Part shown: positions 1 to 64,000 of the stretch, piece by piece | Position numbering within the stretch: the stretch's first letter is position 1 | How the letters are laid out: every line of letters begins with the position of its first letter | Assembly: GCA_048940925.1 (NCBI GenBank) | Contig: JBHLOC010000001.1 | Span: 201,158 to 265,157 of the forward strand | Length of the DNA: 64,000 nt | Origin: Promethearchaeota archaeon | GTDB taxonomy: Archaea; Asgardarchaeota; Lokiarchaeia; Sigyniarchaeales; SOKP01 | Direction of reading: 5' to 3' | Position numbers and translations under genes: made by a program | Notes under the pieces: model-generated | What the model was told of the DNA's origin: nothing | Database searches by the model: none | What the model saw: the letters and a program-made list of their open reading frames with translations, nothing else

Positions 1-606
1 GATATTCGGATCATCGAGAAAGGCTACTTCAAAATCTTTTATTAAAGAGGGATCAGTATCTTTAGGTATTTTACTCAATTCTAATTTGAGTTTATCTTGG
101 ATTAAATTTTCATAGTACAAATCAATTTTTTTTATAGTACTTAAAAATAGTGAGTTTTGTTTTAATGAATCTAAAATTTCTATCCATTGAGTAACTTCTA
201 TTGATGGGACAAATGATATCTCATGTATAGCTTTATTAATTTTTCTTTTTTCAATCAAATATAATCCAATTTCTCTTAGAACTCTTTGATTTAATTTGAG
301 TCTTTTTAATCGCTCTTGGTTTTTTTCTTTAAATTTTTTGATCAAACTCTCCTGAAGATATAAAAAACTGTTTATATTATCCTTTGATATATATTCTAAG
401 TTCTTTTTTAGATCATTTATCAAATTTATTATATCTTCAATTTGAGAAAGGAAAACTTTATTCGTAAAATCATGAATTACTGACTGCTTAAAAGTATTAA
501 TATTGATATAATCTTCATTTAATTGATAGAATTTTGCTTGAAGCACATCTATCGAGGATGTTAAATCCTTAATTTTCTCAAGGTTGAACGATTGGTTTCC
601 TATCAT
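1..606 (-). CDS. Hypothetical helical protein, partial (runs off window start)
   Basis: Manual translation from ATG at 606 (MIGNQSFNLEKIKDL...) is open for 202 codons to the window edge; co-oriented with the upstream cluster. Confidence 0.8.
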   Translation of the reverse strand, partial: MIGNQSFNLEKIKDLTSSIDVLQAKFYQLNEDYININTFKQSVIHDFTNKVFLSQIEDIINLINDLKKNLEYISKDNINSFLYLQESLIKKFKEKNQERLKRLKLNQRVLREIGLYLIEKRKINKAIHEISFVPSIEVTQWIEILDSLKQNSLFLSTIKKIDLYYENLIQDKLKLELSKIPKDTDPSLIKDFEVAFLDDPNI

Positions 607-643
607 ATTTGATTAAAAATGATATATTTAGATTTTCCTTCTA

Positions 644-1864
644 TTAAATTTCAGGGGGACTAGGTAAATCTTTTCTTCCTTCCTCACTAAAGATAGATCT
701 ATTAAAAGTGTTCTTAGTACTACTTAAAACGTCTTGTCTTTCAACGTGGGAGGCTGTACCACCAACTAAGCGCAATGAATTAAAAAATTCATCATAAGTA
801 AGTAATTCTGTACTAATAGCTTTTAATAACGCAACTCTAATTCCCCTTTCAATATCAGAACCAGAATACCCATATGTTAATCTTAATAATCCACTTATCT
901 TACTTTTCTTATTAATTTCTTCCCATAAAATATTATCATCGAATTCTGAAATTTTTCGGCCTAATTTGGTTTGTAATTCCTTAGCAATCAGCTGAATTTC
1001 TATATATTCATTATTTAAATTCGAAAATATTGAGTTATCAACGCCTATTTTTGCATTCTTTATTTGATTGACAAATGATTCAATAATTTTTTTGCGTAAA
1101 TGATAATCAGGGAAATTGAATTCAAAGTGGAATGTGAAGCGACGCCAAATCGCGGAATCAAGCTGGTGTTGATGATTAGTTGCACCGAAAACTGCTAATG
1201 GGACACCTTCATAATTAATCCTGTCGATAACTTGTAAAAAAGAAATTACAGCTCTTTTAATTTCTCCAACTTCATGAACATTTGACCTTTCAGAGCCAAT
1301 AGCATCAATTTCATCGAAAAACAGGATAAAGGCTCCTCTCTCTTTTGAAATTTCTGCTGCTAATTCAATAACACCTCTAATGTTCTTTATTGTGTCTCCC
1401 AATAATGGCGATACAAGTCTATCGGATTCTACAATACATATAGGTATATCGTATTTTTTAGCAAATCCCCTTGTTAAAGAAGTTTTACCAGTACCAGGAG
1501 GACCATATAGAAGTACTGTTAAATTAGGGGTCAATTTTGTATCCTTTAGTTGTTCTGTAAACTCCTCGTATTTTATCAAAGCTCTAAAAAAATCATCTAA
1601 AATTTCCTTTTTTATTTCATTTCCTAAAATATCTTCTACGGACTCTTTTATATCTGCTGAAAAATATACAGCTCCATACTTTCCTAATCGCTCTTTTATC
1701 ACATCGTCGCTATAAATGGTCTTTGCCTCACCATAATCTTTCTTTTCTGTAGTGATTGAAGATTTGATACTGAATTCTTCTTTTTTGTATTCTAAGTGAG
1801 CTTCATATGTTTTTCCTCTAAAGTGTTTTTTTTTACATAATGTGCAGTAATAAGGTAAAGACAT
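644..1864 (-). CDS. AAA+ ATPase with N-terminal zinc-finger-like motif
   Basis: Walker A GPPGTGKT, Walker B FFDEID, SRH ATNH..LDSAIWRRF, GYSGSDI; N-terminal CTLC..H..H. Confidence 0.9.
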   Translation of the reverse strand: MSLPYYCTLCKKKHFRGKTYEAHLEYKKEEFSIKSSITTEKKDYGEAKTIYSDDVIKERLGKYGAVYFSADIKESVEDILGNEIKKEILDDFFRALIKYEEFTEQLKDTKLTPNLTVLLYGPPGTGKTSLTRGFAKKYDIPICIVESDRLVSPLLGDTIKNIRGVIELAAEISKERGAFILFFDEIDAIGSERSNVHEVGEIKRAVISFLQVIDRINYEGVPLAVFGATNHQHQLDSAIWRRFTFHFEFNFPDYHLRKKIIESFVNQIKNAKIGVDNSIFSNLNNEYIEIQLIAKELQTKLGRKISEFDDNILWEEINKKSKISGLLRLTYGYSGSDIERGIRVALLKAISTELLTYDEFFNSLRLVGGTASHVERQDVLSSTKNTFNRSIFSEEGRKDLPSPPEI

Positions 1865-1982
1865 AATTTCATCAACTAATTTTTGTTATTTCATTTTTTA
1901 TTGTTATTATTTTATTCTTAAATTAAAGGATGAGATATAATTTATTGTTGAAATAAATTATAATTATCCCATTTTTTGTGTA

Positions 1983-3290
1983 TCATAAATTTTTCCTTTC
2001 TTTATCAAATTTTTCACAGTAATTTGCTATTTGATTAATAAAGTCTTTAAGGTTATCAATTTGAGACCCTATGAAATTAAATATTTCCTTGCGGTATTGA
2101 ATAGAATCTCTAATTTTCATTTTGTCTATCCCTAGATAATTAGGAAAGCATATAAGTTTCATTAAATAAGGAAGGATCTTTTCGTTTGTTTGTAAATCTT
2201 TAAAGATTGCATAAAAAATATTCTCATCAGACAATTTCCATTTTAATATACCCATGTAAATCAAAAAAGCAAAATTCATTGATATCCAATTTACTAATTC
2301 CCTTGATAGAAATCCCCTTCTTTGAGAAGCGAATGCCAAATAATAAGTTATTAATGTTTCATTGCTAAATTGAGGTAATAGTCTTATAGTACCATCAGTT
2401 TGCTTAATTTCACGTAAAAAATTATTATCAAGTAGAATATCAACAAAATCTTCTTGTGGTGCTAGAAATATACCATCAATTAACCGTAAACCTATACGTT
2501 CAACCACCTTTTCTATGGCTTCTTCTTCAGCGTTCGCAATTGAATCAATATAGGGTAGAAATACATCATTTTTTAAGATCATTGGAATTTCATAATTCTC
2601 TTTTTCAGGAAATTCCCCAAAATTAGGGTCCAAATTATAAAGTGAGGTTATATTATTAATAATTTGATATACTTTTGGAGAAATAACTGGAATTTCAAAA
2701 TAATCTGAAATTTCTAATTTTTCTCTATAATAAGTATGGGATTGTAATATGTGGCGTTGGCATTCATAGAAATCTGGTGAATTTTGTAACAATTTTTCAT
2801 ATATGATTTTTAAACTTGAGCCTCTTGGGAATAATTTTTCTTCAATGAATTTTACTAATTGGTAGAGATAAGTATTCTCTAAATTTAGTTCATCGGGATT
2901 AGTGATATGACGCAAAATGTTTAAAGCATCTACAGATTCATGCAAAAAATCTATTATATAATCTTTAATATCTATTATTGGAATTTCTTCTCGATATTTT
3001 ATTATAAAGTCTTTAACAATCTCATATACATTTGATCTATACATAGCAGAAAATTCTGAAAGCGCTCTAACTTTACGTATATTTCTTTTTTCTTCTTCCT
3101 GTCGAATTTTATCTAAAACCTCAGTATCAAATAGCAGATCAGGATCTAAATCAATAATTATTCTTCTTGTTTCTCTTAAAATAGGACGCATATGGCTTAT
3201 AAATGTTAAATACCTGGGAAGGATATCTGTCCATTTTTCTCTTTTCCTTCCAGGTTTTATAGTTCTTGTTGATTTTTTTTTATAACTCAT
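1983..3290 (-). CDS. Hypothetical protein (435 aa)
   Basis: Long ORF in co-oriented cluster; no recognised motif. Confidence 0.8.
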   Translation of the reverse strand: MSYKKKSTRTIKPGRKREKWTDILPRYLTFISHMRPILRETRRIIIDLDPDLLFDTEVLDKIRQEEEKRNIRKVRALSEFSAMYRSNVYEIVKDFIIKYREEIPIIDIKDYIIDFLHESVDALNILRHITNPDELNLENTYLYQLVKFIEEKLFPRGSSLKIIYEKLLQNSPDFYECQRHILQSHTYYREKLEISDYFEIPVISPKVYQIINNITSLYNLDPNFGEFPEKENYEIPMILKNDVFLPYIDSIANAEEEAIEKVVERIGLRLIDGIFLAPQEDFVDILLDNNFLREIKQTDGTIRLLPQFSNETLITYYLAFASQRRGFLSRELVNWISMNFAFLIYMGILKWKLSDENIFYAIFKDLQTNEKILPYLMKLICFPNYLGIDKMKIRDSIQYRKEIFNFIGSQIDNLKDFINQIANYCEKFDKERKNL

Positions 3291-3314
3291 TTATGAAATA
3301 TACAACTCCCTATC

Positions 3315-4454
3315 TTATTCTTCCTCATATCCTACTAAAATTTCAGTGAAAATATTAGATATTTCAACAAAGATTGGTATTTCAACTCGACATAAATTCC
3401 CAAGGATCCATTTATTAACATCTTTAAGGAGAAATCTTATTTGATTATGGATTTTTTTATTAATCTCGGAATCCACTATTTTTGAGAGCCATAAACCTCC
3501 TCCTACTCTATATGCAACAATTTTAATGAGTGGTTCAAACAAGGGTTCTAACACTTGTTTTATCATCCATGATTTCGGAATAACACTCATATTCTCCGCT
3601 TTAAAAGTGGGGTCGTTTAAAATTGGATTCGTTTCATCAACAGATAATTTAGGCATAAAACTTAGCAACAATATTAGAGCAAAAATTGCAGATATACCAT
3701 TAATTGTAAAAGAACCCCCGATTTTATTGATATCATCCCTATAAATAGCAACATTAGCAAGAAACATACAAATAAATACGTTTCTATCAAAATCTTCAGA
3801 AACATAAGCATAACCTAATTCTTCGTCAATAACCAAGTATTTTTCTTCAAGAATTTGAATAATATCATCCGGAAAAGTATAAAATGTATATACTTTTTCC
3901 TCACTCCTTCTTATATCTTTCTCAATAAGGAGCTCTTTTGAAACAAGGCCAAACATACCAACTAATTCTTCAAGCTGCTTTTTTATATAATGTTTGGGTT
4001 TATTAGGATCTCCAAACATTGCAAAAAATTGATGATCGACAATGTGAAAATCATTTCTTTTACTAAATGCTTCCACCATTCTATCTATTATTGGTCCTTG
4101 AGCTCCTGAGGCAATAGCTTTAGCTTTTGATGTTACAAATCCATTTAATAATTCATTTATAATGAAATCTTGTTCATGATTTCTTGATTGTAAAATTAAC
4201 TCGACTGCTTCAGAAAAGCTTTTAGTGTTTGGAAAAAACGCATTTTGTATCTTTTCATTTATAGATTTTACAAAAATATCTCCATTATTATTAGGGAAAT
4301 GAAGTTTCATATTGTTTAATCTTTGGATAAGTGCTTCTTTGGCTCCTGGAATATTTTCAACATCTCTTTTTTGTAATTCTTCTATTGCTTTTTCAAGTCC
4401 ATTTTCAAAATCAATCAATAACTTTTTCCACGTTGTATCTTGCACTTCTACCAT
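3315..4454 (-). CDS. Hypothetical protein (379 aa)
   Basis: Long ORF, GGAG upstream of ATG. Confidence 0.8.
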   Translation of the reverse strand: MVEVQDTTWKKLLIDFENGLEKAIEELQKRDVENIPGAKEALIQRLNNMKLHFPNNNGDIFVKSINEKIQNAFFPNTKSFSEAVELILQSRNHEQDFIINELLNGFVTSKAKAIASGAQGPIIDRMVEAFSKRNDFHIVDHQFFAMFGDPNKPKHYIKKQLEELVGMFGLVSKELLIEKDIRRSEEKVYTFYTFPDDIIQILEEKYLVIDEELGYAYVSEDFDRNVFICMFLANVAIYRDDINKIGGSFTINGISAIFALILLLSFMPKLSVDETNPILNDPTFKAENMSVIPKSWMIKQVLEPLFEPLIKIVAYRVGGGLWLSKIVDSEINKKIHNQIRFLLKDVNKWILGNLCRVEIPIFVEISNIFTEILVGYEEE

Positions 4455-4483
4455 ATTTACTCCTCTACTATTAAAAATATCTA

Positions 4484-5446
4484 CTAATTAATATTCCAAT
4501 TTAATTCCGTTGATATTTTTTTTAATGCGCTAATTAAAGGTTTTATTAGCTTCTTGTCATAAATATTTGGAGAGGATATTCCTCTCTGAGTTTTCCACCC
4601 CATTTGGGTACCTTCTCCCATTTCTCTTTGTCCAAATTTTAAAATATTGCTAAGATCTCTTACCCACCAGTAAAATCTTAACCATTTTCTGTTTGGATTA
4701 TCTTTTGAATATATGACTACTAATGCTTTCCATTCACCCATCAACCATTTCACTGTTATCCCGCTTATGGGAAGGTAAAAGTTTATTGGAAAATTTCCGT
4801 GAAACCGCAAATCGAGATCTGTTGGGGCAATGTTAAAAATCGGTTGATTATATCCTTCTAATATTACTATTTCTCCACAATGTTGACATTCATAATGTGA
4901 TTTCATTTTGTCCATTTTATTTGCACATTTTGGGCACGTTCTGTTTTCAATAATCCTATACTTAATGATTTCTAAATTTTTTTCTTTTTCTAAATCTTCT
5001 TCTGATTTAGACCCCTGTTTTCCAAAGCTTCCACCCCAACTCCAAATATCATCAAATGATTCATCAAATTTTTCTAAAGCAATAATGGTATTATGAAGTA
5101 CTTCTCTATCATAAATTTTAAACATCCCTGCATGTTGCAGATTTTTCCACCAAGATAATCTAACGTACTTTTCCTCTTTTAAATAGGCACTATGACAAAT
5201 TAAAGCCGCAAATATTCGATTTTCGGTTTTAATTATAGTAATTCCTTTCTCACAAATTTCATATTGTTTATTTAAACTAGCATTTTTATGAAAATATTCA
5301 CCATCCTGAAATTCACCTTTTTCGATCTTTGCTTTTTCCTCAGTAGATTCTTTATCTTTCTCTTTTACTATCTTTTTACATTGAGGACATTGAAAAATTC
5401 CAGCAACTAAAGGTTCCATCTCTATATTACATACAGGACATTTCAA
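4484..5446 (-). CDS. Duplicated zinc-ribbon + beta/alpha-domain protein (possibly PC4/PUR-like)
   Basis: CPVC..CPQC and CPKC..CQHC, each followed by a similar GIT..AL..(Y/W)(V/L)RxxWW..IYD..IxAL unit. Confidence 0.75.
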   Translation of the reverse strand: MKCPVCNIEMEPLVAGIFQCPQCKKIVKEKDKESTEEKAKIEKGEFQDGEYFHKNASLNKQYEICEKGITIIKTENRIFAALICHSAYLKEEKYVRLSWWKNLQHAGMFKIYDREVLHNTIIALEKFDESFDDIWSWGGSFGKQGSKSEEDLEKEKNLEIIKYRIIENRTCPKCANKMDKMKSHYECQHCGEIVILEGYNQPIFNIAPTDLDLRFHGNFPINFYLPISGITVKWLMGEWKALVVIYSKDNPNRKWLRFYWWVRDLSNILKFGQREMGEGTQMGWKTQRGISSPNIYDKKLIKPLISALKKISTELNWNIN

Positions 5447-5448
5447 AT

Positions 5449-6549
5449 TTATTCTTCACTCATAGATATTATCAATCTTTCATAATCCAAATTCAAGAGC
5501 TTTAATTCTTTCTTTGTTAATTTTTTAATTTTCTTGTTAATATGAATCAATTCTTTTCTAAGATCGATTAAAGTATTTTGAATATTATTTAAGATATTTT
5601 CTTCATTGTATGTAACTTTTTCAATAAATTCAAGATACCTGAACTTTTTATTCTTGCCTGAATAAAATTTTTTTAATTCAACTATATTATCTTCAATCTT
5701 TTTCATTTGATATCTTAACTTTAGTAATAATAATAACTTCGATTTCCATTCTTTAAATAAAGTACTTTCATTATCAACCTTGTCGAACTTAAATTTATCC
5801 GAAAGTGGAATCTTCTCATCTTTCAAGTATTTTATTATTTCTTTATTCTCATCAATAGCTTTATGTATTTTTTTTAGAACAGGTTTAGTGTTTAAAGTAG
5901 AGTCGAAAATCTCAACAAATTCGTTAATTTTTTCTTTAATTTCAATAAATCTTTGATAAAATCCATCAATAGTTACTTCTATTTTAATTAATTGATATAT
6001 GTTCCCGAATTGATCTAAAATATAGTATAAATCGTCTGATAAAGCATAATCATGTTCACCAATTTCATAAATTAAACGGTGGATAACACTCGTTTTCTCA
6101 CATCTTACACCCTTTAATCTTGTTAATGCTAAATTGAAATTTCTTCGCGTTAATGACTTAAATTTTTTGTTTATTAGTAAGTAAAGAGTATCATCTGGAA
6201 TAGATATTATATCTTGTTCTATGGTTATTGTTTCTTCTCCTAGTTTTATTATAAAATCATCATCTTTTTGTTCAAACTCTCTTTTACTGCGAATATTTTT
6301 AATTAGTCCTAAGTCAATGTATATTTCAATGAATTCTTCTTCCCAGGAATTAATAAGATTACTTTTATAAATTTCGTCTAACAATAATATTTTACTATAA
6401 GATTCATTGATATTTACTTCGCTCAAATCTTTAAACAAATCATTTCTAATGATATATAGAAATAATATAATATACCTCATATCAATATCGTCTAAAATGG
6501 TGTTAATTAAATTTACATCATCTTCTAATGTTAAGTCATTATGTTCCAT
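5449..6549 (-). CDS. Hypothetical protein, putative winged-helix + coiled coil
   Basis: 366-aa ORF; LTRRNFNLALTRL..LIYEIGEHDYALS helix-hairpin pattern, then heptads. Confidence 0.7.
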   Translation of the reverse strand: MEHNDLTLEDDVNLINTILDDIDMRYIILFLYIIRNDLFKDLSEVNINESYSKILLLDEIYKSNLINSWEEEFIEIYIDLGLIKNIRSKREFEQKDDDFIIKLGEETITIEQDIISIPDDTLYLLINKKFKSLTRRNFNLALTRLKGVRCEKTSVIHRLIYEIGEHDYALSDDLYYILDQFGNIYQLIKIEVTIDGFYQRFIEIKEKINEFVEIFDSTLNTKPVLKKIHKAIDENKEIIKYLKDEKIPLSDKFKFDKVDNESTLFKEWKSKLLLLLKLRYQMKKIEDNIVELKKFYSGKNKKFRYLEFIEKVTYNEENILNNIQNTLIDLRKELIHINKKIKKLTKKELKLLNLDYERLIISMSEE

Positions 6550-6761
6550 GCCTAAAATCCACTCAATTATAATTAAACTTTCAAACTATTTCAGCCAAAA
6601 AGAGTGATTTAGCTAATTAAGCATCCCTAAAAAATTTTTCTAAAACCACTTAAAATAATTCTAAATAAAAGCAAAAAATTTTTAGCAAGTGTTTCTAATT
6701 AATTAATTAGAAATTAATAACTTATTATTGTAATTAATATCATTTTTTGGAGAAAATTAAT

Positions 6762-7340
6762 ATGGGACGTCGAAAAAGAAAACAAGTCAGCCCCAAAAGA
6801 GTAAAAAGAGTACCTAAAATTTTCACATGTCCTGAATGCGGTGAAAAGAGTGTAAAAGTGATTGATATAAAAAAAAAAGGTGCTTTTGCAACTGTGAAAT
6901 GTGGAAATTGTGGATTAACAAAAGAAGTATTAGTTAATTCGATTTCAGAACCTGTTGATGCGTTTGGGGATTTTATTGATATATATTATGCAGATCAGGA
7001 GCTCCAAAGGTTAGAACGACGTATTCAAAAATTAAAAGAAGAAAATGAATGGGGCGAACTAGCATTATCATATTCTATCCTATCAGATCTTTGTAAAACT
7101 AAAGCTGCATTATTATTAGAAGAAGAAGATGTTAATTTGGATGATGTTAACAAATGGAAAATCAAGGCAGAAGAATATAAACAACTTGAAAAAAACACAA
7201 TAATAAAACTTGATGCCGATGAATTAGAAAGAGGTGTCCGGACTGATGAAGAATCTTTGTTTACTGAAAGCGAAACTAAAATAAAAAAAGAAAGAAAGTT
7301 AGATGACATCTTTGATGATCCTGGATTTCTAGAATTTTAA
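6762..7340 (+). CDS. elf1: Transcription elongation factor Elf1 with C-terminal extension
   Basis: MGRRKRK start (ATG 6762), FTCPECG..CGNCGL..EPVDAFGDFID. Confidence 0.88.
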   Translation: MGRRKRKQVSPKRVKRVPKIFTCPECGEKSVKVIDIKKKGAFATVKCGNCGLTKEVLVNSISEPVDAFGDFIDIYYADQELQRLERRIQKLKEENEWGELALSYSILSDLCKTKAALLLEEEDVNLDDVNKWKIKAEEYKQLEKNTIIKLDADELERGVRTDEESLFTESETKIKKERKLDDIFDDPGFLEF

Positions 7341-7516
7341 AGATCGAGTATCTATTTTTTCTAACAAGAATTAACTATAATTGACATATAATTATATTAT
7401 ACTTAACTAGAAAATGAATTAGCATATAAGGAATTCCTAATTTATTTTGGAAAACAAAATATAATACTATTTTTTTAATTAATAGAAAAAAGAGTAATTG
7501 AGATTGGCTATGTTAT

Positions 7517-7972
7517 TTAACCCGATTGACTCTTTCTTTTAGCGAACAACTCTTTAAGCTCACCCATAATTGCACCTCTTAGAGATACTGGGCTTGCGGG
7601 ACGGTTTGGTGCTGGAGCCGACCCTGGACCTCCAGGTGGTGGCGGTGGGCCTCCAGGAGGGCCTCCTGGTGGACTGCTCAGCGGTGGACCCCCCGGTGGG
7701 GCACCTAATGCAGGTGATGATACAGTAGATGTTGCGGAGGTTACTGGACCACCTGCTTTAAGTGATGTAAGATCATTATTTATAGTTGTTAATTGATTTT
7801 GCAGATTAGTTACCCTTGTATTGACAGTTTGAAGACTTTGATCGACTAAATCAGAGATTTTTAGCACAATTTGCATTATTTTTTCAACAATATCTCCAAA
7901 ATCATTGAGTTTTTCCTCTAGCGGAGCTTTTCGAGTAGTCTCTAAGAAGGAAGCAAATTCTTCTGCACACAT
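7517..7972 (-). CDS. Coiled-coil + polyproline + C-terminal basic amphipathic helix protein (candidate actin regulator)
   Basis: Heptad region, PPGG repeats/PPPPP, terminal SLRGAIMGELKELFAKRK. Confidence 0.8.
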   Translation of the reverse strand: MCAEEFASFLETTRKAPLEEKLNDFGDIVEKIMQIVLKISDLVDQSLQTVNTRVTNLQNQLTTINNDLTSLKAGGPVTSATSTVSSPALGAPPGGPPLSSPPGGPPGGPPPPPGGPGSAPAPNRPASPVSLRGAIMGELKELFAKRKSQSG

Positions 7973-8102
7973 ATTAATTCTTTTATATATTTTATTTTTA
8001 ATGCTTTTCTAATAATTTAATAGTTTTTTATTTAATAAATTTAAGTTTAAACATAATGATTTTATTTAAATAATAACAGAAAAAAAGTAAGTATAATTCT
8101 AA

Positions 8103-8738
8103 CTAACTTAACTCATCAATAGAATCTTTTAATTTAAGCCATAAGGTATTTATTTCATCTCTTACTTCAATAAATTGTGTTATTTTTTTTATTAAGATAT
8201 CACGGGCACGATCAAAATCTCGTTGAACATCATTTAACTCTTGGTCAAGAATGTTTAACTTATCTCCATCAATTAATTTATTTTTTGCTTTTTCAACATT
8301 TAAAGCTTTTTTTATTATTATTGATCTTTTACTCGCCAAATCAGATAGAGCATTGATAAATTCCTCTTTTTTTTCTACCAAATATTCTTTTTGAACAGCT
8401 ATATCCTTAATTGAATTCAAATATTTATTATTAGCTTTAATAAATTCATCATTTTTATGAATGATATCTTGATATAATTTAACTTCTTCATCTTTAATAT
8501 TAGATCTATGTTCACGAGCTAAAGTTTGCATTTGTTTTAAAACATCTCTGAAGGTTCTATTTAGCATTTCTCTTGCATTATTTGTTTTAGTGATATGTTC
8601 CGCATATCTTTTTTGAGTACCAATTAAATTGATCTGTTCTTTAGCCAATTTTTTAAATTGAGACACTAATTCTTTTTCCATTTTAGCTAGTTCTAATTCA
8701 TCTTCATGAGTAATAATAGGACTCATTATAAACCCCAT
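8103..8738 (-). CDS. All-helical coiled-coil protein, BAR-domain-like
   Basis: 211 aa, three long helical heptad segments; BAR assignment is inference. Confidence 0.6.
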   Translation of the reverse strand: MGFIMSPIITHEDELELAKMEKELVSQFKKLAKEQINLIGTQKRYAEHITKTNNAREMLNRTFRDVLKQMQTLAREHRSNIKDEEVKLYQDIIHKNDEFIKANNKYLNSIKDIAVQKEYLVEKKEEFINALSDLASKRSIIIKKALNVEKAKNKLIDGDKLNILDQELNDVQRDFDRARDILIKKITQFIEVRDEINTLWLKLKDSIDELS

Positions 8739-8818
8739 ATTTATTAATTTTAAAGTTTTACTACTCTTACTAATATGAATGCTTATTTTGATTTAAATAA
8801 ATTTATTAATATTTAAGT

Positions 8819-9853
8819 TTATACAGAGAAAAGTGAAGTTAAAATATTATCTCTATAATTTGCTTTTATAATTTTAACCTTGATGTTTTTTCCAATTAAT
8901 CTATTAGGATTAGATATTGATTTACTTAAAAGTATTTTCACCCCAAAATTATCATTTATTTTTCCAATAAATTCATTTTTCCAACGTCCTTTTGAGATCA
9001 CAGTTAAATTTATCATTTCATTTTTTTCTAATTTTGTAGAAATATCACTTTTACGTCTATGAATACCAAAATCCTTTGGACCAAGTTTCAGTTTTATATT
9101 ATATTTTTTTTCTAAATTGGTTAATTGAGTATAGAAATAAGCCCAACTTTTAGGTTGTATTTTTTTCAATTTTCTACCAGTTTTATAAATTAAATATTTT
9201 TGTATACCAATTTGAATTTTATTATCAGAATAACCTTTCTTTCTTAAATTAATTATAAACTTAATTACATCTTCGATATCTTGATCATTTTCTCCAGGAA
9301 ACCAGACTGGAGCAATAAGTAAATCAATATTAGTATTCAATAGAAAATGTAAATTTTCTATGAGATTATTAATATTATAATCATGACAATTACTTAAATA
9401 ACTGGATTTTTCTTGATTTAAAGAATTAAGACTAACATTTATTCGAGTTAAATGAACTCTTTCAAGATTTTCAATAACTTCTTTTTTTAGTAATAATCCA
9501 TTTGTTTGCATTGAAATAATTTCAATTCCTTTTATTTTCCAGAGATAATCGATCAATTCAAACAATTTAGGATAAAGGAGAATTTCACCATAAGGAGCTA
9601 AATGAATTTCAATCTTGTATTTTCCTTTAATTTTAACTATTTCTTTTACTTTTTCTATTATATACTCTGGATCAACAATAAAATTAGTGAGATAATCTCC
9701 AGCTCTCACAAAACAGTATTTACATTTCAAATTACATAAAGTTAGAGGTTTGAGTTCAATAACATTTGTACCCCTATCAATAACGCCAATAAAATCTATG
9801 CCATATAAAGGGATTTGTGACTTTTTATCCACATAAATTATTTCAGGTTTCAT
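8819..9853 (-). CDS. Radical SAM protein with probable C-terminal TRAM-like beta domain
   Basis: CNLKCKYC, MQTNG; archaeal family starting IPLYGIDFIGVIDRGTN. Confidence 0.85.
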   Translation of the reverse strand: MKPEIIYVDKKSQIPLYGIDFIGVIDRGTNVIELKPLTLCNLKCKYCFVRAGDYLTNFIVDPEYIIEKVKEIVKIKGKYKIEIHLAPYGEILLYPKLFELIDYLWKIKGIEIISMQTNGLLLKKEVIENLERVHLTRINVSLNSLNQEKSSYLSNCHDYNINNLIENLHFLLNTNIDLLIAPVWFPGENDQDIEDVIKFIINLRKKGYSDNKIQIGIQKYLIYKTGRKLKKIQPKSWAYFYTQLTNLEKKYNIKLKLGPKDFGIHRRKSDISTKLEKNEMINLTVISKGRWKNEFIGKINDNFGVKILLSKSISNPNRLIGKNIKVKIIKANYRDNILTSLFSV

Positions 9854-10932
9854 ATCCTATCAAGCTTATATCGTAATATTCCTACTATTGATCCCAGATT
9901 TACTAATTGTTCTCCAGGGATATTTTCTGTACTCATGATGTTTACTGAACCTCCAGAATTTTCCACATTGGTTATAATTTCTTCGATTTTCAGCTTTTGT
10001 TCCTTATCTGTACCTCGAATCAATATATCTGCTATTAAAAGATGTTTAATTGCGCCTCGTTCTGATGCTTTTGAAACTTCGTTAAAACCAATAACCACTA
10101 AATCAGCGTCTTCCCCAAACTGAGAAAGAACCTTTTCAACTAGGTGTGCTTCTTGTAAAATTTTTGCTCTTTTTTTAATGGTAGCTAATTCTTTTGATTT
10201 TAAAGTCTCTATTATAGCACTTTCTGTTCCCGAACTTGCATGAAAAATTTTTATTTTGTTCTTATAAGTTGTAGTGGCTGAATTTTTTATATAATTAATA
10301 AAATGGTTTTTTGTATTTCCAGGTCCACATATTATTATCAAATTTATATCATAAGTCTCTAATTTTTCTTTTAAAATTCTCTCTATATCTCTAAAAAACT
10401 CGATTAATGCCTTATTTCTATAGGTTTGTTTGTATCTTTTACCAGGAATATTCTTTTTTATAGTTGCAACCCTTTCATGTCGAAAGTTAGTTATAAGAGC
10501 TAATGTTGCTAACCCAGTTTCAATGGCAATAATAAAAATAATAAAATTGCTTTCAAATTTTGAGCTTTCTTTCAATCGTCTTATCTCATGATTTAACCAC
10601 TTTTCTTTTATTATAGAAATTATATGGTTTGTTTCTATATTAAATGTGTGATAAGTGCCGTAACTAACAAAATCTTCAGGACCTTCTAATATTCTTCCTT
10701 TTATTCTTAACCGATTTGAGAACTCATGAAAAGAAGTACTTTCAACTTTTAATTTTAATCTCATTATTTTACGATCTCCCTTAGTACCTTCTTTAAGAAC
10801 AACTCTTCTTTGAGTTATAGATGAGACTTCGTCATCTTTACTAATTACATTATATAGCGTCCACAAGTCGTTAAGACTTTCAGTTTGAACTGTAATTTCA
10901 CTCCGTTTTTGATTGATACTTAAAATTTTCAA
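9850..10932 (-). CDS. pelA: mRNA surveillance protein Pelota/Dom34
   Basis: ESLNDLWTLYNVI, RLRIKG, YHTFNI, IPGKR, GILRY. Confidence 0.95.
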   Translation of the reverse strand: MKILSINQKRSEITVQTESLNDLWTLYNVISKDDEVSSITQRRVVLKEGTKGDRKIMRLKLKVESTSFHEFSNRLRIKGRILEGPEDFVSYGTYHTFNIETNHIISIIKEKWLNHEIRRLKESSKFESNFIIFIIAIETGLATLALITNFRHERVATIKKNIPGKRYKQTYRNKALIEFFRDIERILKEKLETYDINLIIICGPGNTKNHFINYIKNSATTTYKNKIKIFHASSGTESAIIETLKSKELATIKKRAKILQEAHLVEKVLSQFGEDADLVVIGFNEVSKASERGAIKHLLIADILIRGTDKEQKLKIEEIITNVENSGGSVNIMSTENIPGEQLVNLGSIVGILRYKLDRI

Positions 10933-11073
10933 AACTTGAATCTAACTCTTAAGGAGATACTTTTACTTAAAATTAATATACAGTATAAGATAAGCTTAAT
11001 TTTATATTAAATCCATAAAAAATAAATTAAAATAAATAAAAAAAGAGAAACATAATCATTAAAAACAAAATTT

Positions 11074-11229
11074 TTAGTCTTTTGCCCCTAAAGCTTCTTT
11101 AACTTTCTCTAATTCTTCCATGCGTTTCTTCTTCTCTTCCTCTCTCTTTCTTAGCTCTTCTTCATCAACTTTCTGAAGTGAAACACCTTTTTTAATTTCA
11201 TCTTGAAGTTCTTTATCTATTGGAGTCAT
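11074..11229 (-). CDS. 51-aa microprotein with WH2-like motif and charged helix
   Basis: Manual translation MTPIDKELQDEIKKGVSLQKVDEEELRKREEEKKKRMEELEKVKEALGAKD; fills the rimI-pelA gap; GGTG upstream. Confidence 0.75.
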   Translation of the reverse strand: MTPIDKELQDEIKKGVSLQKVDEEELRKREEEKKKRMEELEKVKEALGAKD

Positions 11230-11303
11230 TTTAATTTAACACCATTTCTTTTATATTAATGTAAAAAAATTAATTTTAATACTTACAGTTATTATAATAG
11301 AAT

Positions 11304-11780
11304 TTATTTATAAGTTTTAGTTTGTAGAGAGACCATATTCAATTCCATTAAAAATGCAGATTCTCCCGATTGATAATAATTTTCTAATATTTCTGGATTT
11401 TTTTTGAATTTAAATTTTTCATACAATTTAATCGCAATGTTATTATTAACTTGAACGTTTAAAATTACTTTTGTTATTTCATTTAATTTTCTTATATATT
11501 CTATTGCTTTTTGTAGAAGCAATGTCCCGTATCCTCTTTTTTGAAAATCTGGATTAATGAGAAAGTTAACTATATTCGCTTTGTCTTTATTTTCTTTTAT
11601 AACAACAATAAAACCGACTATTTTCTTTCTAAATTTACCGATCACTAATTTTAGAAACAAAAAATTATTAGATATCAAATTGCTCAATAAATCCTTAGAA
11701 AAGGCATTTACTCCAAACACACTTTGTTCAAGCTGATATATCTTCTTTAAATCCCGAAATTTCACCTTTCTAATTTTCAT
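11304..11780 (-). CDS. rimI: GNAT N-acetyltransferase (RimI/Ard1 family)
   Basis: FQKRGYG, NNIAIKLYEKF, YYQSGESA. Confidence 0.88.
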   Translation of the reverse strand: MKIRKVKFRDLKKIYQLEQSVFGVNAFSKDLLSNLISNNFLFLKLVIGKFRKKIVGFIVVIKENKDKANIVNFLINPDFQKRGYGTLLLQKAIEYIRKLNEITKVILNVQVNNNIAIKLYEKFKFKKNPEILENYYQSGESAFLMELNMVSLQTKTYK

Positions 11781-12922
11781 TAAATCCCAAATTCTTTTTT
11801 AAAAAGTTTTATTGGAGTTTTTTCTGTTATTTGTTGATAAATTGGATTTCGAAAAGGAGTCATTTCTATAATAAAACCCTTTAATTGAAACTTATCAATT
11901 AAGGATGTTATTTTCCTATTGATTGAAACATATAAGGGAATTTTTATAATATCACCTGTAAAGTTTATTAAATCCTTTTTAATTTTAAATTCTGATAACA
12001 AAATGTTATAAAATTCGTTTAATTTTTCATTTTCACCCTCAATTTGAGCAAATAATAACAATCCTTCATTACTAATCACTTCAAGGGGCAATTTAATGTT
12101 TTTAGCTCTTTTGATATATCTATTTTTTAATTGATAATAGTCTTTTGCTCTGATTGAGCAGTAATGTATTTTTAAAGAGACTTTTGAACTTAACTTATTC
12201 AGAATATTAAGAGCAGTTTCATTGCTATTAACTACAGATGCTATTGTTCCTTCTTTTAAAGTAAAACCTCGAGCTTTTAATGACCAACTGTTAGGAAAAC
12301 AATATTCAAATTCATTTAAATTAATGAAGCTAACACCAATATTATCTAAATAAAGTACAAATTCTTCGAGATTTTTTATGTTATCTTCACTTGGAATAAC
12401 AGGAACTTCTGCACCAACAGATATACCTCTATCTAATGCTTTTTCTATTTTTGACCATCGATCTTTAGGGGGATGGAATCTTATTTCATCTAAACCTGCA
12501 GCAACGAGAAGTTCGACAATTTTATCATTGAAATTAATCCCGTTTGTATAGAGATGAATATGAAATTTCTTGCCAAATTCAGATTTAGTAAATTTAATAT
12601 AGTTAAGGGTTTTATCTATATTCGAATCTAAAAGTGGTTCACCCCCAGTAATACTCATCCCTTTAGCATCGACCTTGTAAACTTCTTCTAATAAATCCTC
12701 TTTAGAATTAATCTTTACTTCATTGATAAAAGTTATATCCATATCTCTCCTTTCTCTCGAAATAGGACAATACCATGAACAATGATCTGGTTTTTGACAA
12801 ATACCATTTAGAAATAATACTGCTTTTGCACCTTGTAAGCAATATTTACAACCTTTAGGTATTCCTCTTCCCTTAATGAAAAATGTCTTTTCTTTAGATT
12901 CTATAATTTTGGATTTTCTCAT
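11780..12922 (-). CDS. Archaeal radical SAM protein (COG2108-like)
   Basis: PKGCKYC, CQKPDHCSWYCP, ITGGEP, LDEIRFHP. Confidence 0.88.
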   Translation of the reverse strand: MRKSKIIESKEKTFFIKGRGIPKGCKYCLQGAKAVLFLNGICQKPDHCSWYCPISRERRDMDITFINEVKINSKEDLLEEVYKVDAKGMSITGGEPLLDSNIDKTLNYIKFTKSEFGKKFHIHLYTNGINFNDKIVELLVAAGLDEIRFHPPKDRWSKIEKALDRGISVGAEVPVIPSEDNIKNLEEFVLYLDNIGVSFINLNEFEYCFPNSWSLKARGFTLKEGTIASVVNSNETALNILNKLSSKVSLKIHYCSIRAKDYYQLKNRYIKRAKNIKLPLEVISNEGLLLFAQIEGENEKLNEFYNILLSEFKIKKDLINFTGDIIKIPLYVSINRKITSLIDKFQLKGFIIEMTPFRNPIYQQITEKTPIKLFKKEFGI

Positions 12923-13626
12923 ATTTTAAATAATTTTTTTCTTACAATAGATTTCTGTTTAGCTAGTTTTTTAATCGCATCTTCAGTTGACTCATTTATT
13001 TGGATCTGCCTTTTTAAAAAAACTCCTGTTCTCCCATGCTTATTTCTTCTAACTAATACTTTTTTACGCTCATTTATAGTATTAATACTGATTCCCACTT
13101 CTTTTGCCGCAAGGGCTTCATTTCCAATGATAGAAATTTCCTCATGTCCTTTAATGCTTGGTTTGATTAAAACTAATCTCTTATCTATACCTGGGACTCT
13201 GATATCTAATTTAAGTTGATTAAAATTTATCTTCCCTCCAAAATCATAAAATTCTATGTAATTTTTGTCCGGTTTAGACAACGGAATAGTTATAGACTCT
13301 AACTCGCTTAAATGAATATACAATTTTATTGTATCGAGAGGGGTTGCCATGATTATTTCTTTAAAATACTTTTCATAACCATATTTATTCAAAAGAATTT
13401 CAATTTTAAAAGATGGGATCTTTCGAAGAAAAATTACATCAAAATCACTTGATTCATTTACATCTCCACGTGCAATACTTCCATGAATAAATGGATTGAA
13501 GCCTTCTTTAACAAAAATTTCTAATAAAGATATTGCTTCAGTTCTTTTTCTTTTTAATACAGACCAGTCATCATTCGTATATATTATATCACTGTAATGT
13601 TCTCTTAAGATTTTCTTGCTTGTCAT
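12919..13626 (-). CDS. Nucleotidyltransferase-domain protein (COG2413-like)
   Basis: HGSIARGDV..SDFD; RVPGIDKRL; GRTGVF. Confidence 0.88.
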   Translation of the reverse strand: MTSKKILREHYSDIIYTNDDWSVLKRKRTEAISLLEIFVKEGFNPFIHGSIARGDVNESSDFDVIFLRKIPSFKIEILLNKYGYEKYFKEIIMATPLDTIKLYIHLSELESITIPLSKPDKNYIEFYDFGGKINFNQLKLDIRVPGIDKRLVLIKPSIKGHEEISIIGNEALAAKEVGISINTINERKKVLVRRNKHGRTGVFLKRQIQINESTEDAIKKLAKQKSIVRKKLFKI

Positions 13627-13636
13627 TAATGAATAT

Positions 13637-14473
13637 TCAATTTTTATAATTGTTTAAATTATCTTCTATTAAATCTATAATTATACCTAAAAGAAGAGTT
13701 TCATAATATTTAAAAGATCTATTGGCTTTCTCTAATATTATTACTTTTGGTTTATCTGTTCTTCTTTTTTTAAGTTCTCGCTGAAAAATCTTTAGATTTT
13801 TGTTTTTAAAAAGAAAAATAGAATTTTTACTAAAAACAATAGATAATTGGTGATTGGGAGTTGATCGATCAAACAAATTTTGATAATGATTGATATTAAA
13901 GATATTCACTTTTGGATTGATCAATATTATTCCTAAGTTTTTTACATCAGCGAGAAAACGATGATAAGAAAATGAAGAATTATAGTAATTTAGCATAATA
14001 AAATTAGATTGAGTTATAAGATTCTTATTTTGAAAGTAATTGATAATTTTGATTATAAATGAATTCATTTCCTCAGATATGATATTATTTAAAAGATTGT
14101 ACTTTTTATTACGTTTAATTTTTATTTCTATATTAATTACATTGAATCCATAGCTACATAAGCCTTCATTCAAGATATTGACAAGCTTTTTTTTAAAATT
14201 AGTTCTTAAAATTAAGATAAGAGGAAGTTTGCTAGTTTCTTTCCTTCTAGAACAATTTTTAATTAAATAGCTATATTTCCTTTTAATTAACTGATTTTTG
14301 TTATTCTCAATTACTTCTGGAAAAGCATAGTATTCTAATGCTTCATTAGAGAAACTTAAACGCCATCGATGAGTTGATTTGAATATTTTTACACCTATTA
14401 GAAGTAAGAATAATAAAACAATTATAACTGTATCAATAAAAATCCAATCTATTTGAAAAACATCACTTACCAT
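13637..14473 (-). CDS. Membrane-anchored hypothetical protein, possibly degenerate alpha/beta-hydrolase fold
   Basis: N-terminal hydrophobic helix; no intact catalytic motif seen. Confidence 0.6.
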   Translation of the reverse strand: MVSDVFQIDWIFIDTVIIVLLFLLLIGVKIFKSTHRWRLSFSNEALEYYAFPEVIENNKNQLIKRKYSYLIKNCSRRKETSKLPLILILRTNFKKKLVNILNEGLCSYGFNVINIEIKIKRNKKYNLLNNIISEEMNSFIIKIINYFQNKNLITQSNFIMLNYYNSSFSYHRFLADVKNLGIILINPKVNIFNINHYQNLFDRSTPNHQLSIVFSKNSIFLFKNKNLKIFQRELKKRRTDKPKVIILEKANRSFKYYETLLLGIIIDLIEDNLNNYKN

Positions 14474-14497
14474 GATTATAAATAAATAATTTTTAAT

Positions 14498-14812
14498 TCA
14501 ATCAACAACATCTTTAATCCAATTTAAATATTTCAACGATCCTTTTTCAATTTTTAGACCAATGCATTCAGGATTCTCATAGGAATGAATTTTGGTAATT
14601 TTTTGAATTAATAAGTCACTCTTCTCTTCTGTGGTTTTAATCAGTAATAAATGCTCATTATCCTCCTCAATTTCTCCCTTCCATCTATATATTGAATATA
14701 TGTTTTTAATAATGTTTACACAAGCCACAAGTTTGCTTTCTACTAATTTCCTTGCAATTTTCTGCCCTTCATCAATATTTGGAACAGTTACTAAGAAAAG
14801 ATAATATATCAT
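14498..14812 (-). CDS. cutA: Divalent cation tolerance protein CutA
   Basis: LVACVN, SIYRWKG, IKT, HSYENPE. Confidence 0.95.
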   Translation of the reverse strand: MIYYLFLVTVPNIDEGQKIARKLVESKLVACVNIIKNIYSIYRWKGEIEEDNEHLLLIKTTEEKSDLLIQKITKIHSYENPECIGLKIEKGSLKYLNWIKDVVD

Positions 14813-14904
14813 GGTAGATTTTTATTATATTTTTAGTTCAGATTAATACATTAGTTGATGTCAATTTATATAAAAGTTATTTCATTTTAAACTTAAAAAT
14901 TCTT

Positions 14905-17571
14905 TTGTATTTTTATTCTACTTTTTTAGTTTTGGTGAGAAAATTGGTAAAAGTCGAAAAAATTTCATTAGCTGGATATTGGGAACTAAAAAATTCTGAA
15001 AAAACAGTTAAAATAGATGCTCAAGTACCTGGAACTGTTTTTGAAGCATTACTTGAAAATAATATAATAGAAGATCCTTTTTATGGTGAGAATGAGCATG
15101 AGATGAGATGGGTTTATGAATCTAATTGGATATATGAAAAAGAATTCAACTTAGATCCAGAATTTTTAGAATATAAGCATATCATATTACGGTTCAATGG
15201 TTTAGACACTATAGCAGAGGTGAAGTTAAATGGTGAATCTATTGGTTCTGTTAATAACATGTTTGTCAGATATGATTTTGAGGTGAAATCTAAATTAATA
15301 CAATCAGTAAATAAAATACTAATCAATTTTATGAGTCCTACTGTAATAAGTCGTGAATATATAGATAAAAATAAGATAAAATTAAACACAGGTTACGCAA
15401 CAATCCCAGGAATTCCTTATTTGAGGAAAGCGCAGTATTCTTTTGGTTGGGACTGGGGACCGAAATTACCAGATATCGGAATATGGAAAACAGTTGACTT
15501 AATAGCATTTGATGATATTAAAATCAATTCAGTTTTTCCCTATGCACATCTCGAATATAATAAAGATCCATTGAATATTAGTGATCCTGCTGAATTTTCT
15601 AAGATTCAAGTAAAATCGGCAAAATTATTCATAGAAATTAATTTAGCAACAAATGTTGAATCTATTCGCGGAATTGGGTGTAAAATTAAGGCAAAATTAA
15701 TCACACCAAAGGATGAAATTATTGTAAAGGAAATCCCTCTGAGTGAGAAAAAGGAAACACTCAGCTTTGAAATTAAAAATCCTTTCCTATGGTGGACACA
15801 CGATCTTGGTATTCCAAATCTTTATATACTGGAAGTTTCAATCTTAAAAAATGGAGTTTTAGAAAAGATAACTCAAAAGATAGGATTACGAGATGTTCAA
15901 CTTATTAGAAAATCTGATAAGTGGGGAGAAACTTTCTATTTTCTTCTAAACGGAATTCCTGTCTTTGCGAAGGGTGCAAATTGGATTCCTATAGATAGTT
16001 TTATCCCAAGAGGTAAAAAGCTAAAGCTTTATTCTATGAATTTAAATTTTGCTAAGAAAGTTAATATGAACATGATTCGTGTTTGGGGTGGGGGAATTTA
16101 TGAGGATGAGTCTTTTTATGACTTGTGCGATGAATTGGGTATTTTAGTATGGCAAGATTTCCCATTTGCTTGTGCGATTTATCCATTTAATGAGGACTTT
16201 ATTGAGAACGTTGAAAATGAGTTAATTCAAAATATAAAGAGGCTAAGAAGACATCCTAGTATTGCTTTATGGTGTGGTAATAATGAGATTGAATGGGGTT
16301 GGAGACGATATATAAAGAATTCAGGGCTTGCAAAAAATAAAAGAGAAAAAACTCATTTTTTAAAAAATTTTTATTTAAGAATATTTGAAGAGATTTTACC
16401 TCAATTAATTAAGAAATTTGACCCAACTCGCCCTTATTGGCCTAGTTCACCATCAAGTGGGTTCAACACTGAAAATTTTTTATTAAGGAATTCAAATAAT
16501 CCCAATGCCGGAGATTCACACTACTGGGCAGTATGGCATGGAAATATGCCATTCTCTGCATATAGAGAGTTTAACTCTCGTTTTATGTCCGAATTTGGCT
16601 TTGAATCTTTTCCTTCTTTGAAAACTATTCAAAAATTTTGTCCATTTGATCAATATGATTTTGACTCCCCAATTATGGAGAACCATCAGAAAAACTCAGC
16701 TGGCAATCAGAAAATAATGGATTATATGGATAAGCGTTTTTCTATCCCACAAGAATTTGAACATCAAATAATCTTGTCACAAATTACTCAAGCAGAAGCA
16801 ATAGAATATGGTGTTGAACATTGGAGACAAAATCGTACTGACTATCATTGTATGGGATCTCTTTATTGGCAACTTAATGATTGTTGGCCTGTTGTTAGTT
16901 GGTCCTCACTTGATTATTATGGGAGATGGAAAGCTCTTCAATATTTTGCAAAAAGGTTTTATCAACCAATTTTCGCTAGTGTAAAAGAGTCTCCTCATGA
17001 AATTGAATTTTGGGTGACAAATGATTTAAGAAGGTCTTACGATATTCAGTTAGACTGGAAAATTCTTAATTCGGAGGGAAATACACTTATGAAAGGAATT
17101 TATGATTCTAAAATTTCTCCTTGTACTTCTTTAAAACTAGGATTAGAGGATGTTAGTAATATTAACAAAGATCAATTTAGCATGCAAAATAATATTATCT
17201 TCTATAAATTATATTCTATGAATGGAAAGAAAATATTAATATACAGAGGATTTCGTTTATTTGATGCACCGAAATTCTTTATTTTAAGAGATCCAGAAAT
17301 ATCAATGACTTTTAAATATATTAAAGAAGAAAAGAATAAGAAACTTCAATTTAAAATAAAATTAAAAGTTAAGTGTATTGCTTTATATGTCTATATTGAC
17401 TCTGATTTAGTTGATTTTATAGCCTCTGATAACTTTTTTTCTATGGAACCTAATGAAACTAGAGATATAGATGTTGAAATCGTAAGTGGTCTTGAAACAG
17501 TTAGTAATCATTCGAAACAGGATATTATAAAATCTTTCAAGATTCAATCTCTTTATGATATTATTAAATAA
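14905..17571 (+). CDS. Beta-mannosidase (GH2); true start probably slightly downstream
   Basis: RKAQYSFGWDWGP, KGANWIP, RVWGGGIYE, WCGNNE, RFMSEFG, YWQLNDCWP. Confidence 0.92.
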   Translation: MYFYSTFLVLVRKLVKVEKISLAGYWELKNSEKTVKIDAQVPGTVFEALLENNIIEDPFYGENEHEMRWVYESNWIYEKEFNLDPEFLEYKHIILRFNGLDTIAEVKLNGESIGSVNNMFVRYDFEVKSKLIQSVNKILINFMSPTVISREYIDKNKIKLNTGYATIPGIPYLRKAQYSFGWDWGPKLPDIGIWKTVDLIAFDDIKINSVFPYAHLEYNKDPLNISDPAEFSKIQVKSAKLFIEINLATNVESIRGIGCKIKAKLITPKDEIIVKEIPLSEKKETLSFEIKNPFLWWTHDLGIPNLYILEVSILKNGVLEKITQKIGLRDVQLIRKSDKWGETFYFLLNGIPVFAKGANWIPIDSFIPRGKKLKLYSMNLNFAKKVNMNMIRVWGGGIYEDESFYDLCDELGILVWQDFPFACAIYPFNEDFIENVENELIQNIKRLRRHPSIALWCGNNEIEWGWRRYIKNSGLAKNKREKTHFLKNFYLRIFEEILPQLIKKFDPTRPYWPSSPSSGFNTENFLLRNSNNPNAGDSHYWAVWHGNMPFSAYREFNSRFMSEFGFESFPSLKTIQKFCPFDQYDFDSPIMENHQKNSAGNQKIMDYMDKRFSIPQEFEHQIILSQITQAEAIEYGVEHWRQNRTDYHCMGSLYWQLNDCWPVVSWSSLDYYGRWKALQYFAKRFYQPIFASVKESPHEIEFWVTNDLRRSYDIQLDWKILNSEGNTLMKGIYDSKISPCTSLKLGLEDVSNINKDQFSMQNNIIFYKLYSMNGKKILIYRGFRLFDAPKFFILRDPEISMTFKYIKEEKNKKLQFKIKLKVKCIALYVYIDSDLVDFIASDNFFSMEPNETRDIDVEIVSGLETVSNHSKQDIIKSFKIQSLYDIIK

Positions 17572-17671
17572 ATTTCATTTTTTTAGTGTTCATGAAGAGA
17601 TTTAAATTATCATAATCTTATTAAATATACATTAAGAATAAAGTTATAAAATTAGTGTCGAGGTTTTATAT

Positions 17672-18397
17672 TTGTTACACAATTTTTACTTGATTCATCA
17701 ACACACAGGAATCTGTCTCATTCATAGGAAATATGGGACAATTGAGTTTAACCAAGACTTAGTAAGCGGTTTTCTAACTGCACTTAAAGATTTTTCAGTT
17801 GAATTCTCCAAGGGTTCAGGAGAATTAAAAGTTATAGATATGCAAGTATTTTATCTTCTGCTTGTTTTTAAGGAAGGTGTTTTATGTACAGCTGCAGCAG
17901 ATAAAAATGATGATGCGAAGATCACTCATAAAGCTTTAACAGACATAATTGACAAATTCATCGTTAAATTTGGAGATACTCTTAAGGAATGGTCTGGTGA
18001 TGTTCGCATCTTTCGTGAATTCGAACAGGTGATTGATAATGTTTTAATTAATGGAAAGGTTGCTGAAATTAAGCTTACAATTCCAATTCTTAAAATATTC
18101 AAAAAAGACTTTCTTAAATCTCAGAAAAGGATTGCTAAAAAAGGTCTAGTTTTATCAGAGGAAGACTTGCGAGTAGTAAGTGAAAAGAAACCAGAATGGA
18201 CATTAAAGAGATTACCAAAGCAGGTTATTACACAAGGATTTTTAGATGAAATAGAATATAAAATTGCCCATCTAGCTGATGGATTTCACACTATCCCTGA
18301 GATTGCTGAAGAGTCTGGTAAACCAGAATCACAAATTCAGAGAATTATAAAAAATTTGGATGATTTAGATTTGATTTCTTATATTGAAATTAAATGA
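17672..18397 (+). CDS. Longin-like domain + C-terminal winged HTH
   Basis: FYLI..GICLI..DLVSGFLTAL..F; DGFHTIPEIAEE..IIKNLDDLDLI. Confidence 0.75.
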   Translation: MLHNFYLIHQHTGICLIHRKYGTIEFNQDLVSGFLTALKDFSVEFSKGSGELKVIDMQVFYLLLVFKEGVLCTAAADKNDDAKITHKALTDIIDKFIVKFGDTLKEWSGDVRIFREFEQVIDNVLINGKVAEIKLTIPILKIFKKDFLKSQKRIAKKGLVLSEEDLRVVSEKKPEWTLKRLPKQVITQGFLDEIEYKIAHLADGFHTIPEIAEESGKPESQIQRIIKNLDDLDLISYIEIK

Positions 18398-18556
18398 TAG
18401 TGAACTTATTCTTTAGGTTATAATTAATTTCAAAATTAGTTTTAAGTTGTTAATCAATTTTCCTTGTTCAAATAATTATAGCAAATAATTTAATAGTAAA
18501 ACATTATAGAATTAAATAAAAATATTTTTGAGAGTAGGTTTACTAAATAAATTAGG

Positions 18557-20029
18557 ATGAATGTTATTAAAATTGATGAAAATATATACGAGATTCCCCC
18601 AAAAGCTTTGATGACACGGATTCACGGCAACATTGAAAAATTTCAAATGAGAGTACCAGTAAGGATTTATGCTAATGACTATATTTTAGAAAAAATTAAG
18701 TTAGATCGTACTCTTGATCAAATTTGTAATGTTGCTTGTTTAGAAGGAATAAAAAAACATGCTATTGCATTATCAGATGCACATCAAGGGTATGGTTTTT
18801 GTATTGGAGGTGTTTGTGGTACAGAGGCAGGATCTGGTATGATATCACCTGGAGGTGTAGGATATGATATTAATTGTGGAGTTCGCCTTTTACGTACTAG
18901 TTTAATGTTTAAAGATATTAAAAATAACCTTCCAACCTTGATTAATACGATTTTTAAGAATATCCCTTCAGGTTTAGGATCTAAAGGTAAATTAAATATA
19001 AGCTATTCAGATTTAGATAAAGTTTTAAACGCGGGAGTTAACTGGGCATTAGATAATGACTATGCAATCGAAGAAGATATTAAATTTTTAGAAGAAAATG
19101 GATGTTTGAAAGATGCAGATGCTAGTTTAGTCTCCCAAAAAGCAAAACAACGCGCTATTAAACAATTAGGTTCCTTAGGAAGTGGGAATCATTTCATTGA
19201 AATTCAAAAAGTAGATAAGATTTATAATAATAATGTTGCCAAAAAGCTAGGAATCCTTGAGAACAATCAGATAACATTAATGGTTCATACAGGGAGTAGA
19301 GCTCTAGGTCATCAAGTTTGTACTGATAGTTTACGGAATATTGAGCAAGCAATGAAAAAGTATAAGATTAAAGTTCCAGATAGAGAACTAGCTTGTGTTC
19401 CAGCAGATACACCTGAGGCTCAGAGCTATTTAAAACAAATGGCTTGTGCTGCCAATTTTGGTTTTACTAATCGTCAGTTGATAACTCATTGGATAAGAGA
19501 ATCATTTCAACGAATATTTAGTAATGATATTGATGCTTTAGGACTTCATTTAATATATGGTGTTTGCCATAATATTTTAAAAATAGAGGAACACGAAATT
19601 GATGGCCAAAAGATGAAATTAAACATTCATCGTAAGGGTGCAACTAGAGCTTTTCCGCCAGGTCATCCAGTACTACCCCCAGATTATAAAGAGATTGGTC
19701 AACCTGCTCTGATTCCTGGAACAATGGGCTCAGCCTCTTATTTATGTGTAGGAAAACCAAAAGCAATGGATTTATCCTTTGGATCTACTGCGCATGGATC
19801 TGGTCGTTTAATGTCTAGAACAAAAGCAACTAAAAGATATTGGGGAGCTAAAGTAAAGGAAGATTTAGGAAATAAAGGCATTTTAATTAAAAGCGCATCA
19901 ATGAAAGTTTTGGCCGAAGAGAGTCCTGGAGCTTATAAAGATATTGATCAGGTAGTTCAGGTTAGTCATGATCTTGGAATTGTTGAAAAAATAGTAAAAT
20001 TAGTACCTATCGGAGTTGTGAAAGGATAG
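18557..20029 (+). CDS. rtcB: tRNA-splicing ligase RtcB
   Basis: DAHQGYG, VGYDINCG, GSGNHF, HTGSR, HRKGATR, HGSGR, AYKD. Confidence 0.97.
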   Translation: MNVIKIDENIYEIPPKALMTRIHGNIEKFQMRVPVRIYANDYILEKIKLDRTLDQICNVACLEGIKKHAIALSDAHQGYGFCIGGVCGTEAGSGMISPGGVGYDINCGVRLLRTSLMFKDIKNNLPTLINTIFKNIPSGLGSKGKLNISYSDLDKVLNAGVNWALDNDYAIEEDIKFLEENGCLKDADASLVSQKAKQRAIKQLGSLGSGNHFIEIQKVDKIYNNNVAKKLGILENNQITLMVHTGSRALGHQVCTDSLRNIEQAMKKYKIKVPDRELACVPADTPEAQSYLKQMACAANFGFTNRQLITHWIRESFQRIFSNDIDALGLHLIYGVCHNILKIEEHEIDGQKMKLNIHRKGATRAFPPGHPVLPPDYKEIGQPALIPGTMGSASYLCVGKPKAMDLSFGSTAHGSGRLMSRTKATKRYWGAKVKEDLGNKGILIKSASMKVLAEESPGAYKDIDQVVQVSHDLGIVEKIVKLVPIGVVKG

Positions 20030-20036
20030 CTAAATT

Positions 20037-20474
20037 TTAAATATCAAAAACAACATCTATTTCAATTTTATTCTTTTTTTCTTCAATTTTCATCATATTA
20101 TATGTGATAGCTTTTACTTCTGTCCCAACTTCATGCTTTTCAATATTAAAGACTTCACCTTTGGCAATAGCTTCTAACTTATAATTATCATTTTTTTTAT
20201 TAATTCTTTTTACTTTAACTGAACTAAATACTAATTCTTCTACATCAAAGATATAAAGAAATTCTGAGAGAAAATCAAAGAGTAATGCCTCCATGTCTTC
20301 TGATACAATTTCTATAATTTTTTTTTTTTTAGGAAGTATTAATTTTAAATTAGGACTTATGGTTGTCATTAAACTATAAACTACTTGCTCAAAAGCTCCT
20401 TCTAAAGTTTTTGAATATGCCTTTATGTAAATATCCGCTGTATGATCTAAGAATTTAAAGCCTTCTTCTTTCAT
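20037..20474 (-). CDS. Archease
   Basis: FLDHTADI, EVKAITY, C-terminal FDI. Confidence 0.95.
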   Translation of the reverse strand: MKEEGFKFLDHTADIYIKAYSKTLEGAFEQVVYSLMTTISPNLKLILPKKKKIIEIVSEDMEALLFDFLSEFLYIFDVEELVFSSVKVKRINKKNDNYKLEAIAKGEVFNIEKHEVGTEVKAITYNMMKIEEKKNKIEIDVVFDI

Positions 20475-20591
20475 CTTTTAAAAATATCATAATTAAAATT
20501 ATTCTATATAGATGTTTATTAATTAATAATAAATTTATCAAATTTTATAAATTCGGGGGAGTTTAAAAAAGAAAAATAAGATTAGTAGTTA

Positions 20592-21101
20592 ATGATTTAC
20601 ACCATTTATAGCGACTTTGTGTTTTATCAAGTTATTTCTTTTATAAAAAAATATAAAAATGAGCAAATTTATCTATATTCTTATTTTTATGAACTGACTA
20701 AACGGAAACCAACTTTGATTATCTGTTTAAAAGATTTTATCTTTTTTTTTGTGAAACCCAAAGATTATTTCAAGTGTATAGACGTAAAAGATAAGATTAG
20801 ACGGGAAACTAATTATAGGAGGAAGATTCAAATAATTAGTGAAGAGAAGGTATTTATTAAATTAATATTCAGATTATTTCCAGATTTGTATATTCATGAT
20901 ATAAAATTAGAATTAGATAAGGATTCAGGACGGAGAGAAATAACCTTATATTTTTTAACATATAAAGAGAGAGGCGTAGCAATTGGAAGAGGTGGATCAT
21001 ATATTCGAATTATTAATGAATTGATTGAAAGATATATTATGTTTGAAAATGATAAAAAACCAATTGAAATTAAATGTAAAGCGATAAAAGCAGAGATTTG
21101 A
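20592..21101 (+). CDS. Divergent archaeal NusA-like KH protein
   Basis: RGVAIGRGGSYIR in second KH; first KH lacks GxxG. Confidence 0.65.
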   Translation: MIYTIYSDFVFYQVISFIKKYKNEQIYLYSYFYELTKRKPTLIICLKDFIFFFVKPKDYFKCIDVKDKIRRETNYRRKIQIISEEKVFIKLIFRLFPDLYIHDIKLELDKDSGRREITLYFLTYKERGVAIGRGGSYIRIINELIERYIMFENDKKPIEIKCKAIKAEI

Positions 21102-21263
21102 AAGAATAAAATATTTCGTTGCTAAAACGAATTTATTATTTTTTAAAATTTACAAGATTCTAATTTTTTTTAATTTGATTATTTTTAATTTTTGAATTGA
21201 AGGAATTATCTTTAAATTAATTTAATATTAATAATTTTTGCTAAGATAACCTATTTAAATAAC

Positions 21264-22034
21264 TTACCAAGGAACATCTTTTAAATGAATCATATACGCT
21301 ATAGTATTCGCGATAATACTTACTGCTGGAGTTAAAATTATTAAAAATGTTATAATAAAAAAATCAGGAAGTAGGAAAAGATATGGAGAAATAAATCCAG
21401 GGATTGAAATGAATAATAATGCACCCAAAGCAAAATCAAGCTGATCCACAATCCAAAATGGAGCACCACTTTTGATATCAAATCTCCGTTTCAGAAAAGA
21501 ACCAAATAAATCTCCCACTACTGCTCCATATGAAGAAAAAACTATTCTAATAAACAAAACAAGGAAATTAAATGGGAAACTGCCTCCTATGAAATAATAT
21601 TGAAAAATTTTGATATTGTCATAAAGGATATATTCACCTTGATTAGATGCTAAAATAATAAGTTCTTTAATAGGGAGCCAACTAATAATGAAGAGAAAAA
21701 ATATAAAAAATGATATTGGAATACCAATGTATAACGGACCCTTTAATCCGTTCCATGTTTTATGATCCCCCAAAATTCTCCTGCCATCTCTAAAATATCT
21801 TCCACCATCTATAGGTTTACCCCCACCAGTAATAACCATAGAAGCATTTGAAATATAAGCTGGAAAAATGGTTAAAAGACTAAATATTAAAAGAGATATC
21901 CAATCTGCCCATGAGAAAATAATTGAAATTATAATAAAATTTATCAGAATTAAACAAGCAAAAATAATTGTTAAAACTATAGCAATTTTCTTGCTATTTT
22001 TTTCAGCTTTCAATACAGTATTACTAATTTTCAA
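21264..22034 (-). CDS. carS: CDP-archaeol synthase
   Basis: PAYISNA, GGGKPIDGG..DGRRILGDHKTW, GDLFGSFLKRR, DQLDF. Confidence 0.93.
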   Translation of the reverse strand: MKISNTVLKAEKNSKKIAIVLTIIFACLILINFIIISIIFSWADWISLLIFSLLTIFPAYISNASMVITGGGKPIDGGRYFRDGRRILGDHKTWNGLKGPLYIGIPISFFIFFLFIISWLPIKELIILASNQGEYILYDNIKIFQYYFIGGSFPFNFLVLFIRIVFSSYGAVVGDLFGSFLKRRFDIKSGAPFWIVDQLDFALGALLFISIPGFISPYLFLLPDFFIITFLIILTPAVSIIANTIAYMIHLKDVPW

Positions 22035-22343
22035 TTTAATATAATTCCATGTTACCAGTTTTTAAGATTAGAAAATTGAACAATTACCAAAATTTATAAT
22101 TAAATTAATTCTTTTTTAATTGAAAATTTATTTAATAAGAAATTAATAAATATTGCTTCATAAATAATATTCTTTTAAAATACCGACAATAATAATATAA
22201 ATTATTGAAAAGATTTATCAAAATTAAATATTAAAGCTTTAACATTTTTTTAAGGATTAATAATTAATTTTATAAATCCGGTAGAAATAATACACATATT
22301 TCGATATTTCAATGTCAAGACTTTCTATAACAAATTCGTATCG

Positions 22344-23663
22344 TTGGTGTTATATTCGTTGAAAAATCATAATAACGACAATCAATTTAACATAGATAAA
22401 TTTTATAAGAATTACCTCAAAGGACCACGAATATTTAGTAACCGGGACGCATTGGAATCATCTTATATTCCTGATACGTTACCTCATCGGGATGTTCAAA
22501 TAAAGAATATTGCTGAAAAAACAGCCTGCGCTTTATTAGGAGATACGCCACCATCATTTCTATGCTATGGACAGACAGGAACTGGGAAGACTGCAACCAT
22601 ACGATATGTAAGCCAAAAGCTAGCATATCAAAATGCAACGATTAAGCCATGGTGGATATATATTAACTGTAACATTGTATCAACTCCTTATCGTATTTTA
22701 GCTCATATTTACAATACTATCTCAAGATGTGAGAAGATTCCTCCTACAGGGCTTCCTAAAGATATAATATTCAAAAAATTATTAGGATTATTAGACTCCA
22801 TTATTGGAAAATCAATTTGCTTTTTAGTTTTGGATGAAATTGATATTTTAGTAAATAGGAAAGGTGGAAATGAAATTCTATATAACTTATTAAGGTTAAA
22901 TGAGAATTTAGATAATTGCAAAACAAGTCTAATTGGTATTTCTAATAAGTTAAAATTTCGCGAATATCTCGATCCAAGAATACTCTCGAGTTTAGGAGAA
23001 GAACATATAGTCTTTCCATCTTATGATGCTAGTGAGTTACGAGATATTTTAAAAGAAAGGTCGAAAATTGCATTTCTTGATGGTGTTTTAAAGGAGGATA
23101 TTATACCATTATGTGCGGCTTTAGCAGCAAAAGAACATGGAGATGCTAGAAAAGCACTTCAATTACTTAGAAAGGCGGGTGAAATTGCTGAAAGAGACCA
23201 AAATAAATTTGTTACTTCAAAACATCTTGAAAAAGCCCAAGAAGACTTAGAAAGCGATCATATTAAGGAATATATTAAAGGTATGCCACTTCAAGCGCAA
23301 TTGGTTTTAACATCAATTTATCTAATATCTAAATTCAGCCCTGATCATATTATTATATCAGGAGATATATATGATGTCCATTCTGAAATTAGAACTTTAA
23401 TTCCAGGAGTCAGAGAATTAACGAAGAGAAGAATAAGTGATTACATTAATGAGTTAGCATTAGCAGGAATAATATCAGCATATATCAAATCCATGGGACA
23501 TTATGGAAGGACTAAAATAATTAAATTAGATATCACAAATGAATTTTTGGATAAAATTTTGCGGGGAATTGAAAAAATTCAACTAATTTTAAACCATAAA
23601 CCAATTTTACTGCAAAAAGATAAAGTTAAACTCAAAAATAATATCTTTAAGAAATTAATTTAG
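22344..23663 (+). CDS. cdc6: Cdc6/Orc1 replication initiator
   Basis: LPHRD, GQTGTGKT, LDEID, HGDARKA, C-terminal wH GRT. Confidence 0.95.
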   Translation: MVLYSLKNHNNDNQFNIDKFYKNYLKGPRIFSNRDALESSYIPDTLPHRDVQIKNIAEKTACALLGDTPPSFLCYGQTGTGKTATIRYVSQKLAYQNATIKPWWIYINCNIVSTPYRILAHIYNTISRCEKIPPTGLPKDIIFKKLLGLLDSIIGKSICFLVLDEIDILVNRKGGNEILYNLLRLNENLDNCKTSLIGISNKLKFREYLDPRILSSLGEEHIVFPSYDASELRDILKERSKIAFLDGVLKEDIIPLCAALAAKEHGDARKALQLLRKAGEIAERDQNKFVTSKHLEKAQEDLESDHIKEYIKGMPLQAQLVLTSIYLISKFSPDHIIISGDIYDVHSEIRTLIPGVRELTKRRISDYINELALAGIISAYIKSMGHYGRTKIIKLDITNEFLDKILRGIEKIQLILNHKPILLQKDKVKLKNNIFKKLI

Positions 23664-24343
23664 ATCATAAAATCCCAATCATCAATATTTTCTACAAGAT
23701 CATTAAGGAAAAAAAGCGCAATATCTTCATTTTTATCTTTTAATAATAAGAATAATTTAATTAAATGCTTACAAAATTTTTTGTCAGTGGCTCTTCTTGA
23801 GGCAAAATCATGACAGTTATGACGTATAAATTTATTATTCATATCAATTTCAATTATATATGATTCTTCTTTTGTTCCTGCAACTTTTGATTTAATAATA
23901 CCTTTTTTGGTATCTATTTCATTTAACTTATAAGAAGAATTTGAAATTGCTGCTGCTCTATTGAGTGTCCCTGCATCAATAAAGCGTTTAATTAGATTAT
24001 TAAAATTTGTAGAAAGTCCAGTTTTAATTTCATTTTGTAGATGAATAATACTTTTATAATCATTAAATTTGTTAATAATATCATTTTTTCTTTTTTTTTG
24101 CCAATTTTTTAAACGATTTTCTAATAATAATGATAATTTGAGATTGTTTTCATTATCAATAATTAAAAGTTGGTTCTTAATACATGATTTTATCAAAGAT
24201 CTGGCTTTTTTAGGAGGGAATAAAAATAATTCATATGAAATTGTAAATAACAGATCATATAATGATATAGATGGCAAATCAATTATTTTCCAAAGGTACA
24301 CTAGCATTTCAGAGTTATTATTGCGAGGAATTTTTATATTCAT
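23660..24343 (-). CDS. SWIM zinc-finger protein
   Basis: HNCHDF..KFCKHL. Confidence 0.75.
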   Translation of the reverse strand: MNIKIPRNNNSEMLVYLWKIIDLPSISLYDLLFTISYELFLFPPKKARSLIKSCIKNQLLIIDNENNLKLSLLLENRLKNWQKKRKNDIINKFNDYKSIIHLQNEIKTGLSTNFNNLIKRFIDAGTLNRAAAISNSSYKLNEIDTKKGIIKSKVAGTKEESYIIEIDMNNKFIRHNCHDFASRRATDKKFCKHLIKLFLLLKDKNEDIALFFLNDLVENIDDWDFMI

Positions 24344-24382
24344 AAGCTACTTTTAATATAGGTTTTGTTTTATAATTAATAT

Positions 24383-26179
24383 TTAAATACTAATTTTTAA
24401 GTCTAATTGAGTTCCTTTTAATGTATCTAGTTCAATTATTGATAAAATTCCTGGAGTTGGATGTATACCTAAAGAATTCATGAATTCCGTTTGGCTTTGG
24501 AAACATCCTGAATTGACTAAGGCAATATTATTATAAAATCCAATACCATTGATATGAATATGTCCAGTATGAAATATGTCAGGGATTTTATCAATAACAA
24601 GCCAATCCTTTTTAGTTGGAGCTATTTGTGTTTTTCCTCCATATACTGGAGCTAAATGCCGACATTTTAATAACTCTTTCATTGTATCTATTGGTTTATT
24701 ATTATCTAATCCAGGTATTAATTGATTCAAATCAAGTATACTATCACCATGATAAACTATTGTATTAACATTATGAGTTTGTACAACTGAAGGATTACCG
24801 ATACAAATTACATCAATATTTAAAAGAGATTCAGAATATTTTTTTGGTACTGCTGGTCTTGGTAAAGCATTACGAACAGGTTCATGATTCCCAGGACTGT
24901 ATATTATTTTTATATGATCTGGAATTTCAGAAAGAATTTCTTTTGCCTTTTCGAATTGATCATAAATATCAGATATTACTAGATCACTTATTTGGTTAGG
25001 ATAAACTCCTATACCATCAACTAAATCTCCATTTATTATTATATATTTAATTCTACCTGATTTTTCCCTTTGATACTTGTTCCCTATTTTTCCTTTTAAG
25101 AAAGAAATAAACCTATTCCATAGTTTTTCTTCAAATTCTTTACTACCAATATGAGTATCAGAAACTAGGACGATTGATAAGGGATCGGGTGATGTATTTG
25201 GTGTGTAATCTTTTGGGATATCAATTTTTGATATATAATTACAATAGATTATCCCTTTTTTACCTTTTTCCCCTGGATTATAGGTCCCCTCTATATAAAC
25301 TACCTGATCGTTAAGTGTTCGTTCAGCAATTTTAATATTTTCTTGATTTTCTGAATCTTTTCTAATTATAACGTTCACTAAACCTGTGAGATCTTCTAAT
25401 ACGAGTATAAAATTATTGTTTTTAGTTTTTCTAATTTCATTTACGATACCTATTAATGACACCGTAACTTTGCTTGATAATCGTAATATATTATTTATAT
25501 TATCAGCAGAACGAGCTTCAGTCTTCCTTCTCATTAATTTTTTTAATCTATTAAATTTATCCAATGTTAAATCATAAAAATCCTCATATTCTCCATTCGT
25601 ATGTATTTTTCTAGTTGGATCTTTTAAGATTTTAATTTGAGCACTATACTCTTTTGCGATTGGTTTAAAATTAAATGATGATTTTGCACTTTCTATTAAT
25701 TTTACTCTTTCCTTATTTTTCGAGTTTTTCTCAAAATATTTATTTTCATGATCCTCAAATAAAGAAGTTTTTCTTGTAAATTCAAAATTTCTTTCTTGAG
25801 TTTTTTTATCCTTTTCTAAAGAAGTTGTAGTTTTTTTCTTAATATCGTTTAAACTAACTGATTGATTTTGGTTGACTATATTTTTTATATTTGATTCATC
25901 TTCAATTAAATAGCCCTCTTTTTTGAATAATATTCGCTCTAATGATTTTTTAATCTCGTTATTTGGGATCTTCTTCAAAAAATTCTCTGTTAGATGGCTT
26001 TTAAAGCTTGGAATAAAACTGGTCTCTTTAATGATTTGATTTATTATATCCATAGGATTATCTAACATTAAAATATAATCTAATAGTTGTGGAGTTATAT
26101 TTATTCCTGAATTAATTAACTTTCTTAAGATATTTTTCTTGTTTTCAAAATTATCTATATTCAATGTCTTATTTTCCAA
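24383..26179 (-). CDS. polB: DNA polymerase D small subunit DP1
   Basis: OB fold LEDLTG; SDTHIGS, GDLVDG, PGNHE, YHG, RHLAP, GHIH. Confidence 0.95.
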   Translation of the reverse strand: MENKTLNIDNFENKKNILRKLINSGINITPQLLDYILMLDNPMDIINQIIKETSFIPSFKSHLTENFLKKIPNNEIKKSLERILFKKEGYLIEDESNIKNIVNQNQSVSLNDIKKKTTTSLEKDKKTQERNFEFTRKTSLFEDHENKYFEKNSKNKERVKLIESAKSSFNFKPIAKEYSAQIKILKDPTRKIHTNGEYEDFYDLTLDKFNRLKKLMRRKTEARSADNINNILRLSSKVTVSLIGIVNEIRKTKNNNFILVLEDLTGLVNVIIRKDSENQENIKIAERTLNDQVVYIEGTYNPGEKGKKGIIYCNYISKIDIPKDYTPNTSPDPLSIVLVSDTHIGSKEFEEKLWNRFISFLKGKIGNKYQREKSGRIKYIIINGDLVDGIGVYPNQISDLVISDIYDQFEKAKEILSEIPDHIKIIYSPGNHEPVRNALPRPAVPKKYSESLLNIDVICIGNPSVVQTHNVNTIVYHGDSILDLNQLIPGLDNNKPIDTMKELLKCRHLAPVYGGKTQIAPTKKDWLVIDKIPDIFHTGHIHINGIGFYNNIALVNSGCFQSQTEFMNSLGIHPTPGILSIIELDTLKGTQLDLKISI

Positions 26180-26405
26180 GGTAGAATTACTATAATTATT
26201 GTAGGTTAAAATTAAATTATTTATTATTAAAGGAAAAACATCTTTTTTTTTATATTAAGAGACCGTAATAAATTAGCAATGTCTACAAATTTATAAGGTA
26301 AATAGCAGATTAATAATTGAATTTATTTTAAGTTAGGAGATAAATATATCAATATTTGGTTTTTCTTCTATATATACTGTAAAAAAAATTGAAATCTGAG
26401 AAAAA

Positions 26406-29400
26406 ATGGTAGAAATGAATAAGGAAATGGAAGAATACTTTACATTAATTCAACAAAAAGTTGATCAATGTTATATAATTGCAGAAAAAGCACGCAAGAA
26501 AGGACTTGATCCAGAATTATCAATAGAATGTCCTCAAGCAAAAGATTTAGCTGGAAGGGTTGAGAAGTTAGTTGGACCAGAAGGGGTTGCTAAAGCTATA
26601 AGAGGTTTAAAGGAACAAGGATGTAATGAAGATGAGATTGTATTTAAAGTCGTCACATATATATTAGATAAGAAAATAGGAAACATTGAATCTTTAGAGG
26701 AGAGAGTTGAAAGAGCTATAAGAGTAGGTTTAGCAATAAAAACAATGGGTGTTGTGAGTGCACCACTCGAAGGGATCTCTAAAATACTTATACGAAAAGA
26801 TCAACATAGCAAAGAATATTTATCTCTATATTTTGCAGGTCCAATTAGAGCTGCAGGAGGTACAACTGCTGCACTTAGTGTTTTGATAGCAGATTATGTT
26901 CGAAGGAAATCAAACATCCCTAGATATGAAGCAACTGAAGCAGAGATTGGCAGATATGTTGAGGAAGTAAAACTTTATGATAGAGTAGTTCATTTACAAT
27001 ACCCATCTTCAAATCGCGAAATTAGATATGCAGTTAAGAATTTACCAGTAGAAATAAATGGTGATTCAACTGAAAATGAAGAAGTGTCAGCGTTTAGAGA
27101 TTTACCTAGAATTGAGACAAATAAGATAAGAGGGGGCGCTTGTCTTGTTTTAAATGATGGTATCCTACTTAAAGCTCCAAAGCTTCTAAAAATAGCTCAA
27201 AATATGAATTTGGAAGGTTGGGAATGGTTAGGTAAATTAAAGAAAATTATACAGAGAGAGGAGGGTCAAAAAAATGATGAGAAAAAAGATTTATTTGATG
27301 ATGGAGAGACAATTGTACCTAATTCTAAGTATGTTGCTGATATTATTGCAGGAAGACCTGTGTTTAGCCATCCTTCTGAAATTGGAGGTCATAGGATTCG
27401 ATATGGTAGATCTCGAAATACAGGTTTAGCTGCTAGCGGTCTTCATCCAGCTACAATGGGTATATTAGATAGCTTTATTGCTGTAGGAACTCAATTAAGA
27501 ACAGAGAGACCTGGAAAAAGTACAAGTATATGCCCTGTAAATAATTTAGAACCGCCTATTATAAAATTGATTAATGGAGATGTAATAAAAGTTAAAAGTT
27601 ATAAATATGCTAAAGAAATTTTTCCAGATATTGAAAAAGTTCTATTCTTAGGTGATATTCTTTTCGGATTCGGTGAGTTTACTGAAAATAATCATAAACT
27701 TATTCCATCTGGTTACGTAGAAGAGTGGTGGGCATTAGAATTAGAGAAAGCTGTGAATGGAGTTGAAAATATTACTCAGAAATTACGTAAATTAATAGAT
27801 AATCCTTTTAAAAATAAACCTTCAGCAGAAGAAGCTATTAAAATATGCCAAAATTATAAAATTCCTCTTCATCCATCATACACTGATTTTTGGGGGAATT
27901 TGTCAATTGAAGAGTTAAAATTTCTAAGAAGCACGTTGTTGAAGAGTTATAAAGAACATGAAAATAAAATAATATTGCCTAATACAAAGGAAATAAAAAA
28001 TGTTTTAGAAAAAGCTTTTGTAATTCATAAAGTTAGAGATAATAAAATAATTTTCAGTAAAGCTATGAACTATATTTATAAGGTAATTTTTAAACTTGAA
28101 AATAATGAATATGAAGAAAACCTGAATGATGATGATGTTTTTAATTTCTTTTATAATATTTCTTCCATAAAAATCAAAAATAAGGCTCCCTACTTTATGG
28201 GTACACGCATGGGAAGACCAGAAAAATCAGAGAGAAAGAGTATGAAGGGTATTCATTCTTTATTTCCCCTGAGTGATAAAGTAGGAAGTTCACGATTGGT
28301 CTTAAAAGCAATTGATTTAGAGAAAATAAAAATTGATGTATGTAGAAAAAAGTGTCAGAATTGTGGAAAAGTAAGTATATTTAATATTTGTCCAAATTGT
28401 AAAAATCATACAGAATTAATGAAAGTGTGTGAAAATTGTAAAAAAATATATGATAAAAATGAAAAGAAATGTATGCTATGTGGTCAACAATTAAAATTTT
28501 CTAGTGAAGCAATGTTCAATATAAAACAACACATAAATTCAGTGCTAAAGGAGATGAAAATTTCGTTACCATCTAAATTAAAAGGAATTTATGGTTTAAC
28601 AAACAAATTTAAAATACCCGAACCTATTGAAAAAGGTATTCTTAGAGCAAAGAATGATGTATTAGTTTACAAAACAGCCGAAATTAGGTATGATGCAACT
28701 GATATCCCCCTAACTCATTTTAAACCTGAAGAAATAGGGATTTCAACTACAAATTTGAAAAACCTAGGATATTTCCATGATTTTCAAGGAAATCCTATTA
28801 CTAACGATAGTCAAATAATTGAGTTAAAAGTCCAAGATATTATACTATCTGATGATTGTGCCCATTATTTTATGAAAATTGCAAATTTTTTAGATGATGA
28901 GTTAGACTGTTTTTATAAGATGGAACACTTCTATAATATTTCTAAGAAAGAAGATTTAGTCGGACAACTTGTTGTAGGATTAGCTCCTCATACTAGTGCT
29001 GGTATTATCGGAAGAATAATTGGATTTAGCCCAGTAAGATCAATCTATGCCCATCCATTCTGGCATAATGCAAAAAGGAGAAATTGTGATGGTGATGAAG
29101 ATGGTATTATGCTTCTATTGGATCCTTTATTGAATTTTTCTCGATATTACTTACCAAGCAAAATAGGTGGAAGGATGGATGCGACTTTAGTTATTGGAAC
29201 ATTATTAGATCCCAATGAAATTGAAGCAGAAGCTCACAATATTGATACTTCCTTTCAATATCCCTTAGAATTTTATGAGGCTGCCGAAAAGTATATTTCT
29301 CCTTCAAAAATAGAAAATATAATGAATTTAGTAAAAAATAGGTTAGGGACACCTGAACAATATGAAAATATCGGTTTTAACATTCCAACTGATAATATAA

Positions 29401-29843
29401 ATGAAGGTCCAAAAATGACATCATATAAAAAATATGAAACAATGGATGAAAAAATAGAAGCTCAACTATATCTTGGAAAAATAATAAAAGCAGTAAATGT
29501 AAAAAAAGTAGCAGAAAAAATCTTATCAACACATTTTAATCCAGATATATTAGGAAATTTAAGAAAATTTAGTGTGCAAAAATTTAGGTGTGTGAAATGT
29601 AACTCTAAATACAGAAGAGTTCCTATTTCAAATGCAGGGAAATGTCCTAAATGTGGAAACAAAGTAATTTTAACTGTTAATAGTGGGGGTATTGAAAAAT
29701 ATATCCCTAGTGCTTTTAAATTATGTAAAGAATTCAATTTAGACAACTATACTATTCAAAGAATGGAGCTGATTGAAGAATATGTACAAAGCTTAACGAA
29801 CAATCCTAAAATAAAACAACATAAATTAGCTGATTTTTTTTAA
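26406..29843 (+). CDS. polC: DNA polymerase D large subunit DP2 (no intein)
   Basis: YFAGPIRAAGGT, RMGRPEK, RRNCDGDED, zinc fingers, C-terminal PIP-like QHKLADFF. Confidence 0.97.
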   Translation: MVEMNKEMEEYFTLIQQKVDQCYIIAEKARKKGLDPELSIECPQAKDLAGRVEKLVGPEGVAKAIRGLKEQGCNEDEIVFKVVTYILDKKIGNIESLEERVERAIRVGLAIKTMGVVSAPLEGISKILIRKDQHSKEYLSLYFAGPIRAAGGTTAALSVLIADYVRRKSNIPRYEATEAEIGRYVEEVKLYDRVVHLQYPSSNREIRYAVKNLPVEINGDSTENEEVSAFRDLPRIETNKIRGGACLVLNDGILLKAPKLLKIAQNMNLEGWEWLGKLKKIIQREEGQKNDEKKDLFDDGETIVPNSKYVADIIAGRPVFSHPSEIGGHRIRYGRSRNTGLAASGLHPATMGILDSFIAVGTQLRTERPGKSTSICPVNNLEPPIIKLINGDVIKVKSYKYAKEIFPDIEKVLFLGDILFGFGEFTENNHKLIPSGYVEEWWALELEKAVNGVENITQKLRKLIDNPFKNKPSAEEAIKICQNYKIPLHPSYTDFWGNLSIEELKFLRSTLLKSYKEHENKIILPNTKEIKNVLEKAFVIHKVRDNKIIFSKAMNYIYKVIFKLENNEYEENLNDDDVFNFFYNISSIKIKNKAPYFMGTRMGRPEKSERKSMKGIHSLFPLSDKVGSSRLVLKAIDLEKIKIDVCRKKCQNCGKVSIFNICPNCKNHTELMKVCENCKKIYDKNEKKCMLCGQQLKFSSEAMFNIKQHINSVLKEMKISLPSKLKGIYGLTNKFKIPEPIEKGILRAKNDVLVYKTAEIRYDATDIPLTHFKPEEIGISTTNLKNLGYFHDFQGNPITNDSQIIELKVQDIILSDDCAHYFMKIANFLDDELDCFYKMEHFYNISKKEDLVGQLVVGLAPHTSAGIIGRIIGFSPVRSIYAHPFWHNAKRRNCDGDEDGIMLLLDPLLNFSRYYLPSKIGGRMDATLVIGTLLDPNEIEAEAHNIDTSFQYPLEFYEAAEKYISPSKIENIMNLVKNRLGTPEQYENIGFNIPTDNINEGPKMTSYKKYETMDEKIEAQLYLGKIIKAVNVKKVAEKILSTHFNPDILGNLRKFSVQKFRCVKCNSKYRRVPISNAGKCPKCGNKVILTVNSGGIEKYIPSAFKLCKEFNLDNYTIQRMELIEEYVQSLTNNPKIKQHKLADFF

Positions 29844-31045
29844 ATTGAAGGAATCTCCGCATCTATGCTTTTCAAGGCATGATAACATATTTCTAGGCAC
29901 CCATTTAAATTTTCTGGTGAACATTTATCTGGAGTATCTCTTAAAGAATGAATATATTTAGTATCTTTATCTGAATGAAAATAAACTATTTGTAATTTCT
30001 TCTTAAGTTTTTTAGCACACTTTCTAAAGGCTTTATGATCACTTTTTGGCTCAAAAATTTTATTATATGTAGTAATAGGTATTTTTAATTCATTAGCTGT
30101 TGTTTGGAAAATATTGTTTATTCTATTATTTAATTTATTTCTTCTTACAAGACCAACTTTATTTAGTAGACCGATATAAGTACCAACCATATCTATGTTG
30201 ATATTTATAGAATTATTGAGATCATATTTTTGATTTAAATCTTCAAAATAGGCCTCACAGAACTTTTTTGATCCTTTCAAACCCCATTCTTCTGCTCCAG
30301 GCCATATAAATAGTAAATCCATGGTATTAAGTGGATCCTTTTTAAACAATTTAGCTAATTCAATCAAAATTGCTACTCCACTTGCATTATCAATCGAATT
30401 AGCTGATGGTTTTTCATTAAACACAAGATATAATATCGGTATTGAAATAATAATTCCACTTAATGATAATAATGCTATAAGGATAACAATATTTTGTGGT
30501 AGAGAATAAAAATCTAGTAAATCAAGAGTAAGCCAAATTGATAAGATTACTATAATAATACTATAAAATACTATTATTAGTCGGTACGTAAAAAAAATTA
30601 TAACTTGAATTCTATAAGGAATGTTTGCTGAAATAGAATCATAATGTGCTGAAAAGATTACAATTGATCTATCTTTTATGGTTTTTTTCGCCGGAATTTG
30701 TGCAAAAATATTTTTTGATGACTCTTTTTTTATTAATGTCATATTACGAGTTTTTTCAAACATATATTTTATTACAAAATAAGCTGCTATAACTAAAATT
30801 AAACGTGAAAGTAGAAGATAGGTTAGAATAATCAAATAACTAGTTCTTATTAATATTCTTATAGGTCCCGACCAAGAAAAGTATTCAAATTCAGATAAAA
30901 TATTACTTTTAGCTAACTCCCTTTCAATGTAATCTGTTGCTTTTGTTTCTCCTATTGATGATGCTGATCGTTTAAAAGCTAGAGATTTAATATGTTCTAT
31001 TGTAGAGAATTCATTAGTTAATACTAGATTTGAAATAGAAACCAC
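29840..31045 (-). CDS. M28-family metallopeptidase with inserted transmembrane helices
   Basis: SAHYDS, DNASG, GAEE, IDMVG, SDH, YIH. Confidence 0.88.
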   Translation of the reverse strand: MVSISNLVLTNEFSTIEHIKSLAFKRSASSIGETKATDYIERELAKSNILSEFEYFSWSGPIRILIRTSYLIILTYLLLSRLILVIAAYFVIKYMFEKTRNMTLIKKESSKNIFAQIPAKKTIKDRSIVIFSAHYDSISANIPYRIQVIIFFTYRLIIVFYSIIIVILSIWLTLDLLDFYSLPQNIVILIALLSLSGIIISIPILYLVFNEKPSANSIDNASGVAILIELAKLFKKDPLNTMDLLFIWPGAEEWGLKGSKKFCEAYFEDLNQKYDLNNSININIDMVGTYIGLLNKVGLVRRNKLNNRINNIFQTTANELKIPITTYNKIFEPKSDHKAFRKCAKKLKKKLQIVYFHSDKDTKYIHSLRDTPDKCSPENLNGCLEICYHALKSIDAEIPSI

Positions 31046-31146
31046 TCTGATTTTTATTCATTTTAATCTTAACTATTAATTATACTTATTAAATACAGAT
31101 AATATAATTAATACTTATCTCAATATCTTAATAATTCAATTATTAA

Positions 31147-31296
31147 TGCAGGAGGTGGGATATTCCATTGATTTCGTAGAGATTTTAATCAATTTTTGAA
31201 CCCACGAAGACCTATGTCACTAGAGCCTCAGTTACGCCATATCATTATAATATATACAATATTCTAGCGCCGTAGACCAGGCTTGGCAACTCCTGC
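31147..31296 (-). tRNA. tRNA-Leu(GAG) with two introns (anticodon-arm 5' side and T-loop)
   Basis: GCAGGAG/CTCCTGC acceptor; CTAGA..GAG..TCTAG arm; long variable arm; GTGGGTTCAAA[insert]TCCCAC. Confidence 0.85.
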
Positions 31297-31598
31297 ATCA
31301 ATAAGAGATTTTCATTTAGTTTCTGATCTTAAACTTTCGATTTAGATAGTAATATAAAGGTTTAAAATTTTTTTTTTTAATATTTTCAACGAATAAGGAT
31401 AACAAAAGCTCGGATCTTCAAATTTATAAATCAAATATAAAGGTTATTGAATCAAATTTTATAAATTTATATTATTTTTTAGAATAATAAAAGATTATCG
31501 TTTTATATAAATTTTTAAGCTATATTTATTATAGAAAATAATAAATTTTAGTTATTTTATATTGTATATGAAAATATATCTCAAAGGTTTTCAAATTC

Positions 31599-32612
31599 AT
31601 GGCTGTCGATCGGAAAAAATTAGATGCATTGCTTCAATGGTATAGACAGGAGATTGGAAAAAATTTGATTGCTGCTCTTATAGTAAATAGAGAAGGATTA
31701 GTGATGGCTGCATTAAAAGGTAGCTCTGAAGTGGAGGTAGAAGAGGATGTAATTGGTGGAGTTAGTGCATTAGTTGAACCTGTTTTAACAAGAATTACTG
31801 AAGAATTTAGTTCAGGTTCTTTTGGAACTGGAACATTTGATACAGAAGATCACAGATTTATTTTTTGTGAGGCTGGCCCAGAAGCTATTTTTGTAACTGT
31901 TTTAAATTCAATTGCTATGGTAGATCCTGTCTTTCCATATGCTTACTTAGCTGCAGAAAAAATCTCTCGAATATTTGATGGAAGACCTGTAAGTCCTGTA
32001 ATACCTAAACTTATTTCTGACAATATTAAGCCAAACATAGAAAGAAAGATAGATAAAATTCAAAAAATTAAGATAAAATCAGGAGAATATGCCTATAAAT
32101 TAATCTTAGGGGGGGAGGGAGGTGTTGGGAAAACTAGCATGGTTCATCGGTTTGTTGAAGATTCCTTTCAAACAGATTATAAATCCACAATTGGTACATC
32201 AATTATGAAAAAAGAATGCGATTTTCAAGGCTTAGAATCAAGAGTTCGTTTTGTTATATGGGATTTAGCAGGTCAAGCACAATTTAAGAGGGTTAGACAA
32301 ACTTATTTGGGAAATGCTGAAGCAGGTATATTAGTATATGATGTAACGCGTCAGGATACTTTTGAAAATATTGAAAATTGGTTTAATGAAATTAAAATTG
32401 TATCACCTAAGATCTCATTAATACTAGTTGGAAATAAAATTGATTTAAAAAATAATAGAATTATATCTGCAGAAAAAGGCGAAGAACTTTCAAAAAAATT
32501 AAATTTGTCATATATAGAAACTTCAGCTAAAACTGGAGAAAATATTAATGACGCTTTCAAAATGCTTGCATTACAAATGATAAAACGATTTGCTTTTGCA
32601 GAAGAAGTATAG
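31599..32612 (+). CDS. Roadblock/LC7 domain fused to Rab-like small GTPase
   Basis: AALIVNREGLVMAA; GEGGVGKT, WDLAGQ, GNKID, ETSAK. Confidence 0.92.
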   Translation: MAVDRKKLDALLQWYRQEIGKNLIAALIVNREGLVMAALKGSSEVEVEEDVIGGVSALVEPVLTRITEEFSSGSFGTGTFDTEDHRFIFCEAGPEAIFVTVLNSIAMVDPVFPYAYLAAEKISRIFDGRPVSPVIPKLISDNIKPNIERKIDKIQKIKIKSGEYAYKLILGGEGGVGKTSMVHRFVEDSFQTDYKSTIGTSIMKKECDFQGLESRVRFVIWDLAGQAQFKRVRQTYLGNAEAGILVYDVTRQDTFENIENWFNEIKIVSPKISLILVGNKIDLKNNRIISAEKGEELSKKLNLSYIETSAKTGENINDAFKMLALQMIKRFAFAEEV

Positions 32613-32616
32613 TAGA

Positions 32617-32719
32617 AGCCTCTGGGGGGAATTGAACCCCCGATCTACAGATTACGAATCTGTTGCTCTCAGCATAAAATATCTTATAGTATAATATTAT
32701 ACCACTAAGCCACAGAGGC
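32617..32719 (-). tRNA. tRNA-Thr(CGT) with D-loop intron
   Basis: GCCTCTG/CAGAGGC acceptor; ACAGA-TTCGTAA-TCTGT; ~30-nt insert after TAGTGGTA. Confidence 0.88.
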
Positions 32720-32772
32720 AATTAAATTAATTATTGAATACTAATTATTAAAAAATTATAAATTTTTTTCCA

Positions 32773-33813
32773 ATGAGGAGTAAAGAAAGGTTACAAGATC
32801 TTGGAGAAATAGAAATTATTAAAATATTAGAACGATTACTTTTTGAAAAAACTGGAAAAAAGCTGATTAGAGATGATTCCTTTTTCTATACGCTCAAAGA
32901 TCAAATTTGTACCAAAATCGGACCATTAGATAAAATAATTTTTAATTCTGATATGTTAGTTTCATCAACAGATGTGCCACCTCATATGAATTATTATCAA
33001 ATAGGGCGTAAATCAATTCTAATGAATATTAGTGATTTAATTGTTAAAGGAGTAATACCTAAGGGATTAATTATTTCTTTAGGTCTTCCTCGAGAGATGA
33101 ATCTCACAAAATTTAAGAAATTGATAAATGGTATTATTGATTATAGCCTAAAATGGAAATTAGATTATATTGGAGGAGATCTTAACGAAACTAAGGAGTT
33201 GATTATTAATCCGATCGTGTTTGGATTTCAGAATAATTCACAAATTATTTATAGAAAGGGTATGAAAGCAGGAGATCTTTTAATATCTAATGGAAAATTT
33301 GGATTAACAGGAGTAGGATTTGATATATTAATAAATAAAAGAGGAACTTTAAATGAATATCCAGAATTTAAAAGATCTATTGAATCTGTTATTGAAATTA
33401 AGGATTTAGGTAAAGAAGGCATTGTTCTAGCAAAGAATCACTTCGCTTCAGCAAGTATTGATTCTTCCGACGGTCTTTTTAAATCTTTGAAAGATTTAAT
33501 GTTATCTAATCCAAATTTGGGATTTGAAATAGATTTTAATCAAGATTTAATTGATTCTGAAGCATTAAAATACTCTCAAGATTTTAAAATTCCCTTAGAG
33601 AAACTAGTCTTTAGTGGTGGTGAGGAATTTATTCATTTATTTACAATAAATCCTAAATTACTGAGTAAAGTCCAAGCTATTATTCAAGCCAATGGTGGGA
33701 AAATCTTTAAAATTGGGAGAGTTATATCAAAGAATAGTATTCTTATGATAAAGGATAATAAGGAAATAGCGCTTAAATATTATGGTTTTGAACATTTTAG
33801 AAAAATGGATTAA
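32773..33813 (+). CDS. thiL: Thiamine-monophosphate kinase
   Basis: LGEIEII, NISDL, GGDLN, IDSSDGL, GGEEF. Confidence 0.92.
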   Translation: MRSKERLQDLGEIEIIKILERLLFEKTGKKLIRDDSFFYTLKDQICTKIGPLDKIIFNSDMLVSSTDVPPHMNYYQIGRKSILMNISDLIVKGVIPKGLIISLGLPREMNLTKFKKLINGIIDYSLKWKLDYIGGDLNETKELIINPIVFGFQNNSQIIYRKGMKAGDLLISNGKFGLTGVGFDILINKRGTLNEYPEFKRSIESVIEIKDLGKEGIVLAKNHFASASIDSSDGLFKSLKDLMLSNPNLGFEIDFNQDLIDSEALKYSQDFKIPLEKLVFSGGEEFIHLFTINPKLLSKVQAIIQANGGKIFKIGRVISKNSILMIKDNKEIALKYYGFEHFRKMD

Positions 33814-33937
33814 ACTTCTATATCCATAAATACATAACTGATAAGTGAAGGATAGGATCTTCCATAAAATAAAATTTTTATATTATTGCGAATTTATTCT
33901 AATGCTAAAGGCGTTTAGGTGCTTAAAATTTTTTTTA

Positions 33938-34041
33938 GGGCTATTGGCGCAGGCAGGTAGCGCAGCAGGCTTTTAACCTGACTTTTATGGCAATCTCTTC
34001 CATAAAAAGAAAGGTCAGGGGTTCAATTCCCCTATAGCCCG
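33938..34041 (+). tRNA. tRNA-Lys(TTT) with intron at the anticodon-stem/variable-loop junction
   Basis: GGGCTAT/ATAGCCC acceptor; CAGG-CTTTTAA-CCTG; hairpin insert CTTTTATGG..CCATAAAAAG. Confidence 0.87.
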
Positions 34042-34153
34042 TTTTTTATTATTTTTCTTTTCCCAAATATCCCAAAAAATTAATTTTTAAGGAAAAATTT
34101 ATGATATTCTTAAATTTATAATAATATAAATATCTCTCAAAATATTAAGTGAC

Positions 34154-35158
34154 ATGCACAAATTAGAATTTAGATTACCATCTGATGAACCTGAGCAATT
34201 ATTAGTAAAAAGCCAAGATAGCACTAATCCAAATCATGGATGTGAACCGGAAAAAAGAAATCTCGAAGCACTTCTACGCTATGGTGTTATAAATTTAGAT
34301 AAACCAAGTGGTCCTACTAGCCATGAAGTAGTTTCTTGGGTTCGAAAGATATTAGGTATTCCCAATGTAGGACACGGTGGAACATTGGATCCTCGTGTTA
34401 CAGGTATTTTACCTTGTGCACTTGGAAAAGCAACAAGAGCTTTATCTTCTTTATTAAGCGCAGGGAAAGAATATATTGGAGTACTATACCTACATTCTCC
34501 AGAAAACCGAAAAAGAATAGAAAAGGTATTTAAACTATTTACCGGGAAAATATATCAAAGACCACCATTAAAATCGTCTGTTGTAAGAAGATTGAGAGTG
34601 AGGGAAATTTATTATACTAAAATCCTTGAAATTGAAAATAATCACATTTTATTTAGAATAGGATGTGAAGCAGGAACTTACATACGAAAGTTTTGTTATG
34701 ATATTGGGGAAGCTCTTTGTTCTGGTGCCCATATGCTCGAATTGAGGAGAACACGAGTAGGAAATTTTGATGAAAATAGTAATTTATTAACATTACAAAA
34801 TTTAAAAGACGCCATTACAATTTTTCATATTGAAGGTAATAGTGATTATTTACGAAAATTGATTTTTCCTATGGAAAAGATGGTGTCGCATATGCCTAAA
34901 ATTTTTATTAGAGATACAGCAGTTGATGCTATAACTCATGGAGCAGATTTAGCTTCAGCGGGAATCTGTTATATTGATGCTAGAATAAAAGCTAATATGA
35001 ATGTTGCAATAATGACATTGAAAAAAGAGTTAATTGCATTTGGTACTTCATTAAAAAATGCAATGCAAATATACAAGGCAAAAAAGGGGATATTAGTTAA
35101 GACGGAAAAAGTTTTTATGGAAAGGGGAATCTATCCGAGATGGAATCAGAGAAAATAA
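34154..35158 (+). CDS. cbf5: Pseudouridine synthase Cbf5/TruB with PUA domain
   Basis: LDKPSGPTSHEV, GHGGTLDP, GTYIRK, ELRRTR. Confidence 0.96.
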   Translation: MHKLEFRLPSDEPEQLLVKSQDSTNPNHGCEPEKRNLEALLRYGVINLDKPSGPTSHEVVSWVRKILGIPNVGHGGTLDPRVTGILPCALGKATRALSSLLSAGKEYIGVLYLHSPENRKRIEKVFKLFTGKIYQRPPLKSSVVRRLRVREIYYTKILEIENNHILFRIGCEAGTYIRKFCYDIGEALCSGAHMLELRRTRVGNFDENSNLLTLQNLKDAITIFHIEGNSDYLRKLIFPMEKMVSHMPKIFIRDTAVDAITHGADLASAGICYIDARIKANMNVAIMTLKKELIAFGTSLKNAMQIYKAKKGILVKTEKVFMERGIYPRWNQRK

Positions 35159-35164
35159 ACTTTT

Positions 35165-35809
35165 ATGGTTTCAATGAGAAAAAAAGAACAACATTATTAT
35201 ACTAAATTTCCTGATGTAAATCTTAAGATTTATACCTTTTCAGAAAGTTTAAGAAGACATCTTTATATTTTTAAGACTACTACAGGAGTTTTTTCATTTA
35301 ACAAGTTAGATTTAGGAACTAAAGTTTTGATTGAGAATATGATTATTCCGGAGGAGGCAAAATTTTTGTTAGATTTAGGTTGTGGTTATGGGCCTATTGG
35401 AATTGTATTAGGTTATGAATCATCAAAAAGTATTATTTATTTGATAGATATTAACAAGAGAGCTATTTGGTGTGCAAGAGAAAACATTAAGATAAATTTA
35501 CCAAATAATAGAAAAAATATAATTATATTATCAGGAAGTTATTTTGAACCATTGAAAAACAAAAATTTAAAATTCGATGGAATCTATATGAATCCTCCAC
35601 TTCGACAAGGAAGAAAAGAGTTTCTACAATTGATAAAGGAAATTCCTAAATATCTAACTGAAAATGGTTCATTTCAATTTGTGATTAAAAAAAAGATGGG
35701 TGCTCAATATATAATGAAGTTCCTTAATGAATCTTTTCTAAATGGAAAAATAGATATATTATGTAAAAGAAGTGGTTATTGGGTCTTTAGGTGTTTTAAT
35801 ATCAATTAA
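35165..35809 (+). CDS. RsmC/MTS-like SAM methyltransferase
   Basis: GVFS..LDLGT, LDLGCGYG, NPPLRQG. Confidence 0.88.
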   Translation: MVSMRKKEQHYYTKFPDVNLKIYTFSESLRRHLYIFKTTTGVFSFNKLDLGTKVLIENMIIPEEAKFLLDLGCGYGPIGIVLGYESSKSIIYLIDINKRAIWCARENIKINLPNNRKNIIILSGSYFEPLKNKNLKFDGIYMNPPLRQGRKEFLQLIKEIPKYLTENGSFQFVIKKKMGAQYIMKFLNESFLNGKIDILCKRSGYWVFRCFNIN

Positions 35810-35900
35810 GCAAATTCACGGTTTCTATGAAATTAATAGAAAGAATCTAAAAACAATAAAATTTTTTAGAAAGTCAAGATTTTTTTAATCATAAATCAAA

Positions 35901-36176
35901 GTGAAAGTGGATTTTCCCTTGACTAAGAAGAAAAAAATTGATGTCTTACTTCATAAATTTGTTCCACAGCATATTCTTTTAACTAAAGAAGAGTCTCAAG
36001 ATCTTTTAAATAAATATAAAATAGATGTAAATGATCTTCCTCAAATGTTTGAAAAAGATCCAGTTGCTATTGCGATAGGAGCAAAAGAAGGGGATATCGT
36101 GAAAATTATTCGTAATTCAAATACAACAGTTAGAACTGTAGAGTATTTTCGTTATGTAAAAAAGGAGAAAGTTTAA
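35901..36176 (+). CDS. rpoH: RNA polymerase subunit Rpo5 (H)
   Basis: HKFVPQH, LPQM..DPVA, GDIVKIIR. Confidence 0.95.
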   Translation: MKVDFPLTKKKKIDVLLHKFVPQHILLTKEESQDLLNKYKIDVNDLPQMFEKDPVAIAIGAKEGDIVKIIRNSNTTVRTVEYFRYVKKEKV

Positions 36177-36215
36177 ATTTAAATTTATAATAAAATTTAG
36201 GAAGGTTTAATATTT

Positions 36216-39200
36216 TTGAGTTCTGAAAAATTATCAAAAGAAGATAAGTGGATAATATTAAAAAGTTTATTTGACGAAAAAGGTTTAGTTCGACAGCACT
36301 TAGATTCTTACAATAATTTCATTGAATATGAAATGCAAACAATCGTTGATGAATCTGGAGAAGTCATACCTGATATTCCGGGGTTTAAAATAAAATTTGG
36401 AAAAATTAAAGTAGGCGTTCCAAAAGTGAGAGAAGCTGATGGAGCTACTATGGAAATTACCCCTATAGAAGCAAGGATTAGGGAATTGAGCTACGCTGCG
36501 GATATCACTTTAGAAATGACCCCAATTACTATAGATGAACGTACACAAAGAGAAGAAGCTGAAGAAACTCTTGATATATATATTGGTAAAATTCCAATTA
36601 TGCTTAAAAGCTGTCGATGCCCATTAGAAAGCTTATCTGAACAAGAATTAATTAACCGAGGGGAAGACCCATTAGATCCAGGGGGTTATTTTATAATTAA
36701 TGGAACAGAGCGGGTTCTTGTTACCCAAGAAGACTTAGCTCCTAACAGAATATTGGCAGAAGAAGCTAGTAGAAGTTCTAGCGCTACTCATCAAGCAAAA
36801 GTATTTTCAACTAGAAGTGGATTCAGAGCACCAGTAACAATAGAAAGAAAAAAAGATGGTAATTTAAGAGTTTCATTTCCTTCAGTTCCAGGTAAAATAC
36901 CTTTAGCAATTTTAATGAGAGCATTAGGTTTACACTCTGATAGAGAGATATTTGAAGCTATATCTGAAAATGAAGAAATTCAAAAGGAGTTAATCCCAGT
37001 AATAGATGTAGCTTCTGAAATTCAAGTATTAAAAGATCCAGAAAAATCTCAGCAAAATGCTCTTGATTATATCGGTAAAAGAGTTGCCATTGGGCAGACA
37101 AAAGATTATAGAATTAGAAGAGCTCTCCAAGTGCTAGATAGATACCTTTTACCTCATATTGGTAATGCAGAAGAAGATCGCATTAAAAAAGCATATTATT
37201 TGGGCCAGATGGCCCAAAAAGTAATGGAACTTGCATTAGGGTTGAGAGAACAGGATGATAAAGATCATTATGCCAACAAAAGATTAAAATTAGCTGGAGA
37301 ATTATTCACCTCTTTATTTAGAGTGGCATTTTTAAATCTTGTTAAAGATATTAAATATCAATTAGAGAGAACTGCCGTTCGCGGAAGGGCGCCAAACATA
37401 AAAACTGCTGTTAGAGCAGATGTTATCACAGAAAGAATAAGACATGCATTGGCTACAGGCAATTGGGTGGGAGGAAAAGCAGGTGTAAGTCAATTATTAA
37501 ATAGAAATAATCATGTTGGAACATTAAGTCATTTAAGAAGAGTTATATCACCTTTAAGTCGAAGCCAACCGCATTTTGAGGCTAGAGATCTGCATCCAAC
37601 TCAATGGGGCAAAATCTGTCCAGCAGAAACTCCTGAAGGACCAAATTGTGGTTTAGTTAAAAATCTTGGACTAGCATCAATTATTTCTATTGGTGCTGAT
37701 GAAAAAATAATTGAAAATATCTTAATTGATTTGGGAGTAATCCCTATAAATGAAGTTCAAAATATCAAAGGGGATAAAGTTAAAGTTTTTCTAAACGGTA
37801 AACTAGTAGGGATTCATCAGCAACATAATCCATTTATTCGTCAACTTAGGGAAAAAAGAAAAAAAGGAGAAATTGGTCAGCATGTTAATATTGGATATTA
37901 TCATGATTCTAAAGAAATTCAAATTAACTGTGATGCAGGGAGAGCAACCCGACCCCTTTTTGTATTGAAGAATAAAAGATTACAAATTACGAAAGAAGAT
38001 ATTGAAAAATTGAAGCAAAATAAATATATTTGGTCAGATTTAGTCCAAAAAGGAGTGATTGAATATTTAGATGCTGAAGAAGAGGAAAATGCATACATAG
38101 CTATGTTTGAAGACGATATAACTGAAGAACATACTCATTTAGAGATTTCACCTGCAGCAATTCTAGGGATTTGTGCTTCTATTATTCCATTTCCAGAACA
38201 TAATCAATCTCCAAGAAATACTTACGAAGCAGGTATGGTAAAGCAGGCATTAGGTTTATGGGCTGCAAATATGCATTTACGCCTTGACACAAGAGGTCAC
38301 ACCTTACATTATCCTCAACAACCTTTAGTAAAAACTAGTCCAATGGAGATAATAGGGATTAATAAACGCCCCGCTGGACAAAATTTTATTGTAGCTATGA
38401 TGAGTTTTGAGGGTTTCAATATTGAAGATGCTATAATTATCAATAAAGCATCAATTGAGAGGGGTCTTGCTCGGAGTCATTTCTTTAGAACATATGATGC
38501 GGAAGAGAGGAAATATCCTGGGGGAGAAGTTGATAAGTTTGAAATCCCAGAGAGAGGAGTTCGCGGCTTCAAATCTGCTGAATCATATCGTTTACTTTCT
38601 GAAGAAGATGGTATTATTGAACCTGAAACCCAAGTTAATGGAGGAGATGTATTAATTGGTAGAACTTCTCCGCCAAGATTCATAAAATCATATGAAGAAT
38701 TCGAATTAATGCAACCAAATCGGCGTGAAACTTCAAAGAACATGCGACATAATGAAAAAGGAATTGTAGACACTGTCATTATTTCAGAAACTGTCGATGG
38801 AAATAAACTTGTAAAAATTAAAGTACGAGACTTAAGGATTCCTGAATTAGGAGATAAATTTTCATCTCGTCATGGCCAAAAAGGAGTACTTGGATTAATT
38901 GTAGAGCAATCTGATATGCCTTTTACCTCATCTGGAGTTATTCCCGACATAATAGTAAATCCCCACGCCATGCCTTCAAGAATGACTTTAGGACAACTTT
39001 TTGAGGGAATAAGTGGTAAAATAGCATGTACTACAGGAAAATTGGGAGATGCTACAGCATTTGAATGGACAAATATTACTAAACTCCAAGAACAGTTAGT
39101 TGAAGTCGGATTTGAATTTAATGGTAGGGAAATAATGTATAATGGGATTACTGGAGAAAAATATGAAGCAGGTATATACTGCGCTCCAATATACTACCAA

Positions 39201-39587
39201 AAGTTATATCACTTAGTTGCAGACAAACTTCACGCTAGAGCACGTGGACCTGTCCAGATTTTAACAAGACAGCCTACAGAAGGTAGAGCTAGAGAAGGAG
39301 GATTGCGATTTGGAGAAATGGAACGTGATTGCCTTGTTGGTCACGGATCTGCTCTTTTATTAAAAGAAAGATTATTAGATGAATCAGATAGAACCGTAAT
39401 TCTTGTTTGTGAGAAATGTGGGCTTTTAGCAGTTTATGATCGAAATCGGGATAAACGCTATTGTCCAGTATGCGGAGAAGGAACAATAATATCGAAAGTT
39501 GTTTGTTCTTATGCATTTAAATTGCTATTGCAAGAAATGATGAGTTTGGGACTGGCACCTCGTTTAAAATTAAAAGAAAAAATATAA
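36216..39587 (+). CDS. rpoB: RNA polymerase subunit Rpo2 (B), unsplit
   Basis: GYFIINGTERV, GDKFSSRHGQKG, GGLRFGEMERD. Confidence 0.98.
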   Translation: MSSEKLSKEDKWIILKSLFDEKGLVRQHLDSYNNFIEYEMQTIVDESGEVIPDIPGFKIKFGKIKVGVPKVREADGATMEITPIEARIRELSYAADITLEMTPITIDERTQREEAEETLDIYIGKIPIMLKSCRCPLESLSEQELINRGEDPLDPGGYFIINGTERVLVTQEDLAPNRILAEEASRSSSATHQAKVFSTRSGFRAPVTIERKKDGNLRVSFPSVPGKIPLAILMRALGLHSDREIFEAISENEEIQKELIPVIDVASEIQVLKDPEKSQQNALDYIGKRVAIGQTKDYRIRRALQVLDRYLLPHIGNAEEDRIKKAYYLGQMAQKVMELALGLREQDDKDHYANKRLKLAGELFTSLFRVAFLNLVKDIKYQLERTAVRGRAPNIKTAVRADVITERIRHALATGNWVGGKAGVSQLLNRNNHVGTLSHLRRVISPLSRSQPHFEARDLHPTQWGKICPAETPEGPNCGLVKNLGLASIISIGADEKIIENILIDLGVIPINEVQNIKGDKVKVFLNGKLVGIHQQHNPFIRQLREKRKKGEIGQHVNIGYYHDSKEIQINCDAGRATRPLFVLKNKRLQITKEDIEKLKQNKYIWSDLVQKGVIEYLDAEEEENAYIAMFEDDITEEHTHLEISPAAILGICASIIPFPEHNQSPRNTYEAGMVKQALGLWAANMHLRLDTRGHTLHYPQQPLVKTSPMEIIGINKRPAGQNFIVAMMSFEGFNIEDAIIINKASIERGLARSHFFRTYDAEERKYPGGEVDKFEIPERGVRGFKSAESYRLLSEEDGIIEPETQVNGGDVLIGRTSPPRFIKSYEEFELMQPNRRETSKNMRHNEKGIVDTVIISETVDGNKLVKIKVRDLRIPELGDKFSSRHGQKGVLGLIVEQSDMPFTSSGVIPDIIVNPHAMPSRMTLGQLFEGISGKIACTTGKLGDATAFEWTNITKLQEQLVEVGFEFNGREIMYNGITGEKYEAGIYCAPIYYQKLYHLVADKLHARARGPVQILTRQPTEGRAREGGLRFGEMERDCLVGHGSALLLKERLLDESDRTVILVCEKCGLLAVYDRNRDKRYCPVCGEGTIISKVVCSYAFKLLLQEMMSLGLAPRLKLKEKI

Positions 39588-39721
39588 AAAATAAAAAATT
39601 TTTTTAAGATTCTTTTTAATAATTCTGTATTATTTTTAATTTCTTAGAAGATTCTATTATTTCTAATAATTATTAATAATCGATTGATTTACAGGAAAAA
39701 AAAAGTATAGAATTAAATTAG

Positions 39722-40138
39722 TTATATTGTGAATCCAAGAAAGGAAGCAAATCCTGGTATTAAAGTATACAGAAGGAATAGAATAAACAATGTTAATAAA
39801 GCTATCCAAACAGCATTATCCCATGGAACATCTAATAGAAATTTGACTAAAAGCAATATTATTAAAAATCCTATTATGGGTATTAAAAGTGTTAAATAAT
39901 TACCATCGCTCCAAGGAATTTCACTAAAAATTCCTAATACAATACCAACTGCGCCTAAAACTATCGGAATTACAAGTACACATATGAATGCTAACAGGAT
40001 AATTAAAAATTTTTTGTCTGAGGCTTTAGTCTTTGATACAATAAGTATTACAGCAATGTAAATAATCAATGTTACTATTATGGTTCCTAAAATAAGCCAT
40101 ATTACGAACCACAGAGTACTATTCATTTGAAATAACAT
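39722..40138 (-). CDS. Small multi-pass membrane protein
   Basis: Four hydrophobic helices; GGAG upstream. Confidence 0.8.
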   Translation of the reverse strand: MLFQMNSTLWFVIWLILGTIIVTLIIYIAVILIVSKTKASDKKFLIILLAFICVLVIPIVLGAVGIVLGIFSEIPWSDGNYLTLLIPIIGFLIILLLVKFLLDVPWDNAVWIALLTLFILFLLYTLIPGFASFLGFTI

Positions 40139-40315
40139 CTTGTTCTCCTTTTTTTATATAAGATAGAGTAAGTTTTAATTAATTGAGGAAAACTTTTCTT
40201 CTTTTTTAAATATTAACCAAAAAATTGACAAACTGAGAGATCTTACGATTTAAAAAGGTAAATCTTCAAATAAAACAAGTGTAAGATCATGAGAAAATTA
40301 GGATATAACAGTCCT

Positions 40316-40516
40316 TTATAATCCCCAATTTAATAAAAAAAAGTGGAAAGAAAATCCTAAGAAAATAGACACAGTTAAGATACTTAATATAGATAATCGA
40401 ACTGATTTCTCTCTACCATACTTTGTGTATATTATAAGGATAGCTAATGCTAGTAATCCGAGAATAAGGAAAATCCATGCTAAAATCCATAATGATAATG
40501 AAGGAACCATTGCCAT
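40316..40516 (-). CDS. Small two-helix membrane protein
   Basis: 66 aa, two hydrophobic segments. Confidence 0.7.
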   Translation of the reverse strand: MAMVPSLSLWILAWIFLILGLLALAILIIYTKYGREKSVRLSILSILTVSIFLGFSFHFFLLNWGL

Positions 40517-40659
40517 TTTTAATTGATTTTTTTATATTCAGTATTTTAACATATGTTTTATTTTTTTTTAAGTTTATTAATGAATAAAATTTAAAACTAT
40601 ATTCTCTTGATAATTAATTGATATTATTTATTTCATTTTCTTAGAAAAATATGTGAAAA

Positions 40660-41442
40660 TTGAAAATGCATTTTCTTAAAGAATTAATTGAAACCCCTAT
40701 TTTAAAGGATCCTGCTAAATCAAATACTGATATCCATCGTCATTTTTATCGGTATTCAAGAGGTAAATTTCTAGGACCTGCTCTAAAAATATTAAAATCA
40801 AATACTCGTATTACACTTAAGGGTACTCATGAATATGAAGATCTAATAGCGGAAATCGTAGCTAATACAATCCCAGAAGAAAAACTTGAGATTAAGGGTT
40901 CTTTAATAGCTGGGAGTGATGTAAGTAGGACAATAAGTGATCTCGGATTTGATTGGGATTTGAAAAAATCAACGGGAAAAACGACAAATTATAAGGCAAC
41001 AATTCTTAGTAATATGAATAAAAGTTCTTTGCTTAAAAGTATTGAAGAATTCAGGAAAAATAGTTATTTTTTAATTTCTTTCAATGTGAATTCTACGTGT
41101 AAATTAACAACTAAAAAAAATATCCCCCAACCTTCAAAGAAGAAAGTTGACGAAGATGACGTAAATAAAAGAATTCAATTCTGTACTGGAGTCATTGATA
41201 ATTCAGAAAGTAATATCAAGTTAATTTTAGACTTAGCTCTACCTGATTTCAAAATAGATATTAGTAGAAAATGGAAAAACATTATAATTACTAATAATTA
41301 TAAAATATCTGAATTAATTTTACCTGAGCATGTAAATGATTGGGGTCTAAAGCGAATTTTAGCAATAAGAAAGGGAATATTATTTAGATCTATTGATATA
41401 GATGGTGAAATTACAGAAAAACAATATTCCATTGTTGTGTAA
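40660..41442 (+). CDS. Conserved-type archaeal hypothetical protein
   Basis: 260-aa ORF with HRHFYRYSRGKFLGP; upstream of tfe. Confidence 0.75.
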   Translation: MKMHFLKELIETPILKDPAKSNTDIHRHFYRYSRGKFLGPALKILKSNTRITLKGTHEYEDLIAEIVANTIPEEKLEIKGSLIAGSDVSRTISDLGFDWDLKKSTGKTTNYKATILSNMNKSSLLKSIEEFRKNSYFLISFNVNSTCKLTTKKNIPQPSKKKVDEDDVNKRIQFCTGVIDNSESNIKLILDLALPDFKIDISRKWKNIIITNNYKISELILPEHVNDWGLKRILAIRKGILFRSIDIDGEITEKQYSIVV

Positions 41443-41517
41443 TAATTAAGAATTTAGATTACTATTTTGAAAAAATTTAATTTTTATAAAAGTTTTTAAA
41501 TATCAATTTGAAATTAC

Positions 41518-42120
41518 TTGAGAAAGAGGCATAATCATATTAAAGAACTAAATCCCGTCTTACAGTCTTTTCTATACATTATTGGTGGTGAAATTGCAAT
41601 ATATGTTGGAGAGGAACTTTTAAATTCGGAATCTGAGGATATAACTGATGAGGATATTACTGAGAATATCAAAGAACGTATCAATGGAACAGATATAGAT
41701 TTTGAACCAGAAGATAATGAGACTTTAAAGTTAAATACTGTACGAAAAACATTATATAAATTATACTCAGAAAAATTAGCTCAATTTAGACGCATAAGAG
41801 ATAAATCTACAGGATGGTTTATATATTATTGGTGGCATGAGTTTGATTTACTTGAAGAATTACTACTTGAGAAAAAGAAATTAATCGATAGCAAATTGAG
41901 GGACAGGTTAAGGTTTGAACAGAATAATTATTTTTTTATTTGTAAAAATTGTAAAACCACCAATATTAAATATAATTTCGATGACGCTTTTGAGCTTAAT
42001 TTTAGATGCCCTGATTGTGGAAATCATTTAGAAGCTCAAGATAATCAGAAAATTATCGAATTTCTTAAAAATAAAATAGCTTTAAATCAAAAAACAAAGA
42101 TTAATATTAATGGAAAGTAA
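41518..42120 (+). CDS. tfe: Transcription factor E (TFIIE-alpha)
   Basis: TDEDI, LNTVRKTLYKL, GWFIYYW, FRCPDCG. Confidence 0.93.
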   Translation: MRKRHNHIKELNPVLQSFLYIIGGEIAIYVGEELLNSESEDITDEDITENIKERINGTDIDFEPEDNETLKLNTVRKTLYKLYSEKLAQFRRIRDKSTGWFIYYWWHEFDLLEELLLEKKKLIDSKLRDRLRFEQNNYFFICKNCKTTNIKYNFDDAFELNFRCPDCGNHLEAQDNQKIIEFLKNKIALNQKTKININGK

Positions 42121-42179
42121 TAAGAAGTCATTTTAATAAATCTTTAATCAACAATTAAGTTAAATTTTCATTTTTTCTT

Positions 42180-42713
42180 CTATTTTTTCTTTTTAATAAA
42201 TGCAATATCTCCTAAAGATGATCCTTTAGATTTTTTAATGAATTTGTTCTGCTGAGTAATAGATTCAAAATCATTAATTTTCTCCAATAGGTTTATATTA
42301 AATACTTTTCCTATTTTTTTAGCTAATTTAATCGTCGGTTTAACTTTTCTGGATTCAATTCTTCTTATTAAAGAAGGTTTCTCATTCATTTTATGAGCAA
42401 ATTGATCTTGATTTAGTCGAAGTTTAAGTCTAATTTCTCTTATTTTTTTATCGTAGTCTTGAATAATTTCTAAATTGTCAATATTATTTTTTTTATAGTT
42501 TATTTTTCTCGAAATTTGTGTTGACTTTTGGTGATATGAACTTCTAGCTTTTATTGGCGTTGTTGATTTATGAATTTTTGTCCCATGTTGGGCACAATTA
42601 TGACATACAGTAATTTTAGCACCTTCTAGTAATACTCTTTGCCCTTTTCCCCAAATTATGCTACCACATATAGGGCATTCCTTATCTATTTCATTATATT
42701 TAGATTTTGGCAT
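42180..42713 (-). CDS. mbf1: Archaeal multiprotein bridging factor aMBF1
   Basis: CPICG..EGAKITVCHNC zinc ribbon + HTH, SLGD tail. Confidence 0.9.
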   Translation of the reverse strand: MPKSKYNEIDKECPICGSIIWGKGQRVLLEGAKITVCHNCAQHGTKIHKSTTPIKARSSYHQKSTQISRKINYKKNNIDNLEIIQDYDKKIREIRLKLRLNQDQFAHKMNEKPSLIRRIESRKVKPTIKLAKKIGKVFNINLLEKINDFESITQQNKFIKKSKGSSLGDIAFIKKKK

Positions 42714-42959
42714 AAAGTTCTTTTTTTTGTTTTCAAATGAAAGAATCTTATTATATGTAAAAATTTTATTGAAGAACTCAAATAATTTACGGTTAGATCA
42801 ATGTTATATTTTATAATCTATAAATTTTTTAAAAAACGAGATTTTTAAGTAGGTGTAAACTACTAACCTTAAATTTAAATGATTAAAAGTTTATTATTAA
42901 ATTAAAACATTTTCTTGAATAATTAAAAAATAAGTAAGAGAAGAAGGGGTATAATCTTA

Positions 42960-44168
42960 TTGACTACGACAAAGGATAAGAGGAAAAGAGAAGAAGGTAA
43001 AGATGGAGAGTATTTAATAACATATACCAGACATCTCGAAAAAAGACTTCGAAACTTAGAAACTGAAAAACAATTATTAGATGCTGAAAGGTTAAGATTA
43101 GAACAAGAATTACACAGCTTAAGAAATGAGATTGATAGATTAAGAGAACCACCTTTAGTTTCAGCTACTATTATAGATTTCCTAGATGATAAGGGAAGAG
43201 CAATTGTAAAAAGTTCAACTGGCCCTAGTTTTGTGGTAAATGCTAGCCGAAAGGTAAAGAATGAAAAATTATCTCCAGGGATGAGAGTTGCATTAAATCA
43301 GAGAACATTTGCAATTATGGAAGTTTTACCAACCAAATTAGATCCTTTTGTTAAAGGTATGGAAGTAATTGATTCTATTCCAGATATTTCATATGCTGAT
43401 GTGGGGGGTCTTGAAGATCAAATGCAAGAAGTTAGAGAAACAGTAGAACTTCCATTAAAAAAACCACACTTATTTATAAAAATCGGAATTGAACCCCCTA
43501 AAGGTGTTTTGCTTTTTGGTGCTCCTGGTACCGGAAAAACTTTATTAGCAAAAGCCGTAGCCCATGAAACAGAAGCAACGTTTATAAGAATTATTGGATC
43601 TGAACTAGTTCAGAAATTCATTGGTGAAGGTGCTCGTCTAGTGAGGGAAATATTTAATTTGGCAAAAGAAAAAGCCCCTACTATTTTATTTATTGATGAA
43701 TTAGATGCAATAGGCTCTCAAAGATTGAAAATTGCTACTTCGGGAGATAGAGAAGTCCAAAGAACACTCATGCAATTACTGAGCGAACTAGATGGTTTTG
43801 AACAAAGAGGAGATGTCAAAATAATTGGGGCAACGAATAGAATTGATATCTTAGATCCAGCATTATTAAGACCTGGAAGATTTGATCGTATGATAGATTT
43901 CCCAATTCCAGATGAAGATGCACGAAAAGCGATATTTAAAATTCATACAAGAAAACTTAATATTGAGGAAAATTTAGAATTTAATAAATTAGTGGGTTTA
44001 ACAGAAGGAGCAACTGGAGCTGATATAAAGGCAATTTGCACAGAAGCAGGAATGTTTGCCATTAGGAAAGAAGCAGAAGTAATTGAACATAAAGACTTTT
44101 ATGATGCCATAAATAAAGTAATGAATAAAGTTAAAGATAAATGTATAGAATCTCGACTATATTCATAA
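42960..44168 (+). CDS. pan: Proteasome-activating nucleotidase
   Basis: N-terminal coiled coil + [24 protein letters not shown]-terminal HbYX (LYS). Confidence 0.96.
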
Positions 44169-44226
44169 TCTTTTTTTGGATATTATTTTTTAATTCAGTT
44201 TTTTTAATTAAAAAATAGTTTGTTTT

Positions 44227-44718
44227 ATGGAAAGTAAAAAATTATTAGATTTACGAACAGTTAAGGCAATTTCAGATTATCAATTTGGAAAAGATATAAC
44301 AGATATACTTATAAATGATATTAAAAATATTCATATAGAAAAATCTCCTAATACAAATAAGATTAGATATATTTATGACAAAAACAATTTAATTCTTATT
44401 TTAAGACCCACAAATGGTTTGTTTTCATTAACATTAGTTTCTGCTATAAAAATTATTGATAAAGCTCCTACTCCAAAATTAAGAGCTATTGTGTTAAATG
44501 ATATTTCTGATTTTATAAAAAAAGGGAGAAATGTCTTCTGTAAACATGTGGTTGAAATTGATGACAATTTGAGACCTTTAGATGAAATTATAGTAGTTAA
44601 TCAAAATGAAGAGTTATTAGCTATTGGAAAATTAAAATTACCAGTATCTTTTGTTAAATCTTTTTCAAGTGGGGTTGCTATAAGGATTCGAAAGGGAATT
44701 TATAAATCAAAAATTTAA
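44227..44718 (+). CDS. PUA-domain protein (archaeosine TGT C-terminal-like)
   Basis: DYQFG, GRNVFCKHV, LLAIGK. Confidence 0.85.
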   Translation: MESKKLLDLRTVKAISDYQFGKDITDILINDIKNIHIEKSPNTNKIRYIYDKNNLILILRPTNGLFSLTLVSAIKIIDKAPTPKLRAIVLNDISDFIKKGRNVFCKHVVEIDDNLRPLDEIIVVNQNEELLAIGKLKLPVSFVKSFSSGVAIRIRKGIYKSKI

Positions 44719-44760
44719 AATTCTACTTCATTTATTAGTATATATAAAATTTTTTCAAGA

Positions 44761-45249
44761 GTGAAAAATTTGGTGAAACTTCCAAAAGAAATGCGGGATA
44801 AGGTAAAGAGTAAACCGAAACGACCTACATCAGTTGTAAAACGGGATAGTTCTCAGTTTGGAAGCAGACAGATGCGTAGAAAAATGCAGCAACAAGGAAT
44901 AGATATGGATCAAGTGAATGCCACACGAGTAATTATTGAATGCACTGAGAAAACATTAGTATTAGATCAGCCAGAAGTTATTTTAATGAAACAGGGTGGT
45001 CAGGAGATATATCAAGTGATAGGACAAGCTGAAGAATATACTCCAGACAACTTTACAATTGCTTCTAGAGAAGAAATTGAAGATCAGGAGCCCTTAGAGG
45101 ATTCTGAATTAAAACCTACAATAACAGAAAATGATATCATGTTGGTTGCTGCCCAAGCAAATGTAGCTAAAGAAGAAGCAGAAGCTGTATTAAAAGAATG
45201 TAATGGTGATATTGCTAAAGCAATTCTGTATCTAAAAAATAGACCTTAA
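44761..45249 (+). CDS. nac: Nascent polypeptide-associated complex protein
   Basis: RQMRRKMQQQGI, YQVIG, UBA-like DIMLVA..GDIAKAI. Confidence 0.92.
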   Translation: MKNLVKLPKEMRDKVKSKPKRPTSVVKRDSSQFGSRQMRRKMQQQGIDMDQVNATRVIIECTEKTLVLDQPEVILMKQGGQEIYQVIGQAEEYTPDNFTIASREEIEDQEPLEDSELKPTITENDIMLVAAQANVAKEEAEAVLKECNGDIAKAILYLKNRP

Positions 45250-45325
45250 TTGTGTATTAAAAAAATAATAAAAATTAAGAATTATCCAATTTTTAATATT
45301 CAAAAGTAATAATTTTCAAATAATT

Positions 45326-45679
45326 ATGTCAAAAGTAAAGAAGAAACGTATTGAACGATCAACCACTATTTCAGATTTAGATGTTAAATTTGAAAAAATT
45401 ATTCAATTTTCTGGTTGGATATTCTTACTTGTTCTTGGATGTTTCGTGGGTGGTTGGGTAATTTTTGATTATATTTTGAATATTATTGATTTAAGTATAA
45501 ATGCTATGACATTTACCACAATTATTTTTATGGCTACTAATTCGGCAATTAGTTTTGGGGTTGCTGCCAAAATAAAAAGTAATCGAGCTAACAAAAAATC
45601 ATATTTTCATGATTGGTTACTAGGAGAATTCTTATTTTGTGTGTTTGCTATTTTTGCTGTAGCAGCATACCAATGGTAA
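45326..45679 (+). CDS. Small membrane protein
   Basis: Three hydrophobic segments. Confidence 0.75.
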   Translation: MSKVKKKRIERSTTISDLDVKFEKIIQFSGWIFLLVLGCFVGGWVIFDYILNIIDLSINAMTFTTIIFMATNSAISFGVAAKIKSNRANKKSYFHDWLLGEFLFCVFAIFAVAAYQW

Positions 45680-45712
45680 TTCTTTCTCTTATTTTTGTAG
45701 TTTAGAAAAGAA

Positions 45713-46042
45713 TTATTTATAATCTTCCCTCGCTGGATTAAAAATATCAATTACTTCTGAATCTTCTAATATCGATGCTCCGTGTTTTACATTAGAATCA
45801 AAAATATAACTATCTCCCTCTTTAACTACAAATTCACCCTTTTCTGTAAAGAATTTTAATTTACCTCTAATTACATATCCGACTTGATGTTCCTTATGAT
45901 TATGTAATGGCACTTCTGTATCTTTTTTAAGGTAAAAGTGGCATAACATAATATTACGGTTATATGCTAAAGTTCTTCTATAAATTCCCTTGAAAACTTG
46001 TATAGGGTCGACACATTTCTTACTTACATGATTTTTATTCAT
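45713..46042 (-). CDS. Cupin domain protein
   Basis: PLHNHKEHQ..G, GDSY..H, DIFNPAREDY. Confidence 0.9.
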   Translation of the reverse strand: MNKNHVSKKCVDPIQVFKGIYRRTLAYNRNIMLCHFYLKKDTEVPLHNHKEHQVGYVIRGKLKFFTEKGEFVVKEGDSYIFDSNVKHGASILEDSEVIDIFNPAREDYK

Positions 46043-46479
46043 TTTTCACTTTACCTTTTTACTTATTTATCATACCCTAGTTATTTTTTATTTAAAAATA
46101 CTCAATATTAATACAATTTAAAATATAAATAAAAAGGATTTTTGAAAATAAACATTTTTTACGACAATTTTAGAAGGTTGAAACTATTATTGAAGAAGAT
46201 TTCTTTATTCATCTATAATTCTGAAAAATTCTCAAATAACTCATGAATAAAATTAACCATCAACTAAAAATCAAATAAGGAGTTAATAAATTAAGTTTAA
46301 ATTGGAAAAATGAATAAATTTTTATATCAAAAGAGGTAAAATATTAACGATAATAAAGAAATAATAATTTTCTCAGTTCAGATCACGTCACCGACAAAAT
46401 TCTATATTTTCAAGAATCGTAAATTATTGTTCTTTATTGTTAAAGATAGTTTGAAATTGAAAAAAGAGATGTTAAAACA

Positions 46480-48615
46480 TTGGTATTGTTATCAGATCCT
46501 AAAACTATAAGGGAAAAAGACAGTGAAAAAATAAAACGGAATTATTTAACAAAATTATTACCAAAAGTTTTTAGAACTGAGGGTGATATTGTACCTTTTG
46601 AACCAGTCAAGATTGAAGACAGTCTTATTAGAGAAACTGGTTTAGACCAAAAGTCTGCTGATAGGATTACTGAACTTGTTGTCAGAAGAATAATTTCTTC
46701 AGGTATTAAATTTTTATCAGGTCCGCATATTAGAGAAATTGTTTGCTCAATTTTATCAGAACAACATTTTGAAGAGGAACGTAAAATATACACTAGAATT
46801 GGAATGCCTTTAATGGATTATGAAGCTATTTTAGAATATGGGATAGATGAAAATGCAAATCAAGATATGAACCCTGAAAGCATTCATCATTGGGCAGCAA
46901 ATCGGATCTCTGATGAATATGCATTATTAAGAATTTTAGATTCAGAAGAAGCACAAGCTCATTTATTTGGTGACCTTCATGTTCACATGCTTCGGTATTT
47001 TGATTTGAGACCATTCTGTCAAGAATGGGATCCCCGGATGATTCTTGAAAATGGATTACCACCTGTAGAGAGTTGGGCTCATTGTAGTAAGTCTGGTCCC
47101 GCGGGGAGTTTACGTGTGGCTGTTACTCATCTAGCAAAATGGTTAGGGATCATTCAAGGTGAATTTAGTGGCGGTCAGGGATATGATTATATAACCACAT
47201 TTTTAGCTCCTTATGCATGTGGTATTTCTGATAGAGAAATAGAACAATCAATGCAATGTTTAATTTTTGAAACTAATCAAATTTTCGCAGCAAGAGGAGG
47301 ACAAGTTCCATTTACATCAATCTCTTGTACTCCAACAATACCAGATGGTTTATTAAATATACCTGCAGTTGGACCTCATGGAAAAATAAAAGGAACTTAT
47401 GGAGATTATAAAGATGAATGTCTTAAACTTTTTGATGCTTTAACTGACATATATATTCAAGGTGACCATAATGGAAAACTTTTTGCTTTCCCAAAACATG
47501 AGATTAAAATTAAAAAAGAATGGTTAAGTGAATTTGAACCCTCCTATTTAAAACTAATGGAAGAAGTCGCAACAATGGGAACTCCATATTTCCTTAATAT
47601 GTGTCCAGATTGGATGCCTGACGAAATTCATAGTCAATGTTGTAGAAAGTTTTTAAGTGGAAATCAAATAATAGAACAATGTATCTTGGATCCAGAAAAA
47701 AGAAAAAATGCTAATATATGGGAAAATTATGTTACAATTGGTTCATTACAAAGTGTTAGTGTAAATTTACCTCGGTATGCTTATCTTTCCAAAGATATAG
47801 ATGATTATTTTACATTGTTAGATGAGAAAATAGAACTTTCAGCTAGAATTCTTAGAAAAAAGTGGAATTTAATGGAAAAAAGATTAAAAACAGGTCATTT
47901 ACCTTTATGCAGTGGAAAAATTCATGGCAAACCGATTTTCAATATTAATGATCAAAATCTTTCAATAGGTTTTACAGGATTAAATGAAGCGGTGAAAAGT
48001 CTTTGTGGATATGAATTACATGAAAATGATACTGCTTATGAATTAGGGAAAAAAATATTAAGTTATATGGTTGCTAAATGTAATAGTATGACAGAAAGAG
48101 ATAATAAATATTATTCTCTTTGGGAACAACCAAGTGAATCTAGCTCTGGACGATTTGCTAGATTGGATTTGAAACACTTTCCAAAAAAAGCGATTCCTCA
48201 ATCACAAGGTAATACAGCATATTATACAAATTCTGATCATTTTAGATATGATGCAAATATTTCTTTATCAGAAAGAATTAAAAAACAGGGTGAATTTCAC
48301 CCGATAGTAAATGGAGGAGTTATAACTCACATTTGGCTTGGTGAGCAAAAGCCAGATATTAATGCTTTATGGGAACTCACTAAGAATATCTGCCTTAATA
48401 CGAATACTGCATACTTTGCTTATACAATTGATTTCATTTATTGCCCCTCATGTAGAAAGATGATTAAAGGTACTCAATTTAGTTGTCCAATATGCTATTC
48501 TGAAGAGGTAAAAGTATATTCCCGAGTCACAGGATATTACAGCGAAGTGAATAGATATAATCCCGGTAAAAAAGCCGAATGGCACGCTCGTAAACGAGAA
48601 TATCTTATTCATTAA
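46480..48615 (+). CDS. nrdD: Anaerobic (class III) ribonucleoside-triphosphate reductase with ATP cone
   Basis: N-terminal ATP cone, SGGQG, SQCC, YYTNS, CPSC..CPIC, SRVTGY glycyl-radical motif. Confidence 0.95.
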   Translation: MVLLSDPKTIREKDSEKIKRNYLTKLLPKVFRTEGDIVPFEPVKIEDSLIRETGLDQKSADRITELVVRRIISSGIKFLSGPHIREIVCSILSEQHFEEERKIYTRIGMPLMDYEAILEYGIDENANQDMNPESIHHWAANRISDEYALLRILDSEEAQAHLFGDLHVHMLRYFDLRPFCQEWDPRMILENGLPPVESWAHCSKSGPAGSLRVAVTHLAKWLGIIQGEFSGGQGYDYITTFLAPYACGISDREIEQSMQCLIFETNQIFAARGGQVPFTSISCTPTIPDGLLNIPAVGPHGKIKGTYGDYKDECLKLFDALTDIYIQGDHNGKLFAFPKHEIKIKKEWLSEFEPSYLKLMEEVATMGTPYFLNMCPDWMPDEIHSQCCRKFLSGNQIIEQCILDPEKRKNANIWENYVTIGSLQSVSVNLPRYAYLSKDIDDYFTLLDEKIELSARILRKKWNLMEKRLKTGHLPLCSGKIHGKPIFNINDQNLSIGFTGLNEAVKSLCGYELHENDTAYELGKKILSYMVAKCNSMTERDNKYYSLWEQPSESSSGRFARLDLKHFPKKAIPQSQGNTAYYTNSDHFRYDANISLSERIKKQGEFHPIVNGGVITHIWLGEQKPDINALWELTKNICLNTNTAYFAYTIDFIYCPSCRKMIKGTQFSCPICYSEEVKVYSRVTGYYSEVNRYNPGKKAEWHARKREYLIH

Positions 48616-48661
48616 TTAATAATTTTTTATTTTTTATATATTATCGTATATTATTCTATAT

Positions 48662-48988
48662 ATGGTAAAAGAGAATTCTTTAATTGAAATTCAAAATTCA
48701 GTTGATCAATGGATTCGCCAATATGGTGGATATTGGTCTCCATCATCAATGATATGTGCCATTATGGAAGAGCTAGGAGAAGTAGCTAGGGAAGTTAATT
48801 CTCTTGAAGGATATAAACCAAAAAAGTCGAATCAATTGAATTCAAATTTAGGGGAGGAATTAGCTGATCTTCTTTTTTCTATAATTTGCATCGCTAATTA
48901 TTACAAAGTCGATTTAGGGAAAGAATTGAATAAAGTGATTAATAAATACTCCAAGAGAGATTCTAAACGATTTCTAGATTTAAAATAG
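48662..48988 (+). CDS. MazG-like nucleotide pyrophosphohydrolase
   Basis: EELGEVA..EELAD..RD. Confidence 0.9.
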   Translation: MVKENSLIEIQNSVDQWIRQYGGYWSPSSMICAIMEELGEVAREVNSLEGYKPKKSNQLNSNLGEELADLLFSIICIANYYKVDLGKELNKVINKYSKRDSKRFLDLK

Positions 48989-49049
48989 TATTCTATTATT
49001 GAATAGAATAAGCTATTAGGAATGGATAATTAATTTATCATTATAGCTT

Positions 49050-50228
49050 ATGTTAAAAGATGGATTAAATAAACAGGAAATTCTTCATATACTAGAAGAA
49101 AAATTAGAATTAGATAAATCATATGATTCAGGATCAATTTTAGGTTCTATGTGCACAGAACCAATTAAACTAGGTATAGAAATATATATGAAATATGTAT
49201 CTAAAAATTTAGGTGATCCTGGACTATTTTTAGGTACACATTCTCTAGAACAAGAATTAATCTCAGAGATAGGTGAACTTTTTGGTGGAAAAAACATAAT
49301 AGGTACTTTTACAACTGGTGGTTCTGAAGCAAATCTAATTGCAATGAGGATTGCTAAGAAGTTGAGACCTGATATAATTAATCCGGAGGTTGTTTTACCT
49401 AAATCTGCACACATTTCATTCGATAAAGCGGCTGATTTACTTGATATAAAACTTCGTAAAGCAGATTTAAACAAAGATTTTACATTAAATATGAATCATT
49501 TTGAGTCTTTAATAAATCAAAAAACATGTGGGGTTGTAGGAATTGCGGGTACTTCATCTTTAGGTTTAGTTGACCCAATTGAAGAGATTGGTAAACTTAC
49601 AGAGGGGAGAGATATCTTCTTTCATATAGATGCAGCATTTGGAGGATTTGTACTACCTTTTTTAAAAAATTTAAACCTTCCAAGCCCTCTTTGGGATTTT
49701 TCAGTTAAATTTGTTGATTCAATTACAGCAGATCCTCATAAGATGGGAATGGGAATAATTCCTACTGGGGGAATTTTTTTAAGAGATAAATCAATCTTAC
49801 AAAAAGTCGGATATGAAATCCCTTATTTAGCCGGTGGAAATTTCAAACATCTTCATATTGTTGGAACAAGATCAGGTGGAACAGTAATTGCATTTTGGGC
49901 AATTCTAAAATCTCTAGGAATAAATGGATTTAACAAAATTGTCGAGAAATGTATGGGAAATACAAATTATTTAGTGAAAAGAATTAGTGAGATTAAAGGA
50001 ATTAGAGTCGCAACCAACCCAGTTATGAATGTTGTAGGTATTACTACTGAAAATGGACAGAGTATATGTAAAATTGATGAAGAACTGAGAAAAAAGAATT
50101 GGATGTTAGGAAAATTCGAAGAATTCAATTTAATTAGAGTTGTGGTAATGCCACACGTTCAAAAAAACCATTTAATTAATTTTATTGAGGATTTAAGGAG
50201 TATTCTTAATAAATTACAAATTTCTTAA
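49050..50228 (+). CDS. mfnA: PLP-dependent tyrosine/aspartate decarboxylase MfnA
   Basis: SMCT, NLGDPGL, TGGSEAN, HIDAAFGG, DPHKM. Confidence 0.92.
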   Translation: MLKDGLNKQEILHILEEKLELDKSYDSGSILGSMCTEPIKLGIEIYMKYVSKNLGDPGLFLGTHSLEQELISEIGELFGGKNIIGTFTTGGSEANLIAMRIAKKLRPDIINPEVVLPKSAHISFDKAADLLDIKLRKADLNKDFTLNMNHFESLINQKTCGVVGIAGTSSLGLVDPIEEIGKLTEGRDIFFHIDAAFGGFVLPFLKNLNLPSPLWDFSVKFVDSITADPHKMGMGIIPTGGIFLRDKSILQKVGYEIPYLAGGNFKHLHIVGTRSGGTVIAFWAILKSLGINGFNKIVEKCMGNTNYLVKRISEIKGIRVATNPVMNVVGITTENGQSICKIDEELRKKNWMLGKFEEFNLIRVVVMPHVQKNHLINFIEDLRSILNKLQIS

Positions 50229-50433
50229 ATGGATTCTCTTTTATTGTTAGAAGCACTTTCTTAAAACTATTCAATTATTAAAGATTTTCCTTATATTATG
50301 GGGATTCTGATAAGGTAATTTCTTAAAATTAAACTCCTCAAATTTATATAAAAGTATATTTAAAACAAATTATTATTTAATATTTAGTAGATAATCACTT
50401 GGGAGTTAAAAATCAAATTAAATTTTTATTATA

Positions 50434-51204
50434 ATGGGGAAAGAAAAAAAATCGCTAGGAATAAAAACAACACGATATTTCACGAAAAATTGTGCTAAGT
50501 GTGGTTTTGAATATCCCAATTGGTTTACTAATTGTCCTAAATGTGGAGCAGCTTGGGATGAATCAGCGGCAGAAACATTCGCAGAGCCTACAGAAACCCA
50601 TAAAAAAACAATTAAAATTGTAGTTAAAATTACAGAAGAAGACTTTAATAAAGCTATTAAAAGTGTAAATTTAATTTTTAGTGCTGATAAGGGAAAAACA
50701 TGGTATCAAATGAAGATGGATAAAAAAATAGATTATTATCTTGTTGAACTTGCTGAAATTCCCATCGGATCTGTTGTTATTTACTACATTGAAGTATATT
50801 TAGAAGATGGAGAAAGGATTATAGAAAATAACAACAACAAATATTTTTATTATAAGGTTGGAATTACTGTTGAAGAAGCTGAAGAAAAACCTTCAGAAAC
50901 AGAAAGGAAGAAGATCGAAGAAGAAATTAAAAAATCTCCAATAAAACCCCAAAAATATTTTAAAGAACCAAAAGAACCAAAATCTTATGTAACAAAAAAT
51001 ATGATTGAGCAATCTACTAAAATTCCTGAAGACACGACTCAATCCGCACATTTAATCGATGTTGAAACTCCATTGTCAAATACTAATACAATTTTTGGTA
51101 AACCACAAACTAAAATTGATCCTGAATTAAAGATTTGCTCTCATTGTAATTCAAAAATTAAAAAAATGTGGAGCATTTGTCCTATTTGTGGGAAATCCCT
51201 TTAA
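50434..51204 (+). CDS. Protein with N- and C-terminal zinc ribbons and central beta-rich domain
   Basis: CAKC..CPKC, VIYYIEV, CSHC..CPIC. Confidence 0.8.
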   Translation: MGKEKKSLGIKTTRYFTKNCAKCGFEYPNWFTNCPKCGAAWDESAAETFAEPTETHKKTIKIVVKITEEDFNKAIKSVNLIFSADKGKTWYQMKMDKKIDYYLVELAEIPIGSVVIYYIEVYLEDGERIIENNNNKYFYYKVGITVEEAEEKPSETERKKIEEEIKKSPIKPQKYFKEPKEPKSYVTKNMIEQSTKIPEDTTQSAHLIDVETPLSNTNTIFGKPQTKIDPELKICSHCNSKIKKMWSICPICGKSL

Positions 51205-51297
51205 TGTTAATCTCAATTTTTAATCAAAAAACCTTTATTTTCAAGTTAAATTAATTATTTAATATTTTACAGAATTGTGATTTCAGATTAAAAATAA

Positions 51298-52974
51298 TTA
51301 TAGTTTATTCCCACATTTATTACAAAAAGCGTAATCAGCTGATAATATTGCACCACATTGTTTACATACTATTATCTCTTTTTTTGAAGGTTTTTGTTGA
51401 GTTTTTTGAGTTGCTGGGGCAGATTGAATTGGAGTAAAACCACTAGCTTGACTTTCTAAGTTAGTTACATTAGGTATGATTCTCAATTTACTAGGTTCTT
51501 GAATTTTTAATTCTTCCCCTGCTGAAAATGGAACGAATGGAGAAGTAGAAGCTTCTTCTGATTTTTGAGTTAAAGCTTGAAAAAGAGTAGACTGTTCAGA
51601 TGTTTCAGTTTGAGCTGTAGGGATGCGCTCTGATACAGAAGGTTGAGATTCAACATGATTTAAATTTTCTTTCTTATCTTTCTTTGGTTTCTCTTTCTTT
51701 TCTTTCTTAGCTTTTTTCATATCATCAATTAATTTTTGTTGTTTTTCTTTCTCTGCCTGAATTCTTTTCTCTTTTTCTTCTTTCTTTTTCTGTTTTTCAA
51801 TTTTTTTTTTCTCTTTCTTAGATAAAATAGGCTCAGGCATATAATCCACTAATGATTGAGATTTGGATTTATTAGTATCTTGCGCTACAAGAAAAGGAGT
51901 AGTTTTTTCAGAGGATTTCTCTATTGATGTTAAATTCTGATTTGATTGAAATTCCTTGGGTGCTGGTGCGGGAACAGGAACATTTGATGTGAAAGGAGCA
52001 GCTCTTGGTTTATATGTTTCACCACTTGTAGCTGCTTGGAAAGAAGTGATTCTAGATGTCGTTTGTTCTCGTAGTTTTTCTTCAGCTAATATTTCTTCTG
52101 GGGTTTTAAATTCAAAATCAGTTGGTGTTTTTTCCATTTCCATTATAGGTTCTGGAATTGGGATTTCAGGTTCAAACTCAGATTCAAATGTAGATTTAGA
52201 TTCGGAAGACTTCACAGAAATAGGTTCAGGAACTGGGGGAGCCGAATAATCAAACTCTGGTTCTGGTTCAAACTTACTACTAGAATGTTGTTTTTCATCT
52301 ATCATAGGTTCAGGAACTGGGGGAGCCGAATAATCAAATTCCGATTTTATTTGAGGTATTGATGGTATAGAAGTCGCCGAAGTCGTGATAGGAACATGAC
52401 CAGGTTGATAAACAACACCACTCGAGATAAGTTGATCTGGAACCCCAGAACCTATCATTAAGCAAGCAAGTATGTAAAAACAGTCCCCAACCCCTTCACC
52501 AGTTTTGGCTGAAGTTTCCATATAATATAAGTTAAAATTATTAGTAAACTTATTGATCTCCTCTAAAGAGATAGCTCTTTGATCAAATAAATCACTTTTA
52601 TTTCCTACAAGTAAGAGTGGAATCTCAGTTTTCACATTTACTCTAATTTCTTCTATCCATCCAGGTAAATGCTCAAAACTTGCTGAATTTGTTAAGTCAA
52701 AAATTAATAATGCTCCTAAGGAACCCCTATAATACATAGGTCTTATCGAACTGAAACGTTCTTGACCTCCAGTATCCCATATCTGTAATTTTGCACGTAT
52801 AGGTCCCTCATCAGTATCGATTGTAATTGTTTTTACATGAAAATCGACTCCAATAGTCATTTTGTAGTCTTCAGTGAAAAATCCTTTTGAAAATCGTAAA
52901 GTTAGTGCTGTCTTTCCTACCCCTCCATCTCCTACAACAATCGATTTGAAAAGATAATCATATTCTTCAGCCAT
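51298..52974 (-). CDS. Rab-like GTPase with long Pro-rich tail and C-terminal zinc ribbon
   Basis: EYDYLFK, GDGGVGKT, TIGVDF, WDTGGQERF, NKSD, ETSAK; CKQC..CNKC. Confidence 0.93.
   Translation of the reverse strand: MAEEYDYLFKSIVVGDGGVGKTALTLRFSKGFFTEDYKMTIGVDFHVKTITIDTDEGPIRAKLQIWDTGGQERFSSIRPMYYRGSLGALLIFDLTNSASFEHLPGWIEEIRVNVKTEIPLLLVGNKSDLFDQRAISLEEINKFTNNFNLYYMETSAKTGEGVGDCFYILACLMIGSGVPDQLISSGVVYQPGHVPITTSATSIPSIPQIKSEFDYSAPPVPEPMIDEKQHSSSKFEPEPEFDYSAPPVPEPISVKSSESKSTFESEFEPEIPIPEPIMEMEKTPTDFEFKTPEEILAEEKLREQTTSRITSFQAATSGETYKPRAAPFTSNVPVPAPAPKEFQSNQNLTSIEKSSEKTTPFLVAQDTNKSKSQSLVDYMPEPILSKKEKKKIEKQKKKEEKEKRIQAEKEKQQKLIDDMKKAKKEKKEKPKKDKKENLNHVESQPSVSERIPTAQTETSEQSTLFQALTQKSEEASTSPFVPFSAGEELKIQEPSKLRIIPNVTNLESQASGFTPIQSAPATQKTQQKPSKKEIIVCKQCGAILSADYAFCNKCGNKL
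52220..52338. repeat. 35-bp identical direct repeat (52220-52254, 52304-52338) within two EFDYSAPPVPEP copies
   Basis: ATAGGTTCAGGAACTGGGGGAGCCGAATAATCAAA read twice. Confidence 0.9.
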
Positions 52975-53302
52975 TACATGCTCACTGCTTCCAAATTAAA
53001 TTAACATATTTATGAAATTTTTCTAAAAAGTTATATCTTATTTATATTATAACTATAAATACAAATTTATAATTTTATTTATATGCTTTCAACGATATTC
53101 CGTGATTTTGCTAATAATAAATTAAGATATCTTTATATTATTTCCTTTTAAAATCTACGAGAAAGTTTTGCCCTAATATTAAGCAAATGAAAAATTTAGC
53201 TCAAATTAACCAAATATAACTCCTTTGATTTCAAATATAATTACTTCCTTTATAATAAGGTTTTTTATTTAAGGTTCATATTCTTTTTTTACATGTTTAG
53301 AT

Positions 53303-54346
53303 TTGAGGTTAATTTCAATGGTAGAGCCCAAAGATATTGATTTTTATTCATTAGGTTTCAATTTTATTGAAACAAAGACTATGTTTGTTTCTAATTATAA
53401 GAATGGTAAATGGGATGAGGGCAAACTAGAACCCTTTGGAAACTTTGAAATATCACCTGCTTCATGCGTTCTAAATTATGGACAAGGGATATTCGAGGGA
53501 ATGAAAGCCCTAAAAGCTAAAAACGGAGAAATCACGTTGTTTCGACCGGAAGAAAATGGAAAAAGGTTTAATTTCAGCGCTAAGAGAATGCTGATGCCGG
53601 AATATGACTTAAATAAATTCTTAGATGCCATTAAAAAAGTTGTTAAAGTTAATGAAGATTATATTCCTCCATATGATAGTGGTGGTGCTCTATATATAAG
53701 ACCTATATTATTTGGTTCTGGTCCAATCTTAGGAGTATCTTCAGCAAATGAGTTTAAACTAATTATTTATACCGTTCCTGTCGGGCCTTACTTCCCTGAA
53801 GGATTTAAAGGTATTGATCTAGAAATATCAAAAAAATATACGAGAGCTGCTCCAGGAGGAACTGGCTCAGCTAAAACAATTTGTAATTATGCTGGTACAA
53901 TGCTGCCCGCAAAAGAAACAAAACAGAGAGGATATGCTCAGATTTTATATTTAGATGCTATTATGATGGAATACATTGAAGAAGTCGGGACTGCCAATTT
54001 TTTTGGATTAATAAATAACAAATTGGCTACTCCAAGAAAAACTGGAACAATTCTTGAAGGAATAACGAGAGAATCAATTTTATTACTTACTTCAAAAAAA
54101 CTTAGTTTTAAAGTTGAAGAGCGAGATATTTCATATAATGAATTATTCGAAGATGGCTGCACCGAAGCTTTTTGTACTGGAACTGCAGCTGTTATAACAC
54201 CAATTGCTTCAGTTACTTTAGAAGGAAAACAACGAGTGTTTAATAATAGAGAACCTGGAGAGTTAACAAAAAAATTGTACAAAATTTTGACAGGAATTCA
54301 ACGTCTAGATATTGAAGATGAATTTGGATGGATTGTTAAAGTCTGA
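53303..54346 (+). CDS. ilvE: Branched-chain amino acid aminotransferase (likely start ATG 53318)
   Basis: LNYGQGIFEGMKA, LYIRP, AKTICNY, ILEGITR, GTAAVITP. Confidence 0.93.
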   Translation: MRLISMVEPKDIDFYSLGFNFIETKTMFVSNYKNGKWDEGKLEPFGNFEISPASCVLNYGQGIFEGMKALKAKNGEITLFRPEENGKRFNFSAKRMLMPEYDLNKFLDAIKKVVKVNEDYIPPYDSGGALYIRPILFGSGPILGVSSANEFKLIIYTVPVGPYFPEGFKGIDLEISKKYTRAAPGGTGSAKTICNYAGTMLPAKETKQRGYAQILYLDAIMMEYIEEVGTANFFGLINNKLATPRKTGTILEGITRESILLLTSKKLSFKVEERDISYNELFEDGCTEAFCTGTAAVITPIASVTLEGKQRVFNNREPGELTKKLYKILTGIQRLDIEDEFGWIVKV

Positions 54347-54372
54347 GGTAATTTATTCTTTTCATCCCAATA

Positions 54373-54882
54373 TTAATTTGAGAGCTTTCTAATAAACTCA
54401 TCAAAAGCACGTTTTACATTATGTCCTGTCTTCGATGATATCCTCAAGTATCCAATAATATTATTATATTTTTTTGTTAATTCTAACACATAATCATCAA
54501 AAATTTTATAATTATCATCATCCATTTGGTCACTTTTATTACCTAAAATAAAAGCAGGAATACTTCCATAAACTTTTAACTTTTTTATCCATTCTTCAAT
54601 ATTTACAAGTGTCTTGAATCTTGAAAAATCAAACAATACAAAAGCAGCGAGTGAACCATCAACAAAATTGGATAATAACCGTTTAAAATGATTTTGCCCG
54701 GCAAAATCCCACATGATGAATTTATATTCATGTCCGTTTATTTGAATATCTTTTGAGAAAAAGTCAACACCTATCGTTAATTCGCTATTCGCATCAAATT
54801 TATCATGAATTAATCGATTAAGAAATGAAGTTTTACCTACTCCACCATCTCCAGAGACAATGATTTTTACTGTTCTTTTCAT
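54373..54882 (-). CDS. Rab-like small GTPase
   Basis: GDGGVGKT, TIGVDF, WDFAGQ, NKSD, SSK. Confidence 0.92.
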   Translation of the reverse strand: MKRTVKIIVSGDGGVGKTSFLNRLIHDKFDANSELTIGVDFFSKDIQINGHEYKFIMWDFAGQNHFKRLLSNFVDGSLAAFVLFDFSRFKTLVNIEEWIKKLKVYGSIPAFILGNKSDQMDDDNYKIFDDYVLELTKKYNNIIGYLRISSKTGHNVKRAFDEFIRKLSN

Positions 54883-55063
54883 ATCAATATAAATTATTTT
54901 TGTTAGAATTTAAAAAACAACGATAAAAATTAAACTGCGTAATAAGAGAAAAAAAAAAAACTTTAGTATTTATCTTAGGTTTAGAGTAACTTAATGTAAA
55001 ATTAATCTTTCAAGTAATTATTTGACATTACTAAGTAAATTATATTCCAGATTTTGATTAATT

Positions 55064-58000
55064 TTATATATCTTCTTTAGGTAATAAATCTGGGTATATT
55101 GGTTCAAATTTTTGAGTAAATAATTTATGATTCATCCATTTTTTATCATTTGGATTCCATATAAGATTCTTTAAAGGATTATACTTCTTCAAGAAGTCTA
55201 AACTGCCATAAATTGACTTAATTAACTGAGAGCCATCAACTAAATCATTCAAGATTAGGTAATCTTTAATCTCTAAATATTCGAATAATAAATTGAATAG
55301 CCGAATAAATTCATGAAGTTCACATTTAGGCAAGTAAAGCTTGATCATTAAGCCATTTTCGAAATTGACTTCTTCGGGAAATTCATAGATAAAATATTCA
55401 CCTTCAATTTCATAGATAAAACCATAATTGAAAAAGCTAAAGATTTTCACAAAAGTTTCATTTAATTCTTGTTTTACATTTGGTATGATAATGTAGATTT
55501 TGTTATGAAGATCCAAATTCTTTAAAGATAAATAGGGAATTATTAAATCTCTCTTCAATAGGTTTTTAATATGATTTATGATTGAATGTTTTTGGGTTCC
55601 TAAATAAGATTTAATATCTATCGATTTCCAATTATAAATACTGGTTAATGATACATATTCAGGAGATTCTGGCTCAAAATATGAGGAGATTGACTTATCT
55701 GCTATTAGGAATTCTTTAACTTCTGGAATTTGGATATTATAATCAGGATTGAAAAGTATATTTTGCATATATATTTTAAATCTGTCTTTATCATAAATCC
55801 AGCCTTCTGGGCCAAGATTATTACTAAAATGACAAATCTGATAAATTTTTTTAATAACAAAAGCACAATATTCGGAGATTATTTTTTTTGCTTTTGTTAA
55901 CCAATTCAGATATTTAAGATTGGGTTTATTATGTGGTATTATATATTTAATGAAAAAAGAATTTGAATCATCTATATAAGGAGGATATAAAATTTTTTGA
56001 AAAGTGTTAATGAAAAGAAGTTTAAAATCAAGTTCCTCTATATTTGTTGGATGGATATATAAATAATATTGACTAAATTTAAAATTTTGAAGCCTAGGAA
56101 TAATTTTTATAGATTTAATATAATTTTTGAAAAAATATTGACGTTTAATATCTTTAAATTTCAAAGTATCTTGTAAATTATTTTTGAGATTTAAATGAAA
56201 ATCTAATAACTTATTGAGATGAATTATATTGAAATCGAAATTTTCTCGAGAAAATCTATCATTAACTTTTTTTACTAAATTTATCATACTTTTTTCATTC
56301 GACCAAAATCTGTTTTTTTGATCAAAATTTCTCTTTTTGTGTATTGTTAATTCTGGTCCAAATATCTTTTGAATATACTGAAAAAATTGTTCATAAAGGT
56401 CTTTTGTATAAAAAAATTTTTTTTGATCAAAATCATAAAAGTTTTTACTTGATAATGCTTGAATATATCCACTCCATAAATAAAATTTTCCATATAAGAT
56501 ATTCTCTTTTAAATTATTATATATAAATGAGAATAATTGTTCTTTTTCTTCAGTTGTTAAATAAGGGCTATAAATTTCCACGAAAAAGTTGTTTTTATCA
56601 GTAGAAATATTTTTAGATTGTAATATTGATACATTAGGGTAGATATTTTTTAATTTATCTAAAAAATTTCGAGTTTCTTGAGATTCAATTAAGATTAACT
56701 CAAATGTTTCTTCTCTGAATTGAGTGATAGGAATTGTTGTGATAATTTTTGGTTGTATCTGCGGCGGTTTATGATTCAAAAATTTTCCTAATCTTTTATC
56801 GATTTCTCGACTTGTTATATTACGAAGTTTATATCTATTATATATTTTATTAAATTTCTGATCTTTCCTATTATAAAGTGTATCAACTAGGGATTCTTTT
56901 TCTAGAATTTCTTGAATAACATTCAAATTGAATAATTTCAAGTTATAACAAGAATTAAATAATTCATAAAAATTCTTATATTTCTCTATGAGATTATGAT
57001 ATTGTAATTTAGATTTGAAGAAAATAGGCACTAATTCTTCATAAATAATTTTTTTTATCTCTTTATTATTTAATAGAATATTTTCTTCTATCGAATATGA
57101 AACTTTTTTGTTTTCAATTAAATCTTGAAATTTAAAAATGTTGTTTATTTTTAAATCACTGGATAGTATTTTATTGAGCAATTTCACAAGGATTAATAAA
57201 TCGTCGAAAAATGTTTTAATAAAGAAGAATCCGAATTTTTTATTGGCTTCTATAAATTTTATTAATTCTGTCCTTAAATCTTCAAAAGAATAGAAAAATT
57301 TTAGAGTATTTTTCAAATTTTTGATTATAGAACTTTGAGTTGTAATAGTATTTAATAAATCTGATTTCAAAGTTTGTAAAATTTCACTTCTTCTTTCGAA
57401 CCCAAACCCACTAATACTATAAAAGCGTATTCGATCAATAATTAAAAAATCGAGTAGAGATAATTCTGTCTCAAAAAATTTATTACCAAAATCAATTTTA
57501 AATTCAATAATATATTTTTTATTATACTCTCGATGATTTGGATTTATCAAACACTGGCTTTGCGAATATTCTTTAAAATAATTTAAATTAATTGTATATA
57601 CAAAGTCGTTAGGTGCTAAACACTGGTGTTTCATAATAAATCCATATTTTTTCATTCTTTCAATAAATCTTAGAAAATCCTCGAGATACACTTTAGGGAC
57701 TACAACGTATCCTAAAAGTTCTAAAGCAAAACCATTATATGAAAACTTTGGAGTAGAAAAAAAAGGTAATTTATCTATAATTGAATAAATCTTTCCTTTA
57801 TTTAATAAAGGATTAAATTTTAAGTAAATAATTACAAGACAGAGATTGATAGTTTTATAATTTAAATGATAATTAGGTGATATAAAAGTTTCAGTTTTAA
57901 TCCAATCCATATATTTAGAAAATTTTCTAAGACTTAACTCTGTTTGTATTTTTTTATTCTCTTTAAATTCTTGAAAATACTTTTTGTAGCTTAATAAATT

Positions 58001-58702
58001 TTTATAGTGCTTTACATCGTAAAAAATAATTATTAAACATCTAAGAGTTTCTATAAGTTCGTCATTAACCATCTTTTTTAAGAAATACTTCTCATACTCA
58101 TCAAAAAATAAGTTATGAATATATTCTATTCTTTCATGAATTATGGATTTATGCATTCTAATGTATTTAAAGAAAAATTGGGTCGGCGTAATTGATGTTC
58201 TCCTTCTTTGACCCTTAAAAAATTGGTCTAACCGATCGAATTCATTCAATCGGTCGAATCCTAAAGATAAAAAATCGTATTGTACAAGATTTTCTCTGAT
58301 AATAGATCTCCATTCATTTATTGTCTTATGTTTTGAAAGATCAATCATTATAATTTGATTGATAACCATCTGTATAGATTCGTAATCTTTTAGCTCAATA
58401 GGTACAAATAAATTGTAAATTTCTCTAAGCAATATGAAGGAGAGGAATTTTTGATAATTTTCATATATTTCTATTATCAAAACATTGTCTTGATCATATC
58501 TGTTAACACCAAAATTCAAAATGTTTCTGTATTCTAAATCTGTGGTAATCTTGTTTTTAATTATTTTGATTTTAAAGTTCTCATTAAACGGAACCAAATC
58601 CAAATATGCTTTTATCTCATTAAATAGAGTTTGAACAACAAAATTTAGGTTTTCTTCAATAATGATGTTATCCAAAATTTTAAAATCAGGTTTATTCAAC
58701 AT
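55064..58702 (-). CDS. Giant (~1212 aa) protein with repeated Lrp/AsnC-like units; putative regulator/receptor
   Basis: ATG 58702 chosen because it aligns with the paralog start; LLREIYN motif; repeated helix-(P..N...L)-beta units such as FISPNYHLNYKTINL and LLKRDLIIPYLSLKNLDL. Function is inference. Confidence 0.75.
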   Translation of the reverse strand: MLNKPDFKILDNIIIEENLNFVVQTLFNEIKAYLDLVPFNENFKIKIIKNKITTDLEYRNILNFGVNRYDQDNVLIIEIYENYQKFLSFILLREIYNLFVPIELKDYESIQMVINQIIMIDLSKHKTINEWRSIIRENLVQYDFLSLGFDRLNEFDRLDQFFKGQRRRTSITPTQFFFKYIRMHKSIIHERIEYIHNLFFDEYEKYFLKKMVNDELIETLRCLIIIFYDVKHYKNLLSYKKYFQEFKENKKIQTELSLRKFSKYMDWIKTETFISPNYHLNYKTINLCLVIIYLKFNPLLNKGKIYSIIDKLPFFSTPKFSYNGFALELLGYVVVPKVYLEDFLRFIERMKKYGFIMKHQCLAPNDFVYTINLNYFKEYSQSQCLINPNHREYNKKYIIEFKIDFGNKFFETELSLLDFLIIDRIRFYSISGFGFERRSEILQTLKSDLLNTITTQSSIIKNLKNTLKFFYSFEDLRTELIKFIEANKKFGFFFIKTFFDDLLILVKLLNKILSSDLKINNIFKFQDLIENKKVSYSIEENILLNNKEIKKIIYEELVPIFFKSKLQYHNLIEKYKNFYELFNSCYNLKLFNLNVIQEILEKESLVDTLYNRKDQKFNKIYNRYKLRNITSREIDKRLGKFLNHKPPQIQPKIITTIPITQFREETFELILIESQETRNFLDKLKNIYPNVSILQSKNISTDKNNFFVEIYSPYLTTEEKEQLFSFIYNNLKENILYGKFYLWSGYIQALSSKNFYDFDQKKFFYTKDLYEQFFQYIQKIFGPELTIHKKRNFDQKNRFWSNEKSMINLVKKVNDRFSRENFDFNIIHLNKLLDFHLNLKNNLQDTLKFKDIKRQYFFKNYIKSIKIIPRLQNFKFSQYYLYIHPTNIEELDFKLLFINTFQKILYPPYIDDSNSFFIKYIIPHNKPNLKYLNWLTKAKKIISEYCAFVIKKIYQICHFSNNLGPEGWIYDKDRFKIYMQNILFNPDYNIQIPEVKEFLIADKSISSYFEPESPEYVSLTSIYNWKSIDIKSYLGTQKHSIINHIKNLLKRDLIIPYLSLKNLDLHNKIYIIIPNVKQELNETFVKIFSFFNYGFIYEIEGEYFIYEFPEEVNFENGLMIKLYLPKCELHEFIRLFNLLFEYLEIKDYLILNDLVDGSQLIKSIYGSLDFLKKYNPLKNLIWNPNDKKWMNHKLFTQKFEPIYPDLLPKEDI

Positions 58703-58787
58703 TTTTATATTATGTCTATTCGAAATAACTCTAATAGAATTCAAATATTTATTTTTTAATTTTTAATCTTTGCAATTTTATTAGACG

Positions 58788-58795
58788 TTTATATA
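58788..58795 (+). promoter_or_regulatory. TATA box for micro-ORF 1 (leaderless spacing)
   Basis: TTTATATA centred ~26 nt upstream of ATG 58817. Confidence 0.5.
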
Positions 58796-58816
58796 TATTA
58801 ATTTAAATAAATTTAT

Positions 58817-58849
58817 ATGTTCCGTGGAGACGGTGGAGGAGTTCCTTAG
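58817..58849 (+). CDS. 10-aa micropeptide MFRGDGGGVP
   Basis: ATG..TAG; paralogous to 59189-59221 with synonymous differences. Confidence 0.65.
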   Translation: MFRGDGGGVP

Positions 58850-58853
58850 ATAA

Positions 58854-58891
58854 TGTACCCCTATAATGGGTTATACTGTATTTTTTTTTTT
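58854..58891 (+). terminator. Imperfect palindrome + T11 tract after micro-ORF 1
   Basis: TGTACCCCTATAATGGGTTATAC then poly-T. Confidence 0.5.
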
Positions 58892-59073
58892 GATTTAAGT
58901 TTGACAGAACTCTTATCTTTATTAATATTAATTTTTATATCTTGATGAAAGGATTCTAAATTTAAATAAATCTTCATTTCAATCAAAAGAAATTGAAATA
59001 TATCATCTAAGTCTTTCTGAATTTCATTTTCTGATAAATTTTCTAATATTCTTAAATCAGGATTACTAAACAT
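58861..59073 (-). pseudogene. Truncated paralog of the giant protein N-terminus
   Basis: MFSNPDLRILEN..EMKIYLNLESFHQDIKI vs MLNKPDFKILDN..EIKAYLDLVPFNENFKI; similarity ends after ~55 aa. Confidence 0.75.
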
Positions 59074-59188
59074 TGTCTCATTATTTTTATTAAGATTTAT
59101 CTTGATAAAATTAAATATTCAAAAATTTAACCTTTACTCATTTTCACTTTTTTTCATATTCTATATATCTATTTTTTAAAATATTATT

Positions 59189-59221
59189 ATGTTTCATGGA
59201 GATGGTGACTTAAGCCCCTAA
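59189..59221 (+). CDS. 10-aa micropeptide MFHGDGDLSP
   Basis: ATG..TAA; CTATATAT at 59161-59168 upstream; paralog of 58817-58849. Confidence 0.65.
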   Translation: MFHGDGDLSP

Positions 59222-59223
59222 AG

Positions 59224-59251
59224 TGTATCCCCTTAAGGGGATACATTTTTT
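59224..59251 (+). terminator. Perfect 22-bp palindrome + T-tract after micro-ORF 2
   Basis: TGTATCCCCTTAAGGGGATACA (59224-59245) then TTTTTT. Confidence 0.6.
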
Positions 59252-59514
59252 ATCTTTTTCTTTTTAAAGATTATTACACTAACTTTATTAGAAATTAATC
59301 TAATAAAAATAAAGAATTTAATATTCAATTTTTGTCAGTTTTCATTTTTATTGTATTTTAAATACATTTTTTAGAATAGATTGATATGCTACATGGCTCA
59401 AGTTTTGAGGGAATACCATAAATCGTATTCTCTTTATTAATAATAAAGGGACCACAATATTTTTCTTTGTCTAATAAAATACATTTAACAATTATTTCTA
59501 TTATATTGGAGCAA

Positions 59515-60219
59515 ATGAAAAAAAATAAAGAACTTTTTGGAGAAGCTATGTTAGAGTATTTAAAAGACAAATCTTCTAAATTATACTTACTTAAAAAAGA
59601 TAAAACGAAATTATTAGTTGATTTAAGCTATTATTTTCGAGATTTTCAAGACTTATCCCATTTAGAAAAAAAAGCGATTTCTCTCGTTAAAGGAGAAATT
59701 CTAGACATTGGATGTGCTACAGGATACTATATTCCAGTTTTAAAGAGATATGGAAATGTAGATGCTATAGATATTTCAGAATATGCCATAGGAATTGCTA
59801 GAAGGAATAGAATTAAAGAATGTCATGTAGCAGATATTTATAAATATAATCCTGCTAAAAAGTATGATACAATTACATTATTTGAGAATAATTTAGGTTT
59901 AGGAGGGACACTTTCAAAAACTAAAAGACTATTCAAGATTTTAGCTAAATTATTAAAAAGAAATGGTCAAATTATTGCCATAATGCGCCATACCGATTAT
60001 AGGGAAAAGTTCTACAGCTCGAAGTATATACCATTGTTGAATGGAAAACCTGCTAAAAAATTTAGATGGTTTTATTTTAATATCAACTTTTTACCAATAT
60101 TTTGTTATAAATCCAATTTAAAGTTAGAGATACTTGATCATGATGACGATGAAGGCAGAAAAATGTATTTGGTAAGAATGTTCCATATTAACTCTTTAAA
60201 AATTAAAGATTTTCACTAA
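59515..60219 (+). CDS. Class I SAM-dependent methyltransferase
   Basis: ILDIGCATG, AIDIS, YDTI; ATG 59515 preceded by GGAG. Confidence 0.88.
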   Translation: MKKNKELFGEAMLEYLKDKSSKLYLLKKDKTKLLVDLSYYFRDFQDLSHLEKKAISLVKGEILDIGCATGYYIPVLKRYGNVDAIDISEYAIGIARRNRIKECHVADIYKYNPAKKYDTITLFENNLGLGGTLSKTKRLFKILAKLLKRNGQIIAIMRHTDYREKFYSSKYIPLLNGKPAKKFRWFYFNINFLPIFCYKSNLKLEILDHDDDEGRKMYLVRMFHINSLKIKDFH

Positions 60220-60315
60220 ATAGTTACTTCATTCAGATTAGAAATTTATTTAATTAGCAAAAATCATGATGTTTTTAAATTTATAAATCAATTAAGATTT
60301 AAAATTATAGATAAA

Positions 60316-62076
60316 ATGAAGTCCTTTTTAATTTTCCTAAGTTGTAGTTGCATATTGTTTCTTTCTAATACCTTTTTTTATATTTTCAAGAAAAATGGAT
60401 ATAAGATGATTAAAACTAAAAAGATGATTTACTTTTTTTTTGTAATTTCTACAACTTTTCTTATATTAAATCTTCCATTTTTTATTGCTAATGATTCAGA
60501 TCTGTATTTGAATATCGACAATGAGGATTTTATTCCTACAATTATTTTTAACTTTTCCAATTTATTCTATTTGAGCTCGCTTATTATCTATATTATTACA
60601 ATTTTTCAAAATGATGAATGTGTAATAAATCTTGAAGTACCGTCGCATATTAATTCAAAAAGAGGAAATATTTTTATTGGAAGTATCTTAAAAGGGAAAA
60701 CTGCCAAACAGAGATTTAGATTATCGATAAAGGACTTAGAAAAGCATATGTTTATATGTGGAGCAACAGGTACGGGAAAAAGCAATTTTCTTCAACATTT
60801 TTTAATAAATTTTAAGAAGCTCTTTAAAATCCCCTTTTTTCTAGTTGAATTTAAAGGAGAATATCACTTTTTACAGAACAAAATTGATGATGTGGTGATC
60901 TTTTGGCCAGGTGAAAATTTTTCAATTAATATTTTTGATCCGAAAGGAACTAATCCTATCATTCACGCGGAGAGAATATTTGATATATTAAAGAGTGGGA
61001 AGTTTATAGAAGAATCAGCAGAGTTTTCTCCACAGATGGAAAAGGTTTTGGTTGAGATATTAACCAAGGTATGTCGAAATAAGGAATTTCAAAGTTGGAA
61101 TGGATTTGAACATGTTTGTGAAGATTATCTTCAAGAAAACAAACATGAAATTCCGATGTTAAATCAAACGTTAATAAGTATAAAAAATCGAATCAGGAGA
61201 TTCTCCAATGGTCCATTAAAAGTCATCTTTGAGAAAAACAATAAAATTGACATATTAGAATTGTTTAAAAATAACATATTATTGGATTTAAGCTCAATTA
61301 TCAGATTAGGAGGAGAGAAGGAGGATGCGTTTTTCTTCCTAAACATGATATTAAAATACCTATGGGATCAAAATCTAACTAAAGGTGCTTGCAATTTTGA
61401 TGGTATTAGTCACCTTACTATTATTGAGGATGCACAATATTTTGTCCCCCAAGATTTGATGAAACAGAGTAAATTAACTACTTATTTAGAAGATATTGCT
61501 CTATTACAAAGAGGTACAGGTGAATGTTTAATCACTCTAGCTACCCGTCCAGATATAAGCAAGGAAATCTTAGCTAATAATGGAATTGTTTTAACTTTTA
61601 AGAACCATATTGAAAAAGAGATCATGTGTGAATTATTAAATCTTGATAGCGAACACAAAAATTATTTATCGGTTTTAGAGGAGGGACAATGTATTATTAG
61701 AATTAATTCAATTAAGGAACCTTTTTTATTAAAAATTCCATATGTTAAGCATGAAGCATTGTCTATTACCGAAATTTATAATAACAATAAGTTAGTATTA
61801 CAAAAAAAGAAAATTAATAAATTTGAATCAAAATCAAAATTTAATATTAAGAGACTTTTCACTTGCTTCAAAAAATTTATTAAAAAAATAAAAGGAAATT
61901 TTTCAAATCAATCAAAAATGCTTAAAAAGTCTTATAAAAAACCTTTACATGTAAACCAATCCATATTGAATGATATAAAAAAAGAAAATAATGATTTTCA
62001 TTTAGATCAATTGGCTTTTGAAAATCTGAAAACTTATATCACTAAACTCTGTAAAATACAAAAGGAAAAAGAATAA
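60316..62076 (+). CDS. HerA/FtsK/VirB4-like ATPase with N-terminal TM helices
   Basis: KHMFICGATGTGKS, EFKGEY, INIFDP, IIEDAQ, LATRP. Confidence 0.85.
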   Translation: MKSFLIFLSCSCILFLSNTFFYIFKKNGYKMIKTKKMIYFFFVISTTFLILNLPFFIANDSDLYLNIDNEDFIPTIIFNFSNLFYLSSLIIYIITIFQNDECVINLEVPSHINSKRGNIFIGSILKGKTAKQRFRLSIKDLEKHMFICGATGTGKSNFLQHFLINFKKLFKIPFFLVEFKGEYHFLQNKIDDVVIFWPGENFSINIFDPKGTNPIIHAERIFDILKSGKFIEESAEFSPQMEKVLVEILTKVCRNKEFQSWNGFEHVCEDYLQENKHEIPMLNQTLISIKNRIRRFSNGPLKVIFEKNNKIDILELFKNNILLDLSSIIRLGGEKEDAFFFLNMILKYLWDQNLTKGACNFDGISHLTIIEDAQYFVPQDLMKQSKLTTYLEDIALLQRGTGECLITLATRPDISKEILANNGIVLTFKNHIEKEIMCELLNLDSEHKNYLSVLEEGQCIIRINSIKEPFLLKIPYVKHEALSITEIYNNNKLVLQKKKINKFESKSKFNIKRLFTCFKKFIKKIKGNFSNQSKMLKKSYKKPLHVNQSILNDIKKENNDFHLDQLAFENLKTYITKLCKIQKEKE

Positions 62077-62105
62077 ATTGTTAGATATTAAAATTCAATA
62101 TAGAT

Positions 62106-63317
62106 ATGACAATAAATATTGGAATTGTTGGAAAACCAAGTAGTGGAAAAACAACTTTTTTAAATGCTGCGTGTTTAACACATGCTAAGGTTAGCGAACT
62201 TCCATTTACTACAATTGATCCTAATAAAGGAGTTGCTTATGTAAAATCTAATTGTGTTTGTAAAGAATTAAATGTTGAAGATAATCCAAAAAATTCTATA
62301 TGTATAGATGGATATCGTTTTATACCTATAAACATGTTAGATGTCGCTGGTTTAGTTCCTGATGCTCATAAAGGGAAAGGTTTGGGGAATAAATTTTTAA
62401 ATGACTTAATTAAAGCTGATGTGCTTTTACATATTGTTGATGTTTCTGGATCACTTGATAAATCTGGAAATATTGTTGCAATGGGAAAAAATAACCCCTA
62501 TGAGGATATATTATTTCTAGAAGATGAAATTAATCTGTGGTTTAAGGATATTATAGAAAGAGAAGATTGGAGTAAATTTACGAAGGGAATATTAACAGAG
62601 AAAAGAAAAATTGTTGATGCTTTATATGATAGGATTTCAGGTATGAAAATTAGTAAAAAACAAATAATATCATCCTTAAAAAATTCAGATTTAGAAGGTA
62701 AAAATCCTGCAACTTGGTCGGATCAAGATATATTAGTATTTTCTAAAACATTACGCGAAATTTCAAAACCAATTTTAATAATAGCAAATAAAATCGATAA
62801 AGAAAGTAGTGAAGATAACTATAAGGAATTAAAAAAGAAATACACTAGTCCTATTATTCCATGTAGTGCTTTGGCTGAATACTATTTAAGGGAATTTCAT
62901 GAAAAAAAGTTTATTAATTACATTCCAGGTTCTACTGATTTTGAAATAATTGAACGACAGAAATTGGAAAAAAATGAATTAGATATGTTAAATAAAATAA
63001 AAGAAAAAATTTTATTACATTATGATGGTACTGGGATTCAAAAAGCCCTAAATTTTGCTTCATTTGAGATTGCGAATCAGATCTGTGTTTATCCCGTTTC
63101 TGACGTAAATACATATTCAGATAAAAGTGGTAATGTTTTACCTGACGTTTTCCTTGTGGAAAAGGGGACTTTATTAAGAGACTTTGTAAGAGATAAGATT
63201 CATAGTGAATTAGCTGAAAACTTTATGTTTGGAATCGATGTCAAAACGAAAAAACGTTTAGGAGAAAATTATGAATTAAAACATAAAGATATCATTAAAA
63301 TAACAACTGCAAAATAA
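62106..63317 (+). CDS. ychF: Obg-family YchF/Ygr210-like GTPase with TGS domain
   Basis: [30 protein letters not shown]. Confidence 0.9.
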
Positions 63318-63331
63318 AAATAAGGAATTTT

Positions 63332-63487
63332 TTATTCTTGCTTTGACGTTAATAATATATAAATTAAAATTACAATGAATAATATAATTCCTAAAAATAT
63401 TAAAATAAAGTTAAACATATCAGTCTCTTCTGTTGTAGTCTGAAAAAGAGAAAGAATAATTAATATAAGAAAATAATTTAGTCTCAT
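63332..63487 (-). CDS. 51-aa membrane microprotein
   Basis: Manual translation MRLNYFLILIILSLFQTTTEETDMFNFILIFLGIILFIVILIYILLTSKQE. Confidence 0.45.
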   Translation of the reverse strand: MRLNYFLILIILSLFQTTTEETDMFNFILIFLGIILFIVILIYILLTSKQE

Positions 63488-63653
63488 ACTAATTATCAAA
63501 ATTTAATGAAGCATTAAAAAATTTCTCATTTATAAGAAATTCAAATATAATTATTAAATATTTAGAATCATTTTTAGTTCCAAGTTTAAGGTTATATATA
63601 AACTAAAAGTTATTGCATCTATGATTAGATTAAAGTTATTTAATAGATAGATA

Positions 63654-63755
63654 TGGACCTGACGGGATTTGAACCCGTGACCTCTTGAATGCAATACTTA
63701 CATCAAGCAAATTGCTGGTAATGTGTCAAGCGATCTTCCACTGATCTACAGGCCC
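63654..63755 (-). tRNA. tRNA-Ala(TGC) with intron 5' of the anticodon
   Basis: GGGCCTG/CAGGTCC acceptor (G3:U70); CTTGA[insert]TTGCATTCAAG; GGTTCAAATCC. Confidence 0.88.
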
Positions 63756-63836
63756 TTAAATAAGTTAATAAAAAAAGAAATGAAGAAAGTTTATTAAGAT
63801 CTTCCCTACAAAATTCTTTTTTTCAAAATAAAATTG

Positions 63837-64000
<164 letters not shown>

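Follow-up and report, generated by a model that had tools for sequence, protein, structure and literature searches.

What is the small protein encoded at positions 7517 to 7972 of the window (the whole 64,000-nucleotide stretch of DNA analyzed here), and does it act on the actin cytoskeleton of its host? The initial annotation had pointed out a coiled coil, a PPGG/PPPPP tract and a terminal GAIMGELKELFAKRK, and all three were found within the 151-aa open reading frame (ORF). Asgard actin regulators named in the literature up to September 2026 comprise profilins and gelsolins only, and polyproline-dependent nucleation or elongation machinery, or a filament polymerase, was stated as not found in Asgard archaea both in 2022 and in 2026 (PMC9433394; PMC13716822). 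Besides two profilins, the host genome encodes two Lokiactins and three other members of the actin family, a gene set that identifies it as Asgard; Lokiactin is ∼99% identical across the host's taxonomic family.

7517..7972, minus strand: whole gene, 151 aa plus stop codon (ORF and translation, homologs, Asgard genome matches)

Homologs, database representatives and genome matches demonstrated that the gene is a real member of a conserved, unannotated, Asgard-wide protein family. A word-index search returned 195 homologs at E ≤ 0.01, with 50 to 73% full-length identity; the best 120 of the 195 were 138 to 191 aa long, and any that carried a name were called "hypothetical." Public homologs were labeled Promethearchaeota or Lokiarchaeota. 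HMMER, run exhaustively over 1.84 billion representatives, yielded 75 at E ≤ 0.001, and a profile of distant family members matched 344/400 Asgard genomes (81/90 among high-quality genomes). The family also occurred in closed genomes of the same order, and its plan was identical down to 25% identity (alignments A1, A2, and A4). Pfam gave nothing above cutoff for the 151-aa protein, apart from subthreshold coiled-coil noise (e.g., Baculo_PEP_C), and the ESM Atlas returned solely the family's own uncharacterized clusters. Longer forms, sought with alignment A2, were not returned, which is weak evidence. Orthologs from three closed genomes gave no record when looked up by exact sequence. Full-text searches of the literature on Asgard actin regulators, to September 2026, and on the VASP FAB peptide yielded no account of the family. 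It is thus an undescribed family whose layout resembles that of eukaryotic actin-assembly factors, and which is a candidate, unproven actin regulator.

According to Pfam, the flanking genes encode Elf1, a protein with a Pelota-like eRF1 domain, and an enzyme of the radical SAM type. No RNA run was listed for window 7400-8800. The Elf1 zinc-ribbon protein (window 6747-7340, plus strand; Pfam E = 4.5e-19) carries a ∼115-aa extension rich in charged residues; its gene adjoins the family gene, convergently at the host locus, and upstream on the same strand in taxonomic family f3. A 366-aa ORF (window 5449-6549, minus strand) had no Pfam match at E ≤ 1, and an N terminus similar to that of this ORF was found near the family gene in locus L065. 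Lineage f6 carries a tandem duplication of the family gene (∼124 aa plus ∼146 aa; L067:3713-4523 and L068:4022-4833), and the pair faces a V4R and Roadblock/LC7 gene.

The three-part architecture of coil, polyproline and tail proved to be real and conserved across the family. The parts of the protein are as follows.

7847..7972, minus strand: N-terminal conserved helical domain, residues 1-42 (AEEF..F..TRKAPLEEKLNAFGDIVEKIM..VL.IPDL)
7757..7846, minus strand: heptad coiled coil, residues 43-72, presumed oligomerization element (periodicity, AlphaFold2, PDB matches)
7604..7756, minus strand: disordered Ala/Ser/Pro/Gly linker, residues 73-123 (pLDDT below 60, GC island)
7607-7699, minus strand: PPGG/PPPPP tract within the linker, residues 92-122 (sequence)
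7532..7603, minus strand: conserved C-terminal motif, residues 124-147 (RPxSP cap plus helix SLRGAIMGELKxLFxKRK)

Alignment A1 contained 29 invariant columns, mostly within the N-terminal domain and the tail. The N-terminal domain was retained in distant members (EF..FL..x6..P.EEKV..L..I.EK.M.IV.K.PD), and AlphaFold2, run on the family alignment, predicted helices at residues 2-15 and 18-72 (pLDDT 83 to 97 for the N-terminal domain and above 90 for helix 18-72). The coil lies in the second of these helices. Its core positions (43/47/50/54/57/61/64/68/71) were occupied by V/I/L/M/F in at least 86% of cases, compared to at most 16% at the intervening positions, and the periodicity of the family alignment peaked at 3.5. 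In the monomer model, the coil formed one long exposed helix, and the top PDB sequence matches of the family profile were coiled coils, mostly trimeric. A trimer, hinted at by the best PDB matches to trimeric adhesin coils, was considered and set aside, the Asn residues of the coil not lying at core positions.

The predicted disorder spanned residues 73-127. Across the family, the linker had a median length of 57 aa and contained 33% Pro, and runs of at least three prolines were present in 44/57 members (26/27 close and 18/30 distant). The Pro/Gly tract forms a GC island (55 to 57% GC versus ∼25% in the genome). Base composition does not account for the tract, since at least five consecutive prolines occurred in just 4 of 5,636 ORFs (ORFs of at least 60 aa, 4.8-Mb host genome). 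Some distant members and the GTPase-fused paralog described below had a weak or nearly absent tract, while coil and tail persisted. Coil and tail form the core module, and the tract may serve only as a spacer.

The 151-aa protein ends in RPASPVSLRGAIMGELKELFAKRKSQSG, and the tail was modeled as a helix at residues 128-150 (pLDDT ∼88). It was the best-conserved segment across the family and was kept even at 25 to 35% identity. The initial annotation had named a tail not conserved in homologs as grounds for abandoning its reading; among 57 diverse members, E138 was found in 57/57, L139 in 55/57, R132 and K140 in 53/57 each, and F143 in 51/57. Some orthologs (P0125 and the L064 ortholog) carry an acidic run after the tail, with no Trp. 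The L064 ortholog (L064:4000-4458, plus strand), encoded in the closed 6.04-Mb genome G138, contains the repeat PPPP(P)GR three times and terminates in SLRGSIMDELKTLFSKRR followed by TDDDDDD.

How far does the likeness to eukaryotic proteins extend? WASP and WAVE proteins consist of an N-terminal regulatory or coiled region, polyproline, WH2, C, and A segments, and the family shares with them the order of N-terminal helical/coiled region, polyproline, and C-terminal helix. This broad order, together with a by-eye ungapped alignment of the two coiled coils, had suggested that the 151-aa protein might be genuinely homologous to BRK1/HSPC300, to CCDC53 or to the WAVE homology domain, as a remnant or ancestor of the WAVE/WASH complexes. 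The alignment did not survive a profile search. With profile A1 against all PDB chains, BRK1 (3p8c_E) reached E = 0.95 and 12.8 bits at rank ∼52, below ∼50 unrelated coiled coils, including GCN4 fusions, adhesins, spike proteins and the lipoprotein Lpp, and thus stayed at generic coiled-coil background. No WAVE, CCDC53 or VASP chain was among the best 60 of the 113 PDB matches at E ≤ 10. A Foldseek comparison with the PDB, which had been proposed as a further check, placed nothing better than E ∼8 beside the AlphaFold2 model: two rows were returned, both P22 tail needle, and no WAVE/WASH coiled-coil subunit. The Atlas likewise gave no supporting match. The protein also differs from WASP and WAVE in having no acidic/Trp region of the "CA" type that binds Arp2/3 (it ends in ...FAKRKSQSG), and neither a WH2 domain (Pfam, PDB profile) nor the LKK[TV] signature. 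Partner subunits (WAVE, Abi, Sra1, and Nap1) are not reported for Asgard archaea in the papers on Asgard actin that were consulted. Homology to BRK1, CCDC53 or WAVE, which we regard as extremely improbable, is effectively refuted at the level of sequence and fold.

The tail is not a member of the WH2 family. WH2 (Pfam PF02205) gave no match to residues 100-151 even at E ≤ 10, and the tail-only profile A5, compared with PDB chains at the same cutoff, hit neither a WH2-bearing chain nor one of VASP. The canonical LKK[TV] is absent, and LFAKRK stands after the helix instead. A leucine-rich repeat (LRR) protein of the host genome with the internal tail-like segment SPISLRTNIMSELKKK was considered as an indication that the motif is portable; it was discarded, as no ortholog in 16 related genomes covers that region.

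A second comparison concerned Ena/VASP proteins, which are built from EVH1, a proline-rich region, and EVH2 with GAB, FAB and a tetramerization coil. The family shares with them a presumed oligomerizing coiled coil, a Gly/Pro-rich tract (residues 92-122 supplying the central proline-rich region) and a short basic helix. As first proposed, the VASP FAB peptide 259-278 (PMC10340426) aligned to the tail without gaps, matching it at I/L-M-x-E-L/M...L/F-A-K/R-R-K/R, and the hydrophobic moments were similar (0.30 for the family tail versus 0.34 for FAB). Scored on the tail PSSM, this peptide, which is one choice from many possible actin-binding motifs, reached 6.2 bits, and a window that good occurred in 22 of 5,636 host ORFs (∼1.33 million 17-mer windows). 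On the tail HMM, it reached 4.1 bits, with E = 11 as a database match. The likeness of the tail to VASP FAB thus appears to lie above background, without significance, and is no proof. There are clear differences as well. The family protein has no EVH1 domain (no Pfam family was above cutoff, and its N terminus consists of two helices) and no GAB/WH2 (KLRK) motif, it is much shorter (151 aa versus ∼380 aa), and its coil (residues 43-71) precedes the proline tract, whereas the coil of Ena/VASP is C-terminal. The resemblance to VASP and WASP is best described as one of layout, an analogy rather than a demonstrated homology.

The helix core of the tail is amphipathic (µH 0.58 to 0.64 over 11 residues and 0.30 to 0.40 over 18), with a net charge of +1 to +3, a basic KRK end and a short hydrophobic stripe of ∼five residues. 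Such a helix, placed on a flexible proline-rich stalk, might also serve as a membrane tether, in which case the coil would provide multivalency and the N-terminal domain would recruit cargo. FtsA and MinD are bacterial examples of membrane-targeting helices on flexible linkers, and the family tail resembles them as an amphipathic, basic C-terminal helix that follows a long, disordered linker. A neighboring gene encoding a BAR-like protein (see below) is also in keeping with a membrane function. However, lipid-binding helices usually keep a pattern rather than residue identity, whereas E138 was invariant, and R132, L139, and K140 were each kept in at least 93% of the 57 diverse members. The family tail thus conserves identities, including an invariant Glu beside a hydrophobic face of ∼five residues, beyond the need of lipid binding, and unlike FtsA and MinD, the family has no link to division genes. 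We consider a membrane tether improbable, the near-invariance of the polar residues R132, E138, and K140 being the sole argument that disfavors it. Since these same three residues are kept over 57 diverse members, one conserved protein partner is indicated.

Domain fusions offered a view of the possible partners. A paralog in the host genome carries the module on a GTPase.

L053:1354-2595 (= G000:C32), minus strand: 413-aa paralog, Arf/Rag-like GTPase plus coil plus tail

In this protein, the Arf/Rag-like GTPase is followed by the second helix and coil of the family, a short linker without prolines, and the tail RLQVLNELKDLFSKRK; full-length orthologs were found in all six genomes sampled from the host's taxonomic family. 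P0145 and P0153 follow the GTPase-coil-tail plan too, with a proline-rich linker. Association with small GTPases is the most reproducible association of the family. In P0164, the N-terminal domain and coil are joined to a gelsolin domain (best PDB match Loki 2DGel 7whg_G, E = 1.3e-11), and the gene sits directly after two small-GTPase genes. We gave this gelsolin fusion less weight: it is known from one metagenomic contig of 5 kb, a search of 101 genomes did not recover the fused form, and the host's ortholog of that gelsolin is devoid of the N-terminal domain. In other metagenomes, P0141, P0143, and P0146 join the N-terminal domain and coil to a zinc ribbon and to a C-terminal motif of the PRKGNWGYG type that they have in common; P0143 has an N-terminal Ras-family GTPase as well.

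The gene neighborhood at the host locus includes a protein with a BAR-like predicted fold.

8103..8738, minus strand: upstream neighbor, 207-211 aa, BAR-like three-helix fold (structure model, Foldseek)

Pfam found nothing in this neighbor. Its model has three helices of 53 to 71 residues (pLDDT 86, pTM 0.66), and the top 36 Foldseek matches in the PDB were all members of the BAR superfamily (E 0.005 to 0.05), with TM scores of 0.60 to 0.63 for arfaptin and 0.53 to 0.55 for the I-BAR domain of IRSp53; MIM I-BAR, endophilin and amphiphysin were matched as well. The predicted structure thus has the elongated three-helix antiparallel bundle of ∼200 aa expected of a BAR domain. We treat the neighbor as genomic context for the family gene and at most as a putative partner. 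The two genes adjoin in 12/12 close loci and according to public locus tags. Among distant lineages, a search with a narrow profile recovered the adjacency only in family f4, and it was absent in most. Elsewhere, a gelsolin-domain gene lies ∼0.9 kb from the family gene (L066 lineage), and Ras-like GTPase and Roadblock/V4R genes are found near it in other lineages. The association with small GTPases and a BAR fold is reminiscent of that of WAVE with Rac and IRSp53.

A scan of the host genome for proline-rich ORFs revealed a second family of similar layout.

L085:2643-3281 (= G000:C34:11642-12280), minus strand: P0317, second coil-polyproline-helix family, 213 aa

P0317 comprises an N-terminal helix and (GGGPPKAPP)n repeats, ends in GGGLSSLRDEMLDELNRLKKIMR, and has the tail SLRDEMLDELNRLKK; its family occurred in 34/41 genomes of the class. 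When profiles of the two families were compared, the tails alone aligned (18 columns, P ∼9e-4, probability 23%). In four genera of the host's family, P0317 adjoins an actin paralog (C34:9481-10599) that is 42% identical to Lokiactin, either directly or via one 248-aa gene. The linkage to the actin paralog was confined to taxonomic family f1 and was absent in families f3 and f7, while adjacency to the BAR-like gene extended to f1 and f4.

Several further ORFs deserve mention in their own right. A 51-aa ORF in the window (11074-11229, minus strand), ∼3.3 kb from the family gene and on the same strand, contains ELQDEIKKGVSLQKV, which by eye fits the WH2 signature L..xI..G..L.KV. It is conserved at 51 to 58 aa in 28/30 genomes of the host family and in 2/3 of family f3. 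Its best PDB match was to the N-WASP WH2 repeats (3m3n_W, E = 0.19), and Pfam WH2 was not matched; judging from its sequence, it is a candidate, unproven thymosin/WH2-like microprotein. On another contig of the host genome (G000:C10), a 130-aa ORF that appears Roadblock/LC7-like by eye (L061:360-752, minus strand) lies directly downstream of a gene for a 275-aa gelsolin-domain protein (L061:955-1782, minus strand). Two more genes lie within 8 kb of this pair, one of the actin family (C10:22502-23599) and one for a proline-rich protein of 720 aa (C10:26629-28788).

These associations can also be explained by a scaffold linked to small GTPases and BAR proteins that makes no contact with actin. 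The N-terminal domain and coil would then pair with the GTPase-fused paralog or with other coils, and the tail would bind the BAR-like neighbor, a GTPase regulator (e.g., Roadblock), or the protein's own N-terminal domain as an autoinhibitory latch. The fusions to Arf/Rag/Ras-type GTPases, the position of P0164 directly after two small-GTPase genes, and the Ras-like GTPase and Roadblock/V4R genes nearby in other lineages all agree with such a scaffold, as does the best fold match of the BAR-like neighbor, arfaptin, a binder of Arf/Arl/Rac. Moreover, the confident tail helix in the monomer model could reflect intramolecular packing. Small GTPases are, however, very abundant in Asgard genomes, which makes chance association easier, and neither the gelsolin fusion and neighbor nor the linkage of P0317 to an actin paralog is explained. 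We think this scaffold unlikely, but take it as a serious rival, because small GTPases are the most reproducible association of the family.

Our preferred reading is that the 151-aa protein is an oligomeric, VASP-like actin adaptor, analogous rather than homologous to VASP, that regulates actin directly; we regard this as plausible and give it somewhat less than an even chance. In favor of it, we counted the conserved architecture, the conservation of polar residues in the tail, taken with the ∼99% identity of Lokiactin within the host family, and the spread of the family through Asgard genomes, as well as the GTPase fusions, the gelsolin fusion and neighbor, the BAR-like neighbor, the P0317-actin linkage, the PSSM score of the VASP FAB peptide and the scarcity of polyproline. 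Against it, we counted that neither sequence nor fold matched a known actin-binding module at a significant level (Pfam, PDB, HMM), that LKK[TV] is absent, that the proline tract fades in part of the family, that the gelsolin fusion stands on one contig, that the BAR-like and P0317 linkages stop short of more distant lineages, and that the amphipathic, basic tail could bind membrane instead. The link of the family to actin is circumstantial and comes from context. Lokiactin coimmunoprecipitation in L. ossiferum enriched a profilin, five gelsolins and an ARF GTPase, and two BAR proteins were detected, short of significance (PMC13716822). The classes of protein are the same as those discussed here. 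The family shares its organisms with Asgard gelsolins and profilins, and one fusion and one gene neighborhood join its modules to gelsolin domains; its own fold, helical and disordered, is unrelated to theirs.

What the analysis shows is the architecture, its conservation, its spread through Asgard archaea and the associations of its domains and genes; for such an adaptor, we infer oligomerization, binding of the tail to actin and an effect on filament assembly. The protein would be a small cytoplasmic adaptor in which the N-terminal helical domain and the heptad coil assemble an oligomer, every chain of which would bear a flexible proline-rich arm tipped by the conserved short helix. Through its clustered end helices, the adaptor would bind monomeric or filamentous actin and, much as Ena/VASP or WASP-family proteins do, regulate the cytoskeleton built from Lokiactin, working alongside small GTPases and the BAR-like membrane protein. 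For the proline tract, we envisage a spacer function and perhaps the docking of profilin-actin or of a different partner that binds proline. In eukaryotes, profilin classically binds polyproline, and the PPGGPPGGPPPPPGG peptides would accordingly be candidate ligands of the host profilins. Short polyproline motifs occur in Asgard proteins, according to one published remark. According to published work, Loki and Odin profilins failed to bind VASP polyproline, while binding by Heimdall and Thor profilins was weak (PMC8410842; PMC9433394). Profilin recruitment is the weakest part of the model, because the profilins of Loki and Odin are those that did not bind.

Asgard archaea crawl and form dynamic actin-filled protrusions. 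In its strongest form, which we put forward tentatively and as the less probable outcome, the adaptor reading holds that the family is the missing filament-assembly factor of Asgard actin. Proline-rich arms, clustered by the coil, would each present a Lokiactin-binding helix (SLRxxIMxELKxLF); through its occurrence on Arf-like GTPases, this helix would couple GTPase signaling and BAR membrane bending to polymerization, and the family would represent a pre-eukaryotic functional counterpart of VASP and WASP. The family is a concrete and cheap candidate for testing, because it is small, easily expressed and phylum-wide, and because it combines a coil and rare polyproline with an invariant end helix that is also present on Arf-like GTPases. 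If the protein binds Lokiactin, the principle of displaying actin-binding helices in clusters on proline-rich arms, in connection with GTPases and BAR proteins, would predate eukaryotes. If it does not, the family would still define a new conserved adaptor module of Asgard GTPase signaling.

Follow-up and report, generated by a model that had tools for sequence, protein, structure and literature searches.

The closest described systems are the WH2 domain and the beta-thymosins. The WH2 domain (PF02205), found in N-WASP, WAVE, WIP, Spire and MIM, comprises a three-turn amphipathic helix and an extended, non-helical LKKV segment; a glycine lies three residues before L-x-K-V/T, and the characteristic positions are spaced as L at −10, I at −6, G at −3 and L at 0. 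It is used as a module in multidomain and tandem-repeat proteins. The beta-thymosins (PF01290; thymosin beta-4, ciboulot and actobindin) are stand-alone acidic peptides of 43–55 residues with an N-terminal helix, an LKKT-like segment and a C-terminal helix, and tandem-repeat versions exist. In Asgard archaea, an LKKT-type segment is known from the LKKT/LVDV linker of two-domain gelsolins, and crystallography places it on subdomain 1 of actin, in contact with Asp25 (PMC9433394; bioRxiv 10.1101/2025.11.30.690169). In the crystal structure of a Loki gelsolin, the segment was seen on Asp25 (PMC9433394); therefore, this site on actin can be used by such motifs. A trypanosomatid profilin carries a WH2-like insertion, and both elements of this single polypeptide contribute to actin binding (PMC10907219). 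Our full-text literature searches found Asgard WH2-like motifs only inside gelsolin linkers and no free, repeated or profilin-fused WH2/thymosin-like module. Nor is the family presented here described in the literature found on WH2 or thymosin in Asgards, on the MK-D1 locus tag or on Lokiarchaeum ossiferum microproteins.

We describe a 51-residue microprotein from a Lokiarchaeial genome that is probably a free actin binder of the WH2/beta-thymosin kind. It is encoded on the minus strand at 11074–11229 (stop codon included) of the window, which is the whole stretch of 64,000 nucleotides that was analysed. The open reading frame starts with ATG and ends with TAA. Exactly as annotated initially, the N-terminus reads M-T-P-I-DKELQDEIKKGVSLQKVD (residues 1–22 are M-T-P-I-D-K-E-L-Q-D-E-I-K-K-G-V-S-L-Q-K-V-D), and an E/K/R-rich stretch follows. 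The AlphaFold2 model, calculated with 120 sequences (pLDDT 83), consists of a helix at residues 6–13, a non-helical segment at residues 14–22 and a second helix at residues 23–48. The short N-terminal helix (K-E-L-Q-D-E-I-K, 11191–11214, minus strand) is amphipathic and aligns with the WH2 helices of N-WASP, Spire and MIM; L8 and I12 fall on WH2 positions −10 and −6 relative to L18. Residues 15–21 (G-V-S-L-Q-K-V, 11167–11187, minus strand) are the non-helical equivalent of the WH2 segment G-x-x-L-K-K-V. The long E/K/R-rich helix (11086–11163, minus strand) was predicted with a pLDDT of about 90. A Foldseek search of the 51-residue model against the PDB returned nothing informative. As read from the sequence of the same strand, a putative Shine-Dalgarno-like element, GGTG (11240–11243), is located 10 nt 5′ of the ATG, and T-rich tracts with runs of T5–T7 lie 3′ of the stop codon (11010–11073) as plausible archaeal oligo-T termination signals.

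The bare WH2 motif alone is no more than chance. For a strict WH2 regular expression, approximately 0.9 matches are expected per 1.5 million residues of the source genome; none was found in 5,004 open reading frames of at least 100 aa and two in 25,049 small open reading frames, one of which is the microprotein. The gene, in turn, is real beyond doubt, since the number of homologues, the ratio of synonymous to nonsynonymous change, the codon-position pattern and the conserved gene order (see below) place it far beyond chance. A search of 5.8 billion proteins gave 226 homologues of 49–51 aa with 75–96% identity. Across 28 orthologous loci, pS was 0.63 and pN was 0.076, with a median dN/dS of about 0.07, and variation was found at 41 of 43 third and 9 of 43 second codon positions. 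The initial annotation described the protein as unannotated; this does not hold everywhere, as several homologues have been deposited as "hypothetical protein".

An alignment of 120 sequences has nine invariant residues (I12, G15, L18, R29, R36, E39, L40, K42, L47) and conservation of at least 90% at another 21 positions, V16, K20 and V21 among them; L8 is nearly invariant. The positions of the L-x-x-(E)-I-x-x-G..L-x-K-V motif, on whose retention the initial annotation had staked its reading, form the invariant core of the family. The helix and the G-x-x-L-[KR]-[KR]-[VT] spacing of WH2 are kept in L8, I12, G15, L18, K20 and V21, and many relatives carry a literal LKKV. Position −9, the second hydrophobic position of the WH2 helix, is Q or K in the free microprotein. 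The E/K/R-rich part, which had been regarded as a mere charged continuation, is as conserved as the motif and contributes six of the invariant residues (R29, R36, E39, L40, K42 and L47).

When 400 Asgard genomes were searched with a profile, the family was detected in 150, almost all of which belong to a single order of Lokiarchaeia. It is present in 125 of 134 genomes of the source's own family and in 12/14, 4/4 and 1/1 genomes of three other families of this order; other orders of the same class gave 0 of 7, and only marginal matches were obtained beyond that. The family is essentially restricted to this order and is not spread over Asgards in general. The order includes the cultured L. ossiferum and Promethearchaeum syntrophicum. 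The L. ossiferum orthologue (WP_371806818.1, 55 aa) is encoded directly after rimI, and that of P. syntrophicum is DSAG12_00453 (QEE14640.1); both are labelled "hypothetical protein". In these two orthologues, two additional residues separate the helix from L-K-x-V, and another residue stands in for the glycine (E-I-E-Q-H-D-K-S-A-M-K-H-V); the spacing is of the beta-thymosin type rather than the WH2 type.

The similarity to WH2 domains depends on the direction of the comparison. The initial annotation had proposed the Pfam WH2 model (PF02205) as a check on its WH2-like binder, and this check was negative: no match to the microprotein was obtained at E ≤ 10 by hmmscan or in a six-frame search of the source genome, and relatives scored 13.3–13.6 bits against a gathering threshold of 23.1 bits. 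The Pfam Thymosin model (PF01290) matched no family member at E ≤ 10 in five genomes. On six-frame translations of the source genome and five related genomes, the WH2 and Thymosin models gave nothing significant and nothing better than in control genomes, and Pfam and NCBIfam scans of the microprotein yielded only chance-level matches. Profiles of the family itself, in contrast, retrieve bona fide WH2 domains, which supports the initial reading. Against 177,635 distinct PDB sequences, the microprotein profile placed a tandem-WH2 chain of N-WASP first (E=0.004), and WH2 chains of N-WASP and MIM were among the top five. A second profile, with 28 positions derived from 98 N-terminal halves of all four architectures described below, matched N-WASP (3m3n_W, E=9.7e-5; 2vcp_D, 0.0097; full-length N-WASP, 0.12) and Spire (E=0.056, 0.06 and 1.4) in the same set, and six of its best eight matches are WH2 chains. 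The similarity to experimentally defined WH2 domains is significant as a score summed over repeats; the individual repeats are weak, and the per-domain E-values of the WH2 matches are weak with both profiles.

The resemblance to beta-thymosins is of a different kind. With 51 residues, a net acidic composition (pI ~5.3) and the predicted helix, LKKT-like segment and C-terminal helix, the microprotein has the layout of a free acidic peptide of about 40–55 residues. In a comparison of ESM features, the nearest named clusters were Thymosin (PF01290) for both the microprotein (scores 0.86 and 0.85) and the L. ossiferum orthologue (0.87, with 184 of 256 features shared); these values serve as leads only. 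Pairwise BLASTP against a thymosin beta-4 sequence gave 9/23 identities in register (E=0.001), and phmmer with the P. syntrophicum orthologue found no thymosin match in the PDB. The orthologues of the two cultured species share the thymosin-type spacing (E-I-E-x-H-D-K-S-x-M-K-H-V). Unlike in beta-thymosins, the C-terminal helix of the Loki module follows directly, without a proline-containing linker, and is much longer. The module differs from eukaryotic WH2 in that the motif invariably precedes a conserved helix of about 27 residues, which eukaryotic WH2 domains lack, in that Q, E or A frequently takes the place of the first basic residue of LKKV, and in the polar position −9 of the free form and the unmatched Pfam model. 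The four-residue motif of the gelsolin linker has no preceding WH2 helix, whereas the Loki module is independent, brings its own helix, occurs free or repeated and is unrelated to gelsolin.

The microprotein profile, searched against 1.8 billion sequences, also matched one eukaryotic tandem-WH2-like protein (P0162, E=3.3e-5), the only clearly eukaryotic match of the Loki profile. It is encoded on a short metagenomic contig with GT-AG introns (L055:256-765, plus strand) and has three to four WH2 repeats that resemble those of actobindin and WIP. Three of them are of the type E-L-x-x-E-V-K-K-G-I-T-L-K-R-T-E-S-V-D-K-S-A-P, a eukaryotic actobindin/WIP-like pattern.

The microprotein is the free single unit of a module that is also found in tandem, fused to profilin and fused to LRR domains. 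The unit spans about 46–50 residues and consists of the short amphipathic helix, G-x-x-L-x-K-V and the long conserved E/K/R helix, which is retained in the tandem, profilin-fused and LRR-fused forms. The fusions were found by an exhaustive profile search of the library of 1.8 billion proteins and by genome searches; a search for longer relatives in a word-indexed collection, which was crowded by low-complexity candidates, found none. In the library, the microprotein profile matched the ten-repeat proteins with E=1.6e-17 and the profilin and LRR fusions with E-values of 2e-7 to 7e-4, and the homology among the forms that these values indicate is statistically solid.

Ten tandem units, all of which were resolved, make up proteins of 479–497 aa in L. 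ossiferum, P. syntrophicum and relatives. Examples are L031:2864-4327 (minus strand), which corresponds to G138:C1:4726364-4727827 of L. ossiferum, and L032:2812-4248 (minus strand) and P0126. L(−10), E, I(−6), L(0) and the arginine of the next helix are invariant across six orthologues, repeat after repeat. Position −9 is hydrophobic in these units (LL, IL or LM), which is the canonical WH2 pattern; they carry LL..I and often a literal LKKV. The AlphaFold2 model of the ten-repeat protein shows long helices joined by low-confidence linkers of 8–10 residues, which coincide with the G-x-x-L-x-K-V segments, and no compact fold (pTM 0.17, from a shallow alignment). Such a model would fit an extended, partner-dependent binding element better than a folded repeat domain.

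In the profilin fusions, one to four units stand behind an N-terminal profilin domain and are followed by a small conserved C-terminal domain (…Y-I-Y-D-D-F-Q-L-L…). In P0174, the profilin domain gave matches to Asgard profilins of known structure (5zza_P, E=9.6e-10; 7pbh, 5yed and 5zzb) and only a sub-threshold match to the Pfam Profilin model. P0174, P0144 and P0164 are library representatives without taxonomy; L033:2017-2790 (plus strand) is a further example, and genomic copies were found in genus g11 of the source's family. In the trypanosomatid profilin, the WH2-like element is an insertion of about 20 residues inside the profilin fold, whereas the Loki fusions add complete units behind the profilin and a C-terminal domain. 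The LRR fusions consist of an LRR domain, one unit and a ribbon-helix-helix-like or RING-like domain. One such protein is the second family member encoded in the source genome (G000 contig 78, 75975-77243, plus strand; L048:592-1860); it has 423 aa and a ribbon-helix-helix-like end, and its unit contains …N-G-I-Y-L-A-R-P-N-E-E-E…. In metagenomic relatives, a RING-like zinc finger takes the place of this end.

A predicted target is encoded in the source genome. Its five actin-family genes include lokiactin (G000 contig 40, 95706-96818); two of them score above 430 bits, and the best one, when aligned to eukaryotic actins, keeps Y143-A144-S145-G146-R147-T148, G168, I341, I345, L346, L349, T351 and M355. 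It also keeps D25, R28 and E334, with the substitutions D24 to E and Y169 to F. In known WH2-actin complexes, these residues form the WH2 site.

The strongest evidence for an interaction with actin comes from a preprint on the motility of L. ossiferum. It reports a Co-IP of Lokiactin and takes up no partners other than gelsolins, profilins, an Arf GTPase and BAR proteins (bioRxiv 10.1101/2025.11.30.690169). Entry GNAMCCOK_04085 of the Co-IP sheet (56.41 kDa; 44 peptides, 70.5% coverage, 366 spectra) has a log2(Actin/IgG) of 4.53 with an adjusted p of 0.0021, directly above Lokiactin itself (4.44), and was detected in all 16 whole proteomes, where its log2 intensity averaged 19.2 (bioRxiv 10.1101/2025.11.30.690169). 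The ten-repeat protein of L. ossiferum (488 aa) has a monoisotopic mass of 56.414 kDa, and the table values for actin (377 aa, 42.75) and 2DGel1 (322 aa, 36.60) are monoisotopic masses. Its gene lies 57 kb before that of 2DGel1 (entry 04136), and the local gene density predicts an entry at about 04083. From the mass match and the gene order, rather than from an accession, we infer that GNAMCCOK_04085 is the ten-repeat protein, which would then be expressed and co-precipitate with Lokiactin. If this identification is correct, the public data set contains the ten-unit protein among the strongest in vivo partners of Lokiactin, uncommented by the authors. The part of the Co-IP table that was searched has no entry for the 6.57-kDa L. 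ossiferum microprotein, which is probably missing from the annotation that the authors used. The enrichment concerns a ten-repeat paralogue of another species, and Co-IP does not show direct binding.

Taken with this co-enrichment of the ten-repeat relative, actin binding by the free microprotein is a well-supported prediction; direct binding by the 51-residue protein, its binding mode and its preference for G- or F-actin are what we infer from the likenesses above. The reading that we prefer, with a probability of about 60%, is that of a free WH2/beta-thymosin-like binder of actin. The short N-terminal helix would sit in the cleft between subdomains 1 and 3, and the extended G-V-S-L-Q-K-V segment, with its L-Q-K-V, would lie on subdomain 1, at the acidic patch that E24 and D25 form in the source genome's actin. 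A further specific contact may come from the long E/K/R helix, running along or away from the actin surface. The microprotein, a free peptide of 6 kDa, could bind actin monomers for buffering or delivery; in the fused forms, the unit might tether actin to profilin or to LRR proteins, and the ten-repeat protein could bind several actin subunits at once. The weak per-domain E-values, the polar position −9, the missing Pfam match, a bare motif that should arise about once in a proteome anyway, the translation-related neighbours and the ribbon-helix-helix or RING domains in some fusions count against this reading.

If the preferred reading is true, a module of the WH2/thymosin type would extend the pre-eukaryotic toolkit by the buffering or delivery of monomers or by nucleation-type activities, and it would bear on whether WH2-based actin regulation has a pre-eukaryotic origin or arose by convergence. 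Because the family is concentrated in one Lokiarchaeial order, its distribution favours a lineage-specific origin or convergence. However, a nearly invariant WH2-like motif in a Thorarchaeota family would weigh on the other side. This family of about 313 aa (L063:1168-1968, plus strand; P0184-P0303), of which 170 members were found, has as its most conserved segment an internal, canonical WH2-like Q-A-E-L-K-A-[SG]-[IV]-L-[GS]-G-[VI]-S-L-K-K-[TAV], located between two helical domains without a Pfam match. The Loki profile detects this motif at E=5e-4 per genome, and a profile of the motif itself matched only N-WASP in the PDB (E=0.33). A broader proposal is that the free microprotein, the profilin-WH2 fusions and the ten-repeat major Lokiactin partner constitute, next to profilins and gelsolins, a third class of Lokiarchaeial actin regulators, sharing ancestry, together with the Thorarchaeota motif, with eukaryotic WH2 and beta-thymosins; we regard it as tentative and rather improbable. 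The prediction for the microprotein is directly testable: L. ossiferum and P. syntrophicum, which are the best-studied Asgards in culture, each have an orthologue, and the protein is short enough to be synthesised.

The ten-repeat protein also raises the question of which form of actin is bound. The module might bind filaments with one subunit per unit, somewhat like nebulin repeats, in which case the free microprotein would be a side-binding stabiliser or competitor and not a monomer sequesterer. The ten regularly spaced units of about 46 aa, their modelled long helices with short linkers and a long helix as conserved as the WH2-like part would suit such an arrangement, as would the apparent recovery of the protein with Lokiactin, which is largely filamentous in cells. 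However, the family resembles WH2 and thymosin, which bind in the cleft of the monomer, its fusion to the monomer binder profilin fits the handling of monomers, and the avidity of a lone unit for filaments would be low. We therefore consider filament binding a minor possibility next to the free monomer binder.

A comparably small chance is given to a general helical adaptor, in which a charged single alpha-helix or a coiled coil would carry a short docking helix and bind some other partner; the WH2 likeness would then be coincidental, and the Co-IP indirect or misassigned. The E/K/R composition is typical of ER/K helices, the module stands between domains as unrelated as LRR, RHH and RING, Pfam WH2 does not match it and chance alone would give the motif about once per proteome. 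However, ER/K single alpha-helices evolve fast and have no conserved positions, whereas the present helix, despite its fitting composition, has six invariant residues in a protein with a dN/dS of about 0.07. Moreover, independent profiles return almost exclusively WH2 chains, the module is fused to profilin, and a top entry of the Lokiactin Co-IP matches the ten-repeat form in both mass and gene order.

The chromosomal neighbourhood points elsewhere. A RimI-like GNAT acetyltransferase (rimI; 11304–11780, minus strand; Pfam Acetyltransf_1) lies 74 bp upstream of the microprotein gene, and pelota (9850–10932, minus strand; eRF1 domains 1–3, Pfam eRF1_1/2/3) lies 141 bp downstream on the same strand; both are conserved neighbours by synteny, with radical-SAM genes beyond each of them. 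The order radical-SAM / rimI / microprotein / pelota / radical-SAM is found in 28 of 30 related loci (L001-L030), and rimI / microprotein / pelota also in L035, L038 and L054. At the syntenic loci, the microprotein is 78–92% identical, compared with 54–85% for pelota. In other orders, rimI and pelota lie near each other without such an open reading frame, and a search there for a divergent copy between the two genes found none. The gaps of 74 and 141 bp, the separate SD-like element and the T-tracts suggest a transcription unit of its own. If the microprotein acted in translation or in the rescue of ribosomes, or served the adjacent acetyltransferase or pelota as partner or substrate, this role would account for the gene order, which is invariant in family f1 and recurs in f3 and in genus g2 of f1, and for a conservation exceeding that of pelota, yet it is quite unlikely given a net acidic protein (pI ~5.3) unlike ribosome- or RNA-binding microproteins, its absence from other orders with rimI and pelota nearby, its paralogous units in profilin, LRR and actin-associated proteins, and the apparently separate transcription. 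A ribosomal or nucleic-acid-binding microprotein was rejected on the acidic composition and the narrow distribution.

Other genes of the window lie near the locus. An all-helical protein of 211 aa without a Pfam match is encoded at 8103–8738 (minus strand), and the Elf1-type zinc-ribbon protein encoded at 6747–7340 (plus strand) has a long acidic tail. A protein of 151 aa at 7517–7972 (minus strand) combines a coil at its N-terminus with a (GGPP)n/PPPPP tract, and its C-terminal helix, R-P-A-S-P-V-S-L-R-G-A-I-M-G-E-L-K-x-L-F-A-K-R-K, is invariant. Of 61 genomes of the order, 57 have this protein; in family f1, it is encoded about 3.3 kb from the microprotein gene. The family HMM gives no match to its helix, which resembles the N-terminal helix of the LRR-fused units (S-L-R-x-x-I-M-x-E-L-K). 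An amphipathic helix behind a proline-rich tract is the layout of WASP/VASP-type proteins.
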